From contig OZ242011.1 of assembly GCA_965204755.1 (NCBI GenBank), positions 192,001 through 256,000 on the forward strand: a DNA stretch of 64,000 nt, given 5' to 3'. Source of the DNA: Candidatus Marinacidobacterium sp. Its GTDB lineage: Bacteria; Acidobacteriota; Vicinamibacteria; Marinacidobacterales; Marinacidobacteraceae. Position 1 is the first letter of the stretch; every line of letters starts with the position of its first letter. Positions 1 to 64,000 of the stretch are shown here, in pieces. A model generated the notes under the pieces. That model was not told the DNA's origin, did not search any database, and saw only the letters and a list, made by a program, of their open reading frames with translations. The position numbers and the translations under genes were made by a program.

Positions 1-2
1 TC

Positions 3-317
3 TTCGGGAACGGCGGCGACCCGCAGTTCTACCTGAGTTCCTCCGACTGGATGCCGCGGAGTTTCAACCGCCGGATCGAGATCGCCTTCCCCATCTACGA
101 CCCGGCGGTGCGAAGCAAACTCCGCCGGTACTTGGACCTGCAGTTCGAGGACAACTGCAAGGCGCGCGAACACGGCCGCGCCGGCGAGAACCGCCGGGTC
201 CCCGCCGGCGAGGCGCGGATCGCGGCGCAGGAGGCGATCTACCGGCGGATCGCCGAGGAAGCCGAGGAAGAGCGGCGGTCCGCAGTCGAGGAGGCCGCCG
301 AAGTCACCGCGGGCTGA
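3..317 (+). CDS. ppk1: Polyphosphate kinase 1, C-terminal fragment (gene starts before the window)
   Basis: Frame reads FGNGGDPQFYLSSSDWMPRSFNRRIEIAFPIYD...DNCKAR, matching the PPK1 C-terminal SADWMxRNxxRRVE and DNxKAR motifs. Confidence 0.9.
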   Translation, partial: FGNGGDPQFYLSSSDWMPRSFNRRIEIAFPIYDPAVRSKLRRYLDLQFEDNCKAREHGRAGENRRVPAGEARIAAQEAIYRRIAEEAEEERRSAVEEAAEVTAG

Positions 318-1395
318 GCAGCAGCGCGGCCAGCGCGCCGCCCCGGTCGAGGGACTCGTAGGCGGACGCCGCCTCCGCGAACGGCGTCCGCAGGGTGACC
401 AGCCGCTCCAGCGGGACTTCGGCGAGCAGCCGCCAGGCAGTCTTCCGGCGGCGGGCCACCGACCAGGCCGGGCCGAGGGGAGGCAGCCGGCTGACCTGCG
501 AGGAGACGAGGCGCAGCCGGCCCCGGTGGAAGGCGCCGCCCAGGTCGAGCGGCGTCGGGTCTCCGGCGAGCCAGGAGCCGACGACGATCCGGCCCTCCGG
601 CGCCGCCAGCCGGAGCGCCCCGTCGAGCGCGGCGGGGTTCCCGGAGACCTCGTAGACCAGGTCCGCCCGCGCCCCGGAGGCCGACTCCGCCTCTTCGGGC
701 GAGACCGAGGACGACGCGCCGAACTCCCGCGACCGGGCGCGGCGCTCCGGGTCGGGATCGGCGGTGACCAGGTCGTCGAGCGGAAAGCGGGCGAGGAGCG
801 CGGTGAGGGCCAGGCCGAGCGCGCCCTGCCCGAGGACCGCCACCCGTTCCCCGGCGAGGGGGCGCCCGTCGAGCAGGAGGTTCACCGCCGTCTCCAGGTA
901 GGGGAAGAGCGCGGCCCGCTCGTCGGGGATTCCCGGAGGCGGGCGCTCGAGGTCCGCGGCCGCCGCGGTGAACGCCGTCCGGTGCGGGACGAAGGCAAAC
1001 ACCCGGTCCCCGGGGGCGAGGGCGCCGGCGGGAGGCGGGCCGGCGCCCGGCGGCGCGGGCTCGCCCAGCCGTTCGACGACGCCCACCGAGGCGTAGCCGT
1101 AGGGGAACGGGAACCGGAAGGCGCCGCCGCGGAGGGCCGTGAGGGTTTCGTCGCGCGCCAGGCCGGGGTCGAGCCGGCCCCGGTAGGCGGCGAGTTCGGT
1201 CCCGGAACTGATCGCCGAGAGGCGCGTCCGGACGAGCGCCTCGCCGGCCTGCGGCCCCGGGAGCGCTTCGCGCCGGACGCCGATCCGCCGGGGCCCCTCG
1301 AACCAGACGGCGAGCCGTTCCTCCCGGCCGCGGCCAGCCGGCGGCGGGCCGGGCGCCTCGACGCGCGGGCGCGGCGCCCCGGCGCCCGAAGTCAC
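304..1395 (-). CDS. MDR-family (zinc-binding alcohol dehydrogenase-like) oxidoreductase
   Basis: SAISSGTE, PFPYGYASVG, ETAVN, VAVLGQGALG Rossmann motif, GSW and FHRGRLRLVSSQV typical of the RibD/pterin-cluster-associated MDR subgroup. Confidence 0.85.
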   Translation of the reverse strand: MTSGAGAPRPRVEAPGPPPAGRGREERLAVWFEGPRRIGVRREALPGPQAGEALVRTRLSAISSGTELAAYRGRLDPGLARDETLTALRGGAFRFPFPYGYASVGVVERLGEPAPPGAGPPPAGALAPGDRVFAFVPHRTAFTAAAADLERPPPGIPDERAALFPYLETAVNLLLDGRPLAGERVAVLGQGALGLALTALLARFPLDDLVTADPDPERRARSREFGASSSVSPEEAESASGARADLVYEVSGNPAALDGALRLAAPEGRIVVGSWLAGDPTPLDLGGAFHRGRLRLVSSQVSRLPPLGPAWSVARRRKTAWRLLAEVPLERLVTLRTPFAEAASAYESLDRGGALAALLLSPR

Positions 1396-2159
1396 CGGCC
1401 GGCGGCGGGGCCGCGGCGCGGGCGACCGAAGCGGGGCCGGCCGGCGAACACCAGGTCGTCGCCGTACCGGGCCCAGGCCAGGCCGTCGAGCGCGACCGGC
1501 GCCGAGACCCGGGCCAGCGCCGGTTCGCCGCCGAGCAGGCGCGGCGCCACCGTGACCACCACGCAGTCGGCGAGCCGGGCGGCGAACAGGGAGGTGAGCA
1601 CCCGGCTCCCCCCTTCGACCAGGAGCCGGCGGACGCCGCGCCGGGCGAGGGCGCGGAGCAGCGGACGGAGCGGGACCCGGCCATCCTCCGGGGCGAAGCG
1701 CAGGACCTCGGCCCCGCGCGCGGCGAGCCGTTCCGCCCGCGCCGCCGGGGCGTCCGCGGTGGCGGCGACCACCGGCCGGCGGCGCCCGGCGCCGGGGAGG
1801 AGCCGCGCGCTCCCCGGCAGCCGCAGCCGGCTGTCGAGCACCACCGGGACCGGGTCAGGCCCCGCGGCGAAACGGACGGTCAACCGGGGGTCGTCGGCGA
1901 GCACCGTGCCGATGCCCACCAGGATGGCGTCGTGCCGGGCGCGCAGCCGGTGCGTCAGCGAGAGCGCCCGGTCGCCGCTGAGCCGGAGCATCTCGCCCGG
2001 AACGAGGGCGATGGAGCCGTCCAGACTCTGCGCGTAACTCACCGTGACCCGGGGCCGGCTCGGCGGCCCGGCGCGGGCCCGGCCGCCGGGGCCGGCGCCT
2101 CCGGGCTCGGTCAGGCGGGCGATCTCGTCTTCGAGCGCCGACTCGGCCCCGCCGCCCAT
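1392..2159 (-). CDS. RibD C-terminal-domain (pyrimidine reductase-like) protein
   Basis: SYAQSLDGSIA, HRLRARHDAILVGIGTVLADDPRLTVR, LLVEGG; ATG at 2159 overlaps the upstream stop, so the real start lies inside the 1392..3803 ORF. Confidence 0.88.
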   Translation of the reverse strand: MGGGAESALEDEIARLTEPGGAGPGGRARAGPPSRPRVTVSYAQSLDGSIALVPGEMLRLSGDRALSLTHRLRARHDAILVGIGTVLADDPRLTVRFAAGPDPVPVVLDSRLRLPGSARLLPGAGRRRPVVAATADAPAARAERLAARGAEVLRFAPEDGRVPLRPLLRALARRGVRRLLVEGGSRVLTSLFAARLADCVVVTVAPRLLGGEPALARVSAPVALDGLAWARYGDDLVFAGRPRFGRPRRGPAAGR

Positions 2160-4507
2160 CAGGAGTCCGCCGCCGACTCCTCGGGCGCCGGCGCCCGGCG
2201 CACGCCCACTTCCTCGATCAGGACTTCCCCGGGAGTCCCCGGGTCGAAGCGGAAGCGGACGCCGGTGAACGCGGTTTCCGGCGCCGCGCCCTCGGCGGCG
2301 GGCAGCCCTTCGGCCGCGGGCGGCTCCTCGGCGCCGGGCAGCGGGAGCAGCGCGGCGAGCGGCAGGAACACGGTCTGGGGGATGTCCTCGGTGTCCCGCC
2401 GGTACCGCCGCCGGGTGAGGTCTTCCGACTTCAGGAACCGGACCTCGAACGGGGGCTCGGGAGACAGCGAGGAAGCGACCGGCGCCTCGGGGCCCTCCCG
2501 TTCGGGAAACAGGAGTTGCGCGGTCATGGCGAGCGGAGGCCGCGCCCAGGGCGTCCCGTCGCCGGAAGAGTCCGGCGCCTCCGGGTTCCACACCAGCGAC
2601 AGGCGCAGTTCGTCCCCGGGGGCGAAGGGGATCGGCTCCGCGAAGCGGATCTCGTACTCGGGGGACGCGCTCCCCGCGGCGCCGGCCCGGACCCGCAGCC
2701 GGACCGCGGAACTCCCCTGCCGGGAGCCGTCCCGGAAGAGCATCTCCTCCTCGCTCCAGTCGGCGAACCCGGAGGCCCGGACGACGGAACCGGGGAGTCC
2801 CCCGGTGGTCAGGTCGAGGTCCTCGTCGAACCCGGCGATCTTCCGGGTGAGCGAGTCCGCGTACTGGTTGGCGAAGAGCGCCGACGGCAGGAACCGGGCG
2901 CCCGAGCGGTAGTCCCGGAAGAGCGGCAGGAACTCCGCTTCGCCGAGGAGCGAAGCGCGCAGGAAGGCCGACAGATAGACCGCCGCCGCCCGCTGCTGCT
3001 CCTCCGGGGCGAGCAGCGGCGCCCGGTTCAGCCAGAGCGCGCCGGGGAGACCCGAGTCCATCCCCCAAGTGGTGTTGAACTGCCCGTGGTTCGCGCCGTG
3101 GAGCACCACCCCCGCCTTGAACCGGAAGGGGAGGAGCCCGTCCTCCGTTTCGGCGTCCTCGGAGAAGCGCACCCGGTGGTACTGCCTCAGGCCGTGGAAA
3201 CTGGGCTCGTCGGTGTCGTAGGAGCCCTGGATGGCGAAGAAGTCCACATCCCGGAGTTCCATCCGCCGGGGATACCGGCGGTCGATCTGGGCGACCGCCG
3301 CGACCGCGCGGATGCCGAAGCGGTAGTCGAGGGTGAATTCCGCGTCGTCGGGGAAGTGGTCGAGGTCGTTGAGCGCGGCGGCGATCGCCGCCGCCTCGCC
3401 GCCCCGGGAGTGGCCGACGAGCGCCACCCGCTCGAAGTCGAGCCGGTTGTAGAGCGGCGTTCTCGGGTTGCGGCTCCACTCCCGGAAGAAGCGGAGGTGC
3501 TCGAGCAGGAGGATCGCCCGCGCGGGCATTTCGCGGCCGCCGAAGTCCCCGGACCAACTCCCGTTCAGGAAGTTCGCGTCCACCGAAGCCGCGGCGATCC
3601 CGTGGCTGGCGAACAGGTCGAGCAGGTAGTCGTAGCCGGCGTCGGAGAAGTCCTCCATCCGGTGGTTCCCGTGGACCACCAGGGCGATCGGCCGCCGGTC
3701 CCCGGCGTCCACCTGGGGCAGGACCAGGCGCCCGTTCAGGGGCGCGCGGGAGATGCCGAACCCCCACCACCACTCCCGGTGGCGGGCGCGGAACCCCTCC
3801 CACTCCGGCAGGAGTTGGCTCAGGTCCACCCGCCGGGATTCGATGTCCACCGCCTCGCCGTACTCCGGCCGGCGGGCGTCGGTCCCGCTGCCGTAGGTGA
3901 GCCGGGTCGTGGCGTAGGGGCCGGGCGCGGCCGGGTCGGAGGGGATCGGCGCCGGCGGGGAACCGGGCTGGGCCACCGGCGCCCGGGGCCAGGGATCGCT
4001 TCCGGGCGAAAGGAGCCAGGAGACGCCGAAGGCGGCGATCGCGAGACCCGGCGCGGCGAGGGCCAGTCCCGGCCAGCGGGAGGAAGCGTGCGGCGGCCGG
4101 AGGAACCAGGCGCCGCCGAAGGCGAACAGGAACGGCCCGCCGAAGACCACGGCGACCAGCCCCGGCAGCAGTTCCTCCGGCCAGCGGAGGGCGAACGAGC
4201 GGAGCAGGTAGAGGCTCGCCCCGGAGGCCAGCAGCACCACCGCCACATCGCCGGAGAGGCGGCGGAGCGCGCCCGACAGGAGCCAGCCGACGCCGACGAA
4301 GGCGAGCAGGGACAGCACCCCGGCGGCGAGGCCGACGAACGCCGGGAGCACCGTGCCCGGCAGCGCCCCGTAGAAGACCGCCGCGAAGGTGTGGAGGACG
4401 ACCACGCAGAACGCCGCCGCCCCGGCGCCGGCGGCGTAGAACCGCACATGGTCGCGGAGCGGGCCTTCGGAAGCCCCCGCCCCGCGCCGGCGCCGCCTCA
4501 GGACCAC
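2159..4507 (-). CDS. Membrane-anchored alpha/beta hydrolase (chlorophyllase/PAF-AH-like)
   Basis: Several N-terminal TM segments, VVHGNH, GYDYL, nucleophile elbow GHSRGG, GANHGQFN. Confidence 0.8.
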   Translation of the reverse strand: MVLRRRRRGAGASEGPLRDHVRFYAAGAGAAAFCVVVLHTFAAVFYGALPGTVLPAFVGLAAGVLSLLAFVGVGWLLSGALRRLSGDVAVVLLASGASLYLLRSFALRWPEELLPGLVAVVFGGPFLFAFGGAWFLRPPHASSRWPGLALAAPGLAIAAFGVSWLLSPGSDPWPRAPVAQPGSPPAPIPSDPAAPGPYATTRLTYGSGTDARRPEYGEAVDIESRRVDLSQLLPEWEGFRARHREWWWGFGISRAPLNGRLVLPQVDAGDRRPIALVVHGNHRMEDFSDAGYDYLLDLFASHGIAAASVDANFLNGSWSGDFGGREMPARAILLLEHLRFFREWSRNPRTPLYNRLDFERVALVGHSRGGEAAAIAAALNDLDHFPDDAEFTLDYRFGIRAVAAVAQIDRRYPRRMELRDVDFFAIQGSYDTDEPSFHGLRQYHRVRFSEDAETEDGLLPFRFKAGVVLHGANHGQFNTTWGMDSGLPGALWLNRAPLLAPEEQQRAAAVYLSAFLRASLLGEAEFLPLFRDYRSGARFLPSALFANQYADSLTRKIAGFDEDLDLTTGGLPGSVVRASGFADWSEEEMLFRDGSRQGSSAVRLRVRAGAAGSASPEYEIRFAEPIPFAPGDELRLSLVWNPEAPDSSGDGTPWARPPLAMTAQLLFPEREGPEAPVASSLSPEPPFEVRFLKSEDLTRRRYRRDTEDIPQTVFLPLAALLPLPGAEEPPAAEGLPAAEGAAPETAFTGVRFRFDPGTPGEVLIEEVGVRRAPAPEESAADS

Positions 4508-4579
4508 CGCGCCGGGCGCCTCCCCCGCGCCTTCACCGCGGCGAGACGCCGGTTCCCGGCTCGCCCGGCCGCCGGGGTC

Positions 4580-4963
4580 TCAGGAGGAGGATTCCCGGAG
4601 GTAGGCGTCGGTGCCGTCCAGCCAGTCCTGCCGGGGCGGGTTGAAGATGTCCACATCGAGCGTGTCCTCGAGCGCGATCGCCTTGTGGGGAACCCACGAC
4701 GGCAGCACCAGCACCTCCCCGGCGCGCACATCGATCGGCTCGGAATCTTCGTCGCGGATCCAGAACCGCAGCGCCCCTTCGAGCACATAGGTGATCTGCT
4801 CGTTCTCGTGGGAGTGCATCGGCACGACCGCCCCCTTCGCCAGGTAAACATGGGTGAGCATCGTCCGTTCGGCGGTGATCATCCGGCGGCCGATCCGGTC
4901 GTTCAGCCGCTCCTTCGCCATGTCTTCCCAACGGAAGCGCCGAACCTCGTCGTTCGCGGCCAT
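4580..4963 (-). CDS. Cupin domain protein
   Basis: PMHSHENEQITYVLEG and PSWVPH cupin motifs, DIFNPPRQDW tail; GGAG RBS upstream. Confidence 0.9.
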   Translation of the reverse strand: MAANDEVRRFRWEDMAKERLNDRIGRRMITAERTMLTHVYLAKGAVVPMHSHENEQITYVLEGALRFWIRDEDSEPIDVRAGEVLVLPSWVPHKAIALEDTLDVDIFNPPRQDWLDGTDAYLRESSS

Positions 4964-5161
4964 GGAAACTCCCTTCCGCGCGGCGTCGCGCCGCGCCCCG
5001 GCCCCGAGCCATCCCCGCCGGGGCCGAACGGCGAAACATGATACCGGGCGCCCCCTTCCGGCCCGCGGAGAGGCCGCCCCGCCCTCCGCTTCCCGACCGG
5101 AGCGTCGGAACTCCCCGCAGGGTTTCCCCGCCGAAGGGCACCCCCCGGGCTCGACGGGCCG

Positions 5162-5560
5162 TCAGTTCCAATAGCCGACGGCCAAACCCAGCGCGGCGCC
5201 GAAGCCGACGATCACCAGCGGCGCCGCGAGCATCGCGCCCGCCACGCGGGCGAGCGGACGCGGCTTCCTTCGGCCGGGGACGAAGCAGATCAGCCCCTGC
5301 GCGCCGATCGCGGCGAAGAGCGCGCCGTAGGCGGCGCCGGGCCGGGCGCAGTAGGGGCAATCCGGCGGCCCCGGCGTCTGGATGTTGCAGTGCGCCGCGC
5401 CGCCCGCCCGGAGCGAAACGCAGCCGCAGTCGTAGGTCAGGTGGCAGAGGTCGAGGAAGAACACCGAGACGGCCGCCGCCGCCACGACGAAGCCGGCGGC
5501 CCGCAGCCAGAAGCCGCCCCGGCCGGAGCGCCGGCCCGAGCGCCGCCCGTCGTCCTCCAC
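5162..5560 (-). CDS. Small membrane protein with Cys-rich loop
   Basis: Three hydrophobic segments; CHLTYDCGC, HCNI and CPYC in the loop. Confidence 0.65.
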   Translation of the reverse strand: MEDDGRRSGRRSGRGGFWLRAAGFVVAAAAVSVFFLDLCHLTYDCGCVSLRAGGAAHCNIQTPGPPDCPYCARPGAAYGALFAAIGAQGLICFVPGRRKPRPLARVAGAMLAAPLVIVGFGAALGLAVGYWN

Positions 5561-5674
5561 CGCCTCGTCCTCCCCTTCCTCCGCTCCGCCCCCGCCCGCT
5601 CTTCCGACCGCCGGATTCTACGGCGCGGGAGGGCTCCGGGAACGGCGCTCGCCCGTAAGATTTCCGGCGCGGGG

Positions 5675-6544
5675 ATGCGAGCGGAGCGGCGGGAGCGGGA
5701 GCGGCGGCGGGTCGGGGCGCTGCTGCTCCTGCCGGCGCTGCTCGCGGTCGCGGCGTTCGCCGCGGCGCCCATCGGGGTGCTGATCCGGCTCTCGCTCTTC
5801 GAGCCCGGCCCGCTCGCCCCGCTCGAAGGCGCGGCGTCGCTCGCCTCCTTCGCGGCGCTCGCGGAATCCCCCTACCCCGCGGTGGCGCTCCGCACCCTCC
5901 GGCTGGCGGCGCTCACCACTCTCTTCACGGCGCTCCTCGGCTTCCCGGCGGCGGTCGCCCTCTCCCGGTCGCGGGGCGCGTGGCGGAGCGCGCAGTTGCT
6001 CATCGTGGTGTCGCCGCTGCTCATGTCCATCGTGGTGCGCGCTTACGGCTGGATGCTGCTCCTCGGGCGCCAGGGCTTCCTCGGCGGGCTCCGGGAAGCG
6101 GTCGGCCTGCCCCGCGCCGGGCTCCTCCACACCGAGACCGCCGTCCTGCTGGCGCTCGTCGAATCCTTCCTCCCGTTCATGATCCTGGCGCTCACCGCGA
6201 GCCTCGACCGGATCGACCCGCGGCTGGTCGAGGCCGCCCGCAGCCTGGGCGCCTCCCCGTTCCGGGCCTTTTCGCGGGTCACCCTGCCGCTCGCGCTGCC
6301 CGGGCTGGTGGCCGGCGCGAGTTTCGTGTTGGTCGGCGGGCTCTCGGCCTACGCCACCCCGGCCCTGCTGGGCGGCGCCGCGACCCGCACCCTGGTCCTG
6401 GAGATCTACGAACTCGTCGCGGTCACCTTCGACTGGCCGACCGCCGCCGCCGCGTCGCTCGCGCTGCTCGCCGCGGCCTCGGCGCTGGTCGCCGCCGGGG
6501 CGCTCGTCAGCCGCCGGCGGACCGCCGCCTGGTTCGGGGCGTGA
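5675..6544 (+). CDS. ABC transporter permease (PotB-like)
   Basis: VVRAYGW and EAA loop LVEAARSLGA; ATG at 5675. Confidence 0.9.
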   Translation: MRAERRERERRRVGALLLLPALLAVAAFAAAPIGVLIRLSLFEPGPLAPLEGAASLASFAALAESPYPAVALRTLRLAALTTLFTALLGFPAAVALSRSRGAWRSAQLLIVVSPLLMSIVVRAYGWMLLLGRQGFLGGLREAVGLPRAGLLHTETAVLLALVESFLPFMILALTASLDRIDPRLVEAARSLGASPFRAFSRVTLPLALPGLVAGASFVLVGGLSAYATPALLGGAATRTLVLEIYELVAVTFDWPTAAAASLALLAAASALVAAGALVSRRRTAAWFGA

Positions 6545-6549
6545 GGGCG

Positions 6550-7428
6550 ATGCCGCCCGGAAGTTCGCCCGGCGCGCGCCCGGGGAGGCACGCGCTCGCC
6601 GCCGCCGCCGGGCTGGCTTACGCCCTCCTGCTGGCGGCGCCGCTGGCGGTGCTCGCCTACTCGCTCAGTCCGACCGCGGCGCTGGAGATCCCGCCGACCG
6701 GCGCCAGCCTGCGGTGGTACGCCGGCCTGCTCGACCAGCCCCGGCTCCTGTCCGGGCTCGGGACGAGCGTGTCGCTCGGCCTGCTCGCCACCGGCGGGTC
6801 GCTGGCGCTCGGCGTCGCCGCCGCGCTCGGGCTCACCCGCGCCGCCCTGCCCGGGCGGGAGGCCGTTCTCGCCTTCCTCCTGTCGCCGCTCAGCCTGCCC
6901 GGACTGGTGCTCGGCGTCGGGCTCCTCACCGCCGTTTCGCTGGCGGCCCGGGCCACCGGCGTCCAACTGGCCGGCACGCTCGCGCCGCTGCTGGCCGCCC
7001 ACCTGGTGATCACGCTCCCCTGGGTGGTGCGCAGCGTGGCCGCCACCCTGGAGTCCGCGGACCCGGCCCTCGAAGAGCAGGCGCGGAGCCTCGGCGCCGG
7101 GCCGATCGCCGCCCTGTTCCTCGTCACGCTGCCGGGCGCCCGCGCCGGCATCCTGGCCGGGGCGGTGTTCGCGTTCGTGGTGTCCTTCGGCAACTTCGCG
7201 CTTTCGCTCTTCCTGGTCAGCGGGCGGACGATCACCCTGCCGGTGGCCATCTTCGAGAGCGTGGACCGTTACCAGGACCCCACCGCCGCCGCGATCAGCA
7301 CGGTGGCGATCCTGCTCACCGCCGGCGCCGCCCTCCTCGCCGACCGCCTCTCCGGCGTCCTGACCCTCCCGGCCCCCCGTGCTCGCGCCGGCCGCGCCCG
7401 CGCCGGCGCGCCCGCCGGCGGACGATGA
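6550..7428 (+). CDS. ABC transporter permease (PotC-like)
   Basis: SLRWY, LEEQARSLGA, FVVSFGNF, TLPVAIF; ATG at 6550. Confidence 0.9.
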   Translation: MPPGSSPGARPGRHALAAAAGLAYALLLAAPLAVLAYSLSPTAALEIPPTGASLRWYAGLLDQPRLLSGLGTSVSLGLLATGGSLALGVAAALGLTRAALPGREAVLAFLLSPLSLPGLVLGVGLLTAVSLAARATGVQLAGTLAPLLAAHLVITLPWVVRSVAATLESADPALEEQARSLGAGPIAALFLVTLPGARAGILAGAVFAFVVSFGNFALSLFLVSGRTITLPVAIFESVDRYQDPTAAAISTVAILLTAGAALLADRLSGVLTLPAPRARAGRARAGAPAGGR

Positions 7429-8468
7429 CTCCCGGTTCGACGCCCGCGCCTCCCGGCCGGCGGCGCCGCCGGCGGCCGGGGCGCCTCGCCGCCGCGTCCG
7501 CGCTCGCCGCCCTCTCCGCCTGCAGCGGCGGAAGCGGCCAGCCGGAACTGGTCATCGCGGCGCCGCCGGGCCGGATCGCCGACCTGGAGGAGCGCTTCGC
7601 GCCGGCCTTCGAGGAGGCCGCCGGCGCCCGGATCGTCCCGGTGGGGCTGCGCTCCGGCGACCAGGTGGCGCGGGTGCGCATCGAGCGCGGCAACCCCTCG
7701 CTGGACCTCCTGTGGATCGACGCCGGCGAAGCGGCGCTCCTGGCCCGGGAGGGCCTGCTCCGCCCGCCGTCCGAGATCCGGGCGCCGCACCTCGACGCCC
7801 TCGGCCCGGCGGACGGGCCCGGCGCCCTGCCCCCGACCTTCTCTTCCGCCGTGGGGTTCCTCTACAACACCGAGGCCCTGCCGGCGCCGCCCCGTTCCTG
7901 GGCGGCGCTCTTCGACCCGGCGCTCGCCGGCCGGCTCGCTCTCTTCCACTTCGGCAGCACCCTCGGCCCGCTCACCGTCGCGGCGCTCGCCCACCTCGAA
8001 ACCGGGGACGGGACCGACGCCGACGCCGGGTTCCGGCGGCTGGCGGAACTCCGGCCGAATGTGCTCCACTTCGGCGGCAGCGGCCCGGCGAACAACCAGT
8101 TGGTGGCGCAGGGCGAGGCCTGGCTCACCTTGGGGCTCCCCGCCCAGGCCCGCCACCTCCGGGAGGCGGGAGCGCCGGTGGGCTGGATCGCCCCGGCGGA
8201 AGGCGCAATCGCCCTGCCCCAGGGCATCCAGGTGGTCGCCGGGACCCGCCGGCCGGCGCTCGCCGACGCCTTCGTGGACCACCTGTTCTCGCCGGGGATG
8301 CAGGCCGTCGCCGCCCGCGCGCTGGAACTCGTCCCCGCGCGCCCCGAGGTCCCGCTCCCGGCCGGTCTCCCGGCGCCGGACTCGCTGCTCCGGCTCGACC
8401 TCCCGGCGATCGGCCGGCTGCGCCCGGAGTGGGCCGCCCGGTTCCGCCGGGAGGTCCTCGGCGAGTGA
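7425..8468 (+). CDS. ABC transporter substrate-binding lipoprotein (PotD/AfuA-like)
   Basis: Lipobox LSAC, GFLYNTE..PRSWAALFDP, PAEGA; ATGA overlap with the permease. Confidence 0.85.
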   Translation: MTPGSTPAPPGRRRRRRPGRLAAASALAALSACSGGSGQPELVIAAPPGRIADLEERFAPAFEEAAGARIVPVGLRSGDQVARVRIERGNPSLDLLWIDAGEAALLAREGLLRPPSEIRAPHLDALGPADGPGALPPTFSSAVGFLYNTEALPAPPRSWAALFDPALAGRLALFHFGSTLGPLTVAALAHLETGDGTDADAGFRRLAELRPNVLHFGGSGPANNQLVAQGEAWLTLGLPAQARHLREAGAPVGWIAPAEGAIALPQGIQVVAGTRRPALADAFVDHLFSPGMQAVAARALELVPARPEVPLPAGLPAPDSLLRLDLPAIGRLRPEWAARFRREVLGE

Positions 8469-10033
8469 CCTCCGCGCGGGTCGCCGGGCCGGCCTCGGGT
8501 GTCGCGCGGTACCTGCTCCCCGACCCGGCGGCGATGCGCGGGCCGGGCGCGGCCGGCCTCCGCGAGTGGGTGGAGCGGCTGGCCGTCCGGTTCGAGGCGG
8601 CCGGTTTCACCGCGCCGCCGGCGGGGGCGGGCCGGGCGCCGGAACCCCGCTTCCTCGATCCGGCTTCGCAGCCGGGGGACGAAGAGCCGCTCCTGCCGCG
8701 CGCGGAGTGGGCCGAGGCGGCGCGGTGGGCGGCGGCCGCCGAAGTCACCGAGCCGGAGCGGCAGGCGGCGCTGCTGCTCCTGACCGATGTCCTCGCCGTC
8801 GGCGCCGCGCCGCCGGTCCGCGGTCTCTCCGTACCGTTCCCGGCGGCGCTTTCCCCGGAGATGCGCCCGCCGGGGTCGGCCGGCCGCGGGAGTTGCAGCC
8901 TCGGCCTGCGCGCCTCCCTCTGGCGTCCGCCGGCGGACGGGCGGCGGAGCGTCCCCGTCGGCGAAGCCGTCCTCCGGAACCGCGCCGCCGGGGACGGCCG
9001 GGAACTCCTGGTCGGCCCGGAGTGCGTGAACGCGGCGGTGGCCGCCGCCGAGGCGGCTTCGCGCCCGCTCCGGGACCTCTTGGACGCCATCGTGGTCGGC
9101 AGCGCGGTCGGCGACTGGAGACGCCGGGCAGTCGGGCGGACGATGGAACGGCTCGGCATCCACGCCCCCGGGGCGCTCGCGCCCGTCGCCTCCGCCGCCG
9201 CAGTCACCCGCCTCCTCGGTCTCGGGCCGGAAGCGACGGCGGCCCGCCTCCGCCTCGCGGAGACACTCACCCCGATCCATCCCTACGGCGCCTTCGCCGG
9301 CGGCGCCCCGATCAAACTCCTCTACGGCGCCTGGGGGCAGTTCCTGGGACTCCTCGCCGCGATGGACGGCCCGGAGGCCTTCCCCCGTCCGGCGGCGGCG
9401 GCGACGGAAGCCGGGAACCGCTGGCCGGAGGAACCCGGGGCGGCGGTCCGGCGGATCGCCTACAAGAAGTACCCCGGATCCCGCGCCGTCCAGCCGGTCG
9501 CAGCCGCGGTGGAGCGCCTTCCCCGCTTCTCCGCGGCCGACCTCGAAACCGTCCGCCTCCTCCGGATCGAGGCCTACCCCTTCGCGGCGGAGATCTCCGG
9601 CTGGGCCGACCCGGCCCGCGGACCGATCGCCCGGCAGATGCACCTTCCCACCGCGGCGGTGATCGCCCTGGGCGCGCGGTCGGCCGGGAGGCCGCTGTCG
9701 GTCCATGACTACGGGCCCCCGCCCGGCCCCGCCGCCGCCGCGCCGGTCGCCCGCGCCGAGGTCCGCGCCCGCGAGTTCGGCGCCGACCCGGCGACCACCC
9801 GGGTGCGCCGGGCGCGGCTCTTCGTCCGGCTCGGGGACGGCCGGGAATTCGAGGCGGAAGCCGGCGCCCCGTTCGATCCGCCGCCCCCGGAGGCGATCCG
9901 CGCGCGGTTCCGCTCCCTGACGGAGGGGACCGGGCTCCGGGATCCGGGCGGGTTGCCCCCGGACGCCCCGGTCAGCGCCCTCTTCGCCGCCGGCGGAGCG
10001 GCGGCCCGGCATAAGACAATGACCGCCGCGTGA
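8465..10033 (+). CDS. Divergent MmgE/PrpD family protein
   Basis: LLTDVLAVG, HAPGALAPVASAAAVTRLLGL, IKLLYGAW and AYKKYPG correspond to the PrpD KxxHxG and KxYP regions; GTGA overlap. Confidence 0.7.
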   Translation: MTSARVAGPASGVARYLLPDPAAMRGPGAAGLREWVERLAVRFEAAGFTAPPAGAGRAPEPRFLDPASQPGDEEPLLPRAEWAEAARWAAAAEVTEPERQAALLLLTDVLAVGAAPPVRGLSVPFPAALSPEMRPPGSAGRGSCSLGLRASLWRPPADGRRSVPVGEAVLRNRAAGDGRELLVGPECVNAAVAAAEAASRPLRDLLDAIVVGSAVGDWRRRAVGRTMERLGIHAPGALAPVASAAAVTRLLGLGPEATAARLRLAETLTPIHPYGAFAGGAPIKLLYGAWGQFLGLLAAMDGPEAFPRPAAAATEAGNRWPEEPGAAVRRIAYKKYPGSRAVQPVAAAVERLPRFSAADLETVRLLRIEAYPFAAEISGWADPARGPIARQMHLPTAAVIALGARSAGRPLSVHDYGPPPGPAAAAPVARAEVRAREFGADPATTRVRRARLFVRLGDGREFEAEAGAPFDPPPPEAIRARFRSLTEGTGLRDPGGLPPDAPVSALFAAGGAAARHKTMTAA

Positions 10034-11139
10034 GTTCGAACGAGCCGGCGGGAGGCCGCGCGGAACCGCCCCCCGGACTCGAACTGCGGGGCCTCACCAA
10101 GAAGTACGGAGAGCGGGAGGCGCTCTCCGGGGTCTCCCTGGCGGTGGGCCGGGGCGAACTGGTGGCGCTCCTCGGATCGAGCGGCGCCGGCAAGACCACC
10201 GTGCTGAGGGCCATCGCCGGGCACCTCGAGCCCGACGGGGGCGAAATCCGCATCGGCGGCCGTTCGGTCGAAGGCGTCCCGCCGGAACGCCGGCAAGTGG
10301 GGATGGTCTTCCAGAGTTACGCGCTCTTCCCGCACCTCACCGCGCGCCGGAATGTGGCCTTCGGCCCGGAACGGCGAGGGAAATCCCGGGAGGAGGCGCT
10401 CGACCTCGCCGACGACCTGCTGGAGCGGATCGGCCTGATCGAACTGGCGAACCGCTACCCCCGGCAGATCTCCGGCGGCGAACAGCAGCGGGTGGCGGTG
10501 GCCCGGGCGCTGGCCATCGAGCCCGAGGTGCTGCTGCTCGACGAACCGCTCTCCAGTCTGGACGCCGCCCTCCGCCGGGAACTCCGGGGGCTCCTCCGGG
10601 AAGTCCAGCAGGCCTTCGCCGCCACGACGCTCTGGGTGACCCACGACCAGGAGGAGGCGCTCACCGTCGCCGACCGGGTGGCGCTGCTCCACGAGGGCCG
10701 CATCCAGCAGGCGGGGACCCCGCTCGAACTCCACACCCGCCCGGCCAACCCCTTCGTGGCCGGCTTCGTGGGGAAGATGAACCTCTTCCCCGCCGTCCCG
10801 GAGGGCGCGGACCTCTTCCGGCTGCGGGGAGGGCCGTCGGTGCGCGTCGCCCCCGACCCCGGCCCGGCGCCGGGGAGCGGGCGCCCGCGCCGGGAAGTCA
10901 CCGTCGGGATGCGCCCGGAGGTCGTCCGCATCGGCCACCCGCCCCCGACTCCGGGGTTCAATGCCGCGAGAGCGGAGGTGAAGCGGATCGCCTTCCTCGG
11001 GGACCGGCTGGAGATCGAACTCGAACTCGAGGGCCGCCTGCGGCTGGTCGCCCGCGGCAACGCGCTCTTCGAGAGCCGCGCCCGCGAAGGCGACCGGGTC
11101 CGCCTCTACTGGCCGATCGCGGACACCCGGCTGCTGTAG
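10030..11139 (+). CDS. ABC transporter ATP-binding protein (PotA-like)
   Basis: Walker A GSSGAGKT, VFQSYALFPH, ISGGEQQRVA, LLLDEP, VTHDQEEAL, TOBE-like tail. Confidence 0.95.
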   Translation: MSSNEPAGGRAEPPPGLELRGLTKKYGEREALSGVSLAVGRGELVALLGSSGAGKTTVLRAIAGHLEPDGGEIRIGGRSVEGVPPERRQVGMVFQSYALFPHLTARRNVAFGPERRGKSREEALDLADDLLERIGLIELANRYPRQISGGEQQRVAVARALAIEPEVLLLDEPLSSLDAALRRELRGLLREVQQAFAATTLWVTHDQEEALTVADRVALLHEGRIQQAGTPLELHTRPANPFVAGFVGKMNLFPAVPEGADLFRLRGGPSVRVAPDPGPAPGSGRPRREVTVGMRPEVVRIGHPPPTPGFNAARAEVKRIAFLGDRLEIELELEGRLRLVARGNALFESRAREGDRVRLYWPIADTRLL

Positions 11140-11344
11140 CGCCCCGCCGGCCGCCGGGCCCCCGCGGCCCGCGCCGGCGGTCTTCCCCGCCCCGCGCGAG
11201 GGGCCGGCTCGGCCCCGCCGACCCCGCCGGGCCCGGGTCGAAGCCCCCCGGCGCGTCGCCGGCGCCCCGCGCGCGGCCCGGGGCCGTCCTTTATCGAGCC
11301 GGCCTGCAGAGTCGGCATTTTCCTGTGTTGTTGGTGGCTTTTTA

Positions 11345-11353
11345 TGGCATAAT
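11345..11353 (+). promoter_or_regulatory. Candidate extended -10 promoter for the giant adhesin
   Basis: TGgCATAAT in an AT-rich patch (about 11315-11420) upstream of the adhesin frame. Confidence 0.45.
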
Positions 11354-11440
11354 GTTGAACGGTCGAACGGTTTTTCGACCTCTTTTATTACTAAGCAACA
11401 TTTTTCGCTCCTCTTCATTGGCCGACCGTCCACGGAACGG

Positions 11441-30868
<19,428 letters not shown>

Positions 30869-30902
30869 GCGCCGCGCCTGCCGGGCGACCCTGCCCGGCG
30901 AC

Positions 30903-32483
30903 TCACTCGGCCCAGCCGAGACTCCGCTCCACCGCCTTCCGCCAGTCGGCGAGGCGGCGGCCGCGCTCGGCGGCCGGCATCCGGGGCTCGAAGCGGGCGT
31001 CCTCGGCGAGCGCGTCGGCCAGGTCGGCTTCGGAGTCCCAAAAACCCACGGCCAGCCCGGCGCATACCGCCGCTCCGAGAGCGGTGGTCTCCAGTTGCCG
31101 GGGCCGGACGACCGGGGCTTCGATCAGGTCCGCCTGGAAGGCGAGCAGGTCGTCGTTCACCGCCATGCCGCCGTCCACCCGGAGTTCCGAGACCGGGAAG
31201 CGGGCGTCCCGGCCCATCGCCTCGAGCACCTCGGCGACCTGGAACGCCGAGGCCTCGACGGCGGCGCGGGCGAAGTGGCGGCGGTCAGCGTGGCGGGTGA
31301 GGCCGCAGATGACGCCGCGCGCGTCCGGGCGCCACCGGGGGGAGAACAGGCCGGAGAAGGCCGGGACGATGACGACGCCGCCGCTGTCCCCGACTTCGCG
31401 CGCGAGCGCGGCGATCCCCTCGGCGGACCCGGCCAGGCCCAACTGGTCGCGCAGCCACTGGACGAGCGACCCGGCGACGGCGACGGAGCCCTCGAGGGCG
31501 TAGTCGGTGCGCCCCGGTTCCGCGTAGGCCACCGTGGTGAGCAGCCCGGACGCCGACGGGACCGGCTCGCTCCCGGTGTGGAGGAGCAGGAACGCGCCGG
31601 TGCCGTAAGTGCACTTCGCCTCCCCCGTCCGCCGCCGCAACTGGCCGAGGAGCGCGGACTGCTGGTCGCCGAGGACCCCGGCCACCGGGACTTCCGCCCC
31701 GAAGGGGCCGTCCGCCTTCGTCCGGCCCCACGCCTCCGGGTGCGCCGAGGGGACGATCTCCGGGAGCATCCGCAGCGGGATCCGCTGCGCCTCCGCCAGT
31801 TCCGCGCTCCACTCCAGCCGGCGGAGGTCCATGAGCAGCGTGCGGCTCGCGTTCGTCGGGTCGGTCGCGTGCCGGCGGCCGCCGGTGAGGTTCCACGCGA
31901 GCCAGGAATCCACCGTGCCGAAAACGGCGCGGCCGGCGGCGGCGCGTTCCCGGAGGCCGTCCACGGAGTCGAGCAGCCAGCGCAACTTGGGCCCGGAGAA
32001 GTAGGTGGCGGCGGGGAGGCCGGTGATCTCGCGGAGGCGCTCCGCGCCGACCGCCGCCTCGAGGTCCGCCGCCAGGCCGGCGGTGCGGGTGTCCTGCCAG
32101 ACGATGGCCGGGGCGAGCGGCGCCCCGTCGGCGGGGTCCCAGACGACCGCGGTCTCGCGCTGGTTGGTGATCCCGACCGCGGCGACCGACTTCCCGTCGA
32201 GCCCCGCCGCGGCGAGGGCTTCCGCTACGACCTGCCCGCTCCGGTCGCGGATTTCGTTCGGGTCGTGTTCCACCCAACCGGGGCGCGGCGTGGACTGGCG
32301 GTGCTCGCGCTGCGCCGATCCCGCGACCCGGCCGGCGCGGTCGAACAGCAGGCAGCGGGTGCTGGTCGTCCCTTGGTCCAGGGCCGCGACGACGCGACCG
32401 CCGGCGGCGCCTGACCTGCCGCCGGCGGCGGGCGACCCACCGCCGGCGGCCGGCGATCCACCGCCGCCGGCGGCGGGGCTCAC
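30903..32483 (-). CDS. glpK: Glycerol kinase
   Basis: ALDQGTTSTR, GWVEHDP, GITNQRET, IVWQDTRT, GDQQSAL, KCTYGTG, RVDGGM; GTG 32483 overlaps the upstream stop. Confidence 0.96.
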   Translation of the reverse strand: MSPAAGGGGSPAAGGGSPAAGGRSGAAGGRVVAALDQGTTSTRCLLFDRAGRVAGSAQREHRQSTPRPGWVEHDPNEIRDRSGQVVAEALAAAGLDGKSVAAVGITNQRETAVVWDPADGAPLAPAIVWQDTRTAGLAADLEAAVGAERLREITGLPAATYFSGPKLRWLLDSVDGLRERAAAGRAVFGTVDSWLAWNLTGGRRHATDPTNASRTLLMDLRRLEWSAELAEAQRIPLRMLPEIVPSAHPEAWGRTKADGPFGAEVPVAGVLGDQQSALLGQLRRRTGEAKCTYGTGAFLLLHTGSEPVPSASGLLTTVAYAEPGRTDYALEGSVAVAGSLVQWLRDQLGLAGSAEGIAALAREVGDSGGVVIVPAFSGLFSPRWRPDARGVICGLTRHADRRHFARAAVEASAFQVAEVLEAMGRDARFPVSELRVDGGMAVNDDLLAFQADLIEAPVVRPRQLETTALGAAVCAGLAVGFWDSEADLADALAEDARFEPRMPAAERGRRLADWRKAVERSLGWAE

Positions 32484-34081
32484 TCCGGCGACCAGCCCGG
32501 CCCGCGCACCGCCCGCCCCGGCCGGTCGCCGGTGAGCAGGCCGCCGCGGAGCACGAAGTCGCCGGCCACCATCACATGCAGCACGCCCTCGGCGTAGTGG
32601 TGCGGGTCGCCGAACCGGGCGACCTCCAGCACCTCGTCCGGCGCCAGCACCACCAGGTCGGCGACCGCCCCCTCGCGGATGACGCCCCGGTCGGTCAGCC
32701 CGAGCCGCCCGGCGGGCATCCCGCTCATCTTCCGCACCGCTTCCGGGAGGGTGAGCAGTCCCGCCTCCCGCACATACAGGCTCAGCACCCGCGCGAAGGT
32801 CCCGTAGTTCCGCGGATGCGGCATTCCCTCGCCGGGCGCCACCACCCCGCCGTCCGAGGCGATCATGGTGAGCGGGTGCGCCATGATCCGGCGCACATCG
32901 TCCTCGTGCATGGCGTGGAAGACGCCGCCGAAACCGCCCTTCTTCTGGAGTTCGATGGCCAGGTCGGCCCCGGCCTCGTTCGTCACCGGGAGCCCCCGCT
33001 CGCGGAGGAGGTCGCCGAGGCTCTTCCCCTCCAGGGACCGGTCCCACTCGCAACGGGCGATCACCACATTGTCCGGGCTGCCGCCGCCGCGGTCCACTTC
33101 CAGGTTCTCGCGGACCGCCTCCCGGATCCGGGCGGTCTGCTCCGGATCCTCGAGCCGTTCCGCGAGCGCCTCCATCCCCCCGGCGAGGCTCCAGGCCGGG
33201 AACAGGATGGTGAGCCCGGTGGAGGACGCGGTGTACGGGTACTGGTCGATGGTCACATCCACCCCCCGCGCCACCGCCTCGTCCACCAGCCGGAGGCTCT
33301 CCACGCTCTTCCCCCACATCGGGGCGCCGACCACCTTGTGGTGGGTGAGTTGGGTGGGCAGCCCGCCTTCCTCCCCGATCCGGATCGTCTCCCGAACCGC
33401 GTCCAGCAGGGCGAGCCCTTCCTCCCGCATGTGGCTGATGTGGACGCCCCCGTAAGCGGCGGCGACCTTCGCCAACTCGATGACCTCTTCGGTCTCGGCG
33501 AAGGCCCCCGGCGCGTACTTCAGGCCGGTGGAGAGGCCGAACGCGCCCTCGCGCATGGCCCGGTCCACCAGTTCGCGCATCCGGTCGAGTTCCTCGCCGG
33601 TGGGGGCGCGCGCCTCCATCCCCATGACTTCGCGCCGGACCGTGCCGTGGCCGACCAGCAGGCCCATGTTGATCGCCGAGCCCTCGGACTCGAAGCGGTC
33701 GAACCACTCGCCGATCGGGAGCGGGGAACTCCCGTCCGGGCCGCCGATGGCCGTCGTCACCCCCTGGCGCAGGTAATTCTGCGCCAGCGGGTGGCGGAGG
33801 ATGCCCCGCGTCGCGTGGCTGTGGATGTCCACGAAGCCCGGGGTAACCGCGAGCCCGGCGAGGTCCAGCCGCTCGTCCGTGCGGGCGCCGCCGAGGTCGC
33901 CGATGGCGGTGATGCGGCCGTCGAGGATGCCGATGTCGGCGGTCCGGCCCGGGTTGCCCAGCCCGTCGTGGATCTCCGCGCCGGCGAGCACCGTGTCGAA
34001 CCGGTCCACGCAGCCGGAAACGGCGAGGAGGACGGCGGGGAGGAGGAGACTCGCCGGGCGGCGGCGCGACGGGTTCGGCAT
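32480..34081 (-). CDS. N-acyl-D-amino-acid deacylase (D-aminoacylase), probable lipoprotein
   Basis: PGFVDIHSH, GLSTGLKYAPG, SHMREEG, DQYPYTASST, IASDG, PHPRNYGTFARVL; VSGC lipobox. Confidence 0.93.
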   Translation of the reverse strand: MPNPSRRRPASLLLPAVLLAVSGCVDRFDTVLAGAEIHDGLGNPGRTADIGILDGRITAIGDLGGARTDERLDLAGLAVTPGFVDIHSHATRGILRHPLAQNYLRQGVTTAIGGPDGSSPLPIGEWFDRFESEGSAINMGLLVGHGTVRREVMGMEARAPTGEELDRMRELVDRAMREGAFGLSTGLKYAPGAFAETEEVIELAKVAAAYGGVHISHMREEGLALLDAVRETIRIGEEGGLPTQLTHHKVVGAPMWGKSVESLRLVDEAVARGVDVTIDQYPYTASSTGLTILFPAWSLAGGMEALAERLEDPEQTARIREAVRENLEVDRGGGSPDNVVIARCEWDRSLEGKSLGDLLRERGLPVTNEAGADLAIELQKKGGFGGVFHAMHEDDVRRIMAHPLTMIASDGGVVAPGEGMPHPRNYGTFARVLSLYVREAGLLTLPEAVRKMSGMPAGRLGLTDRGVIREGAVADLVVLAPDEVLEVARFGDPHHYAEGVLHVMVAGDFVLRGGLLTGDRPGRAVRGPGWSPE

Positions 34082-34261
34082 GGCGGCTCGCGCTCCTCTC
34101 TCTTCGTTCCCTTCGGGCCTCGCCGCGGGCGGCTCGACCGCGCGTTCGCGGCGAAACCCGCGGAATCGGGCGGCGGTCGAGTCTATATGCTGACTCGCGG
34201 CCCGCCGCCGACCCGACCGCCGAAGCGCCGCGCCCGGAAAGACGAGGAGTCACGCCATCCG

Positions 34262-35662
34262 ATGAACACCCGCCACCTTCTCCGCCCCGCCCCCCGATTC
34301 CCGGCGCCGCGCCGGCTCCTGGCCGCCGCCCTGTTCTGCGGCGCCGCCGCCGCCGTCCCGCCCCCGACCGCCGGGCAGGCCCCCCCGGCCGTCCTCCCGA
34401 TGCGCGAACGGGCGGAGTTGGTGGACCGCTGGCTCGAGATCCGCTTCGAGACCGTCCTCCCCGAACTCATGCGCCGCGAAGGCGTGGACCTGTGGATCGT
34501 CGCGGCGCGCGAATACAACGAAGACCCGGTGATCCGTACCATGCTGCCCTACACCTGGCTGGCCGCCCGGCGGCGCACGGCGCTCCTCTTCCACGACCGC
34601 GGCGGCGCCGAGGGGGTGGAGCGGCTGGCGGTCGCCCGCTACGACATCGGCGGAATCCCCGGCGCGTGGGATCCCGAGACCGAGCCCGACCAGTGGGCCC
34701 GGGTCGCGGAACTCGTCCGGGAGCGCGACCCGGAGACCATCGGCGTGAACCGCTCCTCCGACTTCGGCCTCGCGGACGGCCTCACCGCCACGGAGTACGA
34801 GGCGCTCCGGGACGCCCTCGGCCCCGACCTCGCGGGCCGCCTGCAGGGCGCGGAGCGGCTCGCCGTCGGCTGGCTGGAGACCCGCACGCCGGAGGAGATG
34901 GCGGTCTATCCGGGCGTGGTGCGGATCGCCCGCTCCATCATCGCCGAAGGGCTCTCCGGGCGGGTCGTCCAGCCGGGGGTGACCACGACGCAGGACCTCT
35001 CCTGGTGGTACCGGGAGCGCATCCGCGAGCGGAAACTCCAGACTTGGTTCCAGCCCGGGGTTTCGGTGCAGCGGCGCGAAGGCGCGATGTTCGGCGGGGA
35101 CGGCGACGGCGACTACTCCTCCCGCCCCCCGCCGGACACCATCCTCCCCGGCGACCTCATCCATGTGGACTTCGGGATCACCTACCTGCGCCTCAACACC
35201 GACACGCAGATGAACGCCTATGTGCTCCGGCCCGGCGAGACCGACGCGCCCCCGGGCCTCCGGGAGGCGATGTCCACCGGCAACCGGCTGCAGGACATCC
35301 TCACCGGGGAGTTCGTCGCCGGCCGCACCGGGAACGAGATCCTGGCGGCCGCGCTCGCGCAGGCGGAGGCGGAGGGGATCACCGCCTCGATCTACACCCA
35401 TCCCATCGGCTTCCACGGCCACGCCGCCGGCCCCACCATCGGCCTCTGGGATCGGCAGGACGGGGTTCCCGGCAAGGGGGACTACCCGCTCTTCCCGATG
35501 ACCGCGCACTCCATCGAGTTGAACGCGCGGGTGGCCATCCCGGAGTGGGGCGGCCAGGAGGTGCGGATCGCGCTCGAAGAAGACGCCATCTTCGACGGCG
35601 AGACCACCCGCTACATCGACCCGCGGATGGAAGAACTCCTGCTCATCCCCCGCCCCCGCTGA
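34262..35662 (+). CDS. M24 family (Xaa-Pro aminopeptidase-like) metallopeptidase, secreted
   Basis: REYNEDPV, GDLIHVDFGI, TDTQ, YTHPIGFHGH, HSIELN, LEED; signal peptide. Confidence 0.9.
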   Translation: MNTRHLLRPAPRFPAPRRLLAAALFCGAAAAVPPPTAGQAPPAVLPMRERAELVDRWLEIRFETVLPELMRREGVDLWIVAAREYNEDPVIRTMLPYTWLAARRRTALLFHDRGGAEGVERLAVARYDIGGIPGAWDPETEPDQWARVAELVRERDPETIGVNRSSDFGLADGLTATEYEALRDALGPDLAGRLQGAERLAVGWLETRTPEEMAVYPGVVRIARSIIAEGLSGRVVQPGVTTTQDLSWWYRERIRERKLQTWFQPGVSVQRREGAMFGGDGDGDYSSRPPPDTILPGDLIHVDFGITYLRLNTDTQMNAYVLRPGETDAPPGLREAMSTGNRLQDILTGEFVAGRTGNEILAAALAQAEAEGITASIYTHPIGFHGHAAGPTIGLWDRQDGVPGKGDYPLFPMTAHSIELNARVAIPEWGGQEVRIALEEDAIFDGETTRYIDPRMEELLLIPRPR

Positions 35663-35711
35663 CCGCCCGCCGCCGAACCGCGGCCGCCGGGGAGAGCCGA
35701 GGCGCGCCTTC

Positions 35712-37067
35712 GTGAGCGCCGTCCTCGTCGGGACCGCCTTCGTCGCGCTCGCCATCGGCGTCCTCCGGCTCCACCCGTTCCTCGCCCTGGTCGCCGGCGC
35801 GGTGCTCGCCGGCTCGCTCTCCGGCGGGGGCGGCTCGGCGCCGGAGCGCGCGCTCGCCGCCCTCGACCGGAGCGCGAGCGACTTCGGCGAGGTGGCCGCC
35901 GCCATCGGGATCGCCATCGCCCTCGCGGCGGTGATCGGGGACTGCCTGCGGCGGAGCGGCGCCGCCGACCGGATCGCGCAGGCGCTGCTCTCGGCGTTCG
36001 GGGAGCGGCGCGCGGCGGCGGCGCTCGCGGCGGCGGCCTGGACGCTCTCGATCCCGGTGTTCTTCGACACCGTCTTCTTCCTGCTGATCCCGCTGGCCCG
36101 CGCGTTGGCGCGGCGCGCGCCGGGCCGCTACCCGCAGTTCGTCGCCGCCCTCTGCGCCGGGGCGATCGCCACCCATTCGCTGGTTCCGCCCACGCCGGGG
36201 CCGCTCGGGATGGCGGACACCCTGGGGCTCGGGCCGGGCGCCGCCGCCGGATTCGGGATGCTGCTCGGCGTGTTGCCGGTCGCGGCGGTCGTCCTGCTGG
36301 CGCCCGCCTTCACCCGCGGCGTCGCGGCCTCACTCCCCGAAACCGCCCCCGGCGGCGCGGGCGCCCCGCCGGACGATGGCGGCCCGCCGTCCCCGCCGGG
36401 TCTCGCCGCTTCCCTGCTCCCCGTCGCCCTGCCCGTCCTCCTCCTCGCCGGCGCCTCGGCGTCTTCGGGCGGTGACTCCCCGGCGGCGGCCTGGCTCGCC
36501 GCGTTCGGCCACCGGAACGCGGCGCTCTTCCTCGGCGCGGCGGCCGCGGCGCTGGTCCTCCGCCGCGCCACCGGCCTCCCGGCGAAACGCCTGGCGGCTT
36601 CCTTCGGCGGCGCCATCGCGGCGGCCGGCCCGATCATCCTCATCACCGCCGCCGGCGGCGCGTTCGGCCGCGCCCTCGCCGGTTCGGGAATCACGGAAAC
36701 CCTCGGCGGCGTCGCCGGCGCCGGGAACGGCGTCACCCTCCTCCTTCTCGCCGCCGGCGTCGCCTCCGCCCTGAAACTGGCGCAGGGCTCCGGGACGGTG
36801 GCGATCCTCAGCGGTTCGGCCATCGTCTCCTCCCTGCTCACCGACCCGGCCGCCCTCCCCTTCCATCCCTCCTACCTCTTCGCGGCGGTCGGTTTCGGCT
36901 CGATGATCGGCTCCTGGATGAACGACAGCGGCTTCTGGGTCGTCGGCAAGATGAGCGGCCTCGACGAAGCGGGAACCTTCCGCGTCTGGTCCGCCTCCGC
37001 CGCCGCTGTCGGCCTCCTCGGCCTCCTCCAAACCCTCCTCCTCGCCACCCTCCTCCCCCTCGCCTGA
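35712..37067 (+). CDS. GntP family permease
   Basis: LHPFLAL, IPVFFD, HSLVPPTPGP, ILITAAGGAFG, AQGSGTVA, SWMNDSGFW. Confidence 0.93.
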   Translation: MSAVLVGTAFVALAIGVLRLHPFLALVAGAVLAGSLSGGGGSAPERALAALDRSASDFGEVAAAIGIAIALAAVIGDCLRRSGAADRIAQALLSAFGERRAAAALAAAAWTLSIPVFFDTVFFLLIPLARALARRAPGRYPQFVAALCAGAIATHSLVPPTPGPLGMADTLGLGPGAAAGFGMLLGVLPVAAVVLLAPAFTRGVAASLPETAPGGAGAPPDDGGPPSPPGLAASLLPVALPVLLLAGASASSGGDSPAAAWLAAFGHRNAALFLGAAAAALVLRRATGLPAKRLAASFGGAIAAAGPIILITAAGGAFGRALAGSGITETLGGVAGAGNGVTLLLLAAGVASALKLAQGSGTVAILSGSAIVSSLLTDPAALPFHPSYLFAAVGFGSMIGSWMNDSGFWVVGKMSGLDEAGTFRVWSASAAAVGLLGLLQTLLLATLLPLA

Positions 37068-37104
37068 CCCGGCCCCGGCCCGCGCTACGCTTCCACGCAG
37101 GCGG

Positions 37105-38085
37105 ATGACGGACGCGGGCAAACCGACGCCGGCCGAACGGCCCGCACAGCCCCGGAAACGGCGTTCGTCATCGCCGCCCCGCAAGAGCGGCGCGACGCGA
37201 CCCGCAGCGCCCGCCGACGACGCTCCGCTCCGTGACTTCGCGACGCTCCGCGGCCGCCCGGCCATCTTCGTCGTCCTCCACGAACCCATCCAGCCGGCGC
37301 ACCTCCTCCTTCTCCGACGGGAAGTCGGTGACCGACGGTTCGACGAATTGGACTTCGTCATCCATTCCGGCGGGGGCGACATCAACACGGCGTACCAGAT
37401 GGTCCAACTCATACGCCAGCACACGAAGCGCATGAACGCCTGCGTTCCCCTGTACGCGAAGAGCGCCGCCACGCTCTGGTGCTTGGCGGCGAATCAGATC
37501 GTCATGGACGAGTCCGCTGAACTGGGCCCCTTGGACGCTCAGGTTCTCGAAGAGCGCCGGGGCGGCAAGACCGAGTATGTGTCGGCGCTGAATCCGTTCA
37601 ACACGCTGGAGCGACTGCAGAGGTTCTCGCTGGAAACCCTGAATGTTGCGGTAGGAACGATCGAGCGACGATCCGGGCTCGACCTGAACGAGAGTCTCCA
37701 ACATGCCATCCGCTTCGTCGAGGCTACGACAGGTCCGCTTCTCAGCAAACTGGATCCCGAGAAACTCGGAAAGTACAGTCGCGCCTTGGCAGTCGGCACG
37801 GAGTACGGCGCTCGCCTCCTGCGTCGGTTCAGCGAAACGGACGAAGTCACGAAGACCCGAATCCTCAACAGACTCGTGCACGGGTATCCGTCTCACCGTT
37901 ACATCATCGATTATCCCGAGTTGGTCGAAATGGGTATGCATGTCGCTCTCTTCGCCGAAAGTGAGCGCGTGCCTGTCGGCGCCCTGCACGACTGGATTCT
38001 GGCCGGAGGCGCGGGCGTTCTGCTCATCGAGCCCATGAACGAGTCCGAACCGGCTTCCCGGCCCTCGGTGAAAGGATCACCATGA
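37105..38085 (+). CDS. SDH family Clp-fold serine proteinase
   Basis: IHSGGGD, VPLYAKSAATL (catalytic Ser), ELGPLDAQV, YPSHRYII; more A/T-ending codons than neighbours. Confidence 0.85.
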   Translation: MTDAGKPTPAERPAQPRKRRSSSPPRKSGATRPAAPADDAPLRDFATLRGRPAIFVVLHEPIQPAHLLLLRREVGDRRFDELDFVIHSGGGDINTAYQMVQLIRQHTKRMNACVPLYAKSAATLWCLAANQIVMDESAELGPLDAQVLEERRGGKTEYVSALNPFNTLERLQRFSLETLNVAVGTIERRSGLDLNESLQHAIRFVEATTGPLLSKLDPEKLGKYSRALAVGTEYGARLLRRFSETDEVTKTRILNRLVHGYPSHRYIIDYPELVEMGMHVALFAESERVPVGALHDWILAGGAGVLLIEPMNESEPASRPSVKGSP

Positions 38086-38324
38086 GACCCCAAACCATCG
38101 CACACGGAAACGACCAGCCGTCGGACGGGAATGTGCCAGAGGACATTCCCCTCGAAGAGGCCTTGACCCGGGACTTTGCGGAAGCGCGCATCCTCGTGGA
38201 TCGCGTGTACCGTGAGTATCACGAGAACGGAGGTCTCCTGGAGATTGAAAGGCTCTTGGAGAAACACCGGGACCTTCCGTGGTATCTCCTGAAGTCGACG
38301 GGCGAGACCACCGAGTCCGAGTAG
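38082..38324 (+). CDS. Small hypothetical protein (paralogue 1)
   Basis: ATGA overlap with the protease, AAGGA RBS; homologous to the next ORF. Confidence 0.7.
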   Translation: MRPQTIAHGNDQPSDGNVPEDIPLEEALTRDFAEARILVDRVYREYHENGGLLEIERLLEKHRDLPWYLLKSTGETTESE

Positions 38325-38397
38325 GATTCCCGACCTCGGGATTTACCGGCCGTCGCGCCGCTTGATCGCCGCGAGGAGTAGAGCGACCGAAGCCGTC

Positions 38398-38625
38398 ATG
38401 AGCCGTTCCGAACGCGAAAGCCGATGGGGGGCCTCCGCGTCCACGGCCGAGCGTGACCTCCCTGTTCGGATCCTGATCGCGCGCGAGGCGGCCGACACCC
38501 GGATCTTCGTCGCCCGACTGCGGCGGGAGTATCGGGAGAGCGGCGGCCGGCTGGCGCTCGAGCGACTCTTGAGGGGCCGGAAGGATCTGCCTTGGTATCT
38601 CCGGAGGCGGAACGGCGCCGACTGA
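38398..38625 (+). CDS. Small hypothetical protein (paralogue 2)
   Basis: Shares RI.V.R..REY.E.GG.L..ERLL....DLPWYL with 38082..38324. Confidence 0.7.
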   Translation: MSRSERESRWGASASTAERDLPVRILIAREAADTRIFVARLRREYRESGGRLALERLLRGRKDLPWYLRRRNGAD

Positions 38626-38706
38626 TCGATCTTCCCGGAGTCCGCTTCGCGGGCTCGGTCGGCGGGCGGCCTCGGCGCGCCTTCGAGGCGGCGCCGAGGC
38701 GGGGGA

Positions 38707-41193
38707 TCAGTCCTGCGGGGTCAGGAAATCGTCGAGGCGTTGGCGGGCGGCGGTGAAGCGCTCGCGGATGCGCGGGGCGGCGTCGCCATAGACCTCGGCG
38801 ACTCGCGCTTCGGCGACATCGAGGGCGCGGAGGAGGTCGGCGGCGGCGCGGGCGGCGGCGGACGGGTCGCGGCTGCCGACTTCTCCGATCCAGACCGGGG
38901 AGGTTTGGGCGAAGACCGAGCCGTTCATTCCCGGCCAGGACTCCTCGCCGCCGTGCGCCCGCGCGGCGATCCAGCCGCCGGAGGGGATCGCGAGTTCGCC
39001 GGAGAGTTCGCGGCGGCCGGCCTCCGGGAGCCCGGCGAGGGTTTCCACGACTTCGCCGTTCACGAGGAGATCCACCTGCTCGACCGGGCCGGCGGAGGCG
39101 AGAGTCAAGCGCCAGGAAACGGCGCCGTCCGACGAGGGATCGACCGGGATCGCGCCGCCGGGGCGCTCGTCTTCGACGAAGAAGTCGAGCAGCGGCCCGG
39201 TGGTGACGAAACTCCGGCCGGCGCGCAGCGCGTCCAGGTACGAACCGACCCGGAACGGGCCGGGCGCGTACACATAGATCCGCGTCGCACCGACGGCCAT
39301 CGTGCGGTGGTAGTCGAGCATCACATCGGTCCCGGCGGACGCCGCCACCGGGAGACCCAGGTTCAGGAAGCGGTGCCACAGTTCCGCGGTTCCGACTTCG
39401 CTGGTCCAAAGGCACGCGACTTCCAGGGCGTCCAGGTCGCCGAGCACGGCGTCCGGGATCACGCTCACCGGGATGGCGCGGAGGCCGCGGTCGCTCCCGA
39501 ACGGATCGGCGATGGAAACCGGGTGCATGTAGGCGCTCACTCCCCCCTGCCGCCGGGAGTGGGCGAGCACGTCCGCGTTCGGGCGGTCGTCCTCCGCGTA
39601 CACCGGATACCCCGGCCCCCAGAACCAGGGCCAAAACGCGCTCTCGATCCCGATGAGACCGAGGTGCCCCAGGAAGTGGGAGCGGATCTCCTGCCCGAAG
39701 AGGATCGCCGGCGTCCGGGCCAGCCGCCGGTCGGCGAAGAACTCGGTGTCGTTCCGGCGGTGGTGGAGGTTCGCCATGAGCGGCGTGCCGAAGTCCAGGT
39801 CCTCCGCCGCGAGCAGCAGCGCGAGGTCGTCCGGGTCGAGCCGGGTCGGGCCGCCGTAGTTCAGGTGGAAGTGGTGGTCGCCGGACCGGTAACCGGCGGC
39901 GAGCGCGTCGAACACCGGATCGAAGACCAACTCGACTTCCGCGGTCTCGCCGGGCGCGACGGCTACCGTCGCCGAGACCGCGGGGCTCGCGAGCCCGCGG
40001 GCCGCGGTGACCCGCGCCTCGTTCCCGGCCCCGAGGGGGACGACCACCTCGATCACTCCCGGCGAGTAGAAGTAGATGCGCCCGTGCGTGCCGTCGAACC
40101 GGGGGAACGCCTCCTCGGCGACCGCGGGGTGCCCTTCCGGCCCCAGCACCGCGAGCCGCGCCGGGACCGGCGCCTCCGCGCCGGCGCTCCGCGTCGTGAC
40201 GCGCACCCGCCCGACGGGCGCCCCGAAGTCCCAGGAGCGCACCGGGACTTCCTCGACCGGGCCGCCGCGCGCGCTCACCCGGCGGAGACGGAACCGCTCC
40301 TCCTCGTCCGCCTCGGTATAGACGATCCAGTCCCCCGACTCGTCGGAAGCCATCGCCGGGGCGAGCGGCAGGCCCCGCGCCTCGGTGAGTTCCATCGGGT
40401 CGCCGGTCGCCGGATCCACCAGGAACAGCCGGTAGCCGTCGCCTCCGTCCCCGGCCGGCCAGTTCACCGCCGCGAACCGCCCGCTCGCCGCCGCCCCGGG
40501 CCGCGCCTGGGAAGCGATGGATTCGCCGCGCAGCGCCCGTTCGGCGCCGTCGCTCTCGCGCAGGATCAGTTCGTCCGGCGACGAACGCCCCTTCGCCAGG
40601 TAGATCAGCCGGCCGCCGGCGAGCGGCTGCGGGCGGACTTCGAGGCCGCGCCGGGAGGTCAGCCGCGCCGGTTCGCCGGTCGCGAGCGACAGTTGCCAGA
40701 TGTCGAGGTCGCCGGCGGTGGCGGCGCTGAAGAAGACCGACTCGCCGTCGGGCGACCACGCCGGGTCGAGGAGGATCGAGGCGTCCTCGAACAGGAGCGA
40801 CTCCTCGCCGCTCCCGAGGTCGAGCCGCCAGAGGGAGAGCGACTCGGTGTCGTCCCGCAGGAACGCGATCTCCCCGCCGTCCGGATGCCAGGACGGGCGC
40901 GAGTCGAGCGCCGCGCCGGAGGTCAGCCGCCGGGCGACGCCGGTGTCCGGGTCGAGGAGCCAGAGCCAGCCCCGGGCGGCGAAGGCGATCCGCTTCCCGT
41001 CCGGCGACGGCGCGGGATCCGTCGGCCCGGCGGCGAGGATCGGGAGTTCGAACCCCTCCACATAGACATGGTGGGAGTAGCCCTCCAGTTTCGGGTAGCG
41101 GTTCGTCCACTGCGCCGCGACCGCCGACGGGACGAACAGGGAAACGAGCAGGCCGGCCGCGGCGGCCGTCCCGAAGCGGGCGGATCCGGTCAT
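38707..41193 (-). CDS. Secreted TolB/WD40-like beta-propeller plus CehA/McbA (PHP-like) metallohydrolase
   Basis: Signal peptide, PSPDG/PSWHPDG/PAWSPDG PD40 repeats, SGDHHFHLNYGG, GQEIRSHFLGH, YMHP, AGTD, GRSFVTTGPLL. Confidence 0.85.
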   Translation of the reverse strand: MTGSARFGTAAAAGLLVSLFVPSAVAAQWTNRYPKLEGYSHHVYVEGFELPILAAGPTDPAPSPDGKRIAFAARGWLWLLDPDTGVARRLTSGAALDSRPSWHPDGGEIAFLRDDTESLSLWRLDLGSGEESLLFEDASILLDPAWSPDGESVFFSAATAGDLDIWQLSLATGEPARLTSRRGLEVRPQPLAGGRLIYLAKGRSSPDELILRESDGAERALRGESIASQARPGAAASGRFAAVNWPAGDGGDGYRLFLVDPATGDPMELTEARGLPLAPAMASDESGDWIVYTEADEEERFRLRRVSARGGPVEEVPVRSWDFGAPVGRVRVTTRSAGAEAPVPARLAVLGPEGHPAVAEEAFPRFDGTHGRIYFYSPGVIEVVVPLGAGNEARVTAARGLASPAVSATVAVAPGETAEVELVFDPVFDALAAGYRSGDHHFHLNYGGPTRLDPDDLALLLAAEDLDFGTPLMANLHHRRNDTEFFADRRLARTPAILFGQEIRSHFLGHLGLIGIESAFWPWFWGPGYPVYAEDDRPNADVLAHSRRQGGVSAYMHPVSIADPFGSDRGLRAIPVSVIPDAVLGDLDALEVACLWTSEVGTAELWHRFLNLGLPVAASAGTDVMLDYHRTMAVGATRIYVYAPGPFRVGSYLDALRAGRSFVTTGPLLDFFVEDERPGGAIPVDPSSDGAVSWRLTLASAGPVEQVDLLVNGEVVETLAGLPEAGRRELSGELAIPSGGWIAARAHGGEESWPGMNGSVFAQTSPVWIGEVGSRDPSAAARAAADLLRALDVAEARVAEVYGDAAPRIRERFTAARQRLDDFLTPQD

Positions 41194-41194
41194 C

Positions 41195-41986
41195 TCAGTC
41201 AGCCTCCCCTTTCGGCGCGGAGGGTTCGGCGGCGCCGGACGCCGGCAGGTCGGTGACGAACATGTGCCCCGGCGCGTGGGCGATCAGGGTCTCCGGCCCG
41301 GCGTTCCGCGCCGCGACTTGGGAGGTGACGCCGCAGGCCCAGAACACCGGGACCTCTCCCGGCAGGAGCCCCCCGTCCACCCCGAAGTCCGGCCGCGAGA
41401 AGTCGGCGATCCCCAGCGCCGCCGGGTCGCCGGCGTGCACCGGGGCGCCGTGGGCGAGCGGGAACCGGCCGCTGACCGCCACCGCCTCCTCGACCCGTTC
41501 CTCCGGGATCGGGCGCATGGAGACCACCAGCGGCCCCCGGAACGGCCCGGCCGGTTCGCATTCCCGGTTCGTCACATACATCGGCACGACCCGCCCTTCG
41601 TCCTGGTGCCGGAGCCGGATGCCGCGCTCCACCAGGGCGGCCTCGAACCCGAAACTGCAGCCGAGCAGGAACGCCGCGAAGTCCTCCCCCCAGAACTCGG
41701 CGGCGCTCTCCGTCTCGATCGCCGGTTCCCCGCCCCGCCACACCCGGTAGCGCGGCAGGTCCGACCGGAGGTCCGCTCCCGGCGCCACTTCGCCCGGAAA
41801 CGGCCCCGGGACCGCGGCGAGCAGCGGACAGGGCCGGGGGTTCCGCTCGCAGAACCTCTCGAAGTCCGCGGCGAGCGCCCCGGGCAGCGCCACCAGGTTC
41901 GCCTGCGCGAATCCCGGACACTCCCCGGAGGTCCCGCCCCGGAAGGCCCCGCTCCGGCAGGCGGCGCGAAGGTCGGCGGGGCGCAT
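41195..41986 (-). CDS. DUF1445/YcsI putative hydro-lyase (D-glutamate cyclase family)
   Basis: QANLV, FCERNPRPCPLL, DLRSDLPRY, GCSFGFE, VVSMRP, HGAPVH, PVFWACGVT, HAPGHMFVTD. Confidence 0.92.
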   Translation of the reverse strand: MRPADLRAACRSGAFRGGTSGECPGFAQANLVALPGALAADFERFCERNPRPCPLLAAVPGPFPGEVAPGADLRSDLPRYRVWRGGEPAIETESAAEFWGEDFAAFLLGCSFGFEAALVERGIRLRHQDEGRVVPMYVTNRECEPAGPFRGPLVVSMRPIPEERVEEAVAVSGRFPLAHGAPVHAGDPAALGIADFSRPDFGVDGGLLPGEVPVFWACGVTSQVAARNAGPETLIAHAPGHMFVTDLPASGAAEPSAPKGEAD

Positions 41987-42072
41987 GGGGCGGGCAACCT
42001 TATCCGCCCCGGCCCCTCGGCCCCCCGGCCCTCCCGCGCCGACTTTCCGCCGGGTTTCGGCGGGCGCCCGGC

Positions 42073-42081
42073 TGTTATACT
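42073..42081 (+). promoter_or_regulatory. Candidate extended -10 promoter for the rplM operon
   Basis: TGtTATACT about 150 nt upstream of rplM in a divergent intergenic region. Confidence 0.5.
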
Positions 42082-42228
42082 CATCCGGTTCGGGCGGCGC
42101 CGCGATCCAGCGGGTTCCGGGTGCGAGGAAGCGCCGGGAACTGCCAGGAGCGCGGATCGCCCGGATTTTTTTATCCGCCCTCGACCCCCCTCCCGACTCC
42201 CGACCCCGACTCCCTCCCGGACCCCGAC

Positions 42229-42738
42229 TTGTCCCGCTCCGCGAGCACGACCTTCCTCCGCGCGGCGGACCTCCGCCGCCGCTGGTTCGTGGTGGACGCG
42301 GAGGACGAGGTGCTCGGCCGGCTGGCCACCCGCGTGGCCCGCGTGCTCATCGGAAAGCACAAGCCCTCCTGGACGCCGTTCCTGGACTGCGGCGACCATG
42401 TGGTGGTGATCAACGCCGGGCGCGTCCGGCTCACCGGGCGCAAGGAAGAGGGCAAGACTTACTACCGGCAGAGCGGCCGCCCCGGCGGCTTGAAGTCGAG
42501 GACGGCGGCGCAGGTGCGGAAGGCGCATCCGGAGCGGCTGGTCGAGAGCGCCGTCCGGGGGATGCTCCCCAAGAACCGCCTGGGGCGGGCGCAGTTCGGC
42601 AAACTCAAGGTCTATGCCGGCGCCGAGCACCCCCACGAGGCGCAGACGCCGGAGCCCCTGCCGGACTTCCTCCGGCAGAAGAAGACCGCCGCGGAGACCC
42701 TCGGGAAGACCGCCGCCGGTTCGCCGGCGTCCGCCTGA
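42229..42738 (+). CDS. rplM: 50S ribosomal protein L13
   Basis: WFVVDA..VLGRLA, GKHKP.WTP.LDCGDHVVVINA, AVRGMLPKNRLGR, HPHEAQ; TTG start at 42229 inferred. Confidence 0.97.
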   Translation: MSRSASTTFLRAADLRRRWFVVDAEDEVLGRLATRVARVLIGKHKPSWTPFLDCGDHVVVINAGRVRLTGRKEEGKTYYRQSGRPGGLKSRTAAQVRKAHPERLVESAVRGMLPKNRLGRAQFGKLKVYAGAEHPHEAQTPEPLPDFLRQKKTAAETLGKTAAGSPASA

Positions 42739-43130
42739 TGTCCGCTCCGGTCGCCTACGGCACGGGCAAGCGCAAGTGCTCGATCGCCCGGGTGTACCTG
42801 CGCGAGGGCGAGGGCCACATCCTGGTGAACCACCGCTCGCTCGCCGACTACTTCCCCCGCGAGACCAACCGCAACCTGGTCGTCCAGCCGCTGCTCGCCA
42901 CCGAGCAGGGCAAGCGGTTCGATGTGGATGTCCGGGTCAAGGGCGGCGGGCTCTCCGGCCAGGCCGCCGCCGTGCGGCTGGGCATCGCCCGGGCGCTCAG
43001 CGACTCCGACGCGCGCCTCCGCCCGGAACTCAAGCGCCGGGGCTTCCTGACCCGGGACGCCCGCCGCAAGGAGCGCAAGAAGTACGGCCAGCCGGGCGCG
43101 CGCAAGCGCTTCCAGTACTCGAAGCGCTGA
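42738..43130 (+). CDS. rpsI: 30S ribosomal protein S9
   Basis: YGTGKRK, VKGGGLSGQAAAVRLGIARAL, ERKKYGQPGARKRFQYSKR. Confidence 0.98.
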   Translation: MSAPVAYGTGKRKCSIARVYLREGEGHILVNHRSLADYFPRETNRNLVVQPLLATEQGKRFDVDVRVKGGGLSGQAAAVRLGIARALSDSDARLRPELKRRGFLTRDARRKERKKYGQPGARKRFQYSKR

Positions 43131-43262
43131 CGGGACTCGCCGTGGACCGCGCCAGCGCCGCCGGCAGTACGCGCTCCCTCTCCCCCCGCCGGAGATGACC
43201 CCGTTCGCGGCCGCCCGGCCGGCGCCCGCCGCCCCCGGGGCGGCGAAGGTTCGGTGAGCGGC

Positions 43263-44174
43263 ATGTCCTCCACCGTGACCATGAAGGAACTGCTGGAGGC
43301 GGGCCTCCACTTCGGCCACGAGACCAAGTGGTGGAACCCGCGGATGCGGCCCTACATCTACGGCCAGAAGAGCGGCATCCACATCGTGGACCTCCGCCAG
43401 ACGCTCCCGCTGTTCCGCAGCGCGCTGAACTTCGTCTCGCGGCTGGGCGCCGAGGGCAAGACCGTGCTCTTCGTCGGCACGAAGCGGCAGGCGCAGGAAG
43501 TCGTCGCCGCCGAGGCCGCGCGGGTGGACGCGTTCTATGTGAACCACCGCTGGCTGGGCGGCCTGCTGACGAACTTCGCCACGATCCGGAAGAGCGTGGC
43601 CCGGCTGCTGGAACTCCGGGAGATCATCGAGAGCGCGGACTTCAGCCGGTTCTCCAACAAGGCTTGGTCCCGGCTGGACAAGCGCCGCCGGCGGCTCGAG
43701 AAGACCCTCGCCGGGATCGAGAAGATGGAGCGCCTGCCCGACGCGGTCTGCATCGTGGACCCGAAGAACGAGATGATCGCCGTCCAGGAGGCGCGCAAAC
43801 TGGGGATCCCGATCGTCGCCATGGTGGACACCGACTGCGACCCGGACCTCATCGATTTCGTGATCCCGGGCAACGACGACGCGCTGCGCGCCATCCGGCT
43901 GTTCACCTCGCGCCTCGCCTCCGCCTTCGAGGAGGGCCGGCAGATGCTCGGCGCAGCGCCCTTCGACTCCGTCGAAGCCGACCTCGAAGCGAACGGCGGC
44001 GGCCCGGAGGGAGGCGGGGCTGAGGGCGGCGCCGCGCCGGACGCCCCCGCGCCCGGCCCTTCCCCGGCGCCCGCCGCCGGCGCCCCGTCCGCGCCGGCCG
44101 GGCCGACGCCGTCCGCCGCGCCGACGCCTTCCGCCGCGCCGACGCCGTCCGCCGGGCCGACCCCGCCGGGCTGA
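43263..44174 (+). CDS. rpsB: 30S ribosomal protein S2 with Pro/Ala-rich C-terminal tail
   Basis: MKELLEAGLHFGH, WNPRM, FVGTKRQA, RWLGGLLTNF, DTDCDPD, IPGNDDA. Confidence 0.98.
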   Translation: MSSTVTMKELLEAGLHFGHETKWWNPRMRPYIYGQKSGIHIVDLRQTLPLFRSALNFVSRLGAEGKTVLFVGTKRQAQEVVAAEAARVDAFYVNHRWLGGLLTNFATIRKSVARLLELREIIESADFSRFSNKAWSRLDKRRRRLEKTLAGIEKMERLPDAVCIVDPKNEMIAVQEARKLGIPIVAMVDTDCDPDLIDFVIPGNDDALRAIRLFTSRLASAFEEGRQMLGAAPFDSVEADLEANGGGPEGGGAEGGAAPDAPAPGPSPAPAAGAPSAPAGPTPSAAPTPSAAPTPSAGPTPPG

Positions 44175-44268
44175 GTCCTCCCTCCCGACCGCAAGGCAAA
44201 CCCCTTCCTTCGCGCCGCCCCGCGGCGTTTCCCCATCCCGGCCCGAAGCAACGGCCCCCGCCCCCGCC

Positions 44269-44898
44269 ATGCCCCCGATCACCGCCCGGCAAGTCAAGGA
44301 ACTCCGCGACCTCACCGGCGCCGGGTTCGCCGACTGCAAGAAGGCGCTCGCCGACGCGGACGGGGACCGGGACGCCGCCGTCCGGCTGCTGCGCGAGAAG
44401 GGCGCGGCCGCCGCCGAAGGCCGGGCCGGGCGCGCCACCGGCGAGGGGATCGTCCACGCCTACATCCACCACGGCCGCATCGGGGTGATGGTGGAACTGG
44501 CCTGCGAGACCGACTTCGTCGCCCGGAACGAGAAGTTCCGCGAACTGGCGAACGACATCGCCATCCACATCGCGAGCAACTTCCCGGCGCCGGCCCGCTG
44601 GGTGGGCCGCGGCGAAGTCCCGGAGGCGGTGGTCGCCGACGAGACCGCGCTCATCCGGGCGCAACTGGCCAAGGACCCGAAGAACGCCAAGAAGCCGGAG
44701 GCGATCCTCGACCGGATCGTGAACGGCAAACTGGAGCGGTTCCTGGCGGAGCGCGTCCTCCTCGAACAGCAGTACGCGCTCGACGACTCGAAGAAGATGA
44801 CCGTCGCCGACCGGGTGACCGAGGCGGCGACCGCCATCAAGGAAAACCTGCGCGTCGTCCGCTTCGTCCGCTTCGAGCGCGGAGAAGCCGCCGGCTGA
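44269..44898 (+). CDS. tsf: Elongation factor Ts (short form)
   Basis: VKELRDLTGAG..DCKKAL, EGIVHAYIH, CETDFVA, VVRFVRFERGE. Confidence 0.97.
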   Translation: MPPITARQVKELRDLTGAGFADCKKALADADGDRDAAVRLLREKGAAAAEGRAGRATGEGIVHAYIHHGRIGVMVELACETDFVARNEKFRELANDIAIHIASNFPAPARWVGRGEVPEAVVADETALIRAQLAKDPKNAKKPEAILDRIVNGKLERFLAERVLLEQQYALDDSKKMTVADRVTEAATAIKENLRVVRFVRFERGEAAG

Positions 44899-44950
44899 CC
44901 ATCCCGACCGGCCGGCCGGCGAGGCCGAATCCGGCCCGGCGAGACCCCTC

Positions 44951-45658
44951 ATGAGCCGGCCCCCGCGAGCGCTGCTGAAACTCTCCGGGCAGGCGCTCGG
45001 CGCGCCGGGGGAGACCGGCATCTCCACCGAGCGGGTGGAGGAGATGGCGGCGACCGTCGGCGCCATCCACCGGGACGGCGTCGAAATCGCCTGCATGATC
45101 GGCGGCGGCAACATCTTCCGGGGCCTCGGCTCGGAGGCGCGGGGCATGGACCGGGTCACCGCCGACTCCATGGGAATGCTGGCCACGCTCATCAACGCGC
45201 TCGCCCTCCAGGACGCGCTGGAGAAGCAGGGCTGCGAGACCCGGCTCCTCTCCGCGATCACCGTGCGCCAGGTGGCCGAGCCGTTCATCCGCCGGGTCGC
45301 GCTCCGGCACCTGGAGAAGCGGCGCATCGTCCTCTTCGCCGCCGGCACCGGGAACCCCTACTTCTCGACGGACACCGCGGCGGCGCTCCGGGCGAACGAG
45401 ATCCGCGCCGGGATCCTCATCAAGGCGACGCGGGTCCCGGGCGTCTTCACCGGCGACCCGGAGCGGGACCCGGAGGCGAAGCCCATCCGCCGGCTGACCT
45501 GGATGGAAGCCATCAGCCAGAAACTGCGATTCATGGACACGACGGCGATTTCGCTCTGCATGGAGAACTCCCTGCCGATCGTCGTCTGCCACCAGGAAGA
45601 TCTCCGCCGGGCGGCGAGCGGCGCCGATGTGGGGACGCGCGTGGGGCCTCCGGAGTAA
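44951..45658 (+). CDS. pyrH: Uridylate kinase
   Basis: LLKLSGQAL, GGGNIFRG, DSMGMLATLINAL, GTGNPYFSTDTAAALRA. Confidence 0.97.
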   Translation: MSRPPRALLKLSGQALGAPGETGISTERVEEMAATVGAIHRDGVEIACMIGGGNIFRGLGSEARGMDRVTADSMGMLATLINALALQDALEKQGCETRLLSAITVRQVAEPFIRRVALRHLEKRRIVLFAAGTGNPYFSTDTAAALRANEIRAGILIKATRVPGVFTGDPERDPEAKPIRRLTWMEAISQKLRFMDTTAISLCMENSLPIVVCHQEDLRRAASGADVGTRVGPPE

Positions 45659-45717
45659 CGCCCCGCCCCGCGGCCGCCGCCCGACCGCCCGAACACTCCT
45701 CCCGGGAGGAAGACACC

Positions 45718-46278
45718 ATGACCACCCATCCGATCCTCGAAGAGTCCGGACGCCGCATGGACAAGACCGTCGAGATCTTCGAGCAGGAACTCGCCACCGT
45801 CCGCACCGGCCGCGCCTCGGTAACCCTGCTCGACTCGGTGCGGGTGGACTACTACGGGCAGTTGCTGCCGCTGAACCAGGTCGCCACCCTGAACACCCCG
45901 GACGCCAGCACGATCACCGTCCAGCCCTGGGAGCGGAACATGCTCGCGCCGGTGGACCGCGCCATCCGCGCCGCCGACCTCGACCTGAACCCGTCCTCGG
46001 ACGGCAACCTGCTGCGCATCCCCATTCCTCCGCTCAGCCGGGAGCGCCGCCAACAACTGGCGAAGACCATCAACCGGATGGCGGAGGAGCACAAGAACGC
46101 GCTGCGCCAGGTGCGGCGCGACGCGAACACGCGGCTGAAGCGGCTGGCGAAGGACAAGGAACTTTCCGACGACCAGGAGCATGATCTCGAAGGAGAGGTC
46201 CAGCGGGCCACCGACGCCCATGTGAAGCGCATCACCGACCTCGCCGCGCGCAAGGAAGCGAGCGTCCTCTCCGTCTGA
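45718..46278 (+). CDS. frr: Ribosome recycling factor
   Basis: VRTGRAS, VDYYG, PLNQVA, LNPSSDG, RQVRRDAN; GGAGG RBS. Confidence 0.97.
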   Translation: MTTHPILEESGRRMDKTVEIFEQELATVRTGRASVTLLDSVRVDYYGQLLPLNQVATLNTPDASTITVQPWERNMLAPVDRAIRAADLDLNPSSDGNLLRIPIPPLSRERRQQLAKTINRMAEEHKNALRQVRRDANTRLKRLAKDKELSDDQEHDLEGEVQRATDAHVKRITDLAARKEASVLSV

Positions 46279-46364
46279 CGCCCTCCGCCCGCCCTTCACC
46301 CCGCGCCCGCCGCTCGCCCTCCCGGACGCAGCGCCGCGCAGCGCCCCCGCCCCGCCCCGAAAGC

Positions 46365-47570
46365 ATGTCCGAAACCCCGTATTCCTTCCTGACGCGCCTC
46401 GAGTGCTCGATGACCGGCAAGCCGCACGACGCCGGCCGCTCGCAGAACCTCTCGGACGACAACTACCCGCTGCTCGCGCGATACGACCTCGCCGCCGCCC
46501 GCGAGTCGTTCACCCCGGAGTCGCTGCGCGACCGCCCGTTCGACCTGTGGCGGTACCACGAGGTATTGCCCATCCGGGAAGAGCGCCACTGCGTGAAACT
46601 CGGCGAAGGCGGCACCCCCCTCCACCGCGCCCCGCGGCTCGAAGCCGAACTCGGCGTCGGCGAACTCCACATCAAGGACGAGGGGATGAACCCGACGGGC
46701 AGTTTCAAGGACCGCGGGTTGTGTCTCGCCGTCTCCGCCGCCTACCAGTTCGGCGCGCCCGAAGTGGCGCTCCCCTCGGCGGGGAACGCCGGCGGCGCCG
46801 CGGCCGCCTACGCCGCCCGCGCCGGGATGAACTGCGTGGTCGCCGTCCCCCGCGACTGCCCGGAGGTGAACCGCATCGAGGCGTCGGTGTACGGCGCGGA
46901 AGTCCATACCGTGGACGGACTCATCTCCGACGCCGGGAAACTCATCGCCGAGATGGCGGCGGAGCGCGGCCTCTTCGAGTTGGCGACGCTCAAGGAGCCG
47001 TTCCGCATCGAAGGCAAGAAGACCATGGCCTACGAGGTCTTCGAACAACTCGGCCGCGTCCCCGAGGTCATCCTCTACCCCACCGGCGGCGGCACCGGGC
47101 TCATCGGCATGTGGAAGGCCTTCGCCGAGATGGAGCAGTTGGGCTGGATCGGCCCGGAACGACCGCGCATGGTGTCCGTCCAGGCGGAAGGCTGCGCGCC
47201 CATACCCCGCGCCTACGAAGCCGGCGAGGAGTCGGCGCCGCTGTGGGAGAACGCCCGGACGGTAGCGTCGGGGCTTCGCGTGCCGAAGGCCCTCGGCGAC
47301 TTCCTCATCCTCCGCGCCGTCCGCGAGAGCGGCGGAACCGCCATCGCGGTCAGCGACGACGACCTGATGCGCGACGCCCGCCGCATCGCCTCCGCCGAAG
47401 GCATCTTCGCCGCCCCGGAAGGCGGCGCCTGCCTGACGGCGCTGCGGCGGATGCGCGAATCCGGCGCCGTGTCTTCCGAGGACACCGTCGTCCTCTTCAA
47501 CACGGGCACCGGCGCCAAGTATGTGGAAGCCTTCCTCGGCGGCGCCGCCCCGGCCCACGCCGAGATCTGA
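46365..47570 (+). CDS. thrC: Threonine synthase
   Basis: LWRY, LGEGGTPL, NPTGSFKDRG (PLP Lys), SAGNAG, EGKKTM, PTGGGTG, PEGGA, FNTGTG.KY. Confidence 0.93.
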   Translation: MSETPYSFLTRLECSMTGKPHDAGRSQNLSDDNYPLLARYDLAAARESFTPESLRDRPFDLWRYHEVLPIREERHCVKLGEGGTPLHRAPRLEAELGVGELHIKDEGMNPTGSFKDRGLCLAVSAAYQFGAPEVALPSAGNAGGAAAAYAARAGMNCVVAVPRDCPEVNRIEASVYGAEVHTVDGLISDAGKLIAEMAAERGLFELATLKEPFRIEGKKTMAYEVFEQLGRVPEVILYPTGGGTGLIGMWKAFAEMEQLGWIGPERPRMVSVQAEGCAPIPRAYEAGEESAPLWENARTVASGLRVPKALGDFLILRAVRESGGTAIAVSDDDLMRDARRIASAEGIFAAPEGGACLTALRRMRESGAVSSEDTVVLFNTGTGAKYVEAFLGGAAPAHAEI

Positions 47571-47598
47571 CCCGCCTCGACCCGATGGAGCAGCCCGC

Positions 47599-48030
47599 AT
47601 GATCGCCACGACCATCGCGATCGCGCTCCTCGCCGCGCAACCGCCGACCGGCGGCGCCCGCTCGCCGTCCGGCGGCTGGTTCGCGGCCGCGCTCTCCCGC
47701 CCCCAGCCCCGGCCCCCGACCTGCCACAGCGGCCCGGCCCTCGAAGTCCCTGTCGCGGCGGGAACGCGAATCCATGTTCGTCGGCTCGCCCGCCGCAACG
47801 GAAACAAGACGCTCGATCTGCTCTCGGTGGACCGACGCCAGCCGATCACCCTCGACTGCGCGCGAGTCAGCCGACGCAGGAACTCCGTGGCCTTCGCCTG
47901 GAAACACCGGGGCGAACGCTGCCGGGAGCGGTACCGGCTCGTCTTCGAGGTCGCCGGCGACCCGGATTCCGGCGGCCCGAAACGCTGCGCGGTGCCGATC
48001 CGCCCGGTGCGGGAGGACACCCGGCACTGA
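47599..48030 (+). CDS. Hypothetical secreted protein
   Basis: GGAG RBS then ATG 47599, hydrophobic N-terminus, four Cys. Confidence 0.5.
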   Translation: MIATTIAIALLAAQPPTGGARSPSGGWFAAALSRPQPRPPTCHSGPALEVPVAAGTRIHVRRLARRNGNKTLDLLSVDRRQPITLDCARVSRRRNSVAFAWKHRGERCRERYRLVFEVAGDPDSGGPKRCAVPIRPVREDTRH

Positions 48031-48060
48031 CCCTTACCGCCGTACGGGGACGAAAAGACG

Positions 48061-48122
48061 ACGGTCCGCAAACTCATCGAGGTGGCGCTGCCCCTCGATG
48101 ACATCAACCGGACGGCGGCGCG
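48061..48122 (+). pseudogene. Truncated 5' fragment of a DUF1156 DNA methylase
   Basis: 56/62 nt identical to 50121-50182; reads TVRKLIEVALPLDDINRTAAR. Confidence 0.85.
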
Positions 48123-48328
48123 CGGCCGCCGAGGCCGAGGTCGCCGCCCGCCGCACCCCGGAGGGGTTGCCGCCGCGCGACTTCCCGACGCTGATCCAGC
48201 ACCTCGGGCCCCTCACCCTCAACACCGTCCGCGCCCCCGGCCGGAACGCCTCCTTCCCGATGCGCGCGAACCCTACCCGGCTCCGGGCAACGGCCTTCGA
48301 CCTGCTCCGCCTTTCCGCCTCCGCGTAG
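48121..48328 (+). mobile_element. IS1634-like transposase C-terminal remnant
   Basis: AARRTPEGLPPRDFPTLIQHLGPLTLNTVR...PTRLRATAFDLL resembles the IS1634-type tail (RTxDGLPVHSFxTLLxxLxTLTRNT...PTxLQxRAFxLL), recognised from memory. Confidence 0.65.
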
Positions 48329-48596
48329 CCAGCCCCGAACACCCCCCGCTTCCCGGATCCCCCGTCCGTTCCTGGACTTCCGACCTCTTGCCCCTTGGAA
48401 CTTCCGCCGAGACGGACGCCATCGAGAGGGCGTTCCCCCTTCTCGACGAACCGATGACTTTCCTCGCCATCGCAGGCTTCGGCGCGACCGGGCCGGCGGG
48501 CAACATCCGCCGCGACTCCGAGCGCGCCGCCGAAAACGACTTCCGCGCGTTTTTCCGAGGCGTCGGCATCTACACGATGTCGGGGCGACTCCACGC

Positions 48597-49559
48597 GTGA
48601 ACCCGAAGAGCGCCTGGAGGCTGATTCTCGCGCTCCCGGGCGCGGACCGGTTCCTCATCCGGAGATGGGGCCTCGCCTCGCCGTGCCCTTCGGGGGCGGC
48701 GGCTTCGGCGCGATACTGCTACGCCACTTGGCTGACCCATCTCATTCACGCCAACGAATCCCCGCGCCCACCGCCACCAGATCCGGTCGTCGTCGAAATC
48801 GGCCCCGGCAGTTCGCTGGGCGCGGGCTTCGCGGCGCTGCTCTCGGGCGCGTCCCGCTACTACGGTCTCGATGTCGTGGAACACGCGACGAAGGAGAACA
48901 ACCTGCGCGTCTTCGAGGAGTTGGTGCAACTGTTCCATCGCCGAGCGAGCGTTCCGGACGGCGATGAGTTCCCGCGCATGAAAGGACTGCTGCAAACTCA
49001 CGACTTCCCCGGCGGCGCGCTTGGGGTGGATCGCCTGCGAGCCGCGCTCCGCCCCGAGCGCATCGAACGCCTGAGGCATGCCGCCGCCGGCGTCGGGACG
49101 GAAGCGTCCTGCATCGTCCCGTGGACGGCTACCGACCTCCCGGAGGAATCCGTCGATTTCGCCTTCTCTCAATATACGATGGAGCATGTGGACGACTTGC
49201 CCGCGGTTTACAAGGCGGTGAGTCCGTTTCTGAGGGTCGGAGGCATCGTTTCGCACTTGATCGGCTTCGATTCGCATGGAATTACGCCGGAGTGGAACGG
49301 ACATTGGACTTTCGGAGACCTCCGCTGGAAGTTCTCACGAGGCCGACGGCTCTATTGGCTGAACCGCGAGCCCTTGTCCACCCACCTCGCGCTGCTGCGC
49401 GAGAACGGTTTCGAGATCATCCGCCAGGTAAGCGTAGGTAACGATGGACGCGACGGCCCGTCCGTTTCCCGAAGCGCGCTCGCGCGCCGGTTTCGACATA
49501 TCTCGCAGGATGACTTCACTTGCGAGATCGCGCTTGTCCAGGCGGTGAAGGTTCGCTGA
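48597..49559 (+). CDS. Class I SAM-dependent methyltransferase
   Basis: VVEIGPGSSLG motif I, YYGLDVV, SVDFAFSQYTMEHVDD, LRVGG..SHLI. Confidence 0.85.
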   Translation: MNPKSAWRLILALPGADRFLIRRWGLASPCPSGAAASARYCYATWLTHLIHANESPRPPPPDPVVVEIGPGSSLGAGFAALLSGASRYYGLDVVEHATKENNLRVFEELVQLFHRRASVPDGDEFPRMKGLLQTHDFPGGALGVDRLRAALRPERIERLRHAAAGVGTEASCIVPWTATDLPEESVDFAFSQYTMEHVDDLPAVYKAVSPFLRVGGIVSHLIGFDSHGITPEWNGHWTFGDLRWKFSRGRRLYWLNREPLSTHLALLRENGFEIIRQVSVGNDGRDGPSVSRSALARRFRHISQDDFTCEIALVQAVKVR

Positions 49560-49699
49560 ATCCGTGAGTCGGTCATGGGTGGTCTTCTCCGCCAGAGTGA
49601 GCAACTTGGAGCACCGACGCTGAGTATGCTCGCACTTACTTCCCTCGCGGCCCGCCATGTGCGGGGCCAACCCGCCCGGCAAACCCGGGCGAGTGCTCG

Positions 49700-50107
49700 A
49701 TGACCGACATCCTGAGCAACCCGATCACCGTCCCATTCTTGGCCGGCGTCGGCGTCCTTCTCGTGAAGATCGCAATAGACCGGGCACATAACCGGAAGCC
49801 GCCACGAATGGAGTTCAGTCTCGACTGCGGGAAGGAGCGGAAATGGAGAAAACTTCCGGCGTCGGCTGCGATCGAATGGTCGGGTGAGGAGTTGAAGACT
49901 TTCGATCAGCATGACCGGTTCGGCCAACTGATCGTTCCGCAGGCGAACATGCCAAAAGCCATTGCGAGGCATCGTGGAATGTTCCATGTTCGTTTCCTCG
50001 AGAACGGAAATGCCGTGGAAGTGTCCACTGACGGAACTGCCGCCGACGGACGCCGACCATCGGGCGACGGGCTCTATCGGATCGGCGTTACGAGGCGCCT
50101 TGCGTGA
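49700..50107 (+). CDS. Hypothetical protein with N-terminal membrane anchor
   Basis: One TM helix; lower GC; ends 7 nt before the methylase start. Confidence 0.55.
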   Translation: MTDILSNPITVPFLAGVGVLLVKIAIDRAHNRKPPRMEFSLDCGKERKWRKLPASAAIEWSGEELKTFDQHDRFGQLIVPQANMPKAIARHRGMFHVRFLENGNAVEVSTDGTAADGRRPSGDGLYRIGVTRRLA

Positions 50108-50114
50108 TGAGCCC

Positions 50115-52982
50115 ATGAAGACCGTCCGCAAACTCATCGAGGTGGCCCTGCCCCTCGATGCCATCAACAAGGCGGCGGCGCGGGAGAAGTCCATCCGCCA
50201 CGGGCATCCGAGCACGCTGCATCTCTGGTGGGCGCGGCGGCCGCTGGCGGCGGCGCGGGCGGTGCTCTTCGGACAACTCGTGGACGACCCGTCGGCGCGG
50301 CCCAAGTTGTTTCCGACGAAGGCGGAGCAGGACGGGGAGCGCGAGCGGTTGTTCGGGATTCTCCGTGAACTCGTGAAGTGGGAGAACACGACGAACGAAG
50401 CGTTGCTGGATGTGGCGCGGGAGGAGATCCGGGAGAGTTGGCGGAGGACCTGCGCGGACAACGCCGACCATTCGCGGGCGGCGGAACTCTTCGACCCTGA
50501 GCGGTTGCCCGCGTTCCACGACCCGTTCGCCGGGGGCGGGGCGATCCCGCTGGAGGCCCAACGGCTCGGCCTCGAGGCCCACGCGAGCGACCTGAACCCG
50601 GTCGCGGTGCTCATCAACAAGGCGATGATCGAGATTCCGCCGAAGTTCGCCGGGCGGCCGCCGGTGAACCCGGAGTCCCGGAAGGCCGCGCTGACCACGA
50701 AGGATTGGAAGGGTGCGGCAGGGCTCGCCGAGGATGTGCGGTTCTACGGGCAGTGGATGCGCGACGAAGCAGAGCGGCGCATAGGTCATCTCTACCCGAA
50801 GGTGCTGGTCACTGATGAGATGGCGGCGGAGCGCCCCGACCTGGAACCCTATGCGGGCCGGGAGTTGACCGTGATCGCTTGGCTGTGGGCGCGGACCGTC
50901 CGAAGTCCGAACCCGGCGTTCGCCGATGTCGAGGTCCCGCTCGTCTCCAACTTCCTGCTCTCCACGAAGAAGGGCAAGGAGGCGTGGGTCGAGCCGGTGA
51001 TCGAGAGCAAGGACTACCGGTTCGAGGTCCGCGTCGGGCCGCCGCCGGATGTCGAGGCAGCCAAGAAGGGAACCAAGATCGGTCGAGGCAATTTCCGCTG
51101 TCTCCTGTCCGGCAGCCCCGTGCCTTACTCGTACATCGACGACGAAGCCAATGCCGGGCGCATGGGCGTTCGTCTGCTGGCCATCGTGGCGGCGGGGGAT
51201 CGCCGGCGCATTTTTCTCTCGCCCGACTCGGAGCCCGAGACGGTTGCCCACAGCGCGTACCCCTCCTGGAAGCCCGAACTACCCAGTCGCGGCACTTGGG
51301 CGAGCAACGCTCAGGGACGCCGCTACGGCTTCCACACCTTCGGCGACTACTTCACACCCCGACAGTTGACGGCGCTGACGACTTTCGCCGATTTGGTGGG
51401 CCGGGCCCGCGAGAAGGCCCATCGGGACGCGATCGCCGCGGAGCGAAGCGCGGACGGCGCCGATGTGCGCCCACTGCGTGAAGGCGGCTCCGGCCCCGCC
51501 GCCTACGCCGACGCCGTGTCGGTGTACCTCGGGATCGCCTTGAGTCGGCTGACGGATATCTGTAACGCGCTCTGTCGGTGGAAGGAAAGCATGACGCAGG
51601 TCGTGGGCCTGTTCGGCCGACAGGCTATACCGATGGTTTGGGACTTCGCCGAGAACAATGTGTTCGCCGGTGCTGCCGGCGATTACCAGGTCAGCCTCGG
51701 GAACATGTTGAAGGCCGTAGGTCGCCTTCCCGAAGCCTCCGACGGAGTGGCCCGACAACAAGACTCCCGGAATCAGGAGGTGAGCGCGGGCAAGATCGTC
51801 TCTACGGATCCGCCCTACTACGACAACATCGGATACGCCGATCTCTCCGACTTCTTCTATGTCTGGATGCGCCGCTCACTGCAGACAGCGTACCCGGACT
51901 TGTTCGCCACACTGGCGGTTCCGAAGCGCGAAGAACTAGTCGCGACACCATACCGACATGGGAACCGGGCCAGTGGAATGGAGTTCTTTCTCACGGGAAT
52001 GAGTTGCGCCATGCGCCAGTTGGCCGAGCAAGTGCACCCGGACCTTCCGGTGACCATCTACTATGCCTTCAAGCAATCCGAGACCAGTGACGAGGGTGGG
52101 ACGACGAGTACTGGTTGGGAAACGTTTCTCAACGCTCTCATTCGCTCCGGTTTCTCGGTTACCGGCACTTGGCCGATGCGAACTGAGATGGCGACCCGCC
52201 AAGTAGGAAGAGAAACCAACGCACTTGCGTCCAGCATCGTATTGGTCTGCCGACGCCGATCAACACGGGCGTCCGCTGCGCGGCGGCAGTTCGTCGACGC
52301 ACTGACGCGGGAACTGCCACCCGCGATCGTTGCCCTCCAGAGAGCCGGTATTGCCCCTGTGGACATGGCGCAGGCCGCCATCGGACCGGGCATGGCCGCG
52401 TTCACTCGGAGAGCGCCAGTGCTACACGCCGACGGCAGCGCACTCACCGTGAAAGAGGCGCTGGCGCTCATCAACCAGGTGCTCGACGAGACCTTGGCCG
52501 AGCAGGAAGGCGAGTTCGACGCGGACACGCGATGGGCGTTGGCTTGGTTCGACCAGTACCACTTCGACGAGGCCGACTTCGGGATCGCCGAGACGCTGTC
52601 CAAGGCGAAGAACACCAGCGTCGAAGGTGTGGTCGAGGCCGGAATCCTCCGGGCGAGCCGCGGCCGGGTGCGCCTGCTCAAGCCCGAGGAACTGCCCGAC
52701 GACTGGAACCCCGCCACCGACCGGCGGCTGACCGTGTGGGAGATGGTGCATCACTTGATCCGCGTGCTCGACGCCGAGGGAGAGGCGGCCGCCGCGCAAC
52801 TGCTGCGGAGGATCGGCGGACCCGGCGAGACCGCCCGGGCTCTCGCCCACCGGCTCTACGCCATCTGCGACCGCCAGAAGCGACCGGCCGACGCCCTGCG
52901 CTACAACACGCTGGTTCGCTCCTGGCCGGAACTGAAGAGACTGGCCGAACACGACGAGGGGCGGCCGCAACCGCTCCTGTAA
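50115..52982 (+). CDS. DUF1156 domain adenine-specific DNA methyltransferase
   Basis: KLIEVALPL, HGHPSTLHLWWARRPLAAARAV, motif I DPFAGGGAIPLEA, catalytic TDPPYYDNI, ALASSIVLVCR; ATG 50115. Confidence 0.93.
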   Translation: MKTVRKLIEVALPLDAINKAAAREKSIRHGHPSTLHLWWARRPLAAARAVLFGQLVDDPSARPKLFPTKAEQDGERERLFGILRELVKWENTTNEALLDVAREEIRESWRRTCADNADHSRAAELFDPERLPAFHDPFAGGGAIPLEAQRLGLEAHASDLNPVAVLINKAMIEIPPKFAGRPPVNPESRKAALTTKDWKGAAGLAEDVRFYGQWMRDEAERRIGHLYPKVLVTDEMAAERPDLEPYAGRELTVIAWLWARTVRSPNPAFADVEVPLVSNFLLSTKKGKEAWVEPVIESKDYRFEVRVGPPPDVEAAKKGTKIGRGNFRCLLSGSPVPYSYIDDEANAGRMGVRLLAIVAAGDRRRIFLSPDSEPETVAHSAYPSWKPELPSRGTWASNAQGRRYGFHTFGDYFTPRQLTALTTFADLVGRAREKAHRDAIAAERSADGADVRPLREGGSGPAAYADAVSVYLGIALSRLTDICNALCRWKESMTQVVGLFGRQAIPMVWDFAENNVFAGAAGDYQVSLGNMLKAVGRLPEASDGVARQQDSRNQEVSAGKIVSTDPPYYDNIGYADLSDFFYVWMRRSLQTAYPDLFATLAVPKREELVATPYRHGNRASGMEFFLTGMSCAMRQLAEQVHPDLPVTIYYAFKQSETSDEGGTTSTGWETFLNALIRSGFSVTGTWPMRTEMATRQVGRETNALASSIVLVCRRRSTRASAARRQFVDALTRELPPAIVALQRAGIAPVDMAQAAIGPGMAAFTRRAPVLHADGSALTVKEALALINQVLDETLAEQEGEFDADTRWALAWFDQYHFDEADFGIAETLSKAKNTSVEGVVEAGILRASRGRVRLLKPEELPDDWNPATDRRLTVWEMVHHLIRVLDAEGEAAAAQLLRRIGGPGETARALAHRLYAICDRQKRPADALRYNTLVRSWPELKRLAEHDEGRPQPLL

Positions 52983-53056
52983 CACAAACCCGACCCTTCA
53001 GCACCGAAAGCCCCGTGGCGCGCGACACTTGCCGCAGCAGCAATGAAGCCGATCCC

Positions 53057-53539
53057 GTGGCCGACGATCCGATCCCTCGTAGTCCAGCCGGACCGGGAAG
53101 CCCACCCGCCGGGCCGTCTGCCTTTTGGGAGGAGTCGTTCCGCGACTTCGACGAGATCGCCCGCGGACTGCGGGCGCCGATCGTGGGCGAACTGTCGAAC
53201 CATGGCGTCGCCGTCGAGTTTCCCGGCGCGGGCGAAAGCACCCGACTCACCTTCGCGATCGAGGACGACGGCTCGGTCGCCTGCTGCGACCTCTCGAAGG
53301 ACGACGGCGCCGGCGGCGCTTCCCCACGGTCGACGCCTCCCTGTCCGCCGTCCGGCCCTCCTCCTTCCACCGCGCCGAATTCCTCGCCGAGTGACACCAA
53401 CCCCCCGACGCAGTCGGGAGACACGAAACTTTTTCGCACTCCCGCCCGCGCCGGACGGACCGAGCCCGCTCACCCGGCCCGGCGCGACGGATCGAGCCCC
53501 TTTGCGCGGATCGAACTTCGCGGTGGACCGAGCCCCTAA
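53057..53539 (+). CDS. Possible hypothetical protein or fragment
   Basis: N-half (FWEESFRDFDEIARGLRAPIVGELSNHGVAVEF...) looks protein-like; the rest is low complexity. Confidence 0.3.
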   Translation: MADDPIPRSPAGPGSPPAGPSAFWEESFRDFDEIARGLRAPIVGELSNHGVAVEFPGAGESTRLTFAIEDDGSVACCDLSKDDGAGGASPRSTPPCPPSGPPPSTAPNSSPSDTNPPTQSGDTKLFRTPARAGRTEPAHPARRDGSSPFARIELRGGPSP

Positions 53540-53957
53540 AGACACATGCTTGAGACACATGCCGGCGAAAAACACATGGCTACAGACACATGCCCGGCCG
53601 AGGGACACATGCTAAGGACACAGGCTCATCGGCGAAAAACACCGGCTACGGACACATGGCCGCAAAGACACAGGCTCCGCCGTTCCGGGAAGCGAGCCGG
53701 ACGAGCGCTCGACCGGACGGAACGGCGGATCGAGCCCCTTCGGGTCGTCGCCGAACGGATCGAGCCCCATGACGCCCGCCGGAGCGCACTCTCCGGAGCC
53801 GGTCATCGCCGAGGGCGCGGATTTGACAGTAACTCATTGAAAGAAAAGGACTTATGAACCAAAAACACATGGTCTCGACCTAAAGACACAGGCTAGAGAC
53901 ACATGCCGGCGAAAAACACATGCTAAAGACACAGGCTTGCCCGAAAGACACAGGCTC
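53535..53957 (+). repeat. Two clusters (9+6) of direct RACACAKG-type repeats
   Basis: Copies at 53541, 53554, 53571, 53585, 53604, 53617, 53638 (AACACCGG variant), 53651, 53667 and 53864, 53885, 53898, 53915, 53928, 53947. Confidence 0.92.
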
Positions 53958-54301
53958 CACCGGGGGGCGAGCCGGGTGAGCCCCTTTCGTGAGGTTGCCC
54001 CGCTTTCGTGGACGGGTTGCAGTTTGGGGTCCGCGTCTCGTCCGGCGGCTGCCGGAGGAGCGGACACAGTGACGACGGCCGACTTGGAGGACGCCGCCGC
54101 CGACTTCGAGCCGGACCGGAACGACTGCGGGCAGCCGCTCCCCGGGACCGCCGCCCGGACAACCGGACGGCGCAGAGACGGCCGCCGGGCGCCAAGCGCG
54201 GCTCGCGTCCGGCGGCCGCCGGCCCGCGCGTTCGGCGCGACGGGCGCGGGACACGAAGCCGGCCTCGAAGGGCCGTCAGCGGCCCCGCTCCCGGGGTGGG
54301 A

Positions 54302-54904
54302 TCAGCGAAAGAGCGACCCGGCGGCCACGACCGTGAGCGGCACGATCACGGCCCAGAACCACCGCTGCTGCGACCGCCGGAGACTCTCGAACCCCTTGAG
54401 CATCTCCGCCCGAAGCGCGAGGTTTTGCTCCGAGTTCCGGTCGGTCCGGTCCGAGAGTCGCTCGACGAGGTGTTCGAGCCGGTCCGTACGCTTTTCAAGC
54501 GCGTCCACGCGCTTTTCGAGAACGTCCAGACGGCTTTCGAGCGCGTCCAGACGGCTCTCGATCGCGTCCAGACGGCTGTCGACCCGTGCCAGGTGGCTCT
54601 CGATCGCGTCCAGACGACCGTCGATCCGGACCAAGTGGCTGTCGATCCGGACCAAGTGGGACGCGATGGCGTGGAGCGCGGTGACCACTTCCCGGTCGGC
54701 GCCGGGCGCCGCCTCGCCCTCGGGGCGGTCGGGGGCGGGCAGCGACGGGAGCGGGACGGGATTCCCCACCGCGGGCGCGGGGAGGGGCGCGGAGGCGGCT
54801 TCGGGCGGGGGCGCTCCGGCGTGGCGGTCGGTCATGGCGTCGCGATGAGCGTAGTCCGCGGGGAGGCGGACCGCAAGCGCGGCGCTGGCGGGGTGTTCGG
54901 GCAT
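54302..54904 (-). CDS. Heptad-repeat coiled-coil protein with C-terminal membrane anchor (DUF1640/CCDC90-like architecture)
   Basis: AGGAGG RBS 6 nt before ATG 54904; RLDAIES-type 7-aa repeats; WFWAVIVPLTVVAAG TM tail. Confidence 0.8.
   Translation of the reverse strand: MPEHPASAALAVRLPADYAHRDAMTDRHAGAPPPEAASAPLPAPAVGNPVPLPSLPAPDRPEGEAAPGADREVVTALHAIASHLVRIDSHLVRIDGRLDAIESHLARVDSRLDAIESRLDALESRLDVLEKRVDALEKRTDRLEHLVERLSDRTDRNSEQNLALRAEMLKGFESLRRSQQRWFWAVIVPLTVVAAGSLFR
54480..54668 (-). repeat. Imperfect 21-bp tandem repeat (about 9 units)
   Basis: GCGTCCAGACGGCTCTCGATC-like units encoding the heptads. Confidence 0.85.
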
Positions 54905-55224
54905 CGTCGTCCTCCTGACGAGAGGCGGACTCGGCTCGCCGGCGACGCGCCGGCGAACGGAATCCGCGCGATTCACTCGTTTACTGAACGGATGCGCAAC
55001 GATTTCTGCTCGCGAAAGCGCCGATTTCGCCGAAAATGCGGATAAGTCGCAATCCGCGGGGCGGCCGACCGGCCCGGTGGCCGACAGCGGTTCGACCCGC
55101 CGGCCGCGAGGCGGCGCGTTCGAAGCCCGTTTCCGACGAGCGACGGGAACCGCGGCGCAGCGCCGGGGCCCGGTCGCCAGGCGCCGGAGCGGCGCCGGCC
55201 CGGAGACCGGCGCCGTCCCCGGCC

Positions 55225-57387
55225 CTACTGGGAGTCCGTGGCTTCCGCTTCCTCGTCGGGGTCGAGGAGGCGGACGGCCCAGAGGCCGGAGTTGCGGTCG
55301 GAGAAGAAGATGTGGTCCTTGTGGGGTTGGGCGCCCCAGACCTGGGGGGCGTTCGGGAGGAAGCCCTCCGGGTCGAGCGGGAGGAACCGGGCGATCTCCC
55401 GGCCCTGGCGGTAGAGGTTCCCGAGGAGTTCCCCGGAGACATCCACCACGCGCAGGCCGCCGTTGTAGAACGCCACATACATCACATCGTCCTCGATCCA
55501 GATGTTGTGGCTGCCGGCTTCCGGCACCTCGTAGCGGCCGACCAGGCGCGGCGGCTCTTCGAAGTTCTCGTCCCATTCCAGGATGTGGATCCAGCCGCGC
55601 CAGCGGGTGGGCTCGTTCTCGTAGCCCGGCGTGCCGGTTCCGACTTCGGACATCGGGCTGTACCGGCCGGAGCGGGCCGCTTCGTCGCCGGCGAAGATGT
55701 AGAACTTGCCGGTGGAGACGCTGCGGTAGGGATAGACGGCGTGGTTCCAGCCGGTGGGGAACGGGAACTGCCCGACGAGCACCGGCGCCTGCGGCGTGCC
55801 CCCCTTGCCGCCCCCGCCGACATCCACCACCGCGACGCCGTCGCTCCAGTTGGCGGAGTAGGCGATGCCCTCCACCACCCATACATCGTGGATGGACCGC
55901 GCCGGGTTGTCGAGGGCGAAACTGCCGACCCGGTGCGGAACCGTCGGGTCTTCGATGTTGATGATGTCGAACCGGCGCCCGCCGGAGAGCGCGTACACAT
56001 GGCCGTCGTGGATGAAGGTGTTGTGGACGCCGCCGGTCAACCGGTCGTCGTATTCCGCGAGGCGGCGCACGCCGAGCGCGGGGTCGGACACATCGAGGAT
56101 CACCAGGCCGTTCCGCCGGTTCGACGCGCCTTCCCGTGAAATCACCGCCACCGCGCCATCTTCGGAGATCTTCACATCGTTCACCGTCCGCGCGTCCACC
56201 CGCACGATGTCCACGATCTCGAGGCTCTCCGGTTCGGTGACATCCCAGATGTAGGCGTGTCCGGCGGCGCTGTGCGTCCCGGTGATCGCGTAGTCGCGGC
56301 CGTTCGGCGCTTCCCAGACCCACAGATCGGAAGTCGCCCGGTCCTTGACCCGGCCGTGCCCCACGAGTTCGATGCGGCGCCGGGCGCCGCGCTCGCGCAC
56401 TTCGATCACGGAACTCGCCGAGACGCCGCCGGTGCGGGCGACCACGGTATAGATGCCGGGCAGGTCGGCGACGAACCTCCCGTCGGGGGTGATGAGGCCG
56501 GAGGACGGGCCGCCGACTCCCATGCCGTCGGTGACCGCCGAGACGCTGTAACCGACCGGGGCCTCCTCGACCGGCTGCCCCGAAGCGTCCGTCATCGCCG
56601 CCTCGAAACGCACCACCTCTCCGGTGCGGGCGCGGTCGGCGCTTCCGGTGAGCGTGAGTTCCGCCACCGGGTTCGGCAGGACTTCGATCTCCATCCGGGC
56701 CGTCGCGTCGCCGCTGCTCACGACGAGTTCCGCTTCGCCCGGACGGAGCAGCCTCAGCAGCCCGCGGTCCGTCTCCCGGGCCACCGGCGCCGGACGGGCG
56801 GCGGCGGACGCCACCGACTCGTCGGACACCGACCATTCGAGTTCGAGGTCCTCCACCGGTTCGCCGGCCGTGTCGCTCGCTTCGACGCGCACCGCCGACT
56901 CCGTTCCGGCGAAGAACGGCCCGTCGGCGGTAACGGTCAGCGAAGCGACCGGCCGCGGGCGAATGGTCACCGGGATCCGCTGTTCGAGGTATCCCTCGGC
57001 GTCGAGGTTTCGCGCTGAAGGATCGGGGCCGGTCCCCACGACCCGCACCATGACCGCGAACTCCCCGGCGCGCCGGGTCGAGACCTCGCCCTCGCGGGAG
57101 ACCTTGAAGATGTTGAAGCCCCAGGTGCGGCGCTCCAGGTTCCAGTACTGCCCGTAGAGCGGCAGGTACAGGACTTCCGCGTCCACTTCGGCGCCGTCCT
57201 CGTCGAGGACGGTCGCCTCGATCTGCGCGGTTTCGCCCACGGTGATCTCGATCTCTTCGGGAGAGACGCGCAGCGAGGCCGGCGTCCGCTCCTCCTCCGG
57301 CGCCTGGGCGAACGCGGAAGCAGCGGCGAAGAGACTCGCCGCAAAGAAGGCCGCAAACGCGGCGGAACGATGGCGAAGTCCGGTCAC
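55225..57387 (-). CDS. Secreted Ig-like plus LVIVD-repeat protein
   Basis: Signal peptide ending AFA-Q, Big_2-like domains, SDLWVW, VNDVK, GLVILDVSDP, GGVHN, IHDVWV, GSHNIW, YNGGLRVVDVS. Confidence 0.85.
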   Translation of the reverse strand: MTGLRHRSAAFAAFFAASLFAAASAFAQAPEEERTPASLRVSPEEIEITVGETAQIEATVLDEDGAEVDAEVLYLPLYGQYWNLERRTWGFNIFKVSREGEVSTRRAGEFAVMVRVVGTGPDPSARNLDAEGYLEQRIPVTIRPRPVASLTVTADGPFFAGTESAVRVEASDTAGEPVEDLELEWSVSDESVASAAARPAPVARETDRGLLRLLRPGEAELVVSSGDATARMEIEVLPNPVAELTLTGSADRARTGEVVRFEAAMTDASGQPVEEAPVGYSVSAVTDGMGVGGPSSGLITPDGRFVADLPGIYTVVARTGGVSASSVIEVRERGARRRIELVGHGRVKDRATSDLWVWEAPNGRDYAITGTHSAAGHAYIWDVTEPESLEIVDIVRVDARTVNDVKISEDGAVAVISREGASNRRNGLVILDVSDPALGVRRLAEYDDRLTGGVHNTFIHDGHVYALSGGRRFDIINIEDPTVPHRVGSFALDNPARSIHDVWVVEGIAYSANWSDGVAVVDVGGGGKGGTPQAPVLVGQFPFPTGWNHAVYPYRSVSTGKFYIFAGDEAARSGRYSPMSEVGTGTPGYENEPTRWRGWIHILEWDENFEEPPRLVGRYEVPEAGSHNIWIEDDVMYVAFYNGGLRVVDVSGELLGNLYRQGREIARFLPLDPEGFLPNAPQVWGAQPHKDHIFFSDRNSGLWAVRLLDPDEEAEATDSQ

Positions 57388-59330
57388 TACCAGGCCACCC
57401 CGTAGTCCTCTCCGTGCTGGCTCGAGCCGCCCCAGAAGGTTCCGTGGGCGCGGTCGAACCAGATCGCGTTGATGGGCCCCGAGGTCCGGGGCGCGAAGCG
57501 CAGGTCGTAACCCATCGCCGCCAACTCCGAGCGCACCCAGTCGGGCACCGCCTCGTTCAGCAGGAGGGCCCCCGGCTCGCTCTCGTGGGCGCCGAAGGAA
57601 CTGCGCATCTGGTAACTGTTGAAGTTGGCCGCTTCGGCCGCCTGCTGCACATCCATTCCGAACTCCACCACATTCAGGAAGAACTGCAGGAGGTTCTGGT
57701 CCTGACCGTCGCCGCCCTGGACGGCGAACGAGAGGAACGGCTCCCCGTCCCGGAGCGCCAGGCTCGGCGTCAGCGTGGCGCGCGGCCGCTTGCCCGGTTC
57801 GAGCACATTGAACGGGTTGGCCGCTTCGTCGAGCACGAAACTCTGCATCCGCTGGCTCAGGCCGATTCCGGTTTCGCCGGCGAGCACCGCCGGCAGCCAG
57901 CCGCCGCTCGGCGTAACCGAAACCACCCAGCCCTCGGCGTCCGCCGCCTGGATCGAGGTCGTCCCCGCCAGGAAGCCGTCGAGGAACTGCTGCCGTTCTT
58001 CCTCGGTGGTCGGGTGGCCGCCGGTTCCGGAGAACTGCTCGAGGTAGTGCGCGTACGGGTTCTCCCCGCCCTCGAAGGGGTACGGGTCGCCGGGGCCGAT
58101 GGTCGGGTCGTTCCGGTCGGGGAGGATGAGGTCGGCGCGGCTTCGCGCGTAGTCCTTCGAGAGGAGGCCGGCGATCGGCTCCTCCGGCGGGAAGTAGGGG
58201 TCGCCGTAGTAGAAGTCCCGGTCGGCGAAGGCCAGGTTCATCGCCTGGTAGAGCGTGTGGATGTAACGCGAACTGTTGTAGCCCATGCCGGCGAGGTCGA
58301 ACGGCTCCAGGATGTTGAGCGCCTGCAGCAGCACCGGCCCCTGCACCCAGTGGGTCAACTTGTACACCTCGATGCCCTTGTAGTCGGTGGAGACCGGCTC
58401 TTCGAGATGCACCTTCCAGTTGGCCAGGTCCTCGACGGTGATGAGCCCGCCCTGTTCCCGGACGCCGCGCGCGAACTCCTCGGCGATGTCGCCGCGGTAG
58501 AAGCGGTCGTAAGCGGCGTAGATCGCCTCCTTGCGGCTCTTCCCGGCGGCGAGCGCTTCGCGTTCCGCTTCGACGAGGCTGCGGAGGGTCGCGGCGAGTT
58601 CCGGCTGGCGGAAGATTTCGCCGGGAACCGGGCCCCCGGCGTCGAAGGCGCTCGTCGCCGCGTCGTCGCGGTCCCAGTAGTTCCCGCTGCCCAACTCCGC
58701 CGGCGGGCCGCTCCCCGCTTCCGCCCGGTCGCGGTGGGGCAGCAGCGTCCGCCGGGAGTAGGGCCATTCGGCTATGCGGTCGGCGCCGCGCTGGATCGCC
58801 CGGGCGGCGGACGCCTCGATCGGGTAGCCGTCGGCCATCTCGATCGCCGGGGCCAGCACTTCCGCGAGCGGCAGCGTCCCGTACTCGGCGAGCATGGTCA
58901 GCAGGCCGCCCGGCGTGCCGGGAGTGACCGCCGCGAGCGGGCCGAGCGCCGGGGGATAGGCCATCCCCCGCTCGCGGAAGAACTCCGGCGTGGCGCCGGT
59001 GGGGGCGGCGCCGAGCGCGTTCACCCCGATCACCCGCTTCTCGCCGGGGTGCCAGATGAGCGCCTGGGTCTCGCCGCCCCAACTCAGGGCGTCGAACATG
59101 GTGGCGGTCGCCCCGAGCATGGCGCAGGCGGCGTCCACCGCGTTGCCGCCGCGCTGGAAGATGGCCGCGCCGGCGGTGGCGCCGAGCGGCTTGCCGGTGA
59201 TCGCCATCCAGTGCCGGCCGTGGAGGACCGGCTTCTGGGTGCGGGTCTGCGCCGCCGCGCTCGCCGCGGCGAGGGCGAGCAGGAGCGCGAGGAGGAGGGG
59301 GGCCGAGCCCCGAAAGCGGAGTGGATGCAT
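57387..59330 (-). CDS. ggt: Gamma-glutamyltransferase family protein
   Basis: GGNAVDAA, TPGTPGG, APAIEMA.GYP, FYRGDIA, autocleavage GTTS, PGKRPRATLTP, GGDGQDQ. Confidence 0.92.
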   Translation of the reverse strand: MHPLRFRGSAPLLLALLLALAAASAAAQTRTQKPVLHGRHWMAITGKPLGATAGAAIFQRGGNAVDAACAMLGATATMFDALSWGGETQALIWHPGEKRVIGVNALGAAPTGATPEFFRERGMAYPPALGPLAAVTPGTPGGLLTMLAEYGTLPLAEVLAPAIEMADGYPIEASAARAIQRGADRIAEWPYSRRTLLPHRDRAEAGSGPPAELGSGNYWDRDDAATSAFDAGGPVPGEIFRQPELAATLRSLVEAEREALAAGKSRKEAIYAAYDRFYRGDIAEEFARGVREQGGLITVEDLANWKVHLEEPVSTDYKGIEVYKLTHWVQGPVLLQALNILEPFDLAGMGYNSSRYIHTLYQAMNLAFADRDFYYGDPYFPPEEPIAGLLSKDYARSRADLILPDRNDPTIGPGDPYPFEGGENPYAHYLEQFSGTGGHPTTEEERQQFLDGFLAGTTSIQAADAEGWVVSVTPSGGWLPAVLAGETGIGLSQRMQSFVLDEAANPFNVLEPGKRPRATLTPSLALRDGEPFLSFAVQGGDGQDQNLLQFFLNVVEFGMDVQQAAEAANFNSYQMRSSFGAHESEPGALLLNEAVPDWVRSELAAMGYDLRFAPRTSGPINAIWFDRAHGTFWGGSSQHGEDYGVAW

Positions 59331-59478
59331 CCCCGTATTGTCCCGAAGCGGCGCCGCCTCTCGCAACGACGCCGCCGGGAGCGCCCGCCCTCGACGACCC
59401 GCGACGACCCCCGACGCCCCCGGGGGGGCCGCGAGCCGGGTCGGCGGCCCGCCGAGGCGTCCGGAAGGGCCGCCCGCT

Positions 59479-60630
59479 TCAGCGCGCGGCGCTCAGGGAA
59501 CTCGAAGCGGCGCCGTCGGAGGGAAACAGGCCCCGTTCCTCCAGTTCACGGCCCACCACTTCGGCGACGAGTGAGTGACCGGCCCCGGTGAGGTGCCCGT
59601 CCTTCGGGTAGTAGAGCGACTCCGGTTGCGGGTGCGCCCGCATCGCCGGCGCCACCTCCACGACCTGGCAATCCTCGGCCGCGCAGAACCGCCGCAGGCG
59701 GGCGGTCGGCGTGAGGATCGTTCGCGCCGCCGGACGCGGGAGCGGAGACCGACCGAGGGCGCGCTCCGTCTCGACAGTCCGCCATCCCCGGTTCTGCGGG
59801 ATGTAGAGGAAGACGATCCCGGCATCCGCCCCGGCGCTCAAACGCGCCATGCGGTCGAGGGCGCCCTCGATCCGCGCCCAAATCGCCTCTTCGTCCTCCG
59901 CGGGTTCGAGACCCGCATCCCGCGCATCGCCGGCCGCCGCGAAACCGATCAGGATGCGCGCGACGCCCGAGCGGAGATAGAGCCATCTCCCGAGGTCCGC
60001 CCAGTCGCCGAGTCGATCGGTGACCAGGTAGCCGCGCGACACCCGGAGGCCGGCGAGGCCCCTCCGGGTGTCCTCGACATCGTTCGGGGCGATGCCGACG
60101 AGCACGAGGTCGGGCCGGAATTTCAACCCGTAGTGTTGGAGCACCAAGGTTTCGGGTTCGGGCCAGTAGCGGGGTACGGCGAGGTTGATGGCTTCCACCC
60201 GGCGCGCGGTTCTCGCGTCGAGCGCCGACTCGAGTCGCGCGAGGAATGTCGCGTCGTCATCGACGCCGACGCCGTAGGTGAAACTGTCGCCGATGCCCAC
60301 GATCCGGAAGGCGCCGGGCGGCTTCTCGAACGGCCGGTCGCGGCCCCGGAAGCCCAGCGAGTTGTGGGTGTAGCGGACATCGAATTCGTCCGTTCGGACC
60401 CTTTCCGTCCGGTCGGCGTCCAACTTCCACGGAAGGACGGCGTCCGCCGCGAAGCCGTGGTCGCGGGGCAGCGGCGGCGCGATCCCGAAGACGCGCACGG
60501 CGGTCTCCAGGGCCGCCGGAACGAATACGGCGCCGAGGGCGAGAGCCGCCGCGGCGAAGCGCCGCGAGCGCCGACGGGGGGGGGGGGGGGGGGGGGGGGG
60601 GCTATTCGCGCCGCCGGCGAACCGGCTCAT
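59479..60630 (-). CDS. SGNH/GDSL hydrolase (acetyltransferase/esterase-like), copy 2
   Basis: NSLGFRG, GDSFTYG, PND, DGHLT..GH; N-terminal TM. Confidence 0.9.
   Translation of the reverse strand: MSRFAGGANSPPPPPPPPRRRSRRFAAAALALGAVFVPAALETAVRVFGIAPPLPRDHGFAADAVLPWKLDADRTERVRTDEFDVRYTHNSLGFRGRDRPFEKPPGAFRIVGIGDSFTYGVGVDDDATFLARLESALDARTARRVEAINLAVPRYWPEPETLVLQHYGLKFRPDLVLVGIAPNDVEDTRRGLAGLRVSRGYLVTDRLGDWADLGRWLYLRSGVARILIGFAAAGDARDAGLEPAEDEEAIWARIEGALDRMARLSAGADAGIVFLYIPQNRGWRTVETERALGRSPLPRPAARTILTPTARLRRFCAAEDCQVVEVAPAMRAHPQPESLYYPKDGHLTGAGHSLVAEVVGRELEERGLFPSDGAASSSLSAAR
60576..60601 (+). repeat. G26 homopolymer (C26 on the coding strand)
   Basis: Counted directly. Confidence 0.9.
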
Positions 60631-61775
60631 CGCGCTGCGCCCGGAGGGCTCGAAGCGGCGCCGTCGAAGGGAAGCAGACCCCGTTCCTCCAGTTCACGGC
60701 CCAACACCTCGGCGATGAGCGCGTGACCGGCCTCCGTGCAGTGGCCGTCCTTCGGGTAGTAGAGCGACTCCGGCTGCGGGTGCGCCCGTATCGCCGGCAG
60801 GACATCGACGACCTCGCAATCCCCGGCCGCGCAGAACCGCCGCAGGCGGGCGGGCAGCGTCGGTCGCGCTGCCCGACGCGGGAGCGGGAACCGACCGAGG
60901 CGCGCTTCTTCCGCCTCGACGGAACTCCACTCCCCGTCCGGGATGTACAGGAAGACGATCTCGGCATCCACCGCGGCGCTCAGGCGCGCCATGCGGTCGA
61001 AGGCGTCCTCCATCCGCGCGTCCCTGGCGTCGGGACTCGCATCCCGCGCGTTGCCGGCCGCCGCGCGCCCGATCAGGACGCGCGCGACATGCGAGCGGAG
61101 ATAGAGCCATCTCCCGAGGTCCGCCCAATCGCCGAGTCGATCGGTGACCAGGTAGCCGCGGGACACACTGGAGCCGGCGGCGCCCGTCCGGGTGTTCTCG
61201 ACATCGTTCGGGCTGATGCCGACGATCACGAGGTCCGGGCGAAACTTCAAGCCGTAGTGTTCGAGCACCAGGGTTTCGGGGTCGGGCCAGTAGCCCGGTA
61301 TGGCGAGGTTGATCGCTTCCACGCGGCGCGCGGTCCTCGCGCCGAGCGCCGCTTCGAGTCGCGCGAGATAGGTCGCGTCGTCATCGACCCCGATGCCGTA
61401 GGTGAAACTGTCGCCGATGCCCACGATCCGGAAGGCGCCGGGCGGCTTTTCGAATGGCCGGTCGCTGCCCCGGAAGCCCAGCGAGTTGTGGGTGTAGCGG
61501 ACCTCGAATTCGTCCGTTCGAACCCGTTCCGTCCGGTCGGCTTCCATCTTCCACGGGAGGACGGCGTCCGCCGCGAAGGCGTCGTAGCGCGGCAGCGGCG
61601 GCGCGATCCCGAAGGCGCGCGCGGCGACCTCCAGGGCCGCCGGAACGAATGCGGCGCCGAGGGCGAGGGCCGCCGCGGCCAGGCGCCGCGAGCGCCGAGG
61701 GAGCCCCCCCCCCCCCCCACTCCGAAGTCGGACTTCATGCCGGCCGGTCGAGAACGGGAGGGAGGGGCGCTCCAC
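60627..61775 (-). CDS. SGNH/GDSL hydrolase, copy 1 (tandem paralogue)
   Basis: Same motifs (GDSFTYG, PND, DGHCT..GH); GAGGA RBS before GTG 61775. Confidence 0.9.
   Translation of the reverse strand: MERPSLPFSTGRHEVRLRSGGGGGLPRRSRRLAAAALALGAAFVPAALEVAARAFGIAPPLPRYDAFAADAVLPWKMEADRTERVRTDEFEVRYTHNSLGFRGSDRPFEKPPGAFRIVGIGDSFTYGIGVDDDATYLARLEAALGARTARRVEAINLAIPGYWPDPETLVLEHYGLKFRPDLVIVGISPNDVENTRTGAAGSSVSRGYLVTDRLGDWADLGRWLYLRSHVARVLIGRAAAGNARDASPDARDARMEDAFDRMARLSAAVDAEIVFLYIPDGEWSSVEAEEARLGRFPLPRRAARPTLPARLRRFCAAGDCEVVDVLPAIRAHPQPESLYYPKDGHCTEAGHALIAEVLGRELEERGLLPFDGAASSPPGAAR
61704..61718 (+). repeat. C15 homopolymer (G15 on the coding strand)
   Basis: Counted directly. Confidence 0.9.
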
Positions 61776-61785
61776 CGACGGTTCC

Positions 61786-63876
61786 TCAGTCGCCTTCCAC
61801 CATGAACCGTTCGAACCAGTTGCGGAGGAGCAACTGCACCCGCAGGAAGTTGGTCGGCGGGAGGCTGCGGCTGTGCCAGCCGTCGGTCAGGCGCACCATC
61901 GCCGTCGGGATCTTCCGCATCTTGAGCGCCCGGTAGTACTGCTCGGTCTGCTCCATGGGCGTCCGCAGGTCGCGCTCGCCGGTCATGAGCATCGTCGGCG
62001 TGGTCACATTCCCGACAACCATGAGCGTGGAGCGGCGCAGGTGCTCCTCCGGGTCGTCCCAGGGCATCTTCTCGAAGTTGCGGTACCAACTCGAACCGTC
62101 CGTCGTGCCGACGAAACTGAGCCAGTTCGTCACCGGCGCCTTCGCCACCGCCGCGGTGAACCGGTCGGTGTTCCCCACGATCCACGAAGTGAGCACGCCG
62201 CCGCCGCTGCCGCCGTATACGAACAGGTTCCGCTCGTCGATGTAGCCGCGCGACAGGACTTCGTCAACGCCGGCCATCAGGTCGTCGAGGTCCTTGCCCG
62301 GGTAGGCGTTTTTGATCTCGTTGCCGAAGGAACTGCCGTAGCCGCTGCTGCCGCGCGGGTTGGTGTAGAGCACGACATAGCCGTTCGCCGCGTGGTCCTG
62401 GTTCTTGAAGTCGAAGCCGCTGTTGTACATCGCGTGCGGTCCGCCGTGGATGCGGAGGATGAGCGGGTACTTCCGCGACGGGTCGAAGTCCGGCGGCTTC
62501 ACGATCCAGCCCTGGATGTCCAGTCCGTCGGGCGAGCGGTACCAGACTTCCTCGACTTCGCCGAAGCGGACGCCGGCGAGGACGGAGGCGTTCGTCTCGT
62601 GGAGGACGGTGAGGTCGTCCGGTTCGTCCACCTCGAACGCGACCAGGGCGCCGGGCCGGTGGTAGGAAGTCACCACGCCGACGGCGACGCCGTTCGCGCT
62701 CACCGAGGACACCGACAGCATGTGGTTCCCCGAAGTCACCGGCCGGACTTCGTCGCCGTCGGTCGGGGCGAAGTAGAGGTTGCTCGTTCCCCGCACCGCC
62801 GCGTTGAAGTACACGCCGCTCTCGTCGGCCGCCCAGCCCACGAGACCCGGACGGCGCCCCATCTCGGAGGCGACCACTTTCGGGCCGCTGCCGTTCGCCG
62901 CCATGACCTGGAGGTCTTCTTCGCGGTAGGTATCGGTGGTCTTCGGCATCCCGGTGTAGGCGATGCGCATTCCCGAAGGGGACGGGAACGCGTTCGAGTC
63001 CGGGCCTTGTCGGTCGGTGACCTGCGTGATCTCTCCGGAGGCGATCTCGACCCGGTAGATCTCCGACTCGCGCCAGGCGTGTTCGGCGTCAGGAGTGCGC
63101 AGCGAGGTGAAGACCAGGGCGCCGCCGTCGCCGACGAACCGGGGGCCGTCGTGGTGGTAGTCGCCCGAAGTGACCTGCCGGGGGGAGCCGCCGTCGGCGC
63201 TCACCGTGAACAGGTGCCGATACCCCGCCGGGGTATAGCCCGAGCCGTCGCGCCGGTAGTTCAGCCGGGTGACGATGCGCGGCGGTTTCGTCCAGTCCGC
63301 GCCTTCGGGGGCGTCCGGCATGGCGATCGCCCAGACCCCGTCGGGTTTCGGGGGAACCACCGCGCGGAAGGCGATCGTCCGGCTGTCCGGGGCCCATTCC
63401 AGTTGCGAGGGCGGGCTCTCGAGGCGGGTGACCTGGCTCTCCGCTCCTTCGGCGTCCATCCACCGCACGAAGACTTGGGAACCCTCGCCTTCCACCGACC
63501 GCAGGAACGCGATCCGGGAGCCGTCCGGCGACCACTTCGCGCCGCTCCCCTCGGTGAGCAGCCGGTTGCGGGAACCGTCGCGGCGGACCACCCAGAGTTC
63601 GGTCTCCCACCGGTCGCGCATCGCGTCCACGAAACGGCGCTCATAGACGACGGTTTCGCCGTCCGGCGAGACCTGCGGGTTGCGCACGGCCTCCCAGGAC
63701 AGGTAGTCGTCGAGCCGCAGGTGGCGCCGCCCGTCCTCGGCGGCGGCCGGCGCCGCGGAGAAGAGCAGGGCGCCGAAGACGACGGCGACGATGGCGGCGG
63801 CGGCGAAGAGCCGGCCGGCGCGGCGCGAAACCGCCGGGGACGCGTTCCCGGAGCGGGGCATCTCGAGTCGTTTCAT
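61786..63876 (-). CDS. S9 family peptidase (acylaminoacyl/dipeptidyl peptidase)
   Basis: Signal peptide, beta-propeller, IHGGPH, NPRGSSGYG, GGSGGG nucleophile, GERDLRTP, GWH; GAGGA RBS. Confidence 0.93.
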   Translation of the reverse strand: MKRLEMPRSGNASPAVSRRAGRLFAAAAIVAVVFGALLFSAAPAAAEDGRRHLRLDDYLSWEAVRNPQVSPDGETVVYERRFVDAMRDRWETELWVVRRDGSRNRLLTEGSGAKWSPDGSRIAFLRSVEGEGSQVFVRWMDAEGAESQVTRLESPPSQLEWAPDSRTIAFRAVVPPKPDGVWAIAMPDAPEGADWTKPPRIVTRLNYRRDGSGYTPAGYRHLFTVSADGGSPRQVTSGDYHHDGPRFVGDGGALVFTSLRTPDAEHAWRESEIYRVEIASGEITQVTDRQGPDSNAFPSPSGMRIAYTGMPKTTDTYREEDLQVMAANGSGPKVVASEMGRRPGLVGWAADESGVYFNAAVRGTSNLYFAPTDGDEVRPVTSGNHMLSVSSVSANGVAVGVVTSYHRPGALVAFEVDEPDDLTVLHETNASVLAGVRFGEVEEVWYRSPDGLDIQGWIVKPPDFDPSRKYPLILRIHGGPHAMYNSGFDFKNQDHAANGYVVLYTNPRGSSGYGSSFGNEIKNAYPGKDLDDLMAGVDEVLSRGYIDERNLFVYGGSGGGVLTSWIVGNTDRFTAAVAKAPVTNWLSFVGTTDGSSWYRNFEKMPWDDPEEHLRRSTLMVVGNVTTPTMLMTGERDLRTPMEQTEQYYRALKMRKIPTAMVRLTDGWHSRSLPPTNFLRVQLLLRNWFERFMVEGD

Positions 63877-63913
63877 GGGAATCCTCCTCGCCGGCGCGAA
63901 ACGCCGGCCGGGA

Positions 63914-64000
63914 TCAGACGAGACAGCCGAAGGAGCCGGCGGCGTCGGCGTCCCGACCGCCGATGGTGTCCGGCCCGGTGAAGGTCACCCGGTGCATCAG
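63914..64000 (-). CDS. 3' end of a gene running off the window, possibly a TauD-like dioxygenase
   Basis: Reads LMHRVTFTGPDTIGG...*; LMHRVT resembles the TauD C-terminal motif. Confidence 0.4.
   Translation of the reverse strand: MMHRVTFTGPDTIGGRDADAAGSFGCLV

Follow-up and report, generated by a model that had tools for sequence, protein, structure and literature searches.

A one-directional array of paired 8-bp repeats that appears to belong to a lineage-specific, STAR-like family dispersed on an acidobacterial chromosome

We analysed a window of 64,000 nucleotides in which one intergenic gap carries fifteen direct 8-bp repeats. Sequence comparison indicates that this array is one copy of a lineage-specific, dispersed family of direct repeats, and that it belongs to a kind of element that is already known. 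The family itself is apparently undescribed; no literature on the genus name, or on interspersed repeats with IHF in Acidobacteria, was found in a search that covered mainly sources outside the subscription journals. On our best reading the family is STAR-like, has grown by slippage, and is probably bound in trans by a protein together with IHF. What we consider most probable, and hold only tentatively, is a one-directional mosaic repeat family whose putative protein-bound cores and IHF serve an architectural role.

The mechanism we propose starts from a building block in which two RACACA(T/G)G cores, spaced 13-14 bp, are followed by a longer linker, giving a period of 29-35 bp; an IHF-like motif often stands ahead of the block, 8-9 nt from its first core. 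Such blocks expand and contract locally through tandem duplication of units, pairs and 300-340-bp modules. Copies occupy intergenic gaps, in most cases directly behind a same-strand gene, and they often border an accessory or defence patch. A DNA-binding protein whose gene lies elsewhere on the chromosome may recognise the conserved cores, with IHF perhaps bending the adjoining DNA. On this view the element would resemble a BIME-1/RIB-type architectural site in its action, made of direct repeats, and would not control the adjacent methylase.

The initial annotation of this DNA counted nine cores and six, in two clusters and in a single orientation. This is correct: all fifteen are on the plus strand, 14 of them exact RACACAKG and one AACACCGG (Table 1). 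The whole window has 15 exact matches, against a mean of 2.47 and a maximum of 9 in 100 shuffles, and for the intergenic stretch 52983-54300 the count is 14, where shuffles average 0.05 and reach at most 2 in 2000. The core spacings are 13, 17, 14, 19, 13, 21, 13 and 16 in cluster 1 and 21, 13, 17, 13 and 19 in cluster 2. Short and long alternate in all 11 of the adjacent spacing pairs (permutation P=0.003), which bears out the earlier suggestion of paired sites. CRISPR had been set aside on the basis of the intervals and we agree. A CRISPR array requires repeats of 23-55 bp with unique spacers of similar length, whereas here 8-bp cores are separated by linkers of 5-13 nt; Rfam gives no match to the array, and no Cas family occurs among the scanned ORFs.

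Comparison with other genomes indicates that the array is real, non-coding DNA, as the initial annotation had held when it saw no convincing ORF there. The 103-aa ORF across cluster 1 has a single match among 12 candidates, a predicted protein (P0001) from another contig. P0001 maps to window frames 2, 3, 1, 2, 1 and 2 at 73-100% identity per segment, and it is without part of the window array. The array DNA is therefore conserved in another genome, with altered unit content, whereas the frame, which switches five times, is not. The homologous copy in another contig also excludes an assembly artefact. As for a coding repeat, the minus-strand ORF over cluster 2 has no homologue among 92 candidates (proteins of similar length only), and across the family 23 of 120 spacings are divisible by 3. 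ORFs called across these arrays are spurious, which is a warning for annotation.

The internal structure of the element points to duplication. A block of about 48 bp had been reported as shared by the two clusters; it proves to be 44 nt at 95% identity within a longer match (Table 1). When 53441-53770 is aligned locally with 53711-54010 the score is 134, whereas shuffled sequence reaches at most 46; each cluster with its leading motifs is thus a degenerate copy of a single module. Two further features had escaped notice. The first is a second motif class, with five copies of GGA(T/C)CGAGCCC and one variant, which may be a decayed IHF-like motif judging by its resemblance. The second is an IHF-like site in the spacer, close to cluster 2. 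The IHF consensus is WATCAANNNNTTR. A table in PMC6907758 prints this sequence on its H-NS row, apparently swapped with that of IHF. The block at 53385..53441 is probably the 5' part of the mosaic.

Table 1. Coordinates of the array, its component motifs and the adjoining genes in the window.
Feature	Position	Strand	Details
DUF1156 methylase, HmaB of the Hma system	50115..52982	+	PADLOC 1462 bits, full length
Decayed small gene, family of ~140 aa	53015..53394	+	27-residue gap and frameshift relative to homologues
57-bp block with degenerate GACAC cores	53385..53441	+	84% to the L007 uppS-cdsA gap (8648-8701, minus strand)
Second motif GGA(T/C)CGAGCCC, three copies ahead of cluster 1	53457..53536 (starts 53457, 53489, 53525)	+	
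Cluster 1	53541..53674	+	nine cores, short/long alternation; pairs 13-14 bp apart, linkers 5-13 nt
Duplicate pair, clusters 1 and 2	53535-53613 and 53879-53956	+	86% over 79 nt
Cluster 1 tail	53667..53716	+	shared with the L001 array at its end (81% over 42 nt, cores masked, E 0.007)
Second motif, two copies within the spacer	53727..53768 (starts 53727, 53757)	+	
IHF-like site	53830..53842	-	one mismatch to the IHF consensus; within feature 53830..53854
Weaker IHF-like half	within 53830..53854	+	putative; stops 9 nt ahead of the first cluster 2 core
Cluster 2	53864..53954	+	six cores; degenerate duplicate of cluster 1
Second-motif variant after cluster 2	near 53975		
Convergent coiled-coil (heptad-repeat) gene	54302..54949	-	closes the intergenic gap

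The 189 bp between the clusters had been called an AT-rich, promoter-like core. This is true only in part: the spacer is 35% A+T, and only the 44 bp at 53820-53863 are AT-rich (68%). The spacer contains TTGACA yet gives zero sigma-70-like promoters, the sigma-54 pattern has zero matches, and the DnaA-box pattern has none in any of the five elements discussed below. The best terminal inverted repeat is a match of 11 nt (53468 and 53981) that 21% of random window pairs equal and that is missing from the related arrays; we regard it as a chance match. No TGT-type terminus beside the arrays is common to the loci. The window element has no match in the phage collection and only short GC-rich scraps, all outside the array, in the plasmid collection.

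GTDB species genomes were scanned with a three-copy pattern, which gave 85 loci. Four of these match the window element beyond the 8-mer by blastn at E<=1e-3. All four (L001, L007, L056 and L081) are on OZ251549.1, a chromosome of Ca. Marinacidobacterium sp. (Acidobacteriota, class Vicinamibacteria), where they span 1.95 to 4.16 Mb. Ca. Marinacidobacterium is a marine, sponge-associated genus. The BLASTn and clustered-core scan proposed in the initial annotation thus recovers relatives, and the array is not unique. In tetranucleotide signature the three long loci of OZ251549.1 are nearest to the window among the 59 loci of at least 10 kb (r 0.83-0.88, next 0.70), and composition and shared sequence together suggest that the window and OZ251549.1 are kin. 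AGCT, CTAG and ACGT are almost absent from the window, L001, L007 and L056 (~5-10% of expectation, with no AGCT in the window sample), a scarcity hinting at long-standing restriction or methylation pressure in the lineage.

The family as sampled comprises the window and four extra loci on one related chromosome, L081 with only ~300 bp of flank. The five loci hold 131 cores, 0 of them on the opposite strand. The related arrays have one, two or four clusters per locus, and linkers across the family run from 3 to 16 nt. Only 5 of 75 distinct linkers are common to more than one locus, while two non-core blocks are common to the window and OZ251549.1. One of these blocks has its partner in the 790-bp uppS-cdsA gap of L007, where five degenerate minus-strand cores accompany it; the strict pattern therefore misses part of the family. 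This gap holds a decayed, opposite-strand relative. Replichore polarity was uninformative: the order of array strands along OZ251549.1 is minus, minus, plus, plus, and about half of random patterns would do as well; local GC skew agrees in three of the four arrays.

The arrays have grown locally by tandem duplication at three scales: single units, pairs, and whole modules of 300-340 bp. For 65% of 111 units the most similar linker is found at the same locus, where permutation gives 25% (maximum 37%). A 338-bp module is repeated in L007, and in L056 a 1-kb tandem array (9000-10000) of a 32-bp second-motif unit is directly joined to the core array. Growth is accompanied by modest evidence of constraint. 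Four paralogous comparisons show 12 substitutions in 236 core sites and 60 in 543 non-core sites, so cores are substituted about half as often as linkers, in pairs that are non-independent and with cores partly chosen by match. The IHF-like motif, allowing at most one mismatch, has 21 matches in 126,431 bases, all inside the elements and at four of the five loci, and in the window, L001 and L007 it stops 8-9 nt short of the first core. However, 16 of the 21 are copies of one L056 tandem unit, L081 has none, and the per-locus shuffle P ranges from 0.04 to 0.17 (0.11 in the window), which tells against our own reading. The initial annotation had proposed a cis-acting protein-loading array. The element has now been found elsewhere, and its less substituted cores and IHF-like motif keep that proposal plausible, with the loading itself still putative.

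Much of this would also follow from a neutral compound minisatellite, in which words of 6-7 nt multiplied by slipped-strand mispairing in harmless gaps with no protein partner. We regard this as a serious alternative, though a rather doubtful one. The family spacings cluster at 13-14 (40 of 120) and 19-21 (56 of 120), and the short and long spacings sum to a pair period of 29-35 bp, roughly three helical turns. They alternate in 65 of 109 cases against 50.5 expected (P=0.0015). Adjacent cores mostly lie off the same helical face (24 of 120 spacings are in phase) and a period of 6.5-7 fits better than 10.5, a pattern that sits poorly with an architectural site and also suits slippage of 6-7-nt words. 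Other simple repeats, 26 G in a row and about 30 copies of CGG, are tolerated in the window, as are decayed genes. Near-perfect 7-periodic arrays of the same words make up 57 of the 85 scan loci, in unrelated phyla, with autocorrelation of 0.7 or more. However, the four related loci are not 7-periodic (0.29-0.35), which tells against a heptameric simple repeat at these loci. The greater conservation of cores than linkers, the fixed distance of the IHF-like motif to the first core in two genomes, and the non-core blocks common to both genomes also argue against the neutral account. Heptameric simple repeats of bacteria are near-perfect, intergenic 7-mers of variable copy number (PMC4692102). 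The family shares with them the words GACACAG/GACACAT, the intergenic placement, often just after a stop codon, and the variable copy number; it differs in being a compound of pairs, variable linkers and modules of 300-340 bp. The near-perfect GACACAG/GACACAT arrays of the scan lie between genes in many unrelated phyla, and three of them adjoin four-helix-bundle (23S rRNA IVP) genes. That family, at 3 occurrences, does not dominate the 122 nearest ORFs of the other scan loci, and neither does any other.

All five arrays occupy intergenic gaps, and four follow a co-oriented gene, L081 among them. Three of the four that are fully flanked (the window, L056, L001 and L007) lie between convergent genes. 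L001 lies between divergent genes, and this speaks against the reading we favour. Three of the four also border methylase or defence patches. At L056 the neighbours of the array are a Fic gene and an oxidoreductase. An orphan hmaB also occurs there, at a distance of 1.5-2.9 kb, on the other side and on the other strand. The L001 array fills the gap that separates a DUF5916 gene from an island containing Dcm, HNH and two NOV_C genes. This defence island (L001 2-8740) also has a GHKL ATPase/histidine-kinase fusion, and its NOV_C genes match PADLOC PDC-S36. The fourth array, in L007, marks a likely inversion point between convergent cdsA and rseP, which are normally co-oriented. L007 7424-14223 has dxr and rseP in inverted orientation with respect to uppS and cdsA, the four-cluster array being at the junction. 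The link of the arrays to methylase patches is therefore not nil. Such closeness counts against a purely neutral or purely architectural reading, and a host-architectural role alone leaves it unexplained.

A recombination module, relic or active, would account for these positions: an IHF site with paired direct repeats at island borders, amplified by slippage and served by a recombinase in trans. We think this unlikely, but it has points in its favour. All four fully flanked arrays are at junctions, the window array being at the edge of a lower-GC patch with hmaB, a 5' relic of hmaB and a decayed gene. IHF sites neighbour arm-type and TnsB sites, and in integrase att arms and Tn7-like ends, which occur at island borders, an IHF site stands next to short direct repeats. 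Against it, the window has no integrase, transposase or tRNA and the three 20-kb loci have no integrase or transposase. No inverted partner array is present at the other edge of the window patch, and there is no common terminus or terminal repeat. An att arm or a Tn7-like end would differ from this family in having far fewer copies, a core site or terminus, a partner end and a recombinase; we rejected this identity because recombinase gene, terminus and partner end are absent within the window or the 20-kb loci. A stronger version, in which a self-amplifying recombination or landing module that has no recombinase gene of its own and is read in trans marks and helps create junctions for the turnover of defence cargo and the inversion of core operons (cdsA/rseP, L007), strikes us as slightly less likely again. 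If the recombination module is real, the arrays would be chromosome-wide, non-palindromic rearrangement hot spots with a cognate enzyme.

One locus outside the family offers a lead to the same idea. Cystobacter fuscus L008 (9647-10060) has three 13-bp direct repeats with GACACATG, 20 bp inside TGT and spaced by 13 and 17, as are the first three cores of the window. They lie at a small-island edge upstream of a cassette of an excisionase-like HTH_17 gene and DUF488, which the recombination account can claim, and they are possibly the end of a mobile element. L008, however, has no homology to the window element at E<=1e-3 and its other end was not found, and neither the L008 segment nor the L007 array gave anything useful in the phage and plasmid collections.

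The initial annotation had instead likened the array to plasmid R1 parC and to iteron origins, and had raised the possibility of a methylation-read switch tied to the DUF1156 methylase. We believe this whole model is very improbable. Two clusters do surround a short AT-rich stretch with an IHF-like site, and hmaB is within 3 kb in two of the four fully flanked loci, with the Dcm island bordering a third. But the context is chromosomal, and there is no par or rep gene in the ORFs scanned, no DnaA box and no promoter. In R1 parC ten 11-bp repeats, five on each side, flank a 39-bp promoter within a plasmid operon that also has parM and parR (PMC2241845). The likeness is that direct repeats form two groups separated by a gap. 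Here the sets are 9+6 irregular 8-mers spaced 13-21 bp around a 189-bp GC-rich gap without a promoter; parM/parR and parA/parB are missing from the scanned window ORFs, the setting is chromosomal and multi-locus, and the two clusters, being one duplicated module, become one, two or four in the related arrays. A layout of the parC type is not supported. An iteron origin was rejected for its part on the absence of a Rep family and of a DnaA box and on the small share of spacings in phase; its AT-rich stretch would be the 44 bp at 68% A+T with the one-mismatch IHF-like motif, for which the per-locus P is 0.11.

The methylation-read switch is likewise weak. The geometry seen in the window is not kept at L056, and no hmaB lies within ~10 kb of L001 or L007; both points speak against a dedicated switch. 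One of the 85 scan loci yielded HmaB. CATG is present in 9 of the 14 exact cores because core position 7 is T or G. The window HmaB is an orphan with 73% nucleotide identity to the orphan copy in L056, and no HmaA helicase (Snf2) or HmaC ATPase (DUF499) family occurs among the scanned window ORFs. In its passages on HmaB, PMC11232893 reports no effect on phage infection, gives no target motif and does not demonstrate methylase activity. The array had been placed about 550 bp after the methylase gene; the gap is indeed 559 bp, but it is not empty, since the decayed small gene lies in it.

An element acting as RNA would be transcribed by read-through, as a 3' UTR or a small RNA, and its repeated, unpaired ACACA words would load Rho or titrate an RNA-binding protein in the manner of CsrB. 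We consider this improbable, though the strictly one-directional cores and the co-oriented gene ahead of four of the five arrays would fit it. The array strand has more C than G at all five loci, and the convergent junction in the window has no intrinsic terminator on the plus strand. The C excess is small, however (1.04-1.6 fold), and the IHF-like DNA motif would be unexplained. Csr RNAs carry a GGA motif, and the cores have none. Rfam gives 0 matches at the gathering threshold and 0 at E<=1 in a local search, and the element folds no better than shuffles (z -1.6 and -0.96).

We return to the architectural reading and its nearest relatives. In organisation the family seems closest to the STAR elements, without being STAR. 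STAR elements of Staphylococcus aureus are lineage-restricted, dispersed intergenic direct repeats with a 14-bp motif and spacers of 40 bp or more (PMC3532100). Both are dispersed intergenic direct repeats with a conserved motif, locus-specific spacers and expansion and contraction, and in both the dispersal is unexplained. Motif and phylum are unrelated, and here there is an 8-bp core, linkers of 3-16 nt, pairs, a second motif and an IHF-like site. The REP and BIME-1/RIB elements of E. coli are an extragenic mosaic in which an IHF site lies beside repeated units, the palindromic REPs alternate, and a RAYT transposase is involved (PMC2817692). The family is likewise an extragenic, chromosome-dispersed mosaic, and a putative IHF site lies beside its units at four of the five loci. 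It is not a member, since palindromic alternating units are lacking: 0 of 131 cores are inverted and there is no hairpin signal, nor is there a RAYT in the scanned flanks. MITEs of the Correia/NEMIS and CIR type are dispersed and intergenic and may carry an IHF site or a methylase motif, with terminal inverted repeats and fixed length (PMC2229807). Intergenic dispersal is shared, and so perhaps is the IHF site, but terminal inverted repeats and a fixed length are not evident here. A MITE, which would call for terminal inverted repeats and a target-site duplication, was rejected, the best inverted match being equalled by a fifth of random pairs.

If the architectural reading is right, the family would be a direct-repeat counterpart of REP/BIME in a little-studied lineage of Acidobacteriota, and the paired 8-mer with its IHF-like site would be a precise bait for the binding protein. 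It bears on a point left open for STAR-like repeats, namely how they spread and why their cores are kept. The arrays would serve as strain-variable markers, and if the junction bias is real they suggest a route for the turnover of defence islands. If the repeats are neutral, they are a genus-level minisatellite only.

The window DNA is chromosomal, since it holds the ribosomal L13 and S9 genes and, from their translations, what we take to be rpsB, tsf, pyrH and frr. Pfam was searched with 30 window ORFs, 29 ORFs from three related loci, and 83 + 95 further ORFs from unannotated stretches of all four; the further ORFs include all of at least 130 aa there under 4 kb and those of at least 55 aa near the arrays. 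No Par, Rep, integrase, transposase, Cas, HmaA or HmaC family was found in the scanned ORFs of the window and the three related loci, and the window has 0 tRNAs. GC drops to 0.62-0.69 across 48-54 kb, a patch that contains the DUF1156 5' relic, a SAM methyltransferase, the DUF1156 gene and the decayed small gene. The relic, 66 bp at 48057-48122, is 2 kb upstream of the intact hmaB, with 89% identity to 50117-50182 and 84% to the L056 gene, and it suggests repeated arrival and loss of hmaB at this site.

The decayed small gene was considered as the cognate binder and dropped because no homologue is known beside the other arrays. Its family has 5 close homologues and 34 representatives at E<=0.001, with no match in Pfam, NCBIfam or PADLOC. 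An intact homologue gives a predicted alpha/beta model (pLDDT 88) with middling fold matches: Mediator Med17C (Z 8.6, rmsd 2.7, 92 aligned), the immunity protein TriTu (Z 7.8, rmsd 2.4, 78 aligned) and T4 MotA (Z 6.5-6.7). These matches point to no function either way.

The remaining observations concern other genes of the window. The coiled-coil gene beyond the array has a 21-bp DNA periodicity, and two similar genes occur at L007 1361-3599. A giant gene at 11597-30868 (+) encodes 6423 aa; its product, probably a surface adhesin, contains some ten near-identical repeats of 231 aa and gives no fewer than 27 Calx-beta matches. The CGG tract (~30 times, 28252-28342) lies inside this gene, and the run of 26 G (60576-60601) lies near the start of an SGNH-hydrolase gene; both are possibly phase-variable tracts. 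At 59479-61775 (-) there are two adjacent, near-duplicate SGNH/GDSL hydrolase genes.
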